Shown: in pieces, positions 1-64,000 of the stretch
Layout of the letters: every line of letters begins with the position of its first letter
How positions within the stretch are numbered: the first letter of the stretch is position 1
Source: Paramecium tetraurelia
Lineage: Eukaryota
NCBI GenBank assembly: GCA_000165425.1
Contig: CT868207.1
Span: forward strand, 682,001-746,000
Reading direction: 5' to 3'
Length of the DNA stretch: 64,000 nucleotides
The notes under the pieces: generated by a model
The model's input: only the letters and a program-made list of their open reading frames with translations
The model's database searches: none
What the model was told of the DNA's origin: nothing
Translations under genes and position numbers: made by a program

Positions 1-295
1 GAAAATTCCTATTTTAGTATCAAAGTTCTTATAAAAACAACCCATTTTTTACTTATAAAATCGTTTGAATTAATACAGCTTCATTGATGATAGTTTTATA
101 AATCATTGAAGACACATTGGTAAGTTAATTTTAAATATAAAAAGAACAGGTAAAGATTTATTAATACTGATTATTAATTGAGATTACTTAAAGCTGTTTT
201 TTTATTTATTAATCAAATATTTTTAGAATTTCAGAACCAATATATATGAATACAAAGGCCCTTAGTTTATAAAAGAATAGAGTGAATTCTGAACA

Positions 296-1381
296 ATGGA
301 AATTATTGCAAAGAGATGTACCTTATATTTCTAAACCCATCCTAGCCCTAATTACTTAAATTAGCCCAACAATTAAACAGAAATCGAACACAATCAAATA
401 TTTCAACGCAGAAACAAGTCAAACCAGGCAATTAAACTGTCTCCAGAATCAAATTGGACTCTCTAAAAGTCGATAGTCTCGATGATCCTCCATGTTAACA
501 AGAAGAACAAGCTAAATTAAAATAGACTATTACAAGTAGATCTGCTCAATTCACCAGAAAAGTCAACTTGAACAATCACATGCCAATAAAGAAAGTCCAT
601 CATGGGAATTACTTTTTTGATAAAATTAAAGAAATTTTAATGAGTGACCTAAGAGACAATTCACCTATAAAAAAAATGGGTAGGGATGCTCTTAATCAAA
701 TTCATATGATGATTACATATCAAGAATTTATCCCTGAAGTTTCTCTATAATATTAAGGGAAATCATAAAAAAAGTTAAAAATAGCCTTTGATCTCGATGA
801 GACTCTCATTCACACAGAACCAATACAAAAGGATAAAGTATATGATTATCAAAACAATGAATTCGGAGTTTTTATTAGACCCTACTGTCGCCATGTGCTA
901 AAAGAATTGAGTCTATTGGCCGATTTATTTGTTTTTACCTCTGCTAATTAAAAATATGCAAAGACAGTAAAAATATTATTAATTAATACAGATAATCAAT
1001 CTCATTGATCCAGAAAACACATACTTTAAAGGACATTTTTGTAGAAATCACTGCATTACTCTATAAAGCAGGATTTAACTCAAACATTTAGGAATTTTAT
1101 CAAACGACTTTTCAAACATAGTAATAATAGACAACAGTCCAATATTTTATATGTAATCTATTTAGTTTAAATGATTTAGGGGTTAGCCATATAATGGAAT
1201 ACCAATAGCTCCGTATATTGATGATAAAAATGATAATGAACTACTGAAATTGTTAAATTTTGTTACTGAAAAAATTTTATAATCAGACGATGTTAGAATT
1301 ACAATTAGACGATTCTTTCAATACGATATGTTTAGACAATTTTCCGATGGAGTCTAAGCATTCAACATTTTATATAATTGA
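296..1381 (+). CDS. FCP1/SCP-type (NIF) CTD small phosphatase-like protein
   Basis: Ciliate-code translation gives IAFDLDETLIH (HAD DxDxT), VFIRPY, LFVFTSANQKYA, IIDNSP; three short introns. Confidence 0.9.
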
Positions 1382-1639
1382 TGAGTTTATATATTACCTC
1401 AATTCTCAATCTATTTTTATTCATTTTAATTCTTAATTTATATATATTTATGAGATAACTTTCATAAATAGATGGATTTTTGAAGAGTTATTTTTGAATA
1501 CTAAATTTAGAAATACTCATCTTTTATTTATATTAATAATTATTCATTTTCTAAATTTGAGTTAAGTGTTGAGTAAGGGTTCTTAGATCACATTATTAAA
1601 TAATTTATTTAACAGCTTTTTAAATTTTGTATTAATTGA

Positions 1640-2776
1640 ATGCATTACAACAATCACAACAGTAAGACATCTGATGCAGAAGGTGAGATTTAGAAATGGA
1701 AGGATAGGGCGTTGAAATTAGAAAGTGGATTTAAAGTATTAAATGATTTGATTTAGGAATTACAATAATTGATGGATGAAACTGATGATATGAGGAATAA
1801 TTTAGAGAAAAAGATAATGGAAAACCAATAGTTAGTGATTGAGAATAGCAGATTAAAAGAAAGATTGCAAAATATAGATGTTTCTGATAAAGTATTTTCG
1901 AACAAGTTATTCGATGATCATGATATCAAAGAAAAGGAATTCATTATTTAGAAATTAGAGTAAGAGATAATAGACAAGGATAATCAAATTTTAAAATTCA
2001 AGAGAGAAATAGAATCAATAAATGTATATGAAATTTAAATATTTAGAGAAGATCAAAGTTAAAGGAAGAGGAATTACATAGACAATATTAAGCTAAGCTA
2101 GAAGATTTATAAATACTATATAAGAACGATACAAGTGATAGCCAATAATAGAAGTTCCAAATGACTAAGAAAATGGCTGAAATGGAATAGGTATTTCAAA
2201 TTATTATTTCTAATTAGCTTCTAAGTTTCAGAACTGAAGAAAATTAATTGTTGGTGAACGAATTAAATTTAAAAAATGAATAAATAGTTGAATTGAATAA
2301 TCACAATAAATTGATTGTTGAACTAAAAAACAAAGAATTCAAAGATTCATAATTACAATATTAGTTATCCACTTAACAATAAATAAAATAGATGGAAGAA
2401 TCTATTGCGTAATTTAAAAGAAGTTAAGACTCAAATTTAAGTGAGATTGAACAATTACTCTAATTTAAGCAATAAATGACACTTAAAATAAATGATGTAT
2501 TTAAACATTTTTATTCTTTCTTAGCTCTCATCAACTAATTAGCATCTATTAATTGAAAATGAGAGTTTGAAATCAACTCTTTTGTTATTCCAAAAACAAA
2601 AAGATTAAGATGATTATATGTATGAAGATTAGAAAAAGAAAGAATCATTACATATAAAGAGATACTATGAAACATTATTAGAATAAGTAGAGAAGGAAAA
2701 CAGAAGCTTAAGATTATTATTAGAATAAAAAAGTAGAGAATTAGATGATTTATGGAATTAAAGTAAAAGATATTGA
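1640..2776 (+). CDS. Coiled-coil protein, unknown function
   Basis: E/K/Q-rich spliced frame MHYNNH...QKWKDRALKLE...LLLEQKSRELDDLWNQSKRY*. Confidence 0.75.
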
Positions 2777-2786
2777 TTTCATTTTT

Positions 2787-3297
2787 CAATTACATATAGA
2801 AATCAGAATTTTATCTTAGTTAGTTTCGATCAGCTTTGAAATAGCTTTTCATAATTTTCAAACTTATTTTTTATAAATTATGCTTTAATGTAGGCTCCCC
2901 CTTTTCCATCTTTTCTGAACGGTTTTATGATATATAATGGTGGTAGAGATGGAACTGAGCTATTATAGAATCTGTCATGCTTTATTCTTAAAATTGAGGG
3001 GTCTTCCTTTTAATGATTTTTATTAGATATTTGCTGATTAAAAAGCGGTTGTGCTGGCCTCTATATTTTGAGTCCTTAGAGATCTAGAAACATAAGATCT
3101 TTTTGATATTTATTTTTTTCGGTTAAATCCATATCATAAATTGGATTCGACAATTTAGGGAACATTAATTGAATAAAATATAAAATATTTTCTAGTGTAA
3201 CTAAATCACTGTATGAATTATTAAAACTATTTTGAAATAGAAGGTTTAATTGATCATAGATTTTGTTCATTTAATTATCTATTTCGTCCTATTTCAT
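2787..3297 (-). CDS. Hypothetical protein (3' end uncertain)
   Basis: Open frame MKQDEIDNQMNKIYDQL...SVPSLPPLYIIKPFRKDGKGG; the last splice and stop are ambiguous. Confidence 0.35.
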
Positions 3298-3369
3298 AAA
3301 AAGAAATAATTTTTTTGATTTTCATTACAAGTAATTTTAATTCCTTATGGTCTTACGTATGTCTTATGT

Positions 3370-3555
3370 TCATTCCCATTATATATGATAAGGTTCAGAT
3401 GATGACAACTCATTTTTATTGTAAGTTATCAAAATTTAATTAAGAGTCTATGTTTCTTTTTTCTCAATTTAATTCTGAGAAATATATTTTATTAGCCTCT
3501 TGTTAAAATTCAATTCCTAATTCTTTTTAATATGATTACTAAAATGTTCTGACAT
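3370..3555 (-). CDS. Possible 61 aa hypothetical protein
   Basis: ATG-TGA frame MSEHFSNH...PYHIQWE*; no homology recognised. Confidence 0.3.
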
Positions 3556-3825
3556 GATTATAAATTAACATATGCCATGATATTATTATCTAATTATTGA
3601 TATATACTAAGTTATAACACTTTATAAAGTCTAAAATGTCTGAAAAAATAAGAAATAAAAAATTATAAAAATGAATAAATAAATTATTTTCTTTACTTGC
3701 AATATTTTATAAAATTAAAGTGACTAACATGCTATGGGGGCTAATTAATTCATTATTTTGTAGTATAATTTTGACATTTAAATTAAACAACAATAAATTT
3801 TATTTACTTTAATAATTATAACAAG

Positions 3826-4490
3826 ATGTACTCATATGCTCCATTAGGCGTTTCTTATGCTTCTCCCTTAGCAACATCAATAGCTAGACCAGTGCCAGGT
3901 AACAATCAAATGCAAATAAAATTTAGTTGGATACGCAGCTCCAGTGTCTTATGCCGCTCCAGTTTCCTATGCTCCTCCAATCTCATATGCCGCCCCAGTT
4001 TCTTATGCAGCTCCTCAATATTCACCAATCAGAGGAGAATCCAGAGTTGAATATGTTCCATATCAAAAGCCAGTTGTTGAATTAGAAGAGGAAGTCAGAA
4101 CCTTTTAAGTATATTGATACATTAAACATTAGGTACCAAAATAAAAGTGGGTTACAGATTATTACCCTGTTGAATATCAAAAGGAATACGTTCCATAAGT
4201 GTCTTATGAGAAATAAATCGACTACGTTCCTGTTGAAAAGAATGTCCCAAGAGTTGATTATTTAGAATATGAAAGAGAAGTATTTAATTTATTCAATCAT
4301 TTAAAAGGTCAGAAGAGCACCTCCCGCTCCAGTTTCCTATGCATCACCTCTTTCCTACAGCTATGTTGCTCCAGTTGCCCCATTAAGAACAAGTGTTGTT
4401 GCACCAACCTATAATTACGGTTATGGATATGCTCCAACTTACAGTTACGCAGCTCCAACTTTTGGTTATGGATCAGTTTACAGATATTGA
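3826..4490 (+). CDS. Epiplasmin (cortical membrane-skeleton protein)
   Basis: P/V/Y-rich APVSYA repeats flanking the core GESRVEYVPYQKPVVELEEE...VTDYYPVEYQKEYVPQV; three introns. Confidence 0.88.
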
Positions 4491-4848
4491 TTTTACAATC
4501 ATATATTCGATTTTATGCAATTTTTAAATAAAAAATAAAAATAAAATAATAAAGTATTATTTTAGCAGTTTCTATCATCATTTGTAAATTAATTCAGTTT
4601 TTCTTATAAATTATTACATTTATACATAAGGATTTCTAATATATATTTTATTTTCATTAATTGTCATGGTGATGATGATTGAATGTTTTATAGATTGATC
4701 AAGAAAGTAAGAAAAGATAACTTAGAGAGATGATAGAAAATTTATAACTTTTCATTTCAAACATGTTACAATTAAAATGATGATGTAATTATTAAAATTC
4801 AAATGAGAGAAGTATTATTATAATAACTTATTAATTGCGTAATAATAA

Positions 4849-6178
4849 ATGAATGCTAATTCATTTCTAACAACCAAATGCACTAGTTTCAGTTTCACTT
4901 AATATAAGGTGAGATCTCGGTCAATTTAACACAAATCGTTAGAAAATAGTCGCTCTCATCCAAGTCAGAAGGATCTGTTAGAGAAATAAAAACAATAACG
5001 TAGAAGTGTCCATGTAACAACATTATTGCAACAGAATCTTAACATTAATTAAATGTTCACTAAACCCATAATTGATGAATTAATGTGGAGATAATCAGAA
5101 CTTTATATGAATCGTAACATCATATGATTTAGTTTAGAATTTAAAATACAACTAAGTTATATTGTGGACAGTGGGAACTTACAATAATTTGGAGCCATAA
5201 TTTGCATGACAGCCGAGATTCTTCTAAAAATCAAAGATTTTAATAATGCTTGTTACTATTTCAATTAATATGTATGTTGAACGTTTATAATTTGAGAGAA
5301 TTTTGAATACACTCACCAAGAATCATGCTGAAAAAGCAAAAGCTTTAATTGGTTTGGCTAACTGTGCTTAGGAAATAAAAATGAATCGTGAAGCATTAAC
5401 AATATTAAAGAAAGCATTGTAATATGCATGGCTCAGCAAGGAATACGAACTACAGATCTATGAAAAATTAGCCTTAAATTATTATTACTTGGGATAAAGT
5501 GAGGAATAGTATTATTTCCATTAGAGAGGGCTGTTAGGCATATTGGAATCTGATGAATCCCCTATCAAATAATTTAGCTGTGAGTCCTTGCGAGATTAAT
5601 TGAAGAAGAATAACATAGAGATCAAGACTCTGTGTCCTTAGTTGTTAAACTATATGAATTTACCGATTTTAAGTAGAAATGAATTGCTGAGTAGAAATCC
5701 AAACTCAATACGAAGTGATTAAGTTAAGAAATAAGTCATCTACACAGTTACAGAACAAATAGAAATAATACTATAGAAAAATGAAGAATTCCAATATTAA
5801 ATAAATACTCCTAAATACTAAAAGCTAATTAAATATCATAATAACAAAAAGGGAGATGAATTCAGAGTTGTAAATTAATCGCAATCGTCATACTCTAAGG
5901 AGAGAAGACAATATGATTTAACTAATACTACTATTTATAAATTGCCTTATGAAGTTTAAGTGAACAATCGCATTCAGCATCCCTACATTCCTGAAGACAT
6001 TAATGCGAAACTGCATGAACAATTAAGAAATGCTAATAGAACTCAAAAATTCGGATTAAGAAACAAAGTCATACTTAATCATTAGAATAGGGAAGACATG
6101 CACTATAGGAAGAATGGAGCTTGCTTGTACAGATAATTATATGCTATATTTTCATATTATTCTCAATTATTTAATTGA
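4849..6178 (+). CDS. TPR-repeat-like protein
   Basis: Helical repeats KAKALIGLANCAQEIKMNREALTILKKALQYAW and IYEKLALNYYYLG; two introns. Confidence 0.7.
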
Positions 6179-6193
6179 ATATATTATTCCATA

Positions 6194-7339
6194 ATGGGTA
6201 TTTGTTTTCAAAAAGAAGATAAGAATTAAGGCAATTAAATTGAAGATTCTAAACCAGGTTCTTCTAATACACTCCCAGTGGATGCTTAGCAAATAAAACT
6301 CAATGACTAATTGAATCTAGTATGTTTGGAAGATTTTATATCTAACAAAGTAAATTAATAACTGATAATTCAAAGGTTGTTGGGAGAGGATCCTTTGGAA
6401 AGGTCATGTTGGTTTAGCATAAAATGACAAAACAATATTATGCAATGAAAATACTAAGAAAGGATGTAATTTAATAAAAAGGCTAATAAATTCACACAAT
6501 GAACGAAAGATAAATTTTAGAAGTTGCTTAACATCCATTTATTGTCAAATTGCATTTTGCATTCCAAACTCCTGAAAAATTATATTTAGTTACAGATTTT
6601 CTCCCTGGAGGTAATTCTCATCTTCATTTTAGGTGAATTATTCTACCATTTAAGAAAATCAAAAAAGTTTTCAGAAGACAGAATGAAATTATACGCAGCA
6701 GAATTAATCTTGGCACTTGATTACCTTCATCAGAAAGGCATTATATATAGAGATTTAAAACCAGAGAATATTTTGATAGGAGTTGATGGCCATCTGAAAT
6801 TGACAGACTTTGGCCTCTCCAGAATCAATCTAAAAGAAGGAGAAAGAACATACACATTCTGTGGTACTCCAGAATATTTAGCCCCTGAAATTTTGTTAGG
6901 TTAAGGGCATGATTAATCAGCAGATTGGTGGAGTCTTGGGGCACTCATGTATGAAATGATAGCTGGAGCCCCTCCATTTTACTCCAATGATAAAGGAATG
7001 ATGTTCAGAAATAGACTCGAAAAGAAAATTGAAATGAAACCATGGTTTTCTGAAGAAATTTCCAATCTACTTACTGGGCTCTTGATAAATGATGCTACTA
7101 AAAGGATTACTATTGATTAGATCAAAACCCACCCCTTCTTTCATTCCTTGTCTTGGGAAGACGTATATCACAAAAAAATTAAACCATAATTTATACCAAA
7201 ACTTAAAGATGAATTAGATTTATAAAACATTGATCCCATTTTTACAGAGGAAGAAATAAATGATACTCCTATTAATACAATCAAAGGAGGAACATTTGAC
7301 AAATTTACATATGCTAATTCATAAATATTCAAATAATGA
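6194..7339 (+). CDS. AGC-family Ser/Thr kinase (Akt/SGK/S6K-like) with MGxC acylation motif
   Basis: [35 protein letters not shown] and C-terminal hydrophobic motif FDKFTY; starts MGICF. Confidence 0.95.
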
Positions 7340-7874
7340 TAGAATTAATGTTTTATAAAATCTATTAAAAATTCATTATGACTTCAAAAAGTTTATTATA
7401 ATATAAAGCAATTACAATTAATTTATTTACCATTGTAACTAATATAGTTTTGATACTACTCTATAAGCATCATCTGCATCCATTCTTTCTAATAACCTAA
7501 ATTATAAAAGGATCTATTAATTATATTATTTTTTATAATTTAAAGTCTCTTTTTATAGAAAATTAATGATTAAGTTGCAACTATCAAACGAATAGTAAAA
7601 TATTTCTATCAATCCTTCAAAACCAACTTAATTGCTTTTCATATCAAATTGGTATTACAATAATTTATGTACTACTATTTAAATTTAAATTCATCAAGTA
7701 TCTTACTGATTTGTATTATTTCCTATTTTAATAAACTCATGAACAAAATGTTATAAATTTTGTTTTTGATTTTCAATTTTTTTATTTCTTTAAGAATTCA
7801 ATTCGATAAATTTAATATGTATTTTTAATGTTGTTCCAATATAAAAATTAACATTATTATATAAATTAAAATTA

Positions 7875-8367
7875 ATGGGGTTATGCTCGTCTATGCATCA
7901 TGAGACTGAATTATCAGCATCTCTTAGATTAAAAGCCATTTAAATATTCCAAAAAATTGATAAAGAGAATAAAGGAGTGATTGACAAAAAGACCACGCAA
8001 TAGTTTTGGTATATATTCCCTCTATTACTCTCTAAGGCAGTCTAACTTTGCTAAAATTAATACTGAAGCTCTATTTAAAGCAGTAGATTTTGATAATTCG
8101 GGTGATATCACCATTTAAGAGTGGCTGACTTTTTGGAAAATAGTAAAGAAAACTGGATATACTGAATAGGAAATTAATGAGGAAGTATAGCAAATGTTCT
8201 ATAAATAGCTTGATGAATTAATGCAAGGGAAAGCGTGGGTTTAATTTAGAGTAGTAGATCAATTTATTTAAGTTGATAAAAATAGGAGAAGATCACAAAT
8301 CCCTCAAATAGTGATGTAGGAACAATAAATGACTTTGAGAAAAACTAAAACAGCTGAAATCAAATGA
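7875..8367 (+). CDS. Small EF-hand Ca2+-binding protein with MGxC motif
   Basis: EF loops DKENKGVID and DFDNSGDITIQE; starts MGLCSS; two introns. Confidence 0.85.
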
Positions 8368-8403
8368 TTATATATTCATATTTGTACTAATACAATTCTT
8401 TGA

Positions 8404-10605
8404 TATCATCGCTTTACTTTAAATTATTAATCGAATTTATTAAATTACGTAATATCAAGTGATTATATGGAAGTCTGACATAATATCATAATGATGATTC
8501 TATTTAATATATAATAAAGGATAATTCTTAATTCCTTTAATTAAAAAACTATGTGACTTTAATTAAATTTAGCAGGAAGTATGCTGCATTAATAATATTA
8601 TTGAACTCTTGTGAATTAAACTAAGTACTACATCTAAGCATTATTAAATTTAGTATTGCGGAGGTTATAATACCTAACTAAAGTAAATTATATATTAAAT
8701 TGTGATAATTTTCTCGACCAAATTTTTATAAACTAAACAACATCTCATTTCAAATATTTCATAGGAGAATGAATATAAATGATTAAGATAATTCTAAATA
8801 AGTAAAATTAGGTTAAAAAATATTAGAATAACTCAAAATATGATATATTGATGAATAAGAATTTGGATGATTGGAGGTTTAAAAAGATATAATTAAATCA
8901 TTCAATCAAATAAGAATTTCAAATGAAACTTTTAATCTTTTATCTTTTTTTGTTTATAATCTTAAAGTACTTTAATTAAAGGCTGAATACAGAACATATT
9001 CGCACATAATTAAAGTAAACAAAAAGGGTTCCTAACTTATTTTTCTTTTTTCTGATAAAATTTGAATGCATTCCAAAATCTTTTATTTATTTTTTATCCA
9101 ATTTTTATCATCAAAATCCAACTATCTTTTTATCAAATTATAGACTTAACTTGAAAAAAGTACCTTTTTTGTTTCCATTTTAAAGGTTAGATGACTAAAT
9201 AGAATTTTATTACTCCATTTAATCATTACTTGAAAGTCTGAATCTACAAATTATGTTAATCCAACTAAAACCATTTGTAATGCTCTTAAATTTAATTAAA
9301 AAGAATCATTAAACTCTGGAATGTTTTTGAAAATAATTTGTCTTGATAATGTATTTTATAATTATTAAATTACTTCTGGCATTTTAAATTAAGATCTTTA
9401 TGTAAGAAGAAGATGCTTGTTATCCAACCATATTCTGTAAAATTGTAAATTAACAATCTATTGTAGTACAAGTAACTTATTATTAAAAGTACAAATGCTA
9501 GAAAGAATTTTTGAAGAGCATTAAATAAATAAACTTTCCTATAACTTTTGGTTTGATAGTGTTTATTTTATTTCCTGCCTAGATTAACTATCAAAAGCTA
9601 AAATAACACATTAAACATCTTGAAGAATGTATTAAATTAGTTTAACTCTGAATTCCTATTTCAATATACTGGAACTAACATCATAAGATGGTATTAGCTA
9701 CTCAAAATTACAGCAAAATTATTCCCGAATTGCCATTTCTAAAGATTCTGTTTTCAACTTAGCATGAGAGGATCCACTATGGATTATTGCCATCTAAAAT
9801 AATATCAAATTTAAACATCTCTCAAAATTTTTCTTAATTCTTAATTGTCCTGAATTTGAAATTTTTTTTTGGTTCTTTCATTGATTTATTTGATAATGAT
9901 TTGATCTTGTCGTTTATCAAATTCAACTACAATCAATTCATAATCCACTATTTATTCTATAATTTTTATCCATTTATTTCTCTCTCGATTATCAATAAAT
10001 TATAATCGTTTTAACTTTAGATTTGTATATTTTAAAAATATTAAACCTAACAAAACACTCAGTTGGGTAAGGCTTAAAGCAATAAATTCTAATGAATTTT
10101 CCATATACAAGATTAAAAACAATATATATAATCCTAAAATGCTTATTGCCTAAGGTAAAATTTAATAACCTTGCTACATGATGGCTATTGTATATAAAAT
10201 ATATACCAGAATGAAAATAAAACGATTAAAAGCCATAAAACCATTAATATTATGAAACTTAAAGCGATGATTATAGATTGTCTATGCTCCAAACAATTGC
10301 AAATATTATTTAGAGAGCAGGCAATATTATAATGGCGTATTTTGGACAACTGTCTATAATTAATTTGAACACTATAATCAGGCCAGCAATTATAAATATG
10401 ATCAAAATACTAGTCAAATTAAAGTATTCTGATTAAAAGTACGATGATAAATAAAAGGGAAAAAAAAGCTCAGTTAATATGTTATTTATACCAAACATTA
10501 AATAGTGAATAAGTTAAACTCTTCTTTTACTTTTATTGATTGATTATCCCTAAATTCTTGTTCAATAGCATCTGATTTAAAACTTAGTGTTAATTTGTTT
10601 AGCAT
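8404..10605 (-). CDS. Multi-pass membrane protein, possibly a degenerate histidine-kinase-like protein (3' end approximate)
   Basis: MLNKLTLSFKSDAIEQEF start, several hydrophobic helices, then a long cytoplasmic region with no H-box. Confidence 0.55.
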
Positions 10606-10717
10606 TTTGTCTTATTTCTTAGTACTAAGATAATATTATATTTAATTAAGTAAATCAAATAAAAAAAAAATAAATCCCAAAAACTGATTCAATCTTCATT
10701 TTAATTATATAAATCAT

Positions 10718-12097
10718 TCAAAATATGAAACATTATATTAACTGACCAAAATCATTATTGATTTACAAATAAATTGAGTTTTTCATGTTTAACCTACCTT
10801 TTATTTCAATAATTTTGTCCTTTGAGTTCTACTATTCAATAATTTAAATCTCATTAATCAGAGTTATATTGTAAATATTGAATATTTTATCTAATTAAAA
10901 GTTAGAGCCATTGAAACTAAGTAACTTTATTTACAAATCAGAAAGTAAAATTAATTTTGCATCATTTTAATAAAATCTCGCATTTACATACCTTTCTTCC
11001 TAATAATCCAAATTAATCTCTAAATTCAAAAGTTCAGATGTATTTACAACTTCGTATAATGTAAAAACAAAAGATTACAATATATAGAAATATTTGGTAT
11101 TTTATGAAAATTGAATGTCAATTAAACCTCTACTCTTCAATTGAAATTTATGGAAAATTTCATTTTTCGATAAGTCCTTTAATTCAAATTATATCACATA
11201 GTCATCTCCTTGAGAAGTGACTTAAAGTAGATTATTGTTTGAAACAGCGATTTTAGATAGTCCAAAATAATTTTTTTTCTCAAAATTATGATTTGCAATA
11301 CAATGGGTAAATACTGAAAATTATTGCAAATATTCAATTTCGTATTAATCAAATTAAAAGAAATGTATTTTTTACTTAAAACTCTACTTAATCTATTCGC
11401 TATTTATATTTAAATCAATTAGTTTCAATTAAGGTATTTTTTAAGATTTTAAATTTTTTATATTTAAATCCATTAGCTTATAAAGTTTTCTTTCTTGCAT
11501 AAACAATTCCTTTATTTTTCTTAAGGCTATTTTTAGTTTTTTGTAATTCTAATAGCAGACATAAAGATCGTTTTGCTAAAATTTAAGATGAAATGAATAA
11601 AAGTAAGCATAGCAAACTTAATATGGAATTCTACATATTTATTATTCGTCTGTGTAAGTAATGGAATGTCTTTGAATCGAGGATTTGAGTTTCAAATCAT
11701 CTGGATTCTTAAAAAATTTATTAATCTACTCAATCCCTTCTAAACTGTTTAATTTATTTGTAAATTTTATTAATTTCTCAATTTCTTCTTCTTAATATGA
11801 TGTTTCTTCCAAAATCCCTGAATATATAGAATTATTAAAAATAATGGGAAGAAGGTAATAATAAGATTTCATATACTCTTCAATTTATTTATCGCTTTAG
11901 AACTATTCTAAAAGATCATAAAACTCTAGTAAAAAATTAAATTTTGAAAAGTATTATTGTGCTATTATTATTTGCTATTTCAGTGATTTGTAGATATTAT
12001 AACAGAACTTAAAGTTGTCCTTATCATTGTCTGTAAGTTTTGATTAAAATTGAGAAATTTCTGATTGAAACTCTGAATTTTCTGATATACTCCACAT
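10718..12097 (-). CDS. Hypothetical 459 aa protein, possible beta-propeller C-terminus
   Basis: Intronless 460-codon open frame in the ciliate code; beta-rich C-terminal half. Confidence 0.6.
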
Positions 12098-12146
12098 TAT
12101 AAATATTATTTAGAATTCATTAAGTATTTTAAATATATAAATAAAA

Positions 12147-13541
12147 TCAATTGACTGCTATTTTATGAGTTTGATTCTTGATATTTTACAAGTGATGTCT
12201 ATGTATAGAATATGAGATACATTTAAAAGACTTAAGTTTTTAACTAATTATATCTTTAGAATAGAGTATCATTAACATCATCTTAAGAAATATAGTCTTG
12301 CTTTGAATCATGATCGTTTACAATTTAGCTAAGCACATAAGTGTTCAAGACTGACTTATTTAATTCATCTTATAATAACACCAATTATGAAGTGTTCTAT
12401 ACAGACTTTTTTCTATCTTAGAAAATATCATATGTTGAAGGTATCTTTAACGATTAACTCTAATATGGCTGTGATATTACCACTTATTTTATGTAGCTCT
12501 TGGAGATCTTTCGAATTGTTGCAGAGAAGATATTTATTTAATAGTAGTTTCTTGTTTTTAATTACTTGCTAAAAGCTAATTCTATGATTAGGTCCAGTCA
12601 TAGACATCATCATATTCAATTCTTCGAGATTAGGCTAGTTTTCTAAATAGTTAAATCAAATAATCATAATCTGGATCGCTTTGATACTGTAATGATTTTA
12701 TGTATCTATACTATTACTATTATAAATACTCTAAAGCTTTTAAAAATTCAATTGGGAGATCAATGCAAATTTCAGTGGGAGTCATTTTCATTTTCTTATC
12801 ACCAACTTATTTTTATCTTTCTTTGTTATTTTAGCTTAATATGTTCTACCATGGTAAAGTTCTTTATTCTAATCTAATCATTGAGTAATACCCTTTTAAC
12901 AATAGAATATTTATATATATCAATGATTCTAGATCATCTTTTCTTCCAAGTTCCTAGCCTTTATGCGCTGCTATTGAAGCATATCTTGTGGTTCCTACAA
13001 AGGATCGACCCTCTTTAAATGGACTATTTCATTTACTATAAAATTCTTACGCATGTTTTAAATTATTATCTCTATAAAGTTTGCTTATACCAAAATCAAC
13101 TATGTAAATTTGTTTTTAATGATACATGATATTTTCTGGTTTCAAATCTCTGTGCACAACAGATTTGTTATGAATTCTCCTAATTATTTATAACAGATAA
13201 TCTGTTATGATTAAGACGGTTTTTAATGAAAATGTTCGATATTCTTTTAAATATGCTCCAATATCCTTTGTTAAAAGTTATTAAACAAGTATGTTGGAAT
13301 TGCTATCTATTCCACTCCAAATTAATTTTGGAACTCCTTAAGTACCTAATAATCTTGTAAGAATATGTATTTCCCGATCAAGTGTTGAATTTTTCTCTTT
13401 TTTCTCAATTTTAACAGCAACCATTTGTTTTTTTTATAGGTCTTCAGCTTCAAAAACAACTCCGTAAGACCCAGCCGATAATTTCTTCTTTAGCACATAT
13501 TAATTATTAATGATTTTGTTTGGGATGCTAGGTGAATTCAT
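12147..13541 (-). CDS. Casein kinase 1 family kinase
   Basis: SAGSYGVV, VAVKIE, HRDLKPEN, DFG, FVGTTRYASIAAHKG, DDLES. Confidence 0.95.
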
Positions 13542-13836
13542 TTTATAATTTATTTTAATAAATGAATATATAAACTTATTCAAAACTTACTTATCATATT
13601 AAATTACTCCTTTTAAAGATTCTAAAAAATCAATTAAATTATTGAACACAATAGTTAATTGCAAATTAATTAAATTTTCAAGTTTTAAGAGAATTGAAAT
13701 GAATAAATTAGAGTTTTAGCAGATTGAAAAGGTTGATATTGCCTAATAATAAAAAGATTCATTTTATATTACAATCGCACTTCTTTTAAATCAGTTATTT
13801 TATAAAGGATGAAAATATATAAAATATAGTTTTATA

Positions 13837-16800
13837 TCAGGATTCACTTTGGCCATTGAATTCGTCTTCATCATTATTTTAATCTTCAATTTATAAAGCT
13901 CTTCTAAAAGGGAAAAAAATAGTTTCCTTGTCATCTAAGCATCTTTTTACGAACTTCTCCAAAGCGTTACAATCATTAGGATGTTTATTCTTAATATAAA
14001 TAATATAGTAGAGCATATGGTAGACACTATGTTCTAAATATATATGATAATGCCAGCCTTTTGATCCACTAAAAATAAAGAGGATATAATACTTTGTATC
14101 AATATCATTCTTATCAATACTACAAACAAAACATTTGCCTTCAATTTCTTTCACTAAGGCTTATCTCTCATCTCTCAATTCACCAAATGTATCTAAAATA
14201 ATACCAAAGATTATTTAAATGAACAAAATGTTGAATATTATGAAAAATGAGAAGTCAAAAAAGTATCTTCCCCAATATAATGTAGGATCTTCATAAGGTT
14301 CAGGATATGTTTTCATTGAATCACCTAAACCACTACGAAGACCAAAATTGATTGTGGATGTAACGGCTAAAATAAATGTTTATCCATAAACACCATCTTC
14401 ATCATTGAACATCCAGTCAAAGTCTGAAAATGCAATTATGGCATAAATTAGTAATCCAATAAACCCAAGAAAAGAGAATATGGCTAGATTTCTTCCATTC
14501 GATGTAATTGATTTTATAATATTCTAAAGATCCTCTGACCTCTTAATAATATCTAACAACAGTACTGCATAGATGTATGGATTAAAAAATGCATAAACTG
14601 TTAGTCCAAACATCCAAATCTATAATATTAAATTATGTTTACATTGTAAAAATTATCAAAGTCAAAAAATATAACAAGAATAAGCTTTTTGAAAGTGCTT
14701 TCGCTGACTTTTTATCCTTAAAATTCCTATTCAAAGTATCCAACAATACTATAATATTTCATTGTCAACCAAGCTATTGAAAATCCAGCTTCCTTTTTTA
14801 AGATCTGAACTCTTTTAGCATTAGTTTCACCTCTATTATATGTAATTGATATTGGATATCTTTCTATAGCACAGAAAAATACAATAATTAGATTTAATAC
14901 TAATTAAATAATGGTGATAATCTAAATTATTAGATAATGATTACATTATTAAGATAACTTACAAAGTTCTGTCCAGGTACTTTTGTTTCTGACTCAGGAG
15001 CTTCTTAACTGGATCCTAATTTACTATTGACAACTATGTCATGCATAAAGATCAAGAGAATTACTATAACCAAACAGAGTATGAAAGATACATCTTTTAA
15101 CAATCTCCAATAGACTGCTCCAAAATGCATTATAAAGCTATTGTTAATTTATTAAGAATGTCTCATTTAAACCTGATAAAAGTCAGCTTAATCAATTAAT
15201 CCTTACATTCTATCTTCATCTGTATCCCTTTTGATCTCATAAATTATATGCTATTTAATATTGGGAGTAACAAAATTGCAAATAAAGGGTTTTTAAAAGA
15301 AAACCTTTTGAAGTTCAGATTATTCATTTTGAATTTCAATTCTACCAGTAAATTATCTATAGAATTTAAAAAACTATTGTTTTCTAGTAAACTTAAAATT
15401 TTCATCATTTGAGATATCTTCAAAAATTTGTTTAAATTCATTTTGTTAGGGTTATCTTAATTGGTTACTTAATAGAGCACTTTGTTCTTCTTTATCATGA
15501 TTTTAATTTTTAACGAAGATTGGTACTACCTTTTAAGAAGAGGCAGTATTTTTTCTTTGTAAATCATCGTATAAGGGATCACTTAAATCAATCAAATCAT
15601 CCTATTCATCTTAATCTTCATCGAATCTAAAAATTTCTAATTAGGAATCTTTAGGAAAATGCTCCGATAATGTTAGACAAATAATAAAAATATTAAAACC
15701 TGTTTGCATTAGTAGGTTATCTTCATCAGTTCTTAACCCAAAATGGCATAGGTTATTGGAACAGTATTAATGCTGTCCAATTTTTGATTCATCACAAATA
15801 TTATCTAGGATGATATTTCTCTATTTAGGTTTAATACGATCTTGATATATGGATCTCGAGATTCTCATCAGAATTGTAATGTTCACAGTTTCGAGTATAA
15901 ATTTCAAACATTGTTTGTCATGTTTTCCTTGAGTTATCAACAATAATAATTTAATAAATGATTGAAGTGTCTAATATGAGTTGTATTTTCTTTCTTGAAA
16001 ATCAAGCTAATTTTTATTTAAATTTATAATAAGATCTTCTTCCTGATTTTATGATTTTAATAAATTTTCTTTAATTATATTTCTATTCTCTTCCTACAAT
16101 TATTTGAATGATAACAAATCTTCTTTCTATAAAATTTAGTTTAATAATGTAAATAATCTCGTATTTTTGCATAACTCTTTTTTATTTTCTTCAAATCCAG
16201 TAGAGAATTCAACTAAACTCTCCAAAGCTTGTCTGTAGATTTCTTACAGCTTATAAAATACACTCCATCCTTTTTCCAATAAATCTGCTAATAAACTGGC
16301 TACTTCATTAACAATATTAATATTGGCTTAGTATGAATCATCATCGTATTAACGAACTAAAAACTTTTAGAAATCTACATTGACATTTTCACACAACGCC
16401 TACAATAATTTTAGGACTTTCAAACACAGTATTTTATATTCAGTGTTATTACCTTCGCATAATTCTAGTTCTAATATCCTGGAATTAATATCAGTCAAGA
16501 AAAATCCTCGGAGAAACACAAAGAATTTTTATTTAATTACCTAATCTTATTTAAGTATATTATAGAACTTTTTCTAGACATAGTCGTTTCCATAATCCAA
16601 TAAATAAATTAACAATTATAATGCCTCGATTTTATGTTAATCATCATCAGAATCGTTCAGTATCTCTAATGCTAATATGTCCAAATCACTATCCACCATA
16701 GCATTTTAATATTTTATGAATATTTATTATTTCAACCTTATTTATTCTTTAGATTTTTCATCTTTTGCTTCTGTAAGTGAATCAATGTCATCTTGTGTGG

Positions 16801-19800
16801 GTCTTTTCAACAACAAGAATATTTTACATAATTTTATTAAATAGATTTCTCTGTTTAAAAATATGCCTTAACATTTTTCTAAAAATTCTTAAACATTGTC
16901 CTCGTTCAATATGTTTGTATTTTATTTCTCTAAAGTCTTGATTAGTAATTCTATTTAAATATCATCTGATATTAAATCTTCATTACCTTCTAATTAACCA
17001 CCAAGCTTTTTGTATTGTTTTCCAATTAGTTTGTGACTAGCTATTCCAAACTCTTATTTAAGATTCTCTAAGCCTTCTTATTATCTTAAATACGCTTGCA
17101 CTTACTGGTTTATTCCGATCTAAATAGTTTTAATCTCAAATAATTCCCTCATAGCTTATTTAAATAACTCCCAATCACTTATGACTCTATTTCTATTATT
17201 TACTTATTCTAATCTCTTAATTTATTCTATATTCACTTTAAAGATTTCATCAATATCGCTCTATTAGATGTATGTCTTATAAATGTTGCAAGTATCCAAT
17301 ATCTTCTATTATCTCTCTGATTCATTTGCCTTATTTTCGATGTACTCATTAAATTAATTAATATTCACTTTATATCTAATTAGATACACTTTAAAGTTTC
17401 TCCTAAAGAGATTTTCTATTCTCTAAACATTGTCTTATTCTTACAACTTTTTTTCTCCTGATTGATCCTCTTTCAAAGTATCAATCTTATCAAAAACTAA
17501 TTTAGTATTCTTGTCCTTTTGGAATCCTATTTTAAAATTCTGACCAAACTTAGTAATTTTTCTTTATGGAATGATTTCTTCGATTGAAGTTATCAATTCT
17601 CTATAATCATCCAAATCCAAATCTTCCTTTTTTACTCTAAAATCCCTTTCTAAAACATTAAAAATCTCCTTTATTTTTTAGACATTCTATTTAATGATTG
17701 CAAATTCATCAGACAAACTAGAATTCTCTGGATTTTCTAGATCAGTTCTATCCTTCATCTCATCGTATGTATAAACTAAAAAATGAATTATCCCATTTTT
17801 CCTTAAATATTTCCAGTATTCAGTTTAATCCCTTAAGATTCCTTAATCTTAAACAAATTTTGAATCAAATGAAAGCTTATTCTCGAAATAAGTCAGCTTC
17901 TATCTTTAAATTGAATCTCTCAAATCTCTTTAAATAACCTTCATATTTCTATCTTGATTAGCTAATTTAGACAGCCCTTCCAAATATTTACACACTTATT
18001 TCTAATCTAACTCTGGGATTATTACCCTGGACAGTATATCTCTAACTTCATCACTCTCTACAGTATCATTAACAAACTACCCTTCTCTTACTTAATTGAT
18101 ATATAATTCAAATAAGCATTATAAATATGCTCTCTTCACAATATATTCACCTTTAGGATTTAATAAAATGGTCTTTAATTATTCATACAGCAATATTCTT
18201 TGCAGCTCCTATATTCCTATTCTATAAAACTGACAACATTCAGTTAACAATGTTATTAATTCTGAGTGCAACTTCATTCTATGATAAAGCAAAGGGTCTT
18301 TCACATTCTCCTCCTCAGTAATCAATTCTGGAATCAGTATATCCTGATAATAGTTCACTGGGTCTAAGACTATTCTCAGAAAAGTATTCTTTAAGATCTT
18401 CGATATAATTAAATGTTTATTCAAGGGCATCTATTTTGCAGGTTTTTCATAGGATTTTGTCATGGATCTTAAAATCTTAAAATATTAAATCAAAGAGTAA
18501 TAAGCCACAGCATTTTCATGATTCCTTCTTTTTATAAATTTAATTTCTTCCTCTTCATCTCTTGTACTATAGACCTTAAGGTAAAACTCTTGACTTTATG
18601 TCAACTGATTTCCTAATTTGTAAATTCTTTCGAATATTTAGTTTATTAAATTATCATGTTGATTTTCTGGGATAGAAGATATAATTTTGATTGCTAATTT
18701 TGTTACCTTGATTGGAATATAGAACTTATCATCTGCTTATGGCTAAGACATCTAAATTACATCAAGAATCTTTTGTAAATACTCATTATTAGCTAAAATT
18801 GAAATATTAGTATCATTATCTATTATGAAATATTCCAGAAATAGAACGATTCTTTTATAGAAAAAAACTATCTCTTTTGAAGATATAATTGTTTCTGGAT
18901 CTACTAAAAATTTCAAAAATATTAGATGCACATTTGCATTCCTTACTATATTTTAAAAGGACTTTAAATACTATAAATCTTAAGAATTTGGTTTAAAAAA
19001 CATTTCAAATTATTCAATGATTCTATTTGAATATCCTTTTAATATATCAAAGGACGTAGCCCTTTTTTAATTTAAATTATCATCTTTCTAACTTTGAATA
19101 AATTTTAATGCTCTTTTTGATAATTGTATAGCTTCCTTAGGACTTATCATTTAAACACTGTTTGAATTTCCATTAATAATTGAAAAGTATCTCAATTCTT
19201 ATTAATTGTCAATGATTTCAACTTAACTGATTTCCTATATTGAATATTAAGGTGCATGAAAACTTTTAATTATTCTCTATAATAATTCCTCATTTAGTTT
19301 AGTTCTTTTCCCTGATGTCAATAAGCAAGTAAATAATAATCCACAAATGCTGTTGCCATCAGGTTCTTTGAAAACACTATAAATGGATTTGGATGAAATA
19401 GTCTTTGGTTTTTTAACTTACACTTCTTGATTTATCACTTCGTCAAATCCAAACTAATCCAAATCTTTGACACTTGGAGAACTTGGATTTGATTCATTCT
19501 ATTGGGAAGAACTGAATAGGAACTCTAGAATCTATAGATTTAATTTTAACTGTTCAAAGATTTTCAGAATCGATAAAGCTTCCAAATAGATTTGGGTTTT
19601 AATGATATCATCGTTACAATATTAATAAGTCCATATTAATAAATATAGAATCCAATTTCTTTAAAATTACATATATATCTTAGTTGATTGCTCCATTCTT
19701 TTGTAATCCTTATCTAGACCTCTGTATTTTGACTACTTTTTCTGATATAGTTATTCAGCAGAAGGTAAGAATGTAGAAACCCATATGTTATCATCAACTG

Positions 19801-22800
19801 ACTCTCTTAATTTATTCAAATTTGAAACAAATGAATGATTTTCTGAAAATCTGTGTATTCTCATATCAGGAATCTATTATAAAATTAAGGCTACAAAGAT
19901 ATTAGGAAGTATTGAGAATATTTTCTAATTTTCATCCAATTGATTATAGCCTAAGTTTATGCTATTCTTGATAATTGTCAATAGTCCTAAGAAATAATGC
20001 AATTGCAAATAAGCAAGACGAGAGTAATCGAATTTTGGCTTATTTAGTTGGTTAGATTTTTTGGTTTAAAAGATGTCATAACTTGCCTCTATCAGTAAAT
20101 GTTCTGGATATTCCTCCTTAGTAAACATTTCTAAATAATACAAACGAATATCATTGATATGAGGTCTAGATAACATTTTAGCAGCATATAGTTTAAGTTA
20201 CTAATGTTCTGCTTTGGTTTCTTTCTGATGAAGAAAACTCTAATAATCGTCACTACGTTTTAAGGCTTTTGAGGCATTATTCTCATAAAAGTATAGTCCT
20301 GAGGGATTCTATATGTTGAATTAATCAATGTCATCACTTAGGTAACATTTAATAGTATTTGTTTAAGTATTGTTATAAAAGGGATCATAATTTTAGGATA
20401 TCTTGATTAAAGGATCAATGTCTAAAAATAAATTACAGAATAAGTCAATTAAAGTTTTTTCGAATCTAAGTTCAGATTTAACATTCTATTAACGCTTTAG
20501 ACATATTTCCAAGAACTTTTGATTCAAAAAGCAATTTTTCATTAAACATTTGATATTTTTTTAATTTCTTCCTTTACACAATGAAGAATATAAACCCATT
20601 ACATTCATTAAATAATTTTCATATTTCTAGAATATTGGAACCACTAATTTAGCATCTTCCTATTTTACTAATTAATTTTCTTTTAGTGTTTCAATTGTAA
20701 AGAAATCAATCACCACATCAATTAAACTGGGACTATGACTTAAAAATCTCTTAGCAATTCTTACCTATTTATCAATAAACTTTAAGTAAAGTTAGCAAAA
20801 CATCTAATTATTTTAACCAAACTAATTGACATATTGCATATACATTCCTTTATCCCTTTTTGGATAAAATTAAACTATTGGATACAAATTGTTGTTATCT
20901 TCTTATATGTCTAAGGATACTAAGACATTATGAAACGGAGATTATTATTCTTATTAATTTTTTGTCCCAAATAATAATCTTCTGCAAGCATTCTAACATA
21001 ATATATTTGGGTTCTCATAAGGATCTATCATTATCAAACTCAAGATTTCTATATAGAGAGTTTAATCTTCAATATTATCTTCAGATATATTTTCCAATTG
21101 ATTCACCCACTTTTTAATATTTTCTTTAGATTCACTCATATCAGTATATCTTACGCTTTCCTTAATGAGATTTGAGATATGTTTTCGTTAATGTTTTAAT
21201 TATTGCAAAAGGAAATCTAAAATACTTTCCTTATTCATTTTTAATGTCAAAACATAATTACTTGTATCCTGATTTTTTTAAACACATAAGCTCAGAACAT
21301 CATATATTTCTTAGATACAATTCAATTTTTAAGATGACGAAACAATAGGGTCAAGTTTTGATTTTGCAATCTTCTAAGGAGTCTTGTCCAAGACTTACGA
21401 ATTGTTATTAATCAAACTCCCGTAGATCATAAAATTGCATAGTCGTTAAATAGCAAAGAGCAAATTAATAATATCATTATCCATTAAAGTTTTTTATTTG
21501 AATTACTGTTATTCGTTTATTTGAGCTTGTCCTTCATTAGTTAAATACAACTTTAGGTTTTCCAAAGTTTAAAATAATTATTAAATTTCATCATACAATC
21601 TCTTTTGATTGTTAAAAGCCTCATAATAATCATAAGTTCTAATATCTTCCAACCCTTAGGTTGATGTCTTAACTATACCCCAATCCTGTAGAAATATATA
21701 GAATTAGATTAAGTATTCTTATAAAGAATTAATTCTAAAGGCAGTCTTAGCTTACTCTTGAGTTGCTAGCTTTAGTAAAAAAGTGGCTCTTTCCATATTT
21801 TACTTTTAACTCTTCCTTTAAACTGTCACTCTATCATCTAAACAAACGATGACCGAATTTTCTTAAGTAACATAACTATCAATAGAAATATTCATAAAAG
21901 ATTATAATTTGTAAGCTTCGCTGAACAAGATTTGATCGTCTGAGTTCTTTTTAGATCTTAAATGAAATTGACATTCTTATCTTAATCCATCATAAGTTAA
22001 ACTTGCATTGTGATTAGCAATTTCCAGGAATAATCCTGTACAAACATGTCTGATTAAGAAAACACTTTCGTAATTTGGTCTTGAGAACATCAGACTATTG
22101 ACGTGTTGAATTTACCATAAATTATTTAAGTTATTTTCTGCATTTTCTGATGTATCCACACATAGCTTATACATATAATTAATTTTTTCATTTTTCACTT
22201 ATTCTACATTAAAATAGAATTAATCTTTTGAATAGCTGATATTTGTATCGTAATTATTGATAAAGACCTCTGTTTAATCAAGTCCTTCAGTAATTCTAAC
22301 TTATCTTTGAATCGAGAGATATCCACCCAAATATCTATTTTTGATTGTGACTACATCTCCACTAAGAAGGGCTTTTTATTTCAAAGATTGCTCCTTCAAT
22401 TCTTATTCCGTTTTAGAATCAATGTAGTTTGCAATTTTCAAAGGAAATCCTATTTAAGAACAATTAACTTCTAACCCATCCTTCTTATCGTATTTTTGAC
22501 TTGGCTTCTGTATATTCATAAACCATTTATTCTAACTTGAATTTTGAATTATTATTTGATCTCCGTATAAGATAGGTTCTCCTGGGTTTTTAACCTGATT
22601 CATTGATAAAATTCTAAAATTTGAATTTACATTTGGAATTTCTTCTAACGATAATTCTCTGCAACAATTTTCCTTAGCTAAGTTTGCACTATTAAATGAT
22701 AGAATGCAAGAAGAATAGATGTGCTTAAGTTGGATTTCTTAACCATAGACAATATTGGATCCGTAGGCAAGATCATAAAAACGCTTGTTTTCTATAATTT

Positions 22801-23321
22801 CTTCTTTAGCCTTATCTTCAAGTTCTTTTAACCTTCTTTCATATTCTGATTAGCAAAGTTCTAAATTAATTGCTTCATTTATCGCCTATTCTCTAATATC
22901 ATCTATTGATTTCGAACGCTCTTGTTCTAGAAAGTTTTAATAATGATATTTTTTGCCTGTGATAACTTAAAATAGACTCTTTTAAAATGATAAACTGCCC
23001 ACCTTTTATTGTAAACATTTTTTTGATTGACTAATAATTTGCTGATTTTTTCCCAATATCTATATACATTCCAATTTATTGCTTGCGATGCCATCACCTG
23101 AAATAACACCTTTATAGTCGTCGATCAAATAAGACTTGAAATACACTATGTCTCCTACTTTCAAATTGAAGTTTCGCCTTTAATAAAAACAACAATTACT
23201 TTGGAGGTTTTGCGGTTTCCTGATTTTGAGTTTAGGGATTGTAAATATGTTATTACGATACAAGATTATCAGCTCCTAATTATGATTGTCTTTTTTAAAC
23301 TGGAATAGGAGGAAGTTCCAT
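13837..23321 (-). CDS. Inositol 1,4,5-trisphosphate receptor-type Ca2+ release channel (Paramecium CRC family), ~3100 aa
   Basis: N-terminal beta-trefoil/MIR-like region (IRHVCTGLFL), long helical RIH-like region, TM block, IIFGIILDTFGELRD and CFVC...HIYLEH Zn motif. Confidence 0.93.
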
Positions 23322-23557
23322 CAATTTGTGTTAATATATATATTATAAATAATAATTTTAGATATGTGGTGTTAAAACCTTTTATTTTATTGGGTCAGAT
23401 TATTATTTCCCCGTTTTTTATATCTTCATACAATAAATTCACAGCCATTTCACTTGTCAATAAAAATCGGTTAATTTAATAATACTATCATTATTAGAAA
23501 AAATAATAAATATATAATTTAACTATTTCAAGTTTATAGCTTAATTTAAATATTTCA

Positions 23558-25598
23558 TCAAATCTTCTCTAAGAATCTTATTTTTTCTTAAACACTTTTT
23601 AAAAATAAATCGTCTGCCTCTTCCTTCAGTTTCTCATCATTCAAATAATACGCTTGATGTTCTTTTCGTTAAGCCTCTTTTTCATACCGTTTGCCTCTCT
23701 CCATAATTGATCGGTAATCCTATTGCAATCTTGGAACACTATTGCTTTTTAATTAACCTAGCCTTCCTTACTAATTCATTCTCTCTTATTCTAATTCTTT
23801 CAAATAGTTTATTGGCTTCTTCTTTTATAGATCTTCCAATTAGGCTTCACTCTTCATTGGTTTTGGTTGGTAATAAACTGATGGATTTGGTACAAACCCT
23901 TTTTACAATGATTCTGTCACTTTTGTTTTTTGTACCTTCTAAAGATTCAAAACATTCTAAATTTTATGTACATTCCTTTCTACTATTATTTACAAAAATA
24001 CCTGATCCTTATTATGCCTATCTGTGCAATTTATTACGAATTGAGTCTACTTTTGTTGCACTCTATTTTCCTTCTCCTTCTTTCAAAAAACTAATTAAAA
24101 TCTTAAATTTTTATACTCAATATATTCTTCTTGTAATGAATTGTCAGATTTGTTATGCTAAGCTCTACTAAATTGAATGTCTGTTTAAACCTTAATGTTT
24201 GGCTTATGATATTCTTTAACTATCTCTGCGTATTTTTATTTTCTTAATAGTTTTTCAGCTTTTTATTATTTTTCCACCACATCTTTGTTTTTGAATTTGG
24301 AATCCACATCAATGACTTTTTATAAAATATCTTTGGCCTTATAGATTTACTTTGTTTCTTGTTATATTACAATCTCCCTTTCTAATTTCTTCTAATCCTT
24401 CTCTAACTTTAATAGCTATTTCTTATTTAGATAATCCTCCTCATGTTTATTAATTTCTTCTAATCGGATAGGAACAGCTAGTTTTTTTCTTTGTTGTAAT
24501 TTCATCTTAAATAATAAACAATTGAATTACCTTGGCATCTTCATAATATTACTTTTTTAAGATTTCCTCTCTGTCCTCTTATTGTTTCCTTTTCTCTCTT
24601 TCTTTGTTTTTCAACTCATTAATAATCTATTTCTGGTGTTAGTTTCTTTGTAATTATAATTCTTGATGTTTCTGCATTTATGATAATCTTTCCATTATTT
24701 TCTATCGCTTCTCTTAATTGAGATACTCCTTCTCTTATTCTCTTTCCATTTTATATTTCTCAATGCTTTCCTCAAGTTGATCAGATTCGTTATGCAATTA
24801 TTTATTCTTCCTTTCTTCTAATTCTCTTCTTTGTCTTTTTAATTCAGCAACCAACTATTTAGCTTTTGCTGATTGTATTGGATCATTCAGATTTTCGATG
24901 GCCTTCTTCTTCCTTTCCAAGTATTTCCTAGCCTCTGGACTTAATGACTTAGGTTTAGCTTAAGATTCGTTATGCTTGTGATAAAAATTCTGGTTATTCG
25001 GCTTTTCAAGATGATCCAATAATCCTAACACAGTGTCATTATTATTTTTAATGGGATCCTCCTCTTGATTTATTAGACTGGGATCTTAACTTGTAGTTAA
25101 ATGTTTCCCTTTTTCATTCTATTAAACTTTTTCAGCAAAAGTTTACGATTTTTACCTTGATGTCTATACTATTTTATTGGTGGCGACTTACAAGAATGTC
25201 AATAACTTTCTAATATTTCTTTTTTCTATCGTTTTTGGCAATTCTTATATTGAAGTGCTTCTCTTCAAAGCAATTTTAAATCCATTCATGCCAGATTCTG
25301 TCTTTTCCGACATTTTTATCAAAAACTAGGATACAAATGTTTTTAATTTTTTGATTCCTTCTCTCTTCCTTGCCTTCAAGGTTAAACTATCAATTTAATG
25401 ATTACAGATGATTTTATCTACTGATCCTTCCTCTTTGAGTAATTAATCAAATAAATGTAACTCTAGTTCCTAATTATTCCAATCCTTATCCGAATTCTAC
25501 TCCCTTATGATTTGGATAAATTCCTTAACACTTGAAGTTTTAGAAATTTGATATTCCCCTTCTGATTAATCTGGTAATATGACTTTAAAAGTTATCAT
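23558..25598 (-). CDS. Long coiled-coil protein with ubiquitin-like N-terminus
   Basis: MITFKVILPD...SSVKEF...LELHL start; long K/E/R-rich helical region; ends FLKSVQEKIRFLEKI*. Confidence 0.7.
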
Positions 25599-25734
25599 AT
25601 ATCAATAATAAGTTTATAATTAATTTATTATCAAATGAGATGGTAATCCCCTTATTAGTAAATTCTTTAGAGATGAAGTCTGAATATATCGTGTGATTAT
25701 AATCAATCAGAATATATTGATAATCATAATGAAT

Positions 25735-27138
25735 TCATTGTAATAGATATTTTGCAGTATCTGTAAAATTCTACTTATACTTATATCTTGAAAAATCAAA
25801 GCAATCACTCCTTATTTTAGTATTGTCATCAGGTATAATCTCAGGTAATCTTGATATTTATTAGCTTAGTTTACTTATGCTCATCCTTATCTCTAGCTGC
25901 TTCAAGTCTCACTGCTTCAATCATGAATTCTTTTGCCTCAGCCTTCTTTCCAGCATTTAATCTTCTATTGAATTCCTTGTATTTCTCGTCTATTTTCTTT
26001 TAGAGTAGATCCTCAGGTGCCCTTTCAAAATCTACATGATTCAACTGAAAGCAAAAGGAGTCCCAAGGCAATGGATCTTCTGACATAATTTCCTTAAACT
26101 TTTCAAAAGTCACAGCAGGAACCTTACCAATATTTGCTATGTCATTCATTAAATCTCCATACAATCCTTGCAATTTATCCTATGTAATGGATCCCTTCTT
26201 TTCTAGTTTAAATTTAAGTTTATTACCCTTATCATATGATTTGAATATCTTCTTAAGCTTCCCTTTCTCCCACTCATTTACTAAACTCATAGGATTGTCA
26301 TGAAGTCGCTGTCTTAATTACTCTTTCAATTCATTCGTAGGAAATTTGTTAGGATCAAAAGTTTTCTCCTTTTGTTTAATCCGAGTTCTCTCCATTTGAA
26401 TCTCATCAGCCTTTTATTATTCTCGCTTTGCTTTAATTTCATCTACTTCCTTATAGAGTAATTTCTCCCCAGCAGAGAAGATTTAAGATGGAAGTAATTT
26501 TTGCTTCTTCTACCCTTTCTTTTTAATTTTAACTTCTGCTTTGAAATCCTTGTACCAAGCTTCAACTTTAATTTTTTCTTGGACAGTTATTATTGATCGA
26601 TCCAGTAATTGTAATTGAGGAAGAGCTGAAATCACTCTGTTTCTATAATAGGGCTCCTCTGCCACTGGATTATTAAATAGATCTAAGACAATATAACTAA
26701 ATTAAAAAACCCAAAGTGGTAAGCCCAGGAAACTCCTTTAAAATCAACAGATTTTTCTCTAAGTCTCTTAATTCATTGTTGAACAAACTCAATGTTTCTA
26801 AATGCCTCAAATTTTATAGTCCCTCAAGAGTGCTAATTTTGTTCTTTTGCAAATATAGATGTTTAATTCTGAAATTTTACTCAATCCCTTTTATGCTGGT
26901 TAACTACAAATAAATAAGGGAGAATCTGTACTTGGTTTTCATTAAGCCACACAACTTCCAGATTCATGAACTTATCAAATTGTGCCAATTCATTAAATCC
27001 TTGATTAGCCATATGAACTTCTGTTGTATCTCTTGCTTGTTTATCATTTTTGATAGGAATGCATTGCCAAGGTGTTCCAACTTTAACAATAGGTTAAGGA
27101 GTTGCTCTTTTTATTAAATGATTAAAAACCTAATCCAT
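25735..27138 (-). CDS. Leucine-rich repeat protein (LRRC72-like) with LRRcap
   Basis: IKHLYLQKNKISTLEGL, LETLSLFNNEL, DLFNNPVAEEPYYRNRVISALPQLQLLD. Confidence 0.8.
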
Positions 27139-27149
27139 TAATTATTAAT

Positions 27150-29019
27150 ATGTTAAATAAGTGTAAGTATTTGTTTATTTGTGGTGCAATTGCATCTGGA
27201 ATCGGAAAGGGAACCATAAATAGCAGCATAGGAATGCTATTGAAATAATATGGTTATAAGGTGTCATTCTTGAAAATTGATCCATATTTAGTATGATATA
27301 TTAAAAAAGTAGAATATAGATGCAGGTACAATGAATCCATATGAGCATGGTGAAGTATTTGTTACAGGAGACGGGTAAGCAATTAATTGAATACTTTAGA
27401 GGAGAAGTTGATTTGGACATTGGAAATTATGAAAGATTCTTAGATATTGAGTTATCATTCTACCATAGTTTAACTAGTGGGAAATTATATTAAAAAATAT
27501 TACAGTAATAAATATTAGTTATAGAGATAGAAAGGAGAGGGAAGGACATTATTTAGGAAAAACAGTTTAGGTTATTCCTCATGTAGTCGATGAAATTAAA
27601 AATTGGATTCGAAATTTAACAACTGTACCACTGAAACATGATACTGTTGAAAAGCCAGATATATTGCTGGTTGAAGTAGGAGGAACTGTGGGTGACTTGG
27701 AATCCACTTGTTATTATGAGGCTGTGAGATAAATGATAAATGAGGAGGGAAAGGATAACGTTGGTTTGGTAAGATATTAATATATTCTAGATTATGCTTA
27801 CTTATATTTTAACATTGAATAATGAGTAAAAAACAAAACCTGCTTAAAATGGAATCAAGGATCTTAGATATACAGGATTGATAGCTGATTTTATAATATG
27901 CAGATCCGAAACTGAATTGTAAATACAACAAAGAGATAAGTTGGCTATGTTTGGTAACATATCTAAGGATTCAATATTTTCTGTTCCAAATTCCCAACAC
28001 ATTTATGATGTTCCAGAAGTATTACAAAAATAAAGGCTGGCTGAACATATATTAGATAAGTTCAAGCTGCCACTTTAAAAGGTTCCTAACATTTAACAAT
28101 ACACAAAATTTGGATAATATTTGAGAGAATTAGAGTAATAAAAGCCTGTTACTATAGGAGTTATGGGGAAATATATGAAAAATTTGGTAATTAATCTTAG
28201 TAATATATCTAGGATGCATATATGTCCTTGATAAAAGCATTGAAAGAGGCAAGTTATGCTATTAAAGTGAATTTACAATTAAAATATATCGATCTTGTTG
28301 AATTCCAAAATAGTCCTAATCCAGAAGAATAACTAGAAAAAGAATGTGATCAATTTGATGCTATCCTGGTGCCTGGTGGATTTGGATTTAATGGTTTTAA
28401 TCTCAAGATCAAGTGCTGTCAATATGCTCGTGAAAAGAAGAAGCCATTTTTGGGAATCTGCTATGGATTCTAAGCAGCTGTTATTGAATATGCTCAAAAT
28501 ATCTTAGGAGTTAAAGATGCTACCTCTGAGGAATTGAAGGAAGAATAGGTTGGAACAAACTTTGTTGTATTTATGCCAGAAATCAATCCTAAGTTATTTG
28601 GAGGCAACATGAGATTGGGAAATCATGAAACATTCATTGAGTAAGATAATTAATTTATTTGAGAAACAAGGAGAGCATTGCATATCAAATATATGGGTCT
28701 GAGGTTGTAGAGGAAAGACACAGACATCGATACGAAGTCAATCCTGAGAAGATTCAAACATTAAATGAAAAAGGTCTGATTTTCTCTGGAAAAGATAAGA
28801 AGACTGGCTCAAGAATGGAAGTATAATTACATTAATCAACTCAAGATTCTGGAATTGCCTAAAAATTAACATCCTTTTTATGTTGGAGTACAATACCATC
28901 CAGAATTTACTTCTAAAAACTTCAAGCCCAATCCATTATTTGTTAGTTTTGTTTCTGCTGCTGCAAATGGAGAGTATCGTAAATCAAAGATAGATACCAA
29001 CTACAATAATTAAATTTGA
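27150..29019 (+). CDS. CTPS: CTP synthase
   Basis: [61 protein letters not shown]. Confidence 0.97.
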
Positions 29020-29279
29020 GTCAATAGATGGTTATTATTTATAGATATCAATTATATTAAGTATTTCAGCAATATCATCAAGTACACTCGATTTTTATTG
29101 ATTTTATTACCTTTAATGTAGGGATCACTATTTATTTGAGTTCTCCAAGTTTCTCATCTATCAGTTCTATCTAATAGACATTATTCATATCATCATAAAT
29201 TCAGTTCCATCAATCTACTGGAATTCCAAAACGTCCTTTATTCTTATTTGAGATTCCTAAATTTAACATTAAAATAAAA

Positions 29280-30680
29280 ATGAAAAATAGTAATCAAACC
29301 AAGCTATTGAAATAAACCTTATTATCATCAGAGGCATCATTAGTTAGGACTTAAATTTCAGTCCAATCCTATTTAAAGTCATCTCCAGTATTTGATTTAA
29401 ATTATTGATTAGAATTCACTTAATCGTTTTCTTCGTTCCTCTTTCAAAGTATATTCAGAAATGAAAGAAGACATTATATAGAATCAATAATGTAAATTAT
29501 CCTTAAGATATGAATAAATTTATTTATTAATGGCATCTTAGAAATTGTTCATGTATCTCCAAAAAATGTAAGAATACTATAAAAAATTGCAAAAATAAGA
29601 AGCATTTTATATCATTTTAAGATTAGCTGCAATAGATTATAGCAATTGTAGTAGTTTTTTCAAATCTTCACAAGGATGCAATTCCCCTGGAATAGTTTCA
29701 AAAGATATTGGGTAATTCTATATTTTATTAAAGAATGGAAAAAAAAATTCAAAATTAACAATTAATTAAAATTATTTAGGAGCTTTAATTGCAAATAGCT
29801 GGTTAAGAAATTAGCAAGGCTCTCTATTTATTTTAAACCAAAATCCTAAAGGAAACATTTCACTAATTAAAATGGATTATTAAAGTATCACAACACTTGG
29901 AAAAAATAAAATTGATTATTGAAACCTCCAATTAAAGGAATGCTTTGAATCAATTAAAATAGAAGACAACATAAGCAAGAAAATTTGAGGCAGGATTGCT
30001 ATTGCTTAATTTGAAAATTAAAAAAATTATATTAAGCAACCAATTTTATTTTTTTTATTCTTTTAAGGTTTAATCAATTCAGCATTACGCTAAAAAAACA
30101 CAAAAACCAAAAAAGAAGCAAATAGAAGTTTCTTTTAAACCATAAGATGAATCTTTGAAATTATTGAAACTGTACTAGTTTTTTATTAGATACTGTTATC
30201 GATATCCCTTTGATTAACTTAGAAAGTAACAATATTTAAGTTAGTAATTTGATGTACCATTTAGAAGCAGTAACATTTTATAAAGATTATCAAATAATCA
30301 AATTTCTTAAGTTATACCATAATAATAATCCTAAATTTTTGAGTCTATCCACGTTGCAGAAAATTAATAGTAAGAATAATAAGAAATCTCATAAAGTTAA
30401 TTTCAAAAACCAAAGGTAGAAATCAAATAAACTGGAAAAATTGCTAGATCCATAAAACTATATTGTATATTAAATATATATGGTAGTGAACGAATACGAG
30501 AAGTAATAGTTATAAATCCAATAATCAAGAATTAAATCAAAACTTTACAAAAAGCCCAAAGAAGCTGAAGAAATCTAAGTGAACAACCAAAAAAGACAAC
30601 TCAACAATAAAAAATAGATTATTTGCTTGATTTTCTCAATAATAATTTTTTGTATTGCTTTAGTCTTTTTATTTTAATGA
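29280..30680 (+). CDS. Hypothetical tail-anchored protein
   Basis: Spliced Q/K-rich frame ending in a hydrophobic helix IICLIFSIIIFCIALVFLFQ*. Confidence 0.6.
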
Positions 30681-31723
30681 AGTATATTATATAACAATAA
30701 AGTATATAAATTTATTAAATCAAAATCCTAATTGAAAATGTCATAATTATTAAATCTTGATAGGATAACCATTTAATAATCATATTTAAATTGTTATTTT
30801 TTTCAAGAACTGATTAAAGTAAAAAATAAAACCATACCATCTCTAGATTTGTTTTCATTACAATTTATAAATGAATACAAGATATTTTATAATAAATTTT
30901 ATTTGAGATACTTGCAAAAATATGATGATACTTGAGTTTTAGGTGTTTTATTTTCTATCAGATTTCTAATCTTATCAACCGGAATTTCCTGCTTTTTAAA
31001 TTTAAATTGATGACTTTAAAAATTACCAATAGATAATTATTTGATATAATTGACAATTTTTTCCTTAGTTTTTCAGAATTTCTATTATCATATTACCAAG
31101 TTTAATTCTGTTTCCTCAGACTTTAGTCTACCTCATGTGTTCACCAATTAACTTAATTTATAGTATATAAAACACTTAAACTCTGAAGATATTCATTCTA
31201 TTTAATAAAATCTTTATTACTTTGTAGACATAATTAGAAAATAAAATTGATAATTCTTCTAACCTTGAGATTAATTAATTTTCTTATAACATCAGCCTCT
31301 CTAAATTCCAATGGTACTTCTAAAATTTAATAAATATTTGTTTGTTGTATTATAATTTTGGTATCTTTCACAATTTAGATATATCAAATAATAACATAAA
31401 ATACAAGCCCTAATGAAATAATTTTGGTAAAAAACTTTAAGTTAATTATAATAGTAAGATCATAACTGTAGAAGCATTTGTATTTCAAGAAAAAGCTATT
31501 CATAATTATTAAAATATTTAGTTGTGAATTTATTTATTATTATTCTTCTAAATTATGAATCTAGCCATTTTACATCCTAAATGAATGCTTGAATAAGCAT
31601 TGAGTTTCTCTATTGTTATCTATGGATGTGAATGTATAATGTATATATAAGAGGAGGAATGAAAAACATTAAAATATTGAGTATAAAAATTATATTAAAA
31701 AAAGTATCCTTTATTTAAATTAT

Positions 31724-32540
31724 ATGTCTTCTTCTAGTTCATCGAGGTCACGGTCACCTAGGAAGAATAAGAAAAGAGTATATGTGACAGGCTATTCTCT
31801 TAAAGAGGATCAACATGATATTAAAAAGTTATTCAAAAAATTTGGGAAAATTGAAGAATTTGCTTGGAAAGGAAAATATTGTTTCATTGTAGATATCATG
31901 AATTAAATTGTAGGAATTTAAGGATCCTGAAGATGCAGAGAAAGCTGTTAAAAAAATGAATAAGGAAGAAGTAAAAGGATCGGTGTTATAAGTTGAGATG
32001 GCTCGTGGAAATAAGCCGAGCAAAAATAATGGGCTTTGTTATTCTTGCGGTCACTCAGGACATTTGTAAGTTTTATATCGTCTTAACAATATATTATAGA
32101 ATACGATATATTTTATATCTATTCATTTACCTATTTTCATAGTGCTAAGAATTGCAGACATAGATCTTCATCTTCTAGTTCATCTAGCTCTAGCAGGTAA
32201 AGAATAGATAACAATAAATTATAGTGAGTCTAGAAAAAAACATAAAAAGAAACATAAAAAAAAGAAGAGTTCATCCAGTTCAGATTCCTCATCAAGTAGT
32301 TCATCGAGGGATAAGAAAAAGAAAGTGAATAAGAAGCGAAAGAGTTCTAAACAGAAATCAAAGTCCTCATCAAGAGGCTCTTCAAAAGACTCACACAATT
32401 CAGAGTCTTCCGGCTCGTACTTTTAAAGATGAATTCTGTTTAGCGTTGAAGGAGAAAAATAAGAAAGTAACAATATTAAAGATGACAAAAAACCTTAAGT
32501 TGAAGAGAATCAAATGAAGGGAGCTGATGGTAAGTAATGA
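31724..32540 (+). CDS. SR-like splicing factor, RRM + CCHC zinc knuckle (SRSF7/9G8, RSZ-type)
   Basis: RVYVTG, KYCFIEF, DAEKAV RRM; CYSCGHSGHFAKNC knuckle after splicing; S/R/K-rich tail; four introns. Confidence 0.9.
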
Positions 32541-33043
32541 AGTACCAATGATAATAAAATATAAATTAGTGACCAATACATTTAGTATTTAAAATATTTT
32601 GTACTCTATTCTCATTTTTATTAAAACTCCTTAAATTTTTATTTTCATAATATTTTTAGTAATTAATAAAACTATTCAATTAAATATTCTTAACCATTAA
32701 AAGCTATAAATGTAATTTATTAATATTTTATTAAACATGGAGAGATTAGAAAAGTTAAGAATATTTCTAATAGCTTAAAATAATTAATTTTTAGTTAATT
32801 GATAATATTTCATTAGTAAAAAAAACAAAAAATTGCAGTAATAGAATTGAATTTAATTAATTTTAGATTTATTTTGAGAATAAAAGTAATGTGACTAAAT
32901 TATAGATTTAATAAAAACCATATGCTTTGTATGACTTAAGAATTAGAAATTCTAATTATATTTTGATTATAAATAATGAATGTAAAATTTAATAAAGTAT
33001 GAGTAAACTATTTACAATTAACAATCACGATTTCGTAATTAAA

Positions 33044-33262
33044 TCATCTTATTTGACTGATTCCTTTATGGGGGAGTGAATTCATTTTCAATATAGAGGT
33101 TGGATTTTACATTTGATTGTCAAATTAATCAAAATCTAATTTTTTCGACACGCTTGAGATTTCCTCATTTGTAAAAGTTCTCTAAAATTTACTATTATAT
33201 AGTGTGCTCGTCAGGTATAATTCTTTATTTAATGATTTGACTTTGCGAGGTGTAAAGGACAT
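33044..33262 (-). CDS. 72 aa hypothetical microprotein
   Basis: ATG-TGA frame MSFTPRKVK...VSKKLDFDQF...; GC higher than flanks. Confidence 0.55.
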
Positions 33263-34404
33263 TAACTGCTCAATAAATTTATTAATAAAAAAAAATAATA
33301 ATGTGATTTTATTGATTAATTTTAGAACTGACTAATTCTGTATTTAAATAAAAATAAAATAATATAATTTAAAGTATTATTACATTAAACAAAGATTGAA
33401 TATGTGTACATTAACAATCTTGTTAAATCATTTCTCATCTAATAATATAAATAAAATTAAGATATAAAATCAAATTCAAGGTTCTTTAATATTTTTATTA
33501 CATTAACTATGGAAGCAATTTCAATAATCTTAAAAGTCTAAGATGTAGGAATACATTCCATTTTATCAAAATTTCTCATGTTCCTTGAAGAAAATGGAAA
33601 TAAGATAAAACATTGAAGACATGATTCTATGTTTTTGTAAACTCTAAAATCAATTAATCAAAAATTAAGAACCTTTAATTAAAACATAGATTAATAAGAA
33701 ATTAACTATATTATTATCATTCTAACTATCTTTATTGATGTATTATTATTAATACATGTATCAAAACTAGATGTTTATCCAATATTATTCTTACTGGTTA
33801 AATCGAGCTTATAAGTAGGATATTAGAAGTCTATTGACATAAAAATAACATTAACTATTAATCGATGTATTTTTGTAATTCACTAGAATTCTCAAAGTAA
33901 ATATTTAATATTCTAGAAATAACACAGTTGTTGAAATCATGTGAAATACTTGTCAACATTTCATCTTTATATTTATCTCTCATCTTAAATTCATTAGATC
34001 AACTTCTAATCTTATAACTATTCCTAAATAATATGAAAATGAGAATTGTATGAATTTATATTCCAAACTATAACTGTATCGAATAGAAAATAGTTTAAAA
34101 ATACTATAAAATTCAATACAATTTTATTTCATACTTAAAATGAAAACAACTTCAAAATTATAAAGTAGCATCGTAGATATAAGCATAATCAATTTGAACT
34201 ATAAAGATTGGAATTAGGATGCAGGATTAAAAAAATAAAAATTTATTGAATTTTAGATTTCCATCAAGTAATTATTGATGAAAACATTGAATTTATTAAT
34301 AATTTTACAGTTTATCTCGATCACTTAAACACTTATAGATAGCAGGTAACGGTAATGAAAATGTTGCTAAAAATTAATTAAAATCCAAAATATAAGTATT
34401 AGAA

Positions 34405-36855
34405 TCAAAAATAATATTTATATAGTATTGTTTTGAGTCGACTATTTTCTATTGGTTTTGGGAGAATGTCCTTCATTCCACACTTATAAGCAGTATCGAT
34501 ATTCTCTTTGCTATCAAATGCGCTACACATAATGATGACTGTGCTAGTATTTTGTTATTCTAAAAATTATTAAATTTCCTTTGTGGCTTAATATCCATCA
34601 ATCCCAGGCATATCAATATCCATGAAAATTAATTTGTAAGTGCAATTACAAGTTTAGTATCGAGTTTTAATCATATCAATAGCCATTGATCCATCATATG
34701 CACTGTCGCATTTGATATTGAAATATTTCAAAACTGTTTTAAAGGCTAAATGGTTAAAAGGAATATCATCCACAATTAACACTTTTAAACAATTGCATTA
34801 TCTTTTGAGATTGCTCTTGTATGGTTCCTATATGCCTTCATCAGTTGGTATAGTTAAGGCTTCATCATTCGATTACTAATCTTTCACAATGAATCTGTTA
34901 TTTGTGTATTGATTCAATTAACTTGTAATGAATAATTCACCATTATCACATAAATTTCTAGCTATTTAGCTTGATACTTTTAAGCCTAAGCCGACATATT
35001 GAATATAGTCTTCTTCCCCCCTTCTTGCCAGATCCACTTCAGTGTTTTATAGAATTTTATTGATTAACAATAGTTTCTCAGTAGAAATCCCACATCCTGT
35101 ATCATAGACTTCGAATTGATACAATGATCCCACTTTTTAAATATTCAACTTAATGACCCCTTATTTTCTAGTAAATTTTACTGAGTTGTTCAAAAGATTT
35201 ACTAATATTTGGAGGATTCTGTCGAAATCACTTCTGATAAAAGCATCATTACAAGCTGAAATTATAAAGTCAATTTTCTTCTATTGGCATTCTGGTTTAA
35301 AATAATCTTCAATTGTTTGTATTAAATGAGATAATTTAAAAATGTATGGCCTCAATTTAAATGTTTAAACTTCAAAATTTGCAAAATCCAATATATCATT
35401 TATTTGATGTAACAATTTTTTATTAGAGATTATCGCTGGTTTTAAATATGTATCGTTCAAATCTGATTTAATTTCTTGTTTTAATGTTTGTAATAATGAG
35501 AGAGAACAATTTAAAGGAGTTCTTAATTCATGAGAGAAGGAATTAATGAGCATTTATTAAAAATGATATCTGTCTTTCATGTCTATTTATTTCTCTTTTT
35601 TGGTAATATTTTTAAGAAGGATCAAATATCCTTTGGATGTCTCGTATATCTTGATCTCATAAGCTTTTTAATTAGTTTAATCTCGATATTTAAGGGAATT
35701 CAAATTTTTAATAATTCCTGAACTTTTAAATTTATTGACAATTTAAGCAAAATCAATAAAATTGCTCTACTACTTATGCAAAGTTAGAGATATAGCTTTT
35801 TTTCGAGTCTAACTAAATGATTTCATTCTTCTTAGTTAAAAGTCTGATCCTTATTCTTCGAAAGAAGTGATTATGGATCTTCTTTCGCATCTTAATGCAG
35901 TAGGATTCTATTGCTATTCTATCCATGCTCTAATTTTCATAATATATATACTTACTTATGAATCATTATTAGTAGTTGTTGCTATAAATTATCTTCTTTG
36001 ATAAGAGAACAATACTTTTTAGCCTTGTTATTAGAATTAACAATATTATGATTGTTATCTAATAAACAAATTCCAATAGGGATATAGTTAAAGAAATCAA
36101 TCACATCATTCGAATCATTTTGAGAAGGAATTTCATACTGAGTTAATTTCCTTTGAGAATGGCAATTTAATTTACTGTCAGTTTGTTTTATATCCTAAAA
36201 ATAAAAAAGTTAATACATGCAAATAAAAGTACACATTGAAGCTAACAAAAATGATTCCTGTGTAAACCCAATCGATAATCTTGAAAGTGTGAAAATATAT
36301 TAAACTTGCTCTCAATATATAAAAAGACAATAGAACAATTTTATATTTAAGGTTGTAATTAATTGAGGCGATAATTAAAGGTCCGAAAGGTTAGTCATTA
36401 AAGCTCAATTCTAGAAGTAAAATGATCCTTATATATTTCCAAATAGGAGTTTATTTCCTATTCATTAACATATCGATTAAAATCGCTAATAAATTCACTG
36501 ATGATATGACTATCAAATAAATATCATTTGAAAAACTTGCTGCAAGGAGAAGTTTAAGAGCAAATGTAAAATGTATTCCTCTTCTTCTTTTATAAAAAAT
36601 CATATTATTTAATAATTCATTACTCTACTCAAATTCATTCGGGGTATAACTAATTAATTATAATTCACTCTTTCGAATTTTCCAAAATTATTCAAAGTGA
36701 AATTAACAGCAAGAAAATAAGCCTATATTTAACTTAAAATTATCTTTTAACAAGGGAAATGTACATTTGTGGATTATTTAATAATATTAATAAATCTTTG
36801 AAAACAAAAAATCATCCATTTTTGTACATATTGAGGGACATATTGTTATTTCCAT
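34405..36855 (-). CDS. Membrane hybrid histidine kinase (TM-PAS-HisKA-HATPase-REC)
   Basis: SFSHELRTPLN, QILVNLLNNSVKF, DTGCGI, GLGL; receiver VLIVDD, IFMDIDMPGIDG, KP. Confidence 0.93.
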
Positions 36856-37064
36856 AAAATATTCCTTCTTACTCAAATTATATATAATTAATTTTAATTT
36901 GAATAAATATTCAAATCTGATCATTAATATCAATCATTTAATTTTTCTTATATTTATAAATTGCAAATTATTAATAATATTCATATTATAAATATTAGAT
37001 ATAATAAATTATTCTTTATATAATTCGAGATATAATTTGTTTACTGTATTATATTGAAATTTCA

Positions 37065-38726
37065 TCATGCCATTTGTAAATTTGCGTATTGTTTTTTTTT
37101 ATTTTCTTATTTTTTTAATTGCTCTTCCATTTTTTACATAATAACTCTCCATTTTGAACACATTCTGTATCCGCAAATCAATAACAGAATAAAAATTGCA
37201 AAAACAACAATCAGGAAAACCTCTGCATACCATTATGATTATGAATCTAGCAATACTTCATTTACTACTAAATTAATAAAATGTTCCTCATGACACACTA
37301 TGAACGGATCTATTTCAGCCTTCTCGCATTAAGTTGAATTAATTAAAATTGCATAAGATTACTCAATTTATTTAATAGACGAACAAACTATCTCTGGATT
37401 TTTATCCTTAATAATCAATCCATATAAATAATGAGGAGTCAATGCTAATGAATAATGATATTAAGTATCTGCTTTTTCATAATCTGTACCTTCAATTTCT
37501 TCAATTTTCTACAATAAGGGTATCATGAAGTCGGTATCATAATCAAAATTTTCATCAACAAATCCTCGATAAACATTGGTCTAAATTACTTTGTGTACAT
37601 CATAACCAATTAAGAATTAAAAGTTTCCACAATTTTGAACTTCTTTTAATTGCATATCTTCTAAATAAAATTTATTGTAATAAAAGTCCTGATTTTTAAA
37701 ATTAAACAAAATTTCTATTCCAAAAATAATCTTATCCTAAGATTACCCTGTTTAAGCTATTACTAAAAACGAGTTCTTGTTATACACAAAAGATATCGGG
37801 TTTTCCAAAGGAATCTTAAATTCTACATAATTTATATATTATCATTACCATTATCAGTGTATTCATTTTCATTTAAAGTGAAAAAGTGTATTCCAATTTT
37901 ATCATCTAACAAAAAGAGTTAATCATTTTTAGTTTAGACTTTAATGATGTTTAGATTTCCTGTTATTGTGTATGCATGGTTTAAGTTCTTTTCTTATATT
38001 TTGTATACCAATACTCCTTATTTTCCTGCTACTATGAATAATCTTTAATATTTTTCATCATAATGGACATAATTTATATTACTCACTTCCTCTAATTTGT
38101 GAAATTAAATTGGAGGCAAATTTCCATTTTACCATCCCTAATACTAAAAACTAATTGCTCCTTTTTCTGTCACTACAAAAATTTAATCATTTGCAACTAC
38201 AAAGTGGGATTTCTTCTTTTAATCAATAGCTATTTATTCTGAGTAATCCAAATGCTAGGATTAAACACTCATTTTCTTAAATTAATAGAAAAATTAGATA
38301 TACCTTTAATTCATATCCATTAAAATCTAATTGCACCTTGAATATTTTGTTATCACTTCTTATCAGGTATGCTTATTAACCTACAACTACCATATCAGTA
38401 AAATTAAACTTGCTTTCATCAGGAAGCTAGATTTACAATTGATCTTCCACTTTTATTTTCCTTTCAAAATAAGAGCAGCCTTATTAATATAATTATGTAT
38501 CATTGATTTTTTAATATTTGGTAATATCCTTCTTATCAATTAATCCTTCATAATAATATAATTCCAAGTCGAAAGCATTGGGATACTTTAAATGCTTGAA
38601 ATCTTCAGTGCTGATTGAAATTTTTTAATCTGTTTAGTTGAACTTATCAATTGTTATTTATGGAGTTCTTGTCCAATTACAGAAGGTTATTCCTAATAAT
38701 ACTGACAAAATTAATTATGAAATCAT
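37065..38726 (-). CDS. Type I membrane protein, beta-rich ectodomain
   Basis: Signal peptide MISQLILSVLLGITFC; C-terminal TM helix followed by a short charged tail. Confidence 0.7.
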
Positions 38727-38945
38727 ATTATAAATATTTTATCAAACTTTTCTTTTAATCAAAAATTACCATAATCAATCAAGAATTCATTTCAAAAATC
38801 CCTCTGTTCTCATATTCCCAAGTCCTTTTCTTTTCTTATTTAAATACTCTATAATTAAATCAAAACTCACAGCATAATCAGAATTAATACAAATAATTAT
38901 TTGTTATTTGTTATATAGGGTAGAAAAAAATCAAAAGTGGAAGTC

Positions 38946-39551
38946 TCATAAATTACTTCTTTCAGTTTTTACTCTATTGAGATCTTTAGAATTTTTAAAA
39001 GGATGCTATGCTACGATTCCACTCGTTCCTGAAAATTTGCGTAGAGGTTAGGCAATAGTCAAGGGTTTAACTACTAGGGCTTTTTTAATATCCAAATGAA
39101 CTGATTTAGAGATAGGATCTATTCTATTTGATGTCAATTTATTATGATTTATTATTCTTTCTAGTTCATCCAACTGCTTATTTAGATGTTGATTCTACAT
39201 TTTTAGCCTATCTGATTCTTTCAAACATAGGTTCATTTATTATCTTAATTGACATTCTTTCTAAATTTGCTACTCCAATTAATCTTTGAGATATGTATTT
39301 TCTAATTCTAATTCGTTAATTTTCTCAATCATTTATTAATTTTGACTATTTTTACTCGAAGTAGATGTGCTAGCTGCTTGGAACTCATCTTAATCAACAA
39401 ATGATACTATTTTCATTAAATCTACTTTGTTATTTCTCAATTCAAATTCAGTCAATGATTGCAGGCTACTTTAAATGTTGGGTAGTTATGGATTCATAAG
39501 TAGCTCTGTTAATTATTCGATAGTTAAGGTTATTTTTGTATTACTATTCAT
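38946..39551 (-). CDS. Hypothetical coiled-coil protein (~201 aa)
   Basis: Open 202-codon frame with INELELENTYLKDQLEQQ heptads. Confidence 0.65.
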
Positions 39552-39729
39552 TTTGTTAATTTAATTTAGAGATATTTCAATATTTTCTATAAATATAAAC
39601 TTAAGTTAAAAAAGCATTCAAAAACTATCATAGAGACATTATAATGCAATTTAATCGTAAATTTAATTCCTCATTAGGTAATTCTTGTACCGAATTAAGA
39701 AATCGAATATAATATAAATAAATTTTAAT

Positions 39730-41380
39730 ATGTTAAATTTATAAACCATATTAAGAGGATTTGAAGAAAATGGATTAAAATAGGAAAGTATGTATAAGGC
39801 GGATGAAATATTGGCAAAATTAGATATTATGGGAAGGAAGGAATTTGATAGAGACATTGCAGAATAATTATTTTAACAGTGCAAACCAACTCAATTAAAT
39901 TTGAAAATGGTTTATAGACTTGCAGATATTGGCTAAACAATCATAGACGCAATGTCGATATAAGGAGAAAAAGCAAAGAATGCCGAATTATAACTTAGAT
40001 AAATTTAATAAAATAAAGCAATTTGTGAAAATCAATTAGCAGAAACATGTTTGTTATAAATCTATAATTAGCTGTTTATTCGGATACTAGATACTTATTT
40101 CTGACGTTATTATGTGTAAAAAACATTCCTTTAAATCTTAAATACACAAATTGTCATATTTAGTTAACTTTAGGGGTTATAAATTAAATTGCTAAACCGG
40201 AATCGCAATATGATAAAGTCAATCCTGAATTCAATCAAGACTTCGAATTGTATACCTATTTTTATTCAAAACTTATTCTAGTTCAGTCCCCCCTCTGATA
40301 TCGACTCTCCAAATTCAATTTTTCATTAGAACAGAGAACACTTTACCTATACTCTGGGGTTCAGCCTAATTGAAGATCCAATAATTGGATGATTAGGTGA
40401 TTAAACAAGTTGAGTTGAAATTAGTAGATCCAGTAGGTAGAGAACTAGGTTCTTCTGTTGAAATGGAGGCACAAATCGTGTTGAACAAGGTAATTTAGAT
40501 GTTGTTATTAGATAACAGCATCAATACTTATAGGCCTAACTATAGAAATTTGAACAGAGAATCTTTACTTTGGATAATGATTTGATAGAGTATAGGAATA
40601 ATCTAGAAATAATCGAGCGACCATTCAAAGCTAAGCAATTATCAAAGGAATAGACTAATAAATAATTGTCATCGAATATTTTTAATTAACAATTGCACAC
40701 TTCTTAAAATTAATAAGAATAAGATCAAAATATCTATGAAATGGATTAACAATAAAATTAATTAAATTCACCCTAAGAATAAAAAGAATAAATCTGGTCT
40801 ATTCTATAATCTGATAAATAATTAGAAATTTAGGATGAAACTCCAGAGGCTCCTGAGATCCTTCAACATGGAGTTATCATATTCACCATATATGGATTAA
40901 TCACTCTATTTGTATGTTCTGCCAAACCCTCTTTTTTAGATGTACATTATAATTCACTCATTAATATAGGTGTTAGTCTGTCATGGATTGATGTTCACTA
41001 TTTTGATGGATAGATTTGACCCATTTCATATTAAGTTGGTTGGTGCAGGACTTCTAGCTTCAATTTTATACGATATTTTGTGGATGAAACAATATCATGT
41101 AATGATTATATTAAATACTTAGTTATGGTGGTATAGTGATGATTAAAATAATCCAGAATGGGGATTGAATGCAGTTAATTTATTGAGGTTTGTGCTCATC
41201 TTTACCTATATGTAATTCCTATACAAAGTATTTTACTTAAATTATTAGTAGTTTGTTGTATGTTATTATTTATATTAATTTCATAGAGAATCCATTGATC
41301 CGACTAAAAGGTATGTGTTTACTATTTGGAAAATACAATATAAAGTGGGTAAAAGTAGAGAGAGTGTTTCTTGGCAATGA
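39730..41380 (+). CDS. C2-domain protein with C-terminal transmembrane helices
   Basis: LFLTLLCVKNIP...VNPEFNQDFEF C2 pattern, coiled coil, four hydrophobic segments. Confidence 0.7.
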
Positions 41381-41431
41381 TCATTTTAACTAAATTATGC
41401 ATTTCTTTGCTTTATTTTAAATAATTTAATT

Positions 41432-42214
41432 ATGAACATCTTGCGATTCGTTTATAGATACAGTTAATCACTTTCTTATCGGTTGAGTGAATAAGGTTAA
41501 GGTTTCTCATACCAAATCAATCTCCATTGCAATGATACTGTAAAATCCTTTTGGCACGACATACCCATCTATCCTGTAAAAGATTAATATAACATAATAA
41601 ATGTTGGAATTGAAATACCTAAGGAGAGATTAGCTAAATTTGAAGTAAGTAAAACCATTAAATATAATCCAATTGTGCAAGATCAAAAGAAAAAAAAAAA
41701 TTCTGATGAAAAAGAGCTAAGGTATTATGCCCAATTCGCTCCATTCAATTACGGCTTTATTCCTTAAACATGGGAAAATTCAACAGTTGATTTACATGAT
41801 GGATTCAAGGGAGATGATGATCCCTTGGACATTTTGGACTTAAGTAATCAAAGTAACCTTAGACCTGGGGATATATTTTAAGCTAAAATCATTGGAGCCT
41901 TTTGTGTTTTAGACCAAGATGAAATAGATTGGAAGATTTTAGTATTGAACACTGAAGAGGCTGATAAATTATAAGTTAATGAATATAGTGATTTTGAAAA
42001 AAAGAATGGTGATATAAGTAGATTGATTTTAAACAGATTTCGTTACATTAAGACTTTTGATGGAAAAAAGGAGAACACTATTTTATTCAATAATTAAATC
42101 TTTGATGCAAAAAAAGCAGTTGATGTTGTTAGAGATGGTCATCAGTAGTATTTGGATTTGCTTAAGAATCCTAAATTGAATTAGAAAAGAAAGGAATTTT
42201 AAATTACTCAATGA
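41432..42214 (+). CDS. PPA: Family I soluble inorganic pyrophosphatase, possibly mitochondrial
   Basis: SFWHDIP, EIPK...AKFEV, NYGFIPQTWE, GDDDPLD, DQDEIDWK. Confidence 0.95.
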
Positions 42215-42297
42215 TTATCATCTTAAATGTACAATTTACTCAAAATATCTCCATTAATAGAGTTAATGAAACTTAAAATTAATCATGATTTCCTATT

Positions 42298-43583
42298 TCA
42301 TTATTAGACCTGTTATTAATTTTCTTGTTGTTCTAAGGCCTACTGTTCCAATTAACGAGCCTACTCTTCTTCGGCCAATCTTTAGTCTTCAATTTCCTTC
42401 AATCTTCTTTCTTCTTCCTGTCTCTTCATTTCCTCTTTTTCTCTCTTCTTCCTGGCGATTTCTTCATAATGATTTTCTATGAATTGTTTTCTTCTAAGAA
42501 TTGAGTTAGCATGTGCATTTGTAAGTGAATCTTCAACATCAAATAACATATCTAAATATTGATATTTAAACTACTATTGAAACTGCTCTTGTTTCCATCC
42601 TCATCGATTAAATCAGTCAATATATTTGAATACATCCAAGGTAGATATTCAGATAATAAGGCAGTTTCTAAAGGATCTCTATACACTCCTAAATCTTAGA
42701 GTTTCTTGAAGGTATTTTACTTTAGAGGACCAATCAGAGATTTTGACAAAGTTCTGCAGATAATTTTCTAATGACTCTGTTTTTAGATTTTGAGAAATGT
42801 TTCATATTATAGTTTTCTCCTTGCTTCTTCTTAATCTAATCTTTATTATACAGCTTCTAATCTTTGCATGTTTGAAAAGACATCTGCCTTTTATTTTTCA
42901 TGTTGCTTTTATTATAATTTCATCAATTTGATTTCTTCCTCCTCCAGAACTTCCATTCTTGATTATTCCAAGATCTTATTCATCAAAACCTATAGAATGG
43001 GTTCTACTTCTTGGTCAAAATCGAATAGATCACCTTCCCATATTTAAGTTTCCTATTGATATATAGATAGTATATTTTTCTACCTTATCAATTCCATTTT
43101 TTTTTGGTACAAATAATCGATCAGGAGGCTTATCAATATAATAGTCTGTTTAAGCATCCATTTCTTGTTCAGGTGGTTTATCAGTTAGGATTTCAAGATA
43201 CTCATCAGTTTGTATGTCAATATTCACACGATTCTAAAATGGTCTGGGTGTTTGAGGATGTAGATAAGTGGTTTATGCTTGAGGAGCCTACTTTGATATT
43301 TTGATTATGTAACCGCTTTTTAGGTAGGCTTTTTGAATGATTTCAAAGTCATTAATTTCTTATCGCCTTGTGTTTATACACTTGCATAAGTATTCCCCCT
43401 TATAACTCTCTTGTCAAACATAATGTTGCATCCAAGTAATGAACTTAATATAAATTTGAATCTAAACCTATCCTTTTGATCGTCTGATTGCTAAATTACT
43501 TATGGTCTGTATTTGGTCTTCGGTTTCACTACTTCAGGAGCAGCCTTGAATTCGTAATTTTCTGCTGCCAACGCCTATGCCAT
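42298..43583 (-). CDS. RSP3: Radial spoke protein 3
   Basis: NIMFDKRVIRGNTYAS, DLFDFDQEVEPILQVLMNKILEQSRMEVLEEEE. Confidence 0.92.
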
Positions 43584-43646
43584 ATTTATTATTAAATATT
43601 AATATATGTATTGCAAAAGGATTTTAAATAAAAAATAACAAAGAAA

Positions 43647-44739
43647 TCATTCTAACTTAGAATTTTTCGCTGCTAATCTTATGGCCTCAATCATTTAGTT
43701 CCAGAATTCTTCCACCACCACTTTCCTACCAAATTCAAGTGTTGGTTCTAATCCAAGAACCCCATGTTTGTCAACGACAGTTCTCCCGTAACATAATTTA
43801 GATTCGCAATCCACAGCTACAAATAACTGTTTGGTGATATAAAGCTCAGGATGAAGAGCATAAAATACAGCAACGGCTATTAAAGAATTCAAGAGGATTA
43901 TTACGATCATGAATAGGAGGGTAATCGAATTCTTGGGCCTTGTAAGCTGCTTAGAATTCCTACAGCATTTCCAAGCACCAATCTGAAAACTTCGAATTGA
44001 TTGCCTTGATTCTCTATTACAATGACTCAACCAATTAGCATGTCTATATAATTAATTTATTGATTACATATGTTAGATCCAAGGCAATCATCACTAATTT
44101 CAATTGATGTTACTTGCAAGTGTCAATCACGAATTATGCTGCCTCTGGATCTGAATAAATATTGTATTCTGAATTTGGCGTTGCATTTCCAAAACCTGAA
44201 GCTCCACCCATAAAAACGATCTCTTAAATTTAAGGGATGATCTCTGGGTGATCTCTCAATAAAATTGCTATATTTGTTTACGGGCCTGTTATGACTATTA
44301 CGAACTATTCTTCTGGTAATACTAATACCTTTTATTCCCCAGCTCTCTTTTTAATTAGATCATACAATGCGATATTTTAAAGCGGTTCAAAACTTTGGAT
44401 TAACTTGTCTGCTGCATATAAACCTATTTGTTTGATTATCAACCATTATTACCTTAATTTCCATGCATTTTTGTAGTAGCCCTTACAGATTTTAATGAAC
44501 ATTCTGCACCTTTGTATACTGGTACATCAGATCTGCCCACAGAACTCAAGATCCTGATTGTATTGATTGTACAGTTTTCAAGACTAATTCATTAAATTAA
44601 CCAAATACCAGGTATTTCCAAAACAGGTTGAGATTCCCATTAAATTTGACTTTGGATGAAACAAGGCCATAATGATTGCCATTGCATCATCATTCCCTAC
44701 ATCACAATCTAACCATATATTAACTTTTTCGACTTCCAT
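43647..44739 (-). CDS. Inosine-uridine preferring nucleoside hydrolase
   Basis: WLDCDVGNDDA, TGP.TNIA, FMGG, EYNIYSDPEAA, GRTVVD. Confidence 0.93.
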
Positions 44740-44771
44740 ATAATATGAATTAATATTAATAATATTTATTG

Positions 44772-47166
44772 TCATTCATTGTCAACATTAAAACTCCTTT
44801 TATATAAATATTCCGCCTAAATTATAATTACAATTCAAATACTAAAAATTCGACAGGATCATCAGGTAGAATATGTGCCACTTCCACTAATCCTTCATTC
44901 AATACTGGCACAACAAAATCCATTAAATAATTTCTAAAAGGAAATTGTTTGACTTGTTGTAATTCTTATTCTTGTTCCTCTATGTACTTCGTATACTTCG
45001 TAACCAAATCTTATCTTTTATCCTTCTTCACTTTTGTAATTTCTTTCCAAATTTGAATCGATTATTTTCTAGTATACTTAATAGTCAAATCTTTGATTCT
45101 CTGTAAATTGAAATACAAAACTATCAATTCCTTTTCATTCTGTAAGTAATTATAAGGTCTTCCGTTCTAATAAGATAGAATTAATAATTACTCTTTCAAT
45201 ATAAATTCTTAAATCTTCAAAAGTATCATGATTTGTTTTCTTTCTTGGATCTATAAAATAAGCATCCAAATTTCTTTCACTAAAGAAATTAATCAACTTC
45301 CTGTTATATTCAAAATTATCAGTTTTGCCTAATGGTTTAATTACTATATAAGATTCAGGGAAAAAATCCTCTGGTTTAGGACCACCTTCTTATTCGTCTT
45401 CCTGTTACTCTTCCTCCTATTATTCTTCTTCTTATGCTTCCTCTTATTATGGTTCATCTTATTATTAGTCTTCTGGCTACTCCTATTCGATTGGATCTCC
45501 ATTCTCATCAACAGCTGGTTCTTGAGGGGGTTTCTGTTCCTCCTCAGTAACAACTGGTTTCTTCTTAGGTTTCTTTTTCATCTTTAATTTCTATTTATTT
45601 GGATAGAAGATGAAATCAGCCTCTTCAAAGTGATTTGGAAAGTTCTGTAAAATAAATCCCCTGTTTTAGCAATCATTTTAGCTTAATCTCCACTTGATTA
45701 CTTTATAATAAATCTTCAATTGTTCTGACAACTATGCAGGTGCTTAGCTATCGATATATTCTTGAATAGTAGGCCAATATTCATTAAAATCTTCTTGTAT
45801 TTCCGATGGGAACACATAATTTGGATCTTAAGCATCTTTAAATATTTATTCTTAATTAATCACTGGAATTCTATAATGATCACTAATCATAGTTAAAATG
45901 TCTTAAAATCTCATATTTTCTGCTTTAGATTCCATAATTATTTTAATTGGTCTTAATTTATGTATTGTTGTGAATTCTTATAATATTTTCTTAGCATTCA
46001 CAGCAATTCCTTTTTCACAATGCCATTCAAAATCAGATGGAGTTTCTTCATTTCCTATGAACATTTAAGATGGTTTGCAATCTAGATGTAACCTAAAGCA
46101 ATCCATTTCTTCAGGAGTGAAATCTTTGAAAAAATCATCATTTTATTCAATCCAACCGCTTCCAACTCCAGTTGCAATACCTTGTATTATAGCTTTTTGA
46201 GTTCTATCTTAAGTATTATCAACAGCGAAGATATAATTTGACTCTGGAATAGATTCAGAAACCTTCACAATCATTTTAACTAGATCAGTTATATGAACTG
46301 TGGGTACTTTATTATTTCCGTCTGGTTAATAACTTAATTTATATGGCTATTATAACCATGCTTTCTTATTATTAGATCAAATAGTATACTTTAAAATATT
46401 TCTAAAAGAGTAACTCTCCTTTGCCATATATTAAGCCTGCACATACAACTATAACTTTTAAGTTTTCTTTCTACAAACTTAAAACCATATCTTCCCATTC
46501 CTTTAATTATGAATATTAAGCAGAAGCACTTCTCAATTTGTAATCATTTTCCTCCCAAGGCACATATTCTATAACCTCTGGAACTTCATTAATTGGCTAT
46601 TACTAAATCTATTATTATTCTTATTCCTAATCTTAATTTTCATCATCTTTGGGTTCTTAATTTTCATCTGCGTCTGGCTCATCCTTCTTTTGCTATTGTT
46701 CTTACTACTCTTATTGTTCTCCCTCTTATTCTTCATCTGGTTTTTTTTCTACTTTCGGCTTAACCTTGTCTGGCATGGCACTCCATGTTAAAACGGAGGA
46801 AACGAGAATTAACACCTTTTCATAGTATAGAATTATACTTTCTATTCTTCTAATGTTGTTTTGCTATTCCTAAAGATATCGCATACAAAATCTAAATCTG
46901 TTTAAGTTGCAGAAGCTACATCATACACATAAACATCGCATTCTTCAAGCATCTTTTTTCTAGACAACTTAGGCTTGTAACTAGCATAACGAATTTTCAT
47001 ACCGTTTCAATATTTTCTTAAACCCTTTTGGGGGCATCTTATTTGGATCATCAATTGTATAAGTTGCCATATGCACGCCTTCATCAGTTTCTTCCTTTAC
47101 TAATTATGAGTAGAACTCCTAGCCTAATGGGCTATCTAAATTATTGATAAAATATCTCTTAGACAT
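44772..47166 (-). CDS. AK7: Adenylate kinase 7-like axonemal protein
   Basis: Rossmann-like N-terminus (LVSSVLTW, VPTVHITDL), CQNRGFILQNFP, C-terminal Dpy-30 motif YLMDFVVPVLNEGLVEVAHILPDDPVEFL. Confidence 0.85.
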
Positions 47167-47251
47167 TTTTGCAATTTTATATTTTAAATTATTTTATATT
47201 TAAATTATTTATACTAGAAAGTAATTAAGATTATATACAAAAATAAAAAAG

Positions 47252-47824
47252 TCATGCCTTTAAATTCTTCTTTAGAATATTTTTCTTTTTGATTTAAGGC
47301 ACTAGATGTTCTTTAGTAATTTTATTGAATTTTTGTTTACAAGAATAGTATTTTTTAGTTCCTAACCCAACTGATTTTTTTTAAATGTTGTCCAACTTCT
47401 CCAAATAATTGATTTCGCTCAATTAGACCATTAGAGCATCATCTTTTGAAAAATCATCGTCATAATTTGAATTTGATCGAGTATCTAAACATTCATAATT
47501 TTCGTCATTTTCTTAACTCTATTAATTTTCTTCATTATTTATTTCGATGGAACAAATATTTTTTTATTTCTTTTGATTTAACTAAAAGAATTCATTTCCT
47601 CTAATTTTGTTCCTCTTTTGTGTTTCTTCATCATCGTCAGAAGGATTCAAAAGTATGCATTTTCCTAAGAACTCTTCAGCCAAATTATATATCTCATCTT
47701 AATCATTTTCAAAGTAATAAAGCCCATAATTATCATCATTTTCAGTTTCGGTCTTTTTTTCTTTGACTTCCTTTTTAGCTTTCTTTTAAAATGTTTTCCT
47801 ATATACTCTTTCTGCAAAACTCAT
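47252..47824 (-). CDS. Hypothetical acidic/basic low-complexity protein
   Basis: ATG-TGA frame MSFAERVYRK...NLKA*. Confidence 0.55.
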
Positions 47825-47972
47825 AATTAATTAAATAATAAAAATTTAATATTTAAATGAGGCTTTATTAAAGTTTGAAATTCTATAAGTTATTTATTAA
47901 TTTATTCTATTGATTCATTAAATTATCCAATTTGAATTTAAATGAAGATGATTTCCTTCATAAATTAGAGAT

Positions 47973-48689
47973 TCATTGATAAGAATATTAATTATAAAGA
48001 TATTCATTAATCAATTTATAAGCATCCCAATTACGCTTGAGTAATGATAATTAATCTTATGAGATAGCTATTTATCTTTTTGATGATGTTTTGGCAAATT
48101 GTTGAATTTATAATATATTATTAATTTAATTCGTTCCCCTTTAGATTTTAGGCTTTACAATAAGTTCTGTTTTTTATACAACAGGATCAGACCCCTTCCT
48201 TTTTCCCCTCTTTTCAGGCAATAACTACTCACTCACATCTGAGGTCGTTGATTGATTCTCTTTTTTCGAATAATAAGTGGATGAAGTTTCAGCAGTTGAC
48301 CATTTTAATAGTTTCTTCTTTCTCTAAGGCAAGATCCCTATTTCTTCACTCATAATTTCGTCATTTTCATTGGAAACATCTTCACTATCATATTATTGTT
48401 CTGATTTTGTAGCCTTAAATTCCTCCTCCTACGCTTAATATTTGTCTCTCTCATATTGAGTTTTAAAAACATAAACTTCAGCCTTTAGATTAAGTTTTTC
48501 ACATATCAAATAATGATTGCCAATCTTACAGTCAAACTTGCATTGCTCTTCAAATTTTAATGGTTTGCTCTTCTATTATATAAATGTAAAAGTCAATCCT
48601 TCCTCTTATTTATTTTTAATAATTAGTTTATCAGTTTTTAAAAGATATAACCTACAAGGAGTCAGCTCCTGATTGGAAATGGTGATCAT
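47973..48689 (-). CDS. Hypothetical 238 aa protein
   Basis: Intronless frame, beta-rich N-terminus; divergent from the multi-macro gene. Confidence 0.6.
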
Positions 48690-48713
48690 AAATTAATTAA
48701 TTATAAATATAAA

Positions 48714-51700
48714 ATGCTTTCATTAATTTAAGGAGACATAATTCAATAAAAAGCAGATGCAATTGCATTACCTTCTGATATAGCATTATTAAAAGCTCCT
48801 GGTTTGAAATAATTACATCAAAATGGTTAATAATAATACAATGACTCGATAACAAACCAAAAACCCTTTAGTTAAATTTAATAGACATCTGTCATTACAT
48901 TACCCCTTTAGAATAATTAATTTAAATATATCATTTATTGTATTGTTCCAAAATCTGACTTGAATAATTAAGAGTTGTAATTATCTCTTTTATTAGAGTT
49001 ACTATTTGAAAATATGTAATAATAATAAGTCTAATAGAAACTAGTTTTGACGAAATTACTTTTTTAAAATTATAATCTATCCTAATACCAGTGCTTGGTT
49101 GTGATAACGCGGATTTTACTATATAAGAATTTTTGATGGCTTTTTAATCAATTTATGCAAAATAAAGAGATAATTTGAAAGATGTTAATTTGATATTTGT
49201 TTCCTAAAGCTAATAAGAATATGAACCTGTGAGAAGATTTTTATCAATTAAAACCCCAAACATAGCAAATCCTAATTTTGATAGTATTTATAAAACAGTC
49301 GCTCAGGGATGTTAAACGTCTCTAACTGAAACATACAATCAATTTCATTAATAGAACATTAAAAAAAATGTTGAAAATCAGAAACCAGAAGTATAAGAAG
49401 GAAGTGAAATTGCTTAATATAGAAGGGATTACAATTCTAAAAAATAGAACTAATAAAACTAGGGTAATTATTAAGCAGAGAATTCTCATAATTAAGAAAC
49501 TTTAAACTAAAAAATAAGGTAACATAATTAAAATCCAAATGAATTTTAATAAGTTGGTACATTCAATTAGTCAAATCAATCAATTATACTAAAATCTTCT
49601 CCTGTTATTTAGTCGAATAAGAGCTTTTTTTCTCTCATTATTTACATAGATGAACTTATTTTAGAATAGAAAGATCTAATTAAATTTATGCTATAGGTAT
49701 GTTGTGATCTCAATCAACTTCATTATAAATTATTATAAGATTAAGAAATCCTAGAATAATCTAATTAAGTTTTTAATTACAAGCTTTCTTATAAATATTC
49801 GATGATCCCTAAGGAATTGTTTCCTTTTTGTCCGCCTGAGATGTTAGAGAATTAATAGATATCTGAAACTAATGATTCATATTCGCTAGGTATTATATTT
49901 AAAAGAGTTCTTGAAATAATAAACTATAAATCAAATTAAGAAGATTGTAAATAAATACATTATAATTATAGAATAAAATATGATTTAAATATAGACATTA
50001 TTAGATAAACTAATTTCTCAAACAACCTAAAGACCATTAATAGATGATATATTTAGTTTTTTATTATCCCTTCAATTAAATGAGTAATTTATTGAGAAAT
50101 GGACTTAAGATTAAAAGAATATTAATTATTTTTATAGAAAACGTGGTATTTGGTAGAAGATAAAAGACTTTAAAAATTAAATTATGATGAAAGCCTCCTT
50201 TTTGAACAATTAAGGTTCTGGCAATCAGCAATATTCTCTTATATAAATTGATAATAAACCATAGGATTAGATTTAATTACTAAATCATCAAGAATCTACT
50301 TTATTCACTAAACTTTAATAAAATGAATTTAACTTAGATTGTGAATATGCATAAAGGGAATAAAATTATAAATTCTGTTAAATTGATTGTGTAGTTATTT
50401 CAGTAGATAAATACTAATTTAAATAAAACTTACCTAGCTTTATAAAATTTGATTCAAAATTAGACTATGTACTTGATAAAATCATAACTTTGGCTTAAAA
50501 TGAGAAAGAACATTATTTATAATCAATAAGACAATATGTACCAATATTTGGTTGCAATCTTGTACTTTTGGTATTTTGTCCAAATCAAGATTAGACAAAT
50601 GGAAGATAGAATTAATTAGTCAATTGCTTAAGGGATATGTAAATTATTTATTCTTTAATTAAGACTTTTGTATAATTTAAAATATTAGAAAATTACAACT
50701 TTTTGTCTATGTCTAGATGATATTTGTAAACAATTAAGTGCAAATCAAAATGATTTATCAATGGATTTATTAGCCAAAGCATTTGATGAAGCTTGTGCTA
50801 AGATTCCTGATCCAGTAATTTGGAATGAAATATAATTTAATAACTAGAAGTGGATTGTTGTTAAAAAAAGTAAATGAAAAAAGTAACATCTAGCTCCTAT
50901 GAAAATTAAGATACTTGAACAATCAATAATTATCCATAATTAAGATATTACTCAAATCAAAGGAGTTGATGCTATCGTAAACGTAGCTGACCCTAATCTT
51001 AAAAATCGAGGGGGGATTTGTGGAGCTGTTTTTAGAGCTGCAGGTGAAAATCTATTAGAAGAGGAAATTAACATGTTGTTTAACAAACTTGGGAGAAAAT
51101 AACCAGAGACTTCAGAAGTCATTGTTACTAAAAGTTACCGCCTGGGATAAGAAAATGGGCCAAAATACATAATTCATGCTGTTGGTCCAAAATATAATCC
51201 ATAAGACCCTTAAAAGTCAAAAGAATAACTAAATACATGCATTGTTAACATGTATATTTTTAGAATTTAATTCTATTATTAGATTACAAAAATGTCAAGA
51301 ATATAAAATAACATCAGTAGCAATACCTCCTATTTCAGAAAAGAATTTTGATTTTCCGAAATAGATTTGTGCTTAAATATTTCATGCAGCGCTTCTGTAA
51401 TTTCAATTTTAAAATCCTATGTCTATACATATAATTGATGTGAGAGACAAAGTAGTTGATATATTTAAGATTATTTTTAAAGGTGAAAAATTAAGAGAAA
51501 CTATTCATTCAAAATTAGATTTTGCTCCTCCAACAGATTGTTTAGTTTGCCCTATAAATATATAAAATTATAATTCTGAAGCTCTTAAAAGGATAATAGA
51601 GTTAGCTGGTCCTTCATTCTAAAATGAATTGGAAGAATAAATAAAAACTAAATAAAATTAGAGCAATCTCAAAAATTGCTAAAGCTTTTTAATACAAGGC

Positions 51701-52065
51701 CATAAAATGAAATTCAATAACATCTATCAAGTTTTGTTGATTTCCAAACCATTAAATATAATTGATAAATAAACACTCTTATATTAAGTATATTTTTCAA
51801 TGTATTTATTATTGCCTAAATTAGATTGGTTGAGACTTTTCTGAAGAACAATATCACTTCAATTACAATATTGTTGTATAGTATTCTTCAATAATGTTTG
51901 ACTAGCTAGGAAGATTTTATAAAATATTGTGGAAAGCAAGCTATCAATATATTATTAAAAGCAATTCAGGATTTTGAAGAAAAATATCAGTAAGAATGTG
52001 GAAAAATTACCATATTATCAAATGCTGCATAATTTTGTTCCGAGTGTGAATTAATTTTTAAATGA
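48714..52065 (+). CDS. Multi-macrodomain protein with embedded pseudokinase (~1065 aa)
   Basis: LIQGDIIQQKADAI (Macro1); FCPPEML, DSYSLGIIF, RP kinase C-lobe; DAIVNVAD...GGICGAVFRAAG...YIIHAVGP (Macro3); six introns give a continuous frame. Confidence 0.8.
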
Positions 52066-52728
52066 ATTAATAATAAATTCAATTTTCTTAATACTTCTTG
52101 AAATAAAATTTCAATTAAATATACTTGATTATAATTAATGAGTGATAGCTCCTCCATTATTTAAATTTGATTCTCGAAATAAATTTGAATAAATAGTGAT
52201 TAAACACATATAATCATAAAATATACCTTTCATATATCTTTAATTTCATCTGGATCATTATTAGCATAGTAGGTGTCCCAAAAACCCAAAAGGCAGTAAT
52301 TTTTACAATTGAATACAAAAAGTTTACTTTAATATAGAGTCGTTTTCTATAACCGATTATTAAATGCGACATCCAAAATAATTTTTAAGGAAGCTAAAAA
52401 TTCTTTTTGAAAACTAACAATTTCAAAATATTGAATGCGATTTAAATAAATAAAAAATTATCCTAGAGTAACAAAAATGAAAATATGAATTTATAGGTTT
52501 AAATAGTTTTCAAATAAAAAAAATATTTTAAAAAAAATAATCACGAAACCAGACTCAAATCCTAATAATTAGTTGTAAGTATATTTAGAAGCAATAACTA
52601 AATAATAAATTACTTAATAAAACTTGAATTTTCAAGAAACTTCTTAATATTAAAAATATCTAACGAACTTTTTTGTTATTAGAGGATATGTTATTACTAT
52701 TTAATAATTAAATTTACAATTCGAGAGA

Positions 52729-53987
52729 ATGTGTATAACTTAATTGTATAATTTAGAATGCTCTTAAACTTAATCTAAAGCTTTATCTCATCCCTTTTCA
52801 ATCATTGAGACCTCAACAATCAGAGTAACTAAAAATGATATAGAAATTTAAGATGTATACTACAAATTTTTATATTATTTAGAACAACATTAATAAGATG
52901 TTGACTCTTAACATTGATGACATCAAATTTATGACATGGATAAAGCAGTATTATACAATTTTATAATATAGTGAAAATATCTATGAGGTTACCTTTCAAA
53001 AAAAACAAAACTTTAAAGAAGATAAATTCATTTTTGATATCTACCATGGGAAATTAGGATACTAAGCCCTTATTACTAGGATTGCATAACCCAATTTTGA
53101 CGATAACTATGAAAGGATTGAAACTATCAAACGAATATAAAATGGAGAGGTATTTAAAAAACAAATATTTCGAGATTATGAAATGTCGTAGACGAGAGAA
53201 TAATGAAATTTTTGTTGCAAAAGTTCAATAGAATAACCATTTTCTCATAGAAAGAGAGCTAAATATTAATTTACTTCTCGCTGTAAATCGACATGAAAAT
53301 GTAGCGAGTATGGTTGAATATTATTTTGAGGATGACAAAATAATACTTATTTATCCATATTTCTCAGGGGGCACCTTAAACTAACTTATTAGTGCTAATG
53401 CTAACAATATAAGCCAGCTCAAAGTAAAGTCAATCATGAAAAAAATTTTATCTGGGTTGAATCACATCCATAGTTTAGGCATCATACATAGAGATATAAA
53501 AATGGATAATATAATGTTAGAAGAAATTGATGATCATAAATGTGTTAAAATCATTGATTTTGGATTTTCAGCATTCAAAGATAATTTGAATTATTTATCT
53601 GAGAAATGTGGCACAATTGGGTACTTTCCTCCTGAGATTATTAATGGGTAGTTTTACAATGAGAAATGCGATATATATAGCTTAGCATAAGTTTTTCATA
53701 CACTTTTAACAGGAAATCCAATGTTTGATAGAAATATGAACAGATAATAAATTATTAGATTATCTAAAAATAATTTATTCAAGATTGATTATAGAAATAT
53801 CAAAGAGGTCAAGGCCTAATAACTATTATTTAAAATGCTTGACTTTTAAGAAAAAAGATATGATGTAAAACAATGTTTAGAGCATTCCTATTTTTCGAAA
53901 GCAGTAAATTTGGATTTAAAGTATTTATTTTTATTCATCTATAGAATTAAAAATGTAGAAACCTTGAAGTTCAAATCTCCTTTCTGA
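52729..53987 (+). CDS. CAMK-like Ser/Thr kinase with beta-rich (PH-like) N-terminus
   Basis: FVAK, HRDIKMDN, DFG, CGTIGYFPPE, DIYSL; no GxGxxG loop. Confidence 0.85.
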
Positions 53988-54420
53988 TATCCTGCTATGA
54001 ATATTATATATTTATTAGTTGTTTAAATTGTAGACTTGATAAAATTTTCTTTATAATATTATAGTAAATAATTAACACAAATTTCACAAATTTAAAATTA
54101 ATCAATTCTTTAAAATATATTAATTAATATAATATATAATTAAGAATCTAGTATGGTAAATAGCAAATAATATGTGGATGCCGTTTTTGTTTTACTGTAT
54201 ATTTTCAATAATTAATTTAGATTTTTCTTAGTATTTGATTATTTCATTCACTTGAGTAAATATAAATTTATATAGGGAAGCATTTTTGGTCAAAGAGTAT
54301 CACTTGGATTTTTGGTATTTATATTAAGGTAATTTATATCTTAAACACAAGGTTCTTTTTGATAATTAACCTATTTAAATACTTGGAATATCATAATATA
54401 TATATTTTTTATTTTAATAT

Positions 54421-55227
54421 TCATAATAATGTATGTTTAATTACAAATAAAAATGCTATAAAAATATTTAACCCAACTAAAACACAAATGCACTTCTAAG
54501 CTCTGTCGCTAGTTTCCTGTTTTGTGTTAGCTTAGACTAATTATTATTTTCCTTTCTAAATTCTTGTGAAAGTTTGATCGATATTAAAATCAATACGATC
54601 CAATAAAGTTCCTTGTTCTATAACCAATCGATTCATTTCTATAAATAATTCATTCATTTTTTTCAATTTCTCTCCTAATGACTTGATTCTATCGTTTCTA
54701 TCAAGAATTAAAGTTTCAATATATTCCTATTCAAAATCAACTTTAAAGTTTTATGCTGGTCTTTCTAATTGCACTTGCCTCATCATTTAATTTTAATAGC
54801 TTCTTAATTATGGTGTAACTTCTTTTAAGGATATACCCAAACACATTTTAGCATTTTATTTGATTTTATATTCGAGATCATTTTCACAATCGTCTGTTTC
54901 CATAATTTGTAAATTCTCTTCAATATCCCTAATCATCTACTATACTCAGATTTTAACCTGTAATGCTTAATCAAGTTTCCCTTGTACTAATTATTCATTG
55001 AATTGTGCTTTTGGCCCAACATCCTTTGAAGTCTTTAACCTTTCAATTTCCTAATTTAAAATTCCAACTTTCTATATAGTATCCCTAGTTTCCTCCATTT
55101 TGTCAACCCATTTAGGTGGAAGTTAGTAGATCCTTCGACTACTATTTAGATCTGGTGATTTGTATTTCTATTTCTTCAATTATAACTCCTTGGTTCTATT
55201 CTTAATATAACCTATTGATCTTTGCAT
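54421..55227 (-). CDS. Syntaxin 16/Tlg2-like Qa-SNARE
   Basis: LPPKWVD, SNARE motif EQGTLLDRIDFNI, C-terminal TM helix. Confidence 0.88.
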
Positions 55228-55263
55228 AATTTCAAATTACCAATATAATAATAATCATTTATT

Positions 55264-56848
55264 ATGAAAAATAAAGCCAACTCTTAAATCCCATTTCCAG
55301 TAGCCTATAATAAAATGAACCATTTCCAATTACCATTGCTAGGGAAGAAGAAAAGAAAGGCTCATACAAAAAACCCCTTCAAAACAAAAATCTATTACAT
55401 TCCTGATGACACTGTTATGAGAGTGAAATGTCTAGACGGGTTCTTGATGATCAACGTAACCAATAATGATAATCCTCATGAAATTATCAGAGCAAATTTA
55501 TCAAGTTTAGTATTGGCATAACTTATTTAGGACTCCGTATATAAAGCAGTAAACCTGAAGACTTTCAATATTTTCTAAATCTACAAGATTTGGATGTTTC
55601 TGAGAATTCATTATAATTGGAAGATTTAACCTCATTCCCAGCATTGAAAAATTTAAAGATTTGTGCTAACAACATTAGAAATATTGAAATCACTCACAAG
55701 AATACATTTGAGTCACTGTAACATCTTGATTTATCATTTAACTATTTAAATAAGGAAGCCATAAGTTCATTAAAAAATATTACAGAATTAAAGGAACTTT
55801 ATTTAGTTAGAAATGAATTACTTGAATTGCCAATCGATATGGCAGAGTTTACAAAGTTAGAATTGTTAGACATAAGTGATAATGCATTTTAATCCAATTA
55901 GACTGCTTCAGTCTTATGGGAAGTCTTAGGCTAGATACCTGAACTTAAAACACTTAATATAAGTAAGAATTTCTTAAGGGGAATTCATACTGAAAGGCTG
56001 GTTGTTGGATATTTCAATAAATTAGAAACTTTAGATTTCTCCTATAATATTGCTGAAAACTAACATAACTTAATATGTGCTCGTAATTTTACTAATCTCA
56101 AGAAAATTATTATTACTGGAAATCCATTTGGAATTACTAGAGATCATCAAGGTCTAGAAATGGAAATTCATGCTAGAACTGGAGGTATTTTAATAAATGA
56201 GGAGATTGAAAAATCCTATCTTAAGAAACCAAAGGTTAAGAGACCTCCCTGTAAATTTGAATAATTAAAGAGAGTTGAAAATGATATTCTAAAATTGCCA
56301 GTTATTGAATAATCTAAAGATGGACTCTTATTAAATAATGAGGAGGAATAATCTCAAATTGATGAGAACTAGGAGGACAATATGTTTGTAACTGAAAATT
56401 AACAAATTAAATAACAATAATAAAAATTATAATAACAATATTAATTATTAAGCAACAATTAAAAACCATCAACATATGAAGAATTCAAAAAATTAGCTTA
56501 AGAAATATTAGGTGATAGCAAAGAGTATGATTAAAATTAAAATTCATCTGGTAGACCAGTATTAGACTTAACAAAAGCATATCAACAACTTAAAAGTGTT
56601 ATCAATAAACCAGAAGTTGTGGATTATGAAGATTATAAAGAGCCTAATTATATGAAACCTACAGCAAGTATTCCAAGATATAAATATTAATGTATTAAAT
56701 ATCCTTATTTCTAATAGAAGTGGATGATCCTGAAGACGAAAGCATTTAAAAAAGAACTGATAATAACAACCTCAATTCAGAAGAGAATGAAGATTTCAAT
56801 CTTGAATTATTATAGCAAGGATAAAACTAAACACAAATTTAATAATGA
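55264..56848 (+). CDS. XRRA1-like leucine-rich repeat protein
   Basis: LDGFLM...LDVSENSL...FPALKNL...LDLSFNYL LRR series, ITGNPF. Confidence 0.75.
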
Positions 56849-57119
56849 CCAGATACCTGATTATTTGATATTTTTACAATTCAAATTATTAATTTCAATA
56901 TCATTTAATATTAAATAAGTAAGAGTTCAATGTGCTAATTCTTAAACAAAAATTATAAATAAATATCAATAGTTCTTTCATAATTAATACAATCTATTAG
57001 ACAAATGCACACATTAAATCTTTAAAAGTATTCAATTTTTAAAAACTTCTTATATAAAGATTGTAAGTCATCATATTATGTAAATTGTAATACAAAAAAA
57101 TTAATAACATATTTTTAAT

Positions 57120-57721
57120 ATGCTTAATTATCTTATAAGGATGTAGAGATTTTCTGTCAAGATAATAAAAGAGAATATTGTCAAATTAGTAGATGTTGAT
57201 GCTATTGTAAATGCGGCTAACTAAGAATTACTTCCTGGAGGTGGAGTTTGTGGTGCAATATTCTAAGCTGCGGGAAGAGAATTGGAGAGGGAATGCTAAT
57301 AATATATTTAGCAATATGGAATTGTACCCACATCTAAATTAGCTGTTACAAGTAGCTGTTAACTAAAAAAAAATAACATAAAATATATCATTCATGCAGT
57401 TGGTCCAAAATACTTTTAGTCTTCGAGTCCAGAAGATGAATTGCAAATCTGTGTAAACAATATGTATTTTGTTTCCATAAATATAAAACTAGTCTCAATT
57501 AATCATTCAATGTATTGGAATTGAAATCGGTTGCTATTCCAGCTATTTCAAGTGGAATTTACGGGTTTCCAAAAGGGTTGTGTGCATAGATATTTAAGCT
57601 TGTTATTGAAGAATATCAAAAGGATACATCAAATAAATAGGGGGAGATCATTTTATGCAATTTTGATTAAGAAACTACAACAATATTTCAAAAAGTATTC
57701 TAGTAATAAAACTCATTTTGA
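57120..57721 (+). CDS. Stand-alone MacroD-type macrodomain protein (putative ADP-ribosylhydrolase)
   Basis: DAIVNAANQELLPGGGVCGAIFQAAG, YIIHAVGP, VAIPAISSGIYGFP; one intron 57464-57492. Confidence 0.92.
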
Positions 57722-58360
57722 TACCATCTATAATTATATGTGTTTAAATATTTTTATATAAATTTATTAATTTTAATGTCCTAGAATTTAAATCTAAGAG
57801 ATAATGTCTATATCTTGAAATAATTGATTGTTAAATTAAAATATTATTGTAAAGATGATATTTTATAAAAAGGAGAAATTTTTATAAAATCTTAATGAAT
57901 TAAACTTGAATTAAGAAGAAATCTATGATTTCTAATAATAATCTTCTTTTTAAACAGGAAGAAATAATAAAACCCTTATTTCCAATAGTCTTTAAAAGTA
58001 AAAAGGTTAAAAATTCATGAAATAATTTGCTTCTAATTTTTTGAATATTTTTATTAATTGATTAATCAACTTATGTTTTGTCTTAAAGTCTTTAATAATA
58101 TTTTACAAATCACTATTAAACTCATCAAAGATTTCATTGTTCTAGGCTTAATTAGATTTAAAAATATAAATGGATAATAAATTCTAACAGATTTCTAAGA
58201 TTGAGTTAATTTTCTATATTTATTACTATCAATAAATAAAAATCATGATTTATGGAAAATAAATTTTGCACAATTAGAATTCTTCAAAATATTTGAAAAT
58301 GAAATGGATGCTAATTTAAAATTAAATAATTAAATTAGTATAATTTGATAATTATTCAAA

Positions 58361-60182
58361 ATGGGAAATAACTAATCTTAAAAGAACTAAACGAAATCTA
58401 AAAAGAAGGACCCTCTTCTTTTTTTGTTTGGGAATAACAAAAAGCAAATGTATTATGAGATAAAATTATTTTTTTAGTATTTTCTCTAAGTTATCATTGA
58501 AAACATTGTCTTTATTAACCAGTTTTTTGACGATTTAAGAGTACCATAATATTTTGTTAACTTCAAAAGCAACCTACTAATTGTTTATACAGACATCAGG
58601 TTGTTTTCAAATAGAATGCTAAAGACTTTTAAATGTTAAGGGAGATCTAATAATATCATAAAATTGGAAAAAAATCATCTAAAGCATTGTGTTCATTCCA
58701 ATTAGAGGAATACCTTTTAGTGATGCAATAAAAAGTGTTCGACACCAAATAAAGCAAATTCCAATAATAATAGAACAAAAAGTTTATTATAGCGGATTTT
58801 AGAAAGCCATTCTATATTTTTAAAACAAATCAAATGATTAAAAGTTTTCATTTAATGAATATTAAGAATCCATAGAATTTGCCAATAAAAATTCAGATTT
58901 AATTTTGAAGCTTAGGCAAGGATTGGAAGTATATATATAATTACCACAATTGTTGATGTAGATTTACAATTTGCATGATTATATAAAAATATATAGTCTT
59001 TATTTGGAAATCAAATTTTAAAAATGTAATCTGTAATAGTTTATTGAACTTTGGCATCATTATGCAGGATGGATAAGTATATTGGAATAAGAAACAGCAC
59101 GTTTGATTGTTTAATTTAATAATATCATTGATGCTACTTTCCCTTAATATAGATTACCCAACTATACAGTTAGATAATTTATGGTGAGTTAATGGTTGAA
59201 AAAATCAGATAGAGGAGAAATCATAGTTATGTTAAGAGAGGAATTTAGATTAAAAATGATTGAAAGCAGAAATAAAAATATTAAATTCCAAGAATTAAGA
59301 GACTATGTTTAATACTTAATTGACATTAGTACAAACTAAACAAATATACATTAATACGGATATTATAATTTTGAATATTGTGAAGAATTAAATAAATTGG
59401 TTCAATTGGCAGTAGATTTGAGTCCTTTGTTGACAATCGATTATAAAACTGATGAAAATATGCTGATCTATATATTTGGTTAATACATCTACGATTATTA
59501 CATATTTGAATTGTTATCCACTTTTAGAATTGAATAATTCAAATAATAAATAAGAGAGCATTAGTAATCAAGTCAAAAAATGACTAAACTCGTAACTAAA
59601 CATCTTGAAGATTTGTCACTCTCCAGTAATAATCTCTTTGAAAATTAAATATAGGGATTTAATTATCATATGTCTATGTAATATAATGTCTAATTTAAAA
59701 TACGATCCTTGTTCAAATAAATATCTTATTTAGATGAAGATATTTGCTAAACTTCAGAGAATATTTAACCTGAGAGTTTAGAGATATCACAAATATCTTT
59801 TGCATCTACTAATTGTAGTTCAATTTTGTCAAGCATCAAAAATAATGATTAGGCCTATCATTATGTCAAAAATTACTAATAAGAACTTTTTCATAATATT
59901 GAACTATTTTATCAAAAGGAACTTGCTATTAGTCAATATATACAGGATGCTGAACCGAGAAATACTTTTATATACGATATTCCTGAATTAGGGTAGTATC
60001 TTGATTTGCAATTTACATAAATAATGGATTTATTTTAAAATAAGTAGTAACGATCAATTGCAAATCCGTAATCTGAAAAACGATTAACAATGTCGATTTT
60101 TAATTAATCAATGAATCAACAGTAAATTTGCACTAAGGAACTCTCCTAAGCTGAATAACTGTTGATCAATTTTCTTAAATGA
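58361..60182 (+). CDS. Hypothetical protein with F-box-like and cullin-repeat-like segments
   Basis: MGNNQS start; LSLLTSFLTIQEYHNILLTSK; FIELWHHYAGWISIL; long open frame after one intron. Confidence 0.6.
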
Positions 60183-60279
60183 TACTTTATTTTTGTAAAA
60201 TAATATATAATTAGAATTATTTTTTATTCTTATATGCAATTGGGTGAAAGAACCTATAGATTATATAAAATGCTTTAAG

Positions 60280-60870
60280 TCAAAATAAATTGGTAGTGGA
60301 CTCGTCTTTTGTTTACCAAGCATTTAATTCATTCCATTATTCAGAATTTCTAACTCTTTGTTTCAACATTGGCGTATACCTTCGTACTAATGGCTAAGGA
60401 GTTGCTGCAGTGCTTCTATCAAACTTTTCTATAGCATCAGTAGGATATCTAAAATAACACTTTCTTAGCCCACTGGAGTGTCTAGGTTGATTTAGGAAGA
60501 AGGGATTTTTTTCACTTGAATTTACCATTCTTTATAACCCTGACATATTTAAAACATGAGATTCCTTTAATTCTTCTAAAATTAATTTTCCATGTTAATC
60601 TGTAAACATATCATGAGGGGATTATTATCTATTATCCTTAAAGATTCTTATTAGTTTCGATTTGAGAGATTGGATTTTAGTATGCATTTGATGCGTTTCT
60701 TTCAACTTGATAACTCTATTTTTAGTGTATGCCGAAAATAATGTTTCTTATGGCTGCAGATTGCTATACCGACTATGGATTTTATTAGATTTAGGTTCTT
60801 CACTGAAATTTAACTCGAAAATGTTTTGCTTTTTTAATCTGAAAGCTTTCTCTGGGGTTAGATTACGCAT
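60280..60870 (-). CDS. Hypothetical basic 196 aa protein
   Basis: Open frame MRNLTPEK...ELNAWQTKDESTTNLF*. Confidence 0.6.
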
Positions 60871-61259
60871 TGAATAATTTTTAAATATAATAATATTTAA
60901 TGTTCAAATCATTTCTTGATAATAACATTTAGTTCCCATAGTTATTAAATTTATTTTCTTTTTTAAATTTATGAATTCATTCTAAATTGTTAACATTTAT
61001 ATGTTAATAGAAATTAAATTGTTATTTGAGTTTAAATTATCTACCAGTTATATTTATTTGTTAAAGTTAATTTATTTTACATATAAATATTAAATCTATC
61101 ATAAAATATCAATATAAGATATCAGTTTTAGCTAAATAAGTGTTTCTTTGATTAAGCTTTTGATGACGATTTTCTTATAAATTGATGTTACTCAATATAT
61201 TTTAAAATTTTGTGCTGGAATTTATTCATAAAATATTAATTATTTTATAAAATTCACAC

Positions 61260-62998
61260 ATGTCTTAGCCTTACGTCCCTTAGGAATTCAATAAAGAGGA
61301 TGAAGAATTAAAATGTCATCCATCTTAGAGTGGGTCGACTGCAACTCCAACACTATTTGAGAATACTAATACAGCAAAAGCTTTTAGTACAGCGTTTTTT
61401 GAAGATCAACTACATTAAGAAGGTTATTATAATTCCATATATCTTAATAGATGATCTATTTGATGAAATAAACTAATAATTAAACTAGGTGTTGATTAAT
61501 GACACCTATAGACCTTCTCTTGTCTCAGCATTTTAAGCTGACATGTATTATTGAACTGAAAATCTAATAGGTCATCCTACCTAAGTCACGAGAAGTTGAC
61601 CAAAAATTCCAGAAAAATGTAATTGGAGTACTAAAATGCCAATTTAAAAGAAAAAGAATATGTATTCAATACATATGTAAGAGCTGATATAGAAAATATA
61701 AGTTTGGATAAGTATAGGCATTTTTTGCTTGAGAAAATACTAGAAGTTGGTATCTATTAATAAAAATACTTTAAGGTCCTCCTTCTCATAAAAATGTAAT
61801 ACTTGATAGAATATTTTAATCAATAAATAAGTTAATAAAAGATCTATACGCTTGTAAAGTAATGTAAAAGGGATTAGAAATGATGATCTCACATCCTAAT
61901 GATTCTCCTTATTAATTAGAGAATTACTTAAATTTCATCCACTCTGATACACCTTAAATGAAAAAAATTTATGTGGACAAAATTGCAAATCAAATTATTC
62001 AAAAAAGTCTTGAAGTTTTGGAAGGGAATCATTTATATAAACTTCTTTAAGTGGTTTCAAAATACGTATTATAATAACACAATTCATAGGTTCTCAACAA
62101 CAACAATGAAAAATTCGAATTATCAACAGATTAATATGGATGCTTAATTGTGAATAAGATAATTGATATATATCCTAAATTATTCGATGCTTAAACAAAG
62201 ACTTTATGCAATGAGATAATAACAAGAGCAATTGAAAATAGTTCTGGCCTGACTAGAAGATAATTTGCTAATTATATTATTTAATCAATATTGGAGAAAG
62301 GGTAAGAGGTTCATAAAAGATTGTTGATGGATCAGTATCTCATTAAAGATTTTATACCAATGTCTATGGATAAATACGGTAGCAATGTAGCAGAAAAAGC
62401 CATAGTTTATGGAGGTTCTTAATGGAGAACAAGGTTATGGGAAGAAGTAACAGTCTCAGAAAGGTAGTATCTATCCTTATGATTATAGTTCTTTTAAGAA
62501 ATTGGTCAATGATTAGTTTGCAAATTATCCGATTCAAAGACTATTTGAATATTTAGATTAACCATTAAGACAGGAGTATTTGGCATTACTAAATAAATTT
62601 TCAGATAATAACTAATTAAATAATCATGGATAGATTGTGTTAAAGTTTGCATAAGCAAATTATAATGTTAAAAGATATACTTAAAAGATATTATAGACTG
62701 AAAAGAACAAGCAAATCAAAAATAGTTAGAAAAATTAAAATTAAAAATCATAAACTAAAAATTAAAATTTAACTAATAATCCTCAAAATTAGTAATAAAT
62801 TGACAATGGATTTAAATAAATGTAATAAGAATAGTTTTAAGTTATGATGATGTAATAGATGATGTATTATTAATAATAATAACAGTTGTTATTGCAAAAA
62901 CAGATGCCATAATTATATTATTAAGATTAAAATTATCTTCATTATGGAGCAATGAATTAAGAGTAATAAATGATGATGTTTCGTTGGTAATAATAATA

Positions 62999-63036
<38 letters not shown>

Positions 63037-63071
63037 TTAATCAAAATATGAACTAAAAGAATGGATAATGA
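61260..63071 (+). CDS. Pumilio/PUF RNA-binding protein with poly-Q tail
   Basis: PUF repeats DKIANQIIQK, DQYGCLIVNK, QFANYIIQ, DKYGSNVAEK, DQFANYPIQR. Confidence 0.9.
62988..63029 (+). repeat. (TAA)n microsatellite encoding poly-Gln
   Basis: Tandem taa/tag triplets in frame in the PUF C-terminus. Confidence 0.85.
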
Positions 63072-63507
63072 ACTGATAATCTATGTTAAATATAATATAT
63101 ATTTTAATTTAAACATTATATCCTTGAAATGCTACTTTTTTATACCTAAAATTATCTTTAAAATATTTAAGGATCATTTTTTTTAATCTAAATTATTCAC
63201 ATAAGAAATTGAGTTACTATTTTTTTTAATTAGATATTGCTTACAAATTAGATTGATCAGGAAGACTCTATGTATGTTTAATCTATAATTATTATTGAAA
63301 TCTTTCCAAAGAAAATAAGATTATTGGAATTACAGAATTTCATAGATTGAGTATGAAATTGATTCTTTATTTCTTGAAAGCTGTGTCTTAATGCTCTTCG
63401 ACCCTTAAACTAATAGGTTTTGAGAAAAAAAGATCATAAATATCATGTTCATTAGTTTTCAAGACAGGTCAATTTTTGCGCTTGTTATATTATTATTTAA
63501 AATTTAA

Positions 63508-64000
63508 ATGAGTTAGGAGATTTCAAAAGAAATATTAGCACTCTCAATTCATGTTGCAGCAGCCACATCTGCGATTACAATACAAACTCAATAAAGAATG
63601 ACTTTAGTGACAAATAGTGTATTAGAGACTGTGGGTTAAACAATGAAGATAATAAATTTCTTAATGTCTTGCTCTTAGAAACAGTCACACTTAGAAGCAG
63701 TTATAGAAGAACAAGAAGATGACGGCTAGAAGGATTCAAAAACAAAGGATTGTTTAAATGAATAGTTCTTCAAAACTGTATAAGCTGATTGTTTTAATGA
63801 TGAAGTGATGGAAAATTAGAAGTAGAAAGAAAATTGTCCTACAGACATAATCTTGAGACAGGCAAGTGAGTTGAAAGGATAAAGTATATTGAAATCAAAT
63901 AATATTTTCTCAGCAGAATATCCAAAATGCTATGTTAAGCAAGTTGAAAATTTAACACCAATTTAGATAAGAAAACCATCTTTATTGTCTTAGCAACTTT
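63508..64000 (+). CDS. Hypothetical protein, 3' partial
   Basis: MSQEISKEILALSIHVAAATSAI... open to the end of the window. Confidence 0.6.

Follow-up and report, generated by a model that had tools for sequence, protein, structure and literature searches.

The window, that is, the whole stretch of DNA analysed here (64,000 nucleotides, positions 682,001 to 746,000 of contig CT868207.1, forward strand), is macronuclear DNA of Paramecium tetraurelia. It is AT-rich, with a GC content of 0.22-0.31 across its length, and was read in the ciliate code; one 2-kb bin (16001-18000) has a strong negative GC skew of -0.38 together with an AT skew of -0.14. The gene considered in this work, GSPATG/T00001514001, contains four introns (Table 1). 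Three of them are 25, 28 and 27 nt long, whereas intron 2 takes up 77 nt, and the coordinates that the initial annotation had given for this over-long intron were found to be correct. Intron 2 falls inside a zinc knuckle: two cysteines and the histidine are encoded in exon 2, the last cysteine lies four codons into exon 3, and the pattern C-x2-C-x4-H-x4-C arises exclusively upon removal of the 77 nt. In the unproductive forms of the transcript considered here a premature stop is reached, at 32326 (intron 2 retained), 32225 (inner AG) or 32430 (intron 4 retained), the normal one being at 32538. Judging from its letters, the pyrimidine-rich stretch upstream of the distal AG is a candidate for the branch and polypyrimidine region of the productive splice.

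Table 1 Features of the GSPATG/T00001514001 locus, in positions of the window
Feature	Position	Strand	Description
GSPATG/T00001514001 coding region	31724..32540	+	ciliate code 6, 5 exons, 219 aa, stop TGA 32538-32540
Intron 1	31889..31913	+	25 nt, GTA..TAG; at 31889 and 31914, loose read ends run on into the adjacent exon
Intron 2	32066..32142	+	77 nt, GTAAG..CATAG, phase 2, splits the CCHC knuckle
Inverted repeat, 5' arm TATATCGT	32074..32081	+	8 bp, judged to be chance
20-nt 'intron' of the deposited model	32080..32099	+	GTCTT..TATAG, in frame, breaks the knuckle; annotation artefact in our reading
Inner TATAG, possible proximal acceptor	32095..32099	+	would give a 34-nt intron
Inverted repeat, 3' arm ACGATATA	32103..32110	+	pairs with 32114-32124 in the minimum-energy fold
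Pyrimidine-rich stretch with TTTAC, upstream of the distal AG	32111..32137	+	21 of 27 letters are pyrimidines
Intron 3	32197..32224	+	28 nt; depth inside 0-3
TGA reached via the inner acceptor or intron 3 retention	32225..32227	+	first codon after intron 3, upstream of intron 4
TGA reached via intron 2 retention	32326..32328	+	183-aa product
Intron 4	32417..32443	+	27 nt, GTACTT..TTTAG, heavily retained in the sampled poly(A) RNA

The spliced product of 219 aa is identical to its Paramecium octaurelia orthologue (P0001) at 214 of 219 positions. When translated exon 1 was used as a query, 13 proteins were returned, without exception from Paramecium or Paramecium-like; the protein searches gave 13 and 7 relatives, and the paralogue B1 was in neither set. 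One of these relatives, P0009 from P. primaurelia (807 aa), consists of an upstream coiled-coil-like protein fused to the SR-like protein and is probably an annotation run-on. The Pfam RRM_1 domain scored 47.8 bits in P0001 and 47.4 bits in the old model of the window gene (P0002), at a cut-off of 20.7. The zf-CCHC domain reached 24.7 bits in P0003 and 19.6 bits in P0001, slightly below the cut-off of 20.8, and was not found by Pfam in P0002. Six orthologue models with correct splicing, 211-219 aa in length (P0001, P0003-5, P0014-15), have the knuckle.

SR proteins are defined by a C-terminal domain rich in consecutive RS/SR dipeptides. The tail of P0001 is not of this kind: its 107 residues include 38 serines, 25 lysines and 6 arginines, with just four RS/SR dipeptides, hence it is Ser/Lys-rich and 'SR-like' is the safer name. 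The initial annotation had called the gene an SR gene, which holds in the sense of an SR-type gene; of the SR features, the RRM and the CCHC knuckle are present while the RS-rich tail is not. The best match of the RRM among solved structures was SRSF6 (E 2.5e-8); SRSF7 was ranked after SRSF6, SRSF3 and SRSF1 with an E value of 3.1e-4, an order that reflects matches only and not a tree. Taken by its sequence, the protein is SR-like and has the RRM plus knuckle layout of SRSF7/RSZ, orthology with SRSF7 being unproven.

To follow splicing at the locus, three stranded poly(A) RNA runs of unspecified condition (X22, X23 and X24; raw 58-nt reads, of which 1043, 1083 and 896 were aligned) and one DNA run (X1, contigs) were aligned at a likeness threshold of 80%. 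At this threshold the reads of four paralogues are pooled, so that the share of each paralogue is a deduction from variant letters. The joint 32065>32143, which skips 77 nt with GT..AG ends, was found in three reads in each of the three RNA runs and is the sole joint among those listed, whereas no contig of the DNA run carries this skip. The skip is thus made in RNA, which identifies the 77 nt as an intron as opposed to an eliminated sequence or a deletion in the DNA. In addition, loose read ends at 32143 carried the end of exon 2 in 10 reads of X22 and 15 reads of X23, and 13 reads loose at 32065 in X24 carried the window's own exon 3 start with an agreement of 1.0. It had been claimed that the CCHC knuckle is complete only after removal of the sequence from GTAAG (32066) to CATAG (32142); the RNA junction and the residue pattern agree on this. 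Thus, the 77 nt are a genuine spliceosomal intron, which is excised as a whole with the distal AG as its acceptor.

The mean depth inside intron 2 was 0.16, 1.0 and 1.9 at 32083-32113 and 1.0, 4.1 and 4.3 at 32114-32144, as compared with approximately 16-21 reads of the B1+B2 type at 32057; retention and use of the inner AG are inseparable in these values. A minor part of the pool comes from the window's own copy, whose letter at 32033 is carried by 11 of 104, 9 of 93 and 10 of 113 reads. We read these small numbers as showing that the long intron of the B2 copy is well spliced in the sampled libraries, with at most about 10% unspliced. Intron 1 had depths of 3, 5 and 7 at 31905, as against about 100 in the exons. 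Upstream, read ends accumulate within the start codon, two bases in, at 31726 (18, 19 and 12 molecules), which reflects either an extremely short leader or paralogue reads clipped where the leaders diverge.

The four copies are visible by depth in the DNA contigs and match the four clade-B genes of the literature. At 32057, the letter of the B3/B4 type was found in 39 of 55, 29 of 48 and 38 of 59 reads. Reads of B3/B4 that run unspliced from exon 2 into the diverged intron, where they become loose at 32073, numbered 10 in X22 and 12 in X24; set against the 39 and 38 reads of the B3/B4 type in the same runs, this means that at least a quarter of the B3/B4 reads at the exon end are unspliced. 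The homologous long intron is likewise read through in the deposited models of B3 (P0006) and B4 (P0007). Intron 4 appears to behave in the opposite manner in the two pairs. Its depth at 32429 was 18, 39 and 28, as compared with 40, 56 and 41 window-type reads in exon 4 (32394) and 29-42 in exon 5, and it is seemingly not retained in B3/B4, for which the loose ends at 32410 agree at 0.99-1.0. Retention of intron 4 leads to the TGA at 32430-32432 and a protein that is 33 residues shorter. Intron 4 is thus retained in roughly half of the B1/B2 transcripts, and is the leaky intron of B2 in the sampled RNA.

Distant relatives were looked for in metagenomes. A scan with a degenerate motif gave 34 loci, 33 of which share the 10-residue motif alone, and one, L032 (GC 0.35), is a true relative; a pattern search for related loci gave 595 matches, none of them confirmed. 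Scans of prokaryote and viral contigs with two patterns had a single match, a contig of a Roseburia MAG (L035), which was taken for chance. The layout of L032 is identical to that of the window gene: its intron 1 is 31 nt long, and its knuckle intron measures 103 nt and stands at exactly the equal phase-2 position, where retention or use of an inner TATTAG likewise shifts the frame. The long introns of L032 and of the window do not align beyond AT-richness, and a C/T-rich tract precedes the distal AG in both. The L032 intron folds no better than its shuffles (z -0.69; 43 of 200). Just before its inner TATTAG, at 992-1016, a C-rich 10-mer within the pyrimidine tract is repeated in tandem and in direct orientation. 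The predicted protein P0012, a more distant one, ends at the matching codon, as a standard-code caller would end it at GTAA, which is a hint only. As far as one outgroup locus, L032, and the paralogues allow it to be read from sequence, over-length at the knuckle codon is conserved.

Introns of P. tetraurelia have a mean length of 25.1 bp, 99.9% of them lie within 20-35 bp, and their consensus is GTA..TAG (Saudemont et al., 2017, PMC5663052). According to the text of that paper, 'the splicing machinery only recognizes very short introns', 92-98% of the splice variants of this species are errors, and exon skipping is not observed in Paramecium. Its supplement describes 11 SRSF-like genes with one intron each that, in cells deficient in NMD, is retained or spliced at alternative sites at a level of 23-76%; these weak introns are strongly NMD-sensitive, are usually common to a clade, and are interpreted there as AS-NMD regulation. 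GSPATG00001514001 is listed among the 11 as B2, together with B1, B3 and B4 (Suppl. Text S2 and the Fig. S4 legend, PMC5663052). In P. bursaria, longer introns are reported in a preprint to be retained more, up to approximately 52 bp (10.1101/2024.08.09.607295).

Our principal hypothesis is that length makes the knuckle intron the weak, NMD-coupled intron of the family, and we consider the chances of its being right and of its being wrong to be evenly balanced. The data suggest such weakness strongly in the case of B3/B4, but weakly in that of the B2 copy. At about three times the length usual for the spliceosome, the intron would be spliced less well owing to its length itself and not to a hairpin. 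An intron left in place would shift the frame into a TGA, at 32326 upon retention or at 32225 if the inner AG were ever used, and the TGA-bearing mRNA would be lost by nonsense-mediated decay. Intron 2 may in this way act as a sensor, with the gene's own protein possibly feeding back on it.

A more far-reaching version of this hypothesis is offered tentatively, as one that we would not expect to hold in full. Length may be a dial: in a lineage with a spliceosome adapted to introns of 20-35 nt, an over-long intron of 77-103 nt would have been kept at a fixed knuckle codon from a time preceding the radiation of P. aurelia. It would sense the capacity for splicing, and after genome duplications the pairs of paralogues would have split the job, with the long intron leaky in B3/B4 and intron 4 leaky in B1/B2. 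The conserved block after the inner AG, with its lone GAY, would then be a putative site at which the gene's own protein binds its pre-mRNA.

The strongest competing explanation, which we hold to be rather unlikely though worth serious attention, states that the long intron is constitutive in B2 and over-long without any present regulatory use, the NMD valve being retention of the 27-nt intron 4 with the TGA at 32430. The depth at 32429 given above (18, 39 and 28) speaks for it when set against the 0.16-1.9 of the long intron, and so does the fact that intron 4 is correctly annotated in P0002. The latter fits a remark in the supplement of PMC5663052, by which 12 NMD-sensitive introns are unaffected by annotation errors, another gene being excepted; together with the mis-annotation of the long intron in P0002, P0006 and P0007, this remark hints that the published clade-B intron may be a different one. 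However, a constitutive long intron does not agree well with the over-length kept in L032 (103 nt, next to a neighbour of 31 nt), nor with B3/B4, in which the homologous intron is unspliced in at least a quarter of the reads. Moreover, the weak intron is usually clade-wide according to the supplement, yet B3/B4 apparently do without retention of intron 4, and in wild-type RNA NMD would mask transcripts that retain the long intron. We keep to length-dependent weakness of the knuckle intron as the preferred reading.

In yeast introns, a stem can loop out an AG or shorten the effective distance in an over-long intron. The initial annotation had proposed a switch that shares this idea: the hairpin 32074-32081/32103-32110 would hide the inner TATAG and shorten the effective intron, and its opening would lead to a 34-nt splice, a frameshift, a TGA and NMD, so that the gene could regulate itself. 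Several of the observations behind this proposal were confirmed. The repeat and the inner AG both exist, the arms being perfectly complementary and enclosing the AG, and the arithmetic is correct, as use of the inner TATAG adds 43 nt, shifts the frame and reaches the TGA at 32225-32227 upstream of intron 4. The 34-nt alternative has the consensus GTA..TAG ends and a normal length, which means that something must favour the distal site. In our decoding, the pseudo-translated paralogue models P0006 and P0007 both retain the codons for the inner TAG and the next four, and P0006 additionally retains a distal part of an equal 43 nt. The intron has a lone GAY triplet at 32105, shortly downstream of the inner AG, and for SRSF7 together with its knuckle the motif is described as GAY (PMC9022966).

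Nevertheless, gating by the hairpin is improbable. Of 2000 dinucleotide shuffles of the intron, 435 (22%) contain a perfect repeat of at least 8 bp, as do 291 of 3000 pieces of 77 nt drawn at random from the window, hence the repeat is within chance. The minimum free energy of the intron is -8.3 kcal/mol (z-score -1.48; 17 of 200 shuffles fold equally well) and is attained with other pairings; the proposed stem alone gives -4.8 kcal/mol and is missing from both the minimum-energy and the centroid folds. Its pair probability is 0.020-0.027, falling to 0.010-0.014 with flanks of 20 or 40 nt. Neither arm has a counterpart in L032, which is too distant for alignment, and the B3/B4 intron letters taken from reads diverge right after the first 8 bases, with the 5' arm not found among them. 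The structure-gated switch is accordingly given low odds, and the inverted repeat is most likely a product of chance. The yeast parallel is thus limited to the idea, as the Paramecium stem fails the tests of stability and chance.

The predicted use of the proximal acceptor did not find support either. No read with the joint 32065>32100 was among those listed for the three RNA runs with their 58-nt reads, and of the 13 loose-end reads at 32065 in X24 none continues with the intron letters that follow the inner acceptor. This absence is weak evidence and is compatible with low use, because the reads are short, forms of this kind are depleted by NMD, and the three short introns of 25, 28 and 27 nt were never reported as joints, so that a 34-nt skip might escape in the same way. 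In Tetrahymena, NMD is reported to be independent of exon junctions; accordingly, whether the TGA lies upstream of the last intron may not matter in ciliates.

The deposited protein P0002 (CAK75311 / A0CWZ4, GSPATT00001514001; 238 aa), held by both NCBI and UniProt, implies a 20-nt mini-intron at 32080-32099 and a 19-residue insert in place of a complete knuckle. Replacing the 77-nt intron with the 20-nt one reproduces P0002 letter for letter, which ties the window to the P. tetraurelia macronuclear genome and, at the same time, locates the error of the public model. Although the 20-nt model stays in frame, it is very improbable that it is right: no such joint or loose end is among those listed, the 77-nt skip was seen in three of three RNA runs, and the model loses a knuckle that the six correctly spliced orthologue models possess. 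The clade-B models compared were P0002, P0006 and P0007, B1 being left out, and the long intron is mis-modelled in all these three P. tetraurelia paralogues (A0CWZ4, A0DT12, A0CQI1), once with the in-frame mini-intron and twice by continuing in a shifted frame; the zinc knuckle was scored in none of the three. Finally, that the stretch is a remnant of a germline eliminated sequence (IES) or hosts a snoRNA, the latter having been named initially as a refuting possibility, has nothing but the unusual length in its favour and is hardly credible, since none of the contigs of run X1 lacks the stretch, Rfam gave four weak matches (E up to 10) all outside 32066-32142, and the intron contains no C or D box (no TGATGA, no CTGA).

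Splicing-coupled decay of GSPATG00001514001 is already in print (Saudemont et al., 2017, Genome Biol 18:208), where the identical gene is assigned to AS-NMD at the gene level. The passages of that paper considered here name no intron, length, zinc knuckle or hairpin for it, the per-intron values being given in Fig. S4. Accordingly, of the unproductive-splicing regulation put forward initially, the general part stands, as NMD-sensitive splicing of the gene is published and mis-splicing gives a TGA, and the hairpin gating and use of the inner acceptor find no support. A search of main texts gave no paper that mentions the gene identifiers, and we found no description of the long intron in the main-text literature, the per-intron values of Fig. 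S4 lying beyond this search. A paper on P. bursaria (NAR 2026) and one on ciliate introns (MBE 2026) contain nothing specific on GSPATG00001514001. What the present analysis adds to the published record is an exact model of the intron, the errors in the public models, the conservation of over-length and an apparent division of the leaky intron between the pairs of paralogues.

Paramecium is a textbook case of splice variation that is nearly all noise, and the SR-like genes are the published exception. Our results tie this exception to a concrete feature, an intron that is 3-4 times as long as normal and occupies a fixed position within the zinc knuckle; if the hypothesis is true, length is a simple cause of 'weak' splicing. 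The wrong public protein models of three paralogues have been flagged, and the unsupported hairpin account has been removed.

The proposed regulation may be compared with that of SR genes in animals and plants. In animals, a splice form bearing a premature termination codon (PTC) restrains splicing factors (Lareau 2007 and Ni 2007, via a citing paper), and the Paramecium gene resembles these genes, SRSF7 included, in that a splicing factor would be checked by a PTC-bearing form. However, the cassette exon on which animal poison exons are based is absent from the Paramecium gene. Among the human SR proteins, SRSF7 alone has a zinc knuckle (PMC9022966); unlike SRSF7, the Paramecium protein has a Ser/Lys-rich instead of an RS-rich tail, and its RRM is nearer to SRSF6.

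In the plant SR genes of the RS, RS2Z and SCL groups, with autoregulation in the case of atRSZ33, one intron is over-long and alternatively spliced, and its position is conserved (Kalyna 2006, PMC1636356). As in Paramecium, this intron is several-fold longer than normal; PTC-containing forms arise by an alternative 3' site or retention, as they would in the Paramecium gene, and the RS2Z proteins, like the Paramecium protein, combine an RRM with zinc knuckles (PMC1636356). The place and size of the intron differ: in plants it interrupts the RRM and spans 400-1100 nt, whereas in the Paramecium gene and in L032 it lies in the knuckle and has 77-103 nt. In plants, moreover, sequence around the alternative site is strongly conserved and feedback was proven by overexpression, both of which are only hypothetical for the Paramecium gene. 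Should length-dependent weakness of the knuckle intron hold, the gene would represent a small-scale ciliate counterpart of the 'long regulated intron' known from SR genes in plants and of the poison exons in those of animals.

Follow-up and report, generated by a model that had tools for sequence, protein, structure and literature searches.

A Paramecium protein family that joins four macro-derived units to a kinase C-lobe-only module, and a paralog group with altered ADP-ribose loops

The comparisons of gene structure, profiles and paralogs described here indicate that GSPATT00001526001 of Paramecium tetraurelia encodes a protein in which four macro-derived units are combined with a kinase C-lobe-only module, and that it belongs to one of two old paralog groups that differ in their ligand loops. 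The reading that we favour, with about even confidence, is that the family would be a lineage-specific adaptor and that this copy would be a scaffold or decoy paralog lacking canonical ADP-ribose binding. The antiviral macroPARPs and viral nsp3 are the best-known carriers of tandem macro arrays, and it is debated which of their units bind, which hydrolyse and which are structural.

Gene model and transcription

The gene lies on the + strand of the window (the whole 64,000-nucleotide stretch of DNA analysed) at 48714-52065, where an initial annotation had placed it, and runs from an ATG at 48714 to a TGA at 52063-52065. Translated with code 6, in which TAA and TAG are read as Gln (99 such codons in the CDS), and with six introns spliced out, it yields 1064 aa that agree letter for letter with the deposited protein P0001, and so bears out the six tiny introns and the code 6 frame that the initial annotation had proposed. 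The protein already stands in the database under the automatic name 'Macro domain-containing protein'. The gene and its introns are as follows.

48714..52065, + strand: whole gene GSPATT00001526001, 7 exons, 6 tiny introns (23-31 nt), 1064 codons plus TGA stop
49016..49044, + strand: intron 1, 29 nt, phase 2, splits Ile101 at macro-profile column 119 inside Macro1; bridged by no RNA record
49947..49971, + strand: intron 2, 25 nt, phase 1, falls at Gln402 within the KIND-like module; the frame requires its removal
50639..50663, + strand: intron 3, 25 nt, GTA..AAG, phase 2, splits Ile624 at macro-profile column 118 inside Macro2; spliced out in the X3 contig
50870..50893, + strand: intron 4, 24 nt (length divisible by three), phase 1, where Macro2 meets Macro3; spliced out in the X3 contig
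51252..51282, + strand: intron 5, 31 nt, phase 2, splits Ile812 at macro-profile column 118; joint present in the X3 contig and in 2 X19 raw reads
51802..51824, + strand: intron 6, 23 nt, phase 2, splits Ile985 at macro-profile column 118; spliced out in the X3 contig

All six introns fall within the Paramecium norms described in PMC11334263, and intron 4 carries an in-frame TGA at 50875-50877. A 19-nt GTA..TAG intron at 50670-50688 in an automatic model was dropped for the one at 50639-50663, which belongs to the deposited model, is conserved in paralogs and is spliced out in RNA.

RNA shows the removal of 4/6 introns. A 1694-nt contig from run X3 covers 50248-52044 and lacks introns 3, 4, 5 and 6; the run is not recorded as RNA, its RNA nature being suggested by the missing introns themselves. 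Intron 2 is retained in the sole X3 contig that crosses it (49697-50021, depth 4.9), and its retention would end translation after aa 434. Stranded oligo-dT reads (X19-X21) are sparse, with 29, 47 and 30 reads over 48300-52400, and their first mates lie on the - strand from 48711 to 51998, which fits RNA from the + strand. One unbroken transcript is consistent with the overlapping contigs. RNA coverage of the gene is low.

Domain layout

Read from end to end, P0001 consists of Macro1, a Q/N linker, a kinase C-lobe-only module, a spacer, Macro2, Macro3 and Macro4.

48714..49237, + strand: Macro1, aa 1-165, a real but diverged macro domain
49238..49642, + strand: Q/N-rich linker, aa 166-300, Q+N content 31%, low conservation (25% identity from one paralog group to the other)
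49643..50087, + strand: kinase C-lobe-only (KIND-like) module, aa ~301-440, no N-lobe
50088..50348, + strand: spacer, aa 441-527, holds YFYRKRGIWQK; no family match, 28% identity between paralog groups
50349..50895, + strand: Macro2, aa 528-693, a strongly diverged unit of macro origin that lacks every ligand loop
50896..51457, + strand: Macro3, aa 694-870, macro domain of MacroD/AF1521 type, ligand loops altered
51458..52062, + strand: Macro4, aa 871-1064, a diverged macro domain without ligand loops

Apart from a supposed WWE-like stretch, this is the order that had been given in the initial annotation, and it holds. The motifs quoted there are all present as well (GDI at aa 7, FMLQVCCDLNQLH at 315, CPPEML at 363, DSYSLGII at 378, RP at 422, YFYRKRGIWQK at 454, NVAD at 722 and PPISEKNFDFP at 827), and HRD, DFG and GxGxxG are absent from the entire P0001 sequence. 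The predicted lack of a PARP catalytic domain likewise stood, since Pfam gave no PARP match at E<=1; nor did an HMM of the C-terminal 420 residues from 8 PARP14 proteins match any of the six-frame ORFs of the window. The WWE-like stretch did not survive comparison: Pfam gave no WWE match at E<=1 or E<=10, aa 430-535 compared by hhalign with the WWE and PARP end of 8 PARP14 proteins gave a probability of 0.1%, and conservation of its tryptophans does not extend to the sister group. Several Pfam matches were set aside as spurious, among them Mo-co_dimer on aa 632-690 (E 4.4e-4 to 0.14 in 3/4 proteins, at best 20.7 bits vs a cut-off of 22.7), GCR1_C, PNMA, KARI_C and DUF2284 (below cut-off and incoherent with their context), and AsnA, CotH and RAI16-like (below cut-off and in one member each).

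Profile matches identify Macro1, Macro3 and Macro4 as macro domains

Macro3 is the clearest of the four units. It matches Pfam Macro (PF01661) at E 6.7e-31 with 107 bits vs a cut-off of 22, its two exons corresponding to model positions 1-83 and 86-117, and in hhalign it reaches 100% against a profile of 317 macro domains. NCBIfam models of ADP-ribose-binding and hydrolase macro domains match it at E values down to 4.8e-25, all under their cut-offs. Its loops nonetheless depart from the canonical ones, with NVAD for NAAN, NRGGICG for KGGGVCG and SEKNFDFP for SSGIFGFP. The alteration of hydrolase and phosphate-loop residues that had been read from NVAD and EKNFD is thus upheld, and the motifs of ADP-ribose contact (Asn-x-x-Asn, a Gly-rich loop 1 and G-[IV]-[FY]-G in loop 2) are missing from the window Macro3 while being present in that of the sister group, group B.

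Macro1 and Macro4 are not among Pfam's best stretches and were assigned through the 317-sequence macro profile and hmmsearch, which together support the earlier view of them as degenerate macro domains. Against the profile (hhalign) Macro1 scores 99.2% (E 2.9e-19, 147 columns) and Macro4 95.0% (E 4e-8, 130 columns); hmmsearch finds Macro1 at E 7.8e-7 and the N-terminal part of Macro4 with an i-E of 1.1e-4. The ligand motifs of Macro1 read LPSD, APGL and CDNAD in the window protein, where its loop 2 is GCDNADF, vs GCGNAGF or GCGSAEY in the sister group. Macro4 is the best-conserved part of the protein, at 67% identity between paralog groups.

A shared intron position links Macro2 to the other units

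The assignment of Macro2 as a degenerate macro domain, also made in the initial annotation, has little behind it in profile terms and a good deal in gene structure. In hhalign it reaches only 2.7% against the macro profile (E 0.017, 70 collinear columns) and 20% against Macro4 (E 1.1e-3, 121 columns), and merged profiles raised it to only 10-15%. Hmmsearch gave no match to it, and a profile search of PDB sequences returned noise only (E>=0.25). When its columns were shuffled, the observed score was reached in 0/60 cases vs the macro profile, 0/60 vs Macro4 and 1/60 vs Macro1, and the ESM Atlas offered Macro clusters at 0.88 and 0.87, which we take as a lead only. Strong support comes from introns 1, 3, 5 and 6, one in each macro unit, which are all of phase 2, all split an Ile codon and fall at macro-profile columns 119, 118, 118 and 118; column 118 also carries this intron in a canonical macro gene nearby. 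This common position argues for homology of Macro2 to macro domains, although parallel intron gain at a similar N-I-L site could also explain it.

Among the units themselves, Macro1 and Macro3 pair at 96.7% in hhalign and Macro2 and Macro4 at 20%, with the other pairs at 3% or less, a pattern that suggests duplication of a two-unit block. In a tree of the units (45 of the 317 other macro domains sampled, Macro2 left out as unalignable) Macro1 and Macro4 join on long branches, and since this carries a risk of long-branch attraction we draw no conclusion from it on the order of duplication.

A kinase C-lobe without an N-lobe

The region between the Q/N-rich linker and the spacer is homologous to the C-lobe of protein kinases. 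Pfam Pkinase (PF00069) matches it at E 3.6e-5 over model positions 163-226 of 263, with 23.7 bits vs a cut-off of 31.7; in a profile search of PDB sequences 22 of the 24 matches at E<=10 were named kinases; and hhalign against 2 active kinases encoded in the window gave 73% (E 3.1e-5, 112-140 collinear columns), a score reached in 0/100 column shuffles, with only 34 columns aligned when the neighbouring kinase was used alone. Kinase clusters (0.92) and a KIND cluster (0.90) were also returned by the ESM Atlas. The kinase signal of the module stays under every curated threshold.

Its features are an αE-like LIKFMLQVCCDLNQLH, HYK for HRD, FNY for DFG, PPE for APE, DSYSLG for DxWSxG, with QRP close to the module's end. 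In 5/5 full-length sequences aligned there is no change at His327 or Asp378, and we take these to be the αE His and αF Asp of kinases. The same is true of Glu366 (in PPE) and Arg422, again in 5/5. These two correspond to the APE-Glu and helix-I-Arg of the C-lobe salt bridge as described in PMC3415841, and the module thus appears from its sequence to keep the structural hallmarks of a eukaryotic kinase C-lobe. It is also acidic, all 6 full-length members having net charges between -6 and -11 here, which is the one hint of a docking role.

The initial annotation had called this region a pseudokinase. That it is kinase-derived and lacks HRD and DFG holds, on both the profile matches and the motif search, but a full pseudokinase overstates what is there: the kinase alignments start around αD/αE, the sequence upstream is the Q/N-rich linker, and no whole bilobal kinase domain scores above a curated cut-off. 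Without N-lobe, HRD or DFG, what we find is a lone C-lobe stripped of catalytic residues, which resembles a KIND domain rather than a full pseudokinase. Pfam KIND (PF16474) did not match any of 4 stretches of the alignment at E<=10, the ESM Atlas cluster being the sole KIND signal, and an independent origin from a kinase is therefore likely.

Two old paralog groups with different loops

Our searches found the family only in species of the Paramecium aurelia complex. In word-index searches only 5 Paramecium proteins extended beyond the macro domain, and in an exhaustive profile search 3 of the 150 matches listed were family members (P0001, P0015 and the 71-aa fragment P0031), the other 147 having their best stretch in profile positions 671-946, the Macro3 region; two metagenome scans contained no member. 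The members form two old paralog groups: group A, that of the window protein, from P. tetraurelia, P. octaurelia and P. pentaurelia, and group B, made up of P0004 (P. octaurelia), P0005 (P. pentaurelia), P0164 (P. primaurelia) and P0015 (P. tetraurelia, GSPATT00002530001). Full-length group B proteins (P0004, P0005 and P0164) share the domain order of P0001 end to end at ~50% identity overall, and like it have loop-less Macro2 and Macro4 and a KIND-like module devoid of HRD and DFG; P0015, annotated at 559 aa, covers only Macro2-Macro4, its Macro2 and Macro4 being loop-less too.

What separates the groups is the state of the pockets. The Macro3 loops read NAAN / KGGGVCG / S[AS]GI[FY]GFP in group B and NV[AT]D / N[RQ]GGIC[GK] / S[EA][KR]N[FC]DFP in group A, so that group B, whose proteins are likewise uncharacterised, keeps NAAN, GGG and GI[FY]G. 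At the first loop-2 position of Macro3, Gly is found in 91% of 317 other macro domains and the Lys of the window protein in 0.0%, its two orthologues having Arg; at the second, Gly is found in 64% and the Asp of group A in 1.6%. In Macro1, too, group B keeps loop-2 glycines: the members shown all have the first of them and P0004 has the second, whereas group A has changed from G to D at both. Pfam Macro scores follow the same division (105-113 bits in group A vs 153 bits in P0004), and in the tree of the units Macro3 of group A has a stem of 0.39 vs 0.17 and 0.07 for the two group B subgroups that leave the base node. Every canonical residue is still present in the sister paralog, which makes the changes of group A derived, and with the loop-2 glycines replaced in both Macro1 and Macro3 canonical ADP-ribose binding has most likely been lost. 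Two published observations are in line with this: the GIF motif of loop 2 is described as abutting both phosphates and the terminal ribose (PMC10802294), and macro activity as having been lost repeatedly within tandem arrays (PMC10221186).

The same loops bear on whether the window protein could be a working ADP-ribose reader, in which Macro3, and perhaps Macro1, would bind ADP-ribose or a related nucleotide and the KIND-like module would couple the signal to a partner. Macro3 is after all a strong Pfam Macro match at 107 bits that retains D710 (in the DIT motif, on the adenine side), N722 (the Asn that comes first) and two loop-1 glycines, and judged by these residues residual or altered ADP-ribose binding by group A Macro3 is possible. 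That the altered residues are conserved in 3 species suggests a selected rather than a ruined pocket, and non-hydrolysing reader macro domains are known, for example PARP14 macro2 and macro3 (PMC5127640, PMC10221186). Against this, a Lys or Arg at the first loop-2 position and an Asp at the second are at most rare among macro domains, the same two glycines are gone from Macro1, and the changes are derived relative to a sister paralog that has none of them. Moreover, PARP14 macro2 no longer binds mono-ADP-ribose once a Gly of its pocket is changed to Glu (PMC5127640), and we infer from the alignment that the G-to-K/R and G-to-D changes of group A would be equivalent to this. A working reader is possible, though we doubt it, and of the 'reader or decoy' that the initial annotation had offered it is the decoy or scaffold that fits better with a group that lost glycines kept by its sister.

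Conservation follows a different line. Identity between the groups is highest in the loop-less units, at 58% for Macro2 next to the value already given for Macro4, and falls to 44% in Macro1. Units that have no ADP-ribose loops and yet are the most conserved might point to a re-purposed macro array, in which these units, and perhaps Macro3, would bind some other ligand such as nucleic acid or another metabolite, as in coronavirus Mac2/Mac3 (SUD). Macro2 and Macro4 are, however, near-neutral to mildly basic (net -1 to +6 across members), no nucleic-acid-binding family was matched in Pfam or NCBIfam, and there is no pointer to any particular ligand; we consider this reading unlikely.

One might also see in the window gene a redundant whole-genome-duplication copy that is heading to a pseudogene and has no function of its own. 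The loss of canonical residues in two units, the longer stem branch of group A, the low RNA depth and the one contig that retains an intron would all agree with decay. Yet the frame of 1064 codons is unbroken, its six introns match the norms of PMC11334263, four of them are spliced correctly in RNA, group A orthologues of similar length and with the same degenerate motifs occur in 3 species, and group A members are 73-81% identical to each other in the macro units and KIND-like module vs 56% in the linker. Shared derived motifs, conserved folded parts, an intact ORF, and transcription with splicing together argue that the gene is not decaying, and we regard decay as highly improbable.

Proposed function

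Under the adaptor reading that we favour, one intron-bearing macro unit would have been duplicated into four macro-derived units, and a kinase C-lobe-only docking module would have been inserted after the first of them. In the ancestral form, which group B may still represent, the MacroD/AF1521-type pocket of Macro3 would bind, and perhaps remove, mono-ADP-ribose. Macro1 might add a second pocket, weaker than the first, Macro2 and Macro4 would serve for structure or for protein binding, and the acidic KIND-like module would recruit a partner protein. The window copy, of group A, is an old paralog, expressed and intact, in which the phosphate-loop glycines of Macro1 and Macro3 have been replaced, and it would act either as a ligand-independent scaffold or as a decoy in competition with group B for partners that the two have in common; as to the decoy, at present we can only speculate.

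Tentatively, and with more reserve, we extend this to a two-gene ADP-ribose signalling module of the P. aurelia species, without a described counterpart, in which a group B adaptor would read or erase mono-ADP-ribose with its one canonical pocket while its independently evolved KIND-like C-lobe docks a partner, and the window gene would be a 'blind' paralog, with both pockets closed, that antagonises the adaptor or diversifies it. Among the neighbours, Pfam showed no gene for a PARP, sirtuin or NUDIX protein in a selection of 52 from the 117 long ORFs listed (>=170 aa).

Relation to known systems

The macroPARPs (PARP9, PARP14 and PARP15) are similar in having tandem macro domains, with activity or ligand binding limited to some of the units. 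Compared with a fish PARP14 alignment, Macro3 reaches 99.3% over positions 791-953, and P0015 of group B matches PARP14 macro1 (PDB chain 3vfq) at E 3.2e-24. Unlike macroPARPs, the window protein has no PARP catalytic, WWE, KH or RRM domain, belongs to a family found in ciliates only, has four macro units rather than two or three, and carries a KIND-like module. The best solved sequence relatives of Macro3 are of AF1521/MacroD type: P0015 matches AF1521 at E 8.5e-26, and also an Oceanobacillus MacroD-type domain and MacroD1/2. These are single-domain hydrolases with intact loops, whereas the window Macro3 has altered loops and sits in a four-unit array.

For the KIND-like module the closest parallel is the KIND domain, described as a kinase C-lobe used as an independent protein-interaction module, with the acidic KIND of SPIRE binding a basic motif of formins (PMC3415841, PMC11231147). 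KIND proteins (SPIRE, PTPN13, FRMPD2 and very-KIND/KNDC1) have, like ours, a C-lobe without N-lobe or catalytic motifs, and the docking use is theirs according to the same sources; the SPIRE KIND and the window module are also both acidic. They differ in that the window module has no Pfam KIND match, and in that the SPIRE KIND is placed by these papers in holozoans and an amoebozoan, not in ciliates. A further likeness, drawn at the level of the macro fold alone, is to Mac1-Mac2-Mac3 (SUD region) of coronavirus nsp3, where a canonical unit is followed by macro folds unrecognisable from sequence that do not bind ADP-ribose and have other roles, as described in PMC2674928 and PMC10221186; nsp3 is viral and has no kinase-derived module.

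Our literature search found no paper describing P0001 or the macro plus kinase C-lobe architecture. Here a kinase C-lobe has been reused without its N-lobe outside the KIND proteins of animals and amoebozoans and fused to macro units, which suggests that ADP-ribose signalling is tied in some uncharted way to a docking surface of the kinase-substrate-like kind. If the two-gene module were real, it would be the first macro-KIND fusion on record as far as we have found and would contain a natural pseudo-reader, analogous to a pseudoenzyme, with degenerate units traceable through a conserved intron. The wider impact is moderate, the family being narrow (seen in the P. aurelia complex only) and all statements on function conditional. 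Within those bounds the Paramecium family amounts to a natural experiment, in which two old paralogs share one scaffold with pockets intact in one and both altered in the other, in a host that is genetically tractable and RNAi-capable. As a point of method, the position and phase of a shared intron placed a repeat unit, Macro2, where profile methods had failed.

Gene structure and transcripts

The studied gene lies in AT-rich DNA (the window is ~25% G+C), ciliate sequence read here under code 6, and its exon 2 used as a query returned a 1064-aa Paramecium tetraurelia protein that is 100% identical (CAK75323 / XP_001442720 / GSPATT00001526001). The protein is already in databases, under the automatic UniRef name "Macro domain-containing protein". 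The initial annotation had read the frame after removal of six tiny introns, and we found that 48714-52065 (+) treated in this way and translated with code 6 reproduces the deposited 1064-aa protein letter for letter, with every motif that had been quoted present and in the order stated. The introns measure 23-31 nt; only one of the six has a length divisible by three (24 nt), and it carries an in-frame TGA, in agreement with a review account of Paramecium introns (PMC11334263).

Introns of the studied gene, with the RNA evidence for each
49016-49044, + strand, intron 1: gene-model splice, bridged by no record among the three oligo-dT runs and the X3 contigs
49947-49971, + strand, intron 2: gene-model splice, retained in the sole covering X3 contig
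50639-50663, + strand, intron 3: absent from the 1694-nt X3 contig
50870-50893, + strand, intron 4: 24 nt with in-frame TGA, absent from the 1694-nt X3 contig
51252-51282, + strand, intron 5: absent from the 1694-nt X3 contig, joint crossed by two X19 reads
51802-51824, + strand, intron 6: absent from the 1694-nt X3 contig

RNA evidence came, at low depth, from three raw-read oligo-dT RNA-seq runs (X19 is one of these) and from X3, a contig set of uncertain kind. A single X3 contig of 1694 nt spans 50248-52044 with introns 3, 4, 5 and 6 spliced out. Over intron 2 the only contig (49697-50021, depth 4.9) keeps the intron, as could result from ordinary retention, from DNA present in the run or from a genuine short isoform; translation of the retained form would stop after aa 434, with Macro1 and most of the KIND-like module preserved. 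In the sparse stranded reads, first mates map to the - strand within the studied gene and to the + strand over its upstream neighbour, as fits a + strand mRNA for the former and a - strand mRNA for the latter. Successive X3 contigs overlap without a gap between 49697 and 52044, which is consistent with, although not proof of, the single transcript initially proposed.

Three macro units and a probable, divergent fourth

Pfam recognizes one clear Macro domain (aa 721-844, E 6.7e-31); intron 5 divides its match in Macro3, with model positions 1-83 on one side and 86-117 on the other. For the other units we aligned family sub-alignments by hhalign with a profile of 317 macro domains, cut from the non-family proteins returned by an exhaustive profile search. 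Macro1 (99.2%, E 2.9e-19), Macro3 (100%) and Macro4 (95.0%, E 4e-8) all match this profile, and hmmsearch over the six-frame ORFs of the window likewise found Macro3, together with Macro1 (E 7.8e-7) and the first part of Macro4 (i-E 1.1e-4). On these profiles, units 1, 3 and 4 place the protein in the macro family, as had been claimed for all four units. Macro2 is the exception, reaching 2.7% only (E 0.017, 70 collinear columns), with no match by plain hmmsearch over the same ORFs and a weak likeness to Macro4 (20%, E 1.1e-3, 121 columns); shuffling its columns gave the observed score in 0/60 trials against the macros, 0/60 against Macro4 and 1/60 against Macro1.

We regard the introns as independent evidence for a macro-derived origin of Macro2 and for descent of the four units from one intron-bearing ancestor. 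Introns 1, 3, 5 and 6 lie one inside each unit, all in phase 2, and split Ile101, Ile624, Ile812 and Ile985, which the hhalign alignments, themselves blind to introns, place at macro-profile columns 119, 118, 118 and 118. The macro intron of a canonical macro gene 5 kb downstream (57464-57492) likewise splits an Ile codon in phase 2, at column 118. A single intron placed at random over 166 codons and three phases would match in this way with a probability of ~1 in 500, with parallel gain of introns at a similar N-I-L site remaining as a caveat to common origin. We consider that unit 2 probably belongs to the macro family as well. By similarity the units pair as Macro1 with Macro3 and Macro2 with Macro4, suggesting, without demonstrating, that a two-unit block may have been duplicated. 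A weak Pfam Mo-co_dimer match at the end of Macro2 (aa 632-690, window 50605-50868) in three of four family proteins (E 4.4e-4 to 0.14) was judged spurious, its best score (20.7 bits) falling short of the cut-off (22.7).

A kinase C-lobe without an N-lobe

The middle module had been called a pseudokinase lacking HRD and DFG, and both motifs, along with GxGxxG, are indeed missing from the whole protein. Pfam Pkinase stays below its cut-off of 31.7 bits both when the whole protein is scored (18.7 bits) and when the stretch is scored by itself (23.7 bits, E 3.6e-5), and this weak match is confined to model positions 163-226 and seen in three of four members. Searched against PDB sequences, a profile of the stretch gave 24 matches at E<=10, individually none of them significant, of which 22 are named protein kinases (including titin kinase (E 0.012), MYLK4, ZAK, STK17A/B and Aurora A), the others being one without a molecule name and one glycine dehydrogenase. 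Comparison by hhalign with two aligned active kinases from elsewhere in the window gave 73% (E 3.1e-5) over 112-140 collinear columns, running from helix E through HYK (at the HRD position), FNY (DFG), PPE (APE) and DSYSLG (helix F) to QRP near the end, and 0/100 column shuffles came near this score (maximum 19.6, observed 38.6). Moreover, Glu366 (in PPE) and Arg422 do not vary among the five full-length sequences and correspond to the APE-Glu/helix-I-Arg salt bridge, given as a mark of eukaryotic kinases in PMC3415841.

Upstream of the module nothing aligns with a kinase N-lobe, the region being a Q/N-rich linker (31% Q+N), and on these alignments the module is a kinase C-lobe alone. The pseudokinase claim therefore stands for the C-lobe but not for a bilobal domain. 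A lone kinase C-lobe is the concept behind the KIND domain, as outlined in PMC3415841 and PMC11231147, and ESM Atlas places the module at 0.90 with a KIND cluster and 0.92 with kinase clusters; since Pfam KIND does not match it at E<=10, we do not file it as a KIND member. All six full-length members carry an acidic module, with a net charge of -6 to -11.

The adjoining downstream gene (52935-53987, +) matches Pfam Pkinase at E 3e-47 and encodes a Ser/Thr kinase that contains HRD and DFG and is apparently active. Like the KIND-like module it has PPE for APE; aligned directly, the two share 34 columns only (55%), which shows no specific kinship.

A weak WWE-like stretch had also been proposed, and we reject it as a WWE domain: there is no Pfam WWE match, aa 430-535 reached 0.1% when compared by hhalign with the WWE+PARP ends of eight PARP14 sequences, and the segment is 28% identical between paralog groups.

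Two paralog groups and the probable fate of the binding pocket

Relatives were sought by word-index searches, an exhaustive profile search (1.84 billion representatives) and two metagenome scans, and among the matches listed the full architecture occurs only in Paramecium aurelia species. They form group A, the studied protein with orthologues in P. octaurelia (83% identical) and P. pentaurelia (68-69%), and group B, ~50% identical to it, in P. octaurelia, P. pentaurelia, P. primaurelia and P. tetraurelia. Each unit in the tree divides into A and B with a species-like order inside, which indicates a duplication older than the species radiation; at least three whole-genome duplications are reported to be common to the P. 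aurelia complex (PMC4199370). The P. tetraurelia member of group B, P0015 (GSPATT00002530001, outside the window), is annotated with 559 aa, starting inside the spacer and holding Macro2-Macro4 only, and its orthologues in other species measure 1147-1153 aa; either the annotation has been split or the protein is genuinely truncated.

Group B Macro3 retains its loops (NAAN, KGGGVCG, S[AS]GI[FY]GFP), with AF1521 (E 8.5e-26) and PARP14 macro1 (E 3.2e-24) as its best solved relatives, whereas group A has NV[AT]D, N[RQ]GGIC[GK] and S[EA][KR]N[FC]DFP. The first loop-2 glycine is Gly in 91% of the 317 other macros, none of which has the Lys of the studied protein, and the second is Gly in 64%, the Asp of group A occurring in 1.6%. 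Macro1 of group A has G-to-D changes at both corresponding positions. The group A Macro3 stem (0.39) is longer than those of the two group B subgroups (0.17 and 0.07), and the Pfam Macro scores of group A (105-113 bits) are lower than in group B (153 bits). Between-group identity is highest in the loop-less Macro4 (67%) and Macro2 (58%).

Loop 2 (the GIF motif) sits against the phosphates and terminal ribose (PMC10802294), and a Gly-to-Glu pocket mutation in PARP14 macro2 abolishes mono-ADP-ribose binding (PMC5127640). We propose that in the ancestral protein Macro3 would have read or removed mono-ADP-ribose while the KIND-like module docked a partner, and that the studied paralog probably no longer binds in the canonical way through either of its pocket-bearing units and may now act as a ligand-independent scaffold or decoy, a prediction to which we give about half of our confidence. 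Tandem arrays have repeatedly kept one active unit only (PMC10221186), and macro folds unable to bind ADP-ribose can take other roles (PMC2674928). Residual or altered binding, for which D710, N722 and two loop-1 glycines that remain in Macro3 would speak, is the less likely outcome, and a new ligand appears more doubtful still. That the paralog is simply decaying is very improbable, contradicted as it is by conservation within group A (73-81% in folded parts), the intact frame and splicing.

Relation to known architectures and neighbouring genes

The predicted scaffold or decoy can be likened to a macroPARP array minus its PARP and WWE parts, plus a KIND-like module. It belongs neither to the macroPARPs nor to Pfam KIND, and it is not a bilobal pseudokinase. 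The initial annotation had not recognized this architecture among described proteins, and we too found no macrodomain-pseudokinase fusion by title or abstract among the literature matches listed.

A second macro gene lies 3.4 kb downstream (55482-57721, +; Pfam Macro E 1.1e-20), with canonical motifs (NAAN, GGGVCG, SSGIYGFP), 44-45% identity to Macro3 and a single 29-nt intron at the fold position and phase of the studied gene's unit introns. Leucine-rich repeats (LRR_8 E 1.5e-10) stand upstream in its long ORF, and the LRR and macro parts may form one gene. According to a 2014 survey, P. tetraurelia is one of the species from which the MacroD gene has disappeared (PMC4245714), a loss worth re-examining because this neighbouring gene and group B Macro3 are MacroD/AF1521-like by sequence, P0015 Macro3 matching AF1521 and MacroD-type structures. 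Elsewhere in the window a single 2851-codon open frame (14768-23320, -) carries IP3-receptor/ryanodine-receptor domains (RIH_assoc E 1.3e-15, Ins145_P3_rec E 8.3e-11) and is followed by an Ion_trans piece at 13840-14655, and together these are probably one large Ca2+-release channel gene.

Follow-up and report, generated by a model that had tools for sequence, protein, structure and literature searches.

The window, a 64,000-nucleotide stretch of A+T-rich Paramecium tetraurelia DNA (C224, positions 682001–746000) translated with genetic code 6, carries two plus-strand genes, here called gene A and gene B, both of which are deposited as uncharacterised (GSPATT00001526001 and GSPATT00001530001, respectively). 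A duplicate of the region, collinear with it and 71–88% identical in nucleotide sequence, lies on C557. The features are as follows.

48714..52065, plus strand: gene A, seven exons, 1064 residues, deposited as GSPATT00001526001
48714–49015, 49045–49946, 49972–50638, 50664–50869, 50894–51251, 51283–51801 and 51825–52065, plus strand: exons of gene A
48714..49252, plus strand: macro1, residues 1–170, diverged; hhalign E 1.4e-11 to a macro profile and 4.7e-10 to macro3
49016..49044, plus strand: shared intron of macro1 (Ile101), phase 2, from the sequence
49628..50147, plus strand: relic resembling a kinase C-lobe, residues 296–460, a weak assignment
49947..49971, plus strand: phase-1 intron away from the shared position, spliced in X5
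50361..50868, plus strand: macro2, residues 532–692, the most diverged unit
50639..50663, plus strand: shared intron of macro2 (Ile624), phase 2, spliced in X3 and X5
50870..50893, plus strand: phase-1 intron separating macro2 from macro3, spliced in X3 and X5, kept on C557
50914..51481, plus strand: macro3, residues 700–878, MacroD-like; the protein scores Pfam Macro E 6.7e-31
51252..51282, plus strand: shared intron of macro3 (Ile812; Val on C557), spliced in X21, X3 and X5
51515..52062, plus strand: macro4, residues 890–1064, a diverged macrodomain
51802..51824, plus strand: shared intron of macro4 (Ile985), phase 2, spliced in X3
57120..57721, plus strand: gene B, stand-alone MacroD-like gene, 190 residues from the ATG at 57120
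57464..57492, plus strand: shared intron of gene B, phase 2, spliced in X3

The seven-exon model of gene A is free of stops over its 1064 residues, is identical to the deposited P. tetraurelia protein, and reads as macro1, a Q/N linker, a weak kinase-lobe relic and then macro2, macro3 and macro4 in a row. The deposited gene B protein begins at 57141 and has 183 residues; the in-frame ATG at 57120, seven codons upstream, agrees with the 190-residue orthologs and lies inside an X3 contig (57113–57729). The start codon of gene A faces the apparent ATG of a minus-strand neighbour head to head (48687–48716, 24 nt apart), an arrangement that recurs on C557 with a spacing of 37 nt. Directly downstream of gene A, at 52684–53987, is a protein kinase gene (Pkinase E 3e-47) that has a duplicate on C557 and in which an intron at 53921 is supported by RNA.

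A first-pass annotation of this sequence had proposed that five macrodomains share one phase-2 intron splitting an Ile codon. All five introns are indeed present at the coordinates it gave, with GT..AG borders and lengths of 29, 25, 31, 23 and 29 nt; the split codons (ATT, ATA, ATA, ATA and ATT) all encode Ile in phase 2, and the residues listed upstream of each agree with the sequence. Two phase-1 introns of gene A, 49947–49971 and 50870–50893, had been missed, and both are spliced. Splicing was assessed by comparing two raw polyA runs and two contig sets with positions 48300–58100; the RNA status of the contig sets is a guess, the contigs do lack introns, and the raw runs are shallow over gene A (bin depth 0–1.5). 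Single contigs span 49077–51251 and 50248–52044 of gene A. The RNA junctions by which the proposal was to be checked were recovered for four of the five shared introns: 25 nt are left out at 50639 in X3 and X5, the intron 51252–51282 is removed in two reads of X21 as well as in X3 and X5, and X3 lacks the 23 nt at 51802 and the 29 nt at 57464. The fifth, 49016–49044, is bridged by no read or contig among the four runs. An X3 contig starts exactly at 49045, the first base after this intron, as we would expect at a splice branch, and the sole alternative acceptor for its donor (49037) would throw exon 2 out of frame. We accept this intron since the reading frame requires it, the deposited model has it and the C557 duplicate keeps it.

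Pfam Macro scores above the cut-off for macro3 and gene B. Exon 1 of gene A, scanned alone, gave no Pfam match, nor did the exons of macro2 and macro4. In macro1, LPSD replaces the NAAN motif and the glycine loop is lost. Among the look-alikes returned for macro4 by the Atlas language model, 25 of 30 are Macro (0.90), and macro4 is likely a macrodomain; for macro2 the look-alikes are Macro clusters at 0.87–0.88, which we treat as a lead only. Residues 296–460 weakly resemble a kinase C-lobe: Pfam Pkinase E-values are 6e-4 to 1.3e-3, under the curated cut-off, the best PDB match is a kinase (E 0.045), and the stretch contains just a PPE/DSYSLG C-lobe-like part, with no HRD, DFG or N-lobe. No PARP, WWE, RRM or KH domain was found in gene A by the Pfam scan; a PARP domain match was found in none of six proteins scanned, and gene A stops at 52065, after macro4.

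The equivalence of the five intron sites was examined with alignments blind to introns. When each domain was aligned to a profile of 117 mostly prokaryote-like macrodomains, the five Ile fell on the same template residue, the match being strong for macro3, gene B and macro1 (E 1e-11; 1.4e-11 over 153 columns) and not significant for macro2 (hhalign E 0.19) and macro4 (E 0.085). In MAFFT alignments with six random sets of 30 such proteins in three modes each, each of the 18 runs put all five intron codons in the same column; column-shuffled domains reached one column in 0/25, 1/25 and 0/25 controls (1/75). Moreover, in a model of the 559-residue C557 protein (mean pLDDT 79) macro2, macro3 and macro4 each present a strand, then a long helix, then a strand; the intron residue sits in the helix, 6–7 residues before its end and 11–12 residues before the next strand. 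The macro2 part has a macro-like order of elements, with pLDDT 64–90 by block. The same model was used for fold searches, whose match lists were filled by macro3; the macro1+2 pair of PARP14 aligns over its macro3 and macro4 (324–332 residues, rmsd about 18). A full-length AlphaFold model of gene A, from six sequences, was poor (pLDDT 38).

The non-significant hhalign values for macro2 and macro4, the missing Pfam matches on their exons and an Atlas score below 0.9 for macro2 would suit a partial artefact, in which one or both of these units are not macrodomains and the alignment forces the intron match. We hold this to be very improbable, given the 18 of 18 blind alignments against 1 of 75 shuffles, the Atlas result for macro4 and the same order of strands and helix in the model. 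The proposal that the degenerate units are macrodomains is thus supported, clearly for macro1 by its profile match, and with likelihood rather than certainty for macro4 and macro2. The idea that the shared intron itself speaks for this identity is supported too: for macro2 it forms a real part of the evidence.

A genome search for Macro domains gave at least 12 matches, four in the window, three on C557 and five elsewhere (C28, C51, C29, C41 and C52). In all five of the latter a single frame continues across the homologous codon with no insertion, and the C51 locus has Ile in the intron column, yet no intron. Read by eye, C28 and C51 each contain a long frame uninterrupted by introns, in which a macrodomain precedes sequence resembling WWE and, in the case of C28, also PARP; these two are probably the genome's macro-PARP type. 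Searches of the genome with the macro1, macro2 and macro4 exons returned the C557 copy alone, plus one match at E 0.13. On C557, all four shared introns of the array are kept at the same codons, that of macro1 with a length of 23 nt and that of macro3 within a Val codon, so that this intron was kept through a change of residue; splicing of the macro2–4 introns reproduces the deposited 559-residue protein. This protein comprises macro2–4 only, and orthologs elsewhere have 1147–1153 residues; the C557 array is split by an assembly gap of Ns (L013, about 7675–7824) with a short repeat on both sides. The two duplicates differ by a dS of 0.7–0.9, which we take to fit the recent whole-genome duplication. 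An intact partner of gene B is absent from C557, where a decayed relic of its 5' part was found (E 1.8e-5):

L013 of C557, about 464–560, minus strand: gene B 5' relic, 69% identity over 97 nt

Gene B is therefore older than the duplication.

Two further explanations of the shared position bear on these comparisons. Introns could have been gained independently at a preferred AT–GT site, or gene conversion could have carried the intron between domains that had already diverged. AT precedes all five shared introns and, of five further spliced introns in the vicinity, one; parallel gain is put at about 5–10% of shared positions between distant species in the part of PMC3488318 available to us. 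Assuming an unmeasured density of one intron per 400–600 nt, the chance of three further gains at one site would be 5e-9 to 2e-8 under uniform entry and still 2e-6 to 6e-6 if entry were restricted to sites after AT; the intronless Ile codon of C51 also speaks against independent gain, and the domains are too diverged for a recent conversion event. We regard either route as highly unlikely. Somewhat less remote, but still improbable, is that the intron is an old one, shared across ciliates or older still, and was simply retained, in which case it would mark homology without dating anything and no Paramecium-specific radiation would follow. A Stentor macro protein exists, and gene structures were compared within the P. 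tetraurelia genome alone, both of which leave room for such a history; against it stand the absence of the intron from all five other macro loci of this genome, the whole array having been found only in species of the P. aurelia complex, and the fact that outside Paramecium the closest named relatives of gene B are prokaryotic, with at most 48% identity. A horizontal origin of gene B is not claimed: its nearest named matches are prokaryotic, but the Stentor protein nests among them.

We consider it very probable that the five domains descend by DNA-level duplication from one intron-bearing gene. A single MacroD-like gene, already holding the phase-2 intron, would have given rise by copying to both the four-domain array and the gene that stands alone, earlier than the genome duplication behind the C224/C557 pair, and the intron would have been carried along, being retained in every intact copy examined. 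The positions, the splicing of four of the five introns and the synteny are observed; from them we infer a single origin of the intron.

The order of the copying steps is less constrained. A branch uniting gene B and macro3 has an SH-aLRT of 88 in a quick tree of 83 rows and 92/95 in a careful tree of 29 rows, and falls below 80 once macro2 and macro4 are included. Macro1, on a long branch, is not placed by the trees; the data do not reject a clade that joins it to gene B and macro3 (p-AU 0.225), and it matches macro3 with an hhalign E of 5e-10. Macro2 and macro4 group in the tree, with their long branches flagged, match each other with an hhalign E of 0.0016 (each against macro3, 0.19 and 0.14) and share a helix inserted after the SIAIP-equivalent strand, so that they look like sisters. 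The first-pass annotation had read the array as the product of serial duplication; the DNA-level copying of one intron-bearing gene is well supported, but a serial order is one possibility among others, since macro2 resembles macro4 and macro1 resembles macro3 and the duplication of a two-domain block fits equally well. Both a doubling from one to two to four and the stepwise addition of domains are possible.

Sequence constraint and motifs differ among the copies. The NAAN, GGGVCG and GI[YF]GFP motifs are kept in all five gene B orthologs (GIYGFP in the window copy) and in all four proteins with a macro3 of the C557 type; the GIY/GIF loop is taken as part of the MacroD-like signature. The window macro3 reads NVAD, RGGICG and EKNFDFP, and the three proteins with a macro3 of this type lack NAAN, GGG and GIY and show NV[AT]D, [RQ]GGIC and [KR]N[FC]DFP instead. 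The classic xDx(4)H dyad is missing in gene B and in the C557 macro3, which have Cys and Phe there. Macrodomains usually carry an adenine-binding Asp in GDIT, where gene B has Asn (ENIV). On these motifs gene B and the C557 macro3 are quite likely ADP-ribose hydrolases of the MacroD-like class, and the window macro3 is, on balance, predicted to be hydrolase-dead. Macro1, macro2 and macro4 have probably lost the nucleotide-binding loops and may well be retained as modules for protein interaction or structure. Comparing the duplicates gives a dN/dS of 0.69 for macro1, 0.30 for macro2, 0.37 for macro3 and 0.25 for macro4; the values for macro2 and macro4 imply that diverged domains are maintained rather than decaying. 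They are as conserved as macro3, so the word 'degenerate' applied to them earlier is right in the sense of strong divergence and not in that of decay. Gene B is 92–95% identical among three species and 88% identical to its P. sonneborni ortholog, and the window-type arrays are 46–89% identical between species, depending on the region. One homologue search excluded proteins over 188 residues. A 63-residue Logan protein, which is 77% identical to the gene B N-terminus and has the same KGVDAIVN spacing as macro3, may represent a truncated prediction from some other ciliate.

The motif split, together with the mixture of hydrolytic and non-hydrolytic macrodomains in PARP14, leads us to suggest that the array could act as an eraser plus scaffold in ADP-ribose signalling, like the macro cassette of PARP14 and PARP9 without a PARP domain, and that its two duplicates would have diverged in activity. 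A bolder version, which we think doubtful, is that Paramecium built a PARP14-style, fast-evolving array from one prokaryote-like MacroD gene independently of animals, with a pseudokinase lobe and three pseudo-macrodomains; each duplicated block would keep one domain with a hydrolase signature (the stand-alone gene on C224, macro3 on C557), and the window array would be a dead scaffold or decoy, possibly against symbionts or viruses.

Only P. tetraurelia, P. octaurelia, P. pentaurelia and P. primaurelia were found to have the architecture in full. A search of 1.84 billion representatives gave no full-length match beyond the two P. tetraurelia copies; the 18 matches scanned were made via the macro domains, and most of these proteins have several macro domains together with Deltex, PARP, RRM or KH domains. 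A metagenome scan for the intron-bearing motif yielded one match, not a macrodomain gene. No literature on these genes was found in a search to which subscription journals and supplements were outside. In the portions seen of the respective papers, a P. tetraurelia macro-PARP is mentioned (PMC4245714), no such array is mentioned (PMC2964712), and intron phases are described as fairly even in most ciliates of the group (PMC13685798). Shared introns in duplicated domains are a known signature, and this array was not found in print. The principle being known, the value lies in the example and in a testable split of activity. Here the intron marks homology for two domains that Pfam and profile comparison miss, and the genes offer a clean, small-scale example of how a domain array grows and how its copies diverge after duplication. 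The genes also constitute an unstudied ciliate set of ADP-ribose proteins, in which a conserved single enzyme, a duplicate array with the motifs and an array without them can be compared.

Among known systems, gene B and the C557 macro3 resemble MacroD1/2, E. coli YmdB, Oceanobacillus MacroD and AF1521 in their NAAN, triple glycine and GIYGFP motifs, and macro3 of the C557 model superposes on 5l9k with a Z of 26.9 and an rmsd of 1.8 over 187 residues. They differ in the Cys of GGGVCGAIF/GGGVCGSIF, where the classic MacroD-like motif has the catalytic Asp; the window macro3, unlike MacroD-like hydrolases, is missing the motifs. According to the accessible text of PMC7729036, NAAN, the triple glycine and Asp/His or Cys catalytic variants have been described, the Cys in place of the catalytic Asp in Togaviridae. 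Gene A itself recalls PARP14 and PARP9, which likewise combine tandem macrodomains, one of hydrolase type with non-hydrolytic units; in PARP14, as far as the consulted part of PMC10499325 goes, MD1 is active and MD2 and MD3 are not. PARP14 macro1+2 is also the top Foldseek match of the C557 model and the top PDB sequence match of gene B. Unlike these proteins, gene A showed no PARP, WWE, RRM or KH domain and carries the kinase-lobe-like relic, and its non-canonical domains have diverged much further; the PARP14-like macro gene of this genome probably lies at another locus (C28), which is without the intron. No sign of exon shuffling was seen at the shared intron. Duplicated repeats that keep equivalent introns after their similarity has faded are known, in the sections available, from aphid megacycle genes and from the 90-bp LRR exons of Tetrahymena with phase-2 introns (10.1101/2021.09.24.461719, PMC6564038); those are many short exon repeats, whereas here one mid-domain intron recurs in five large globular domains.
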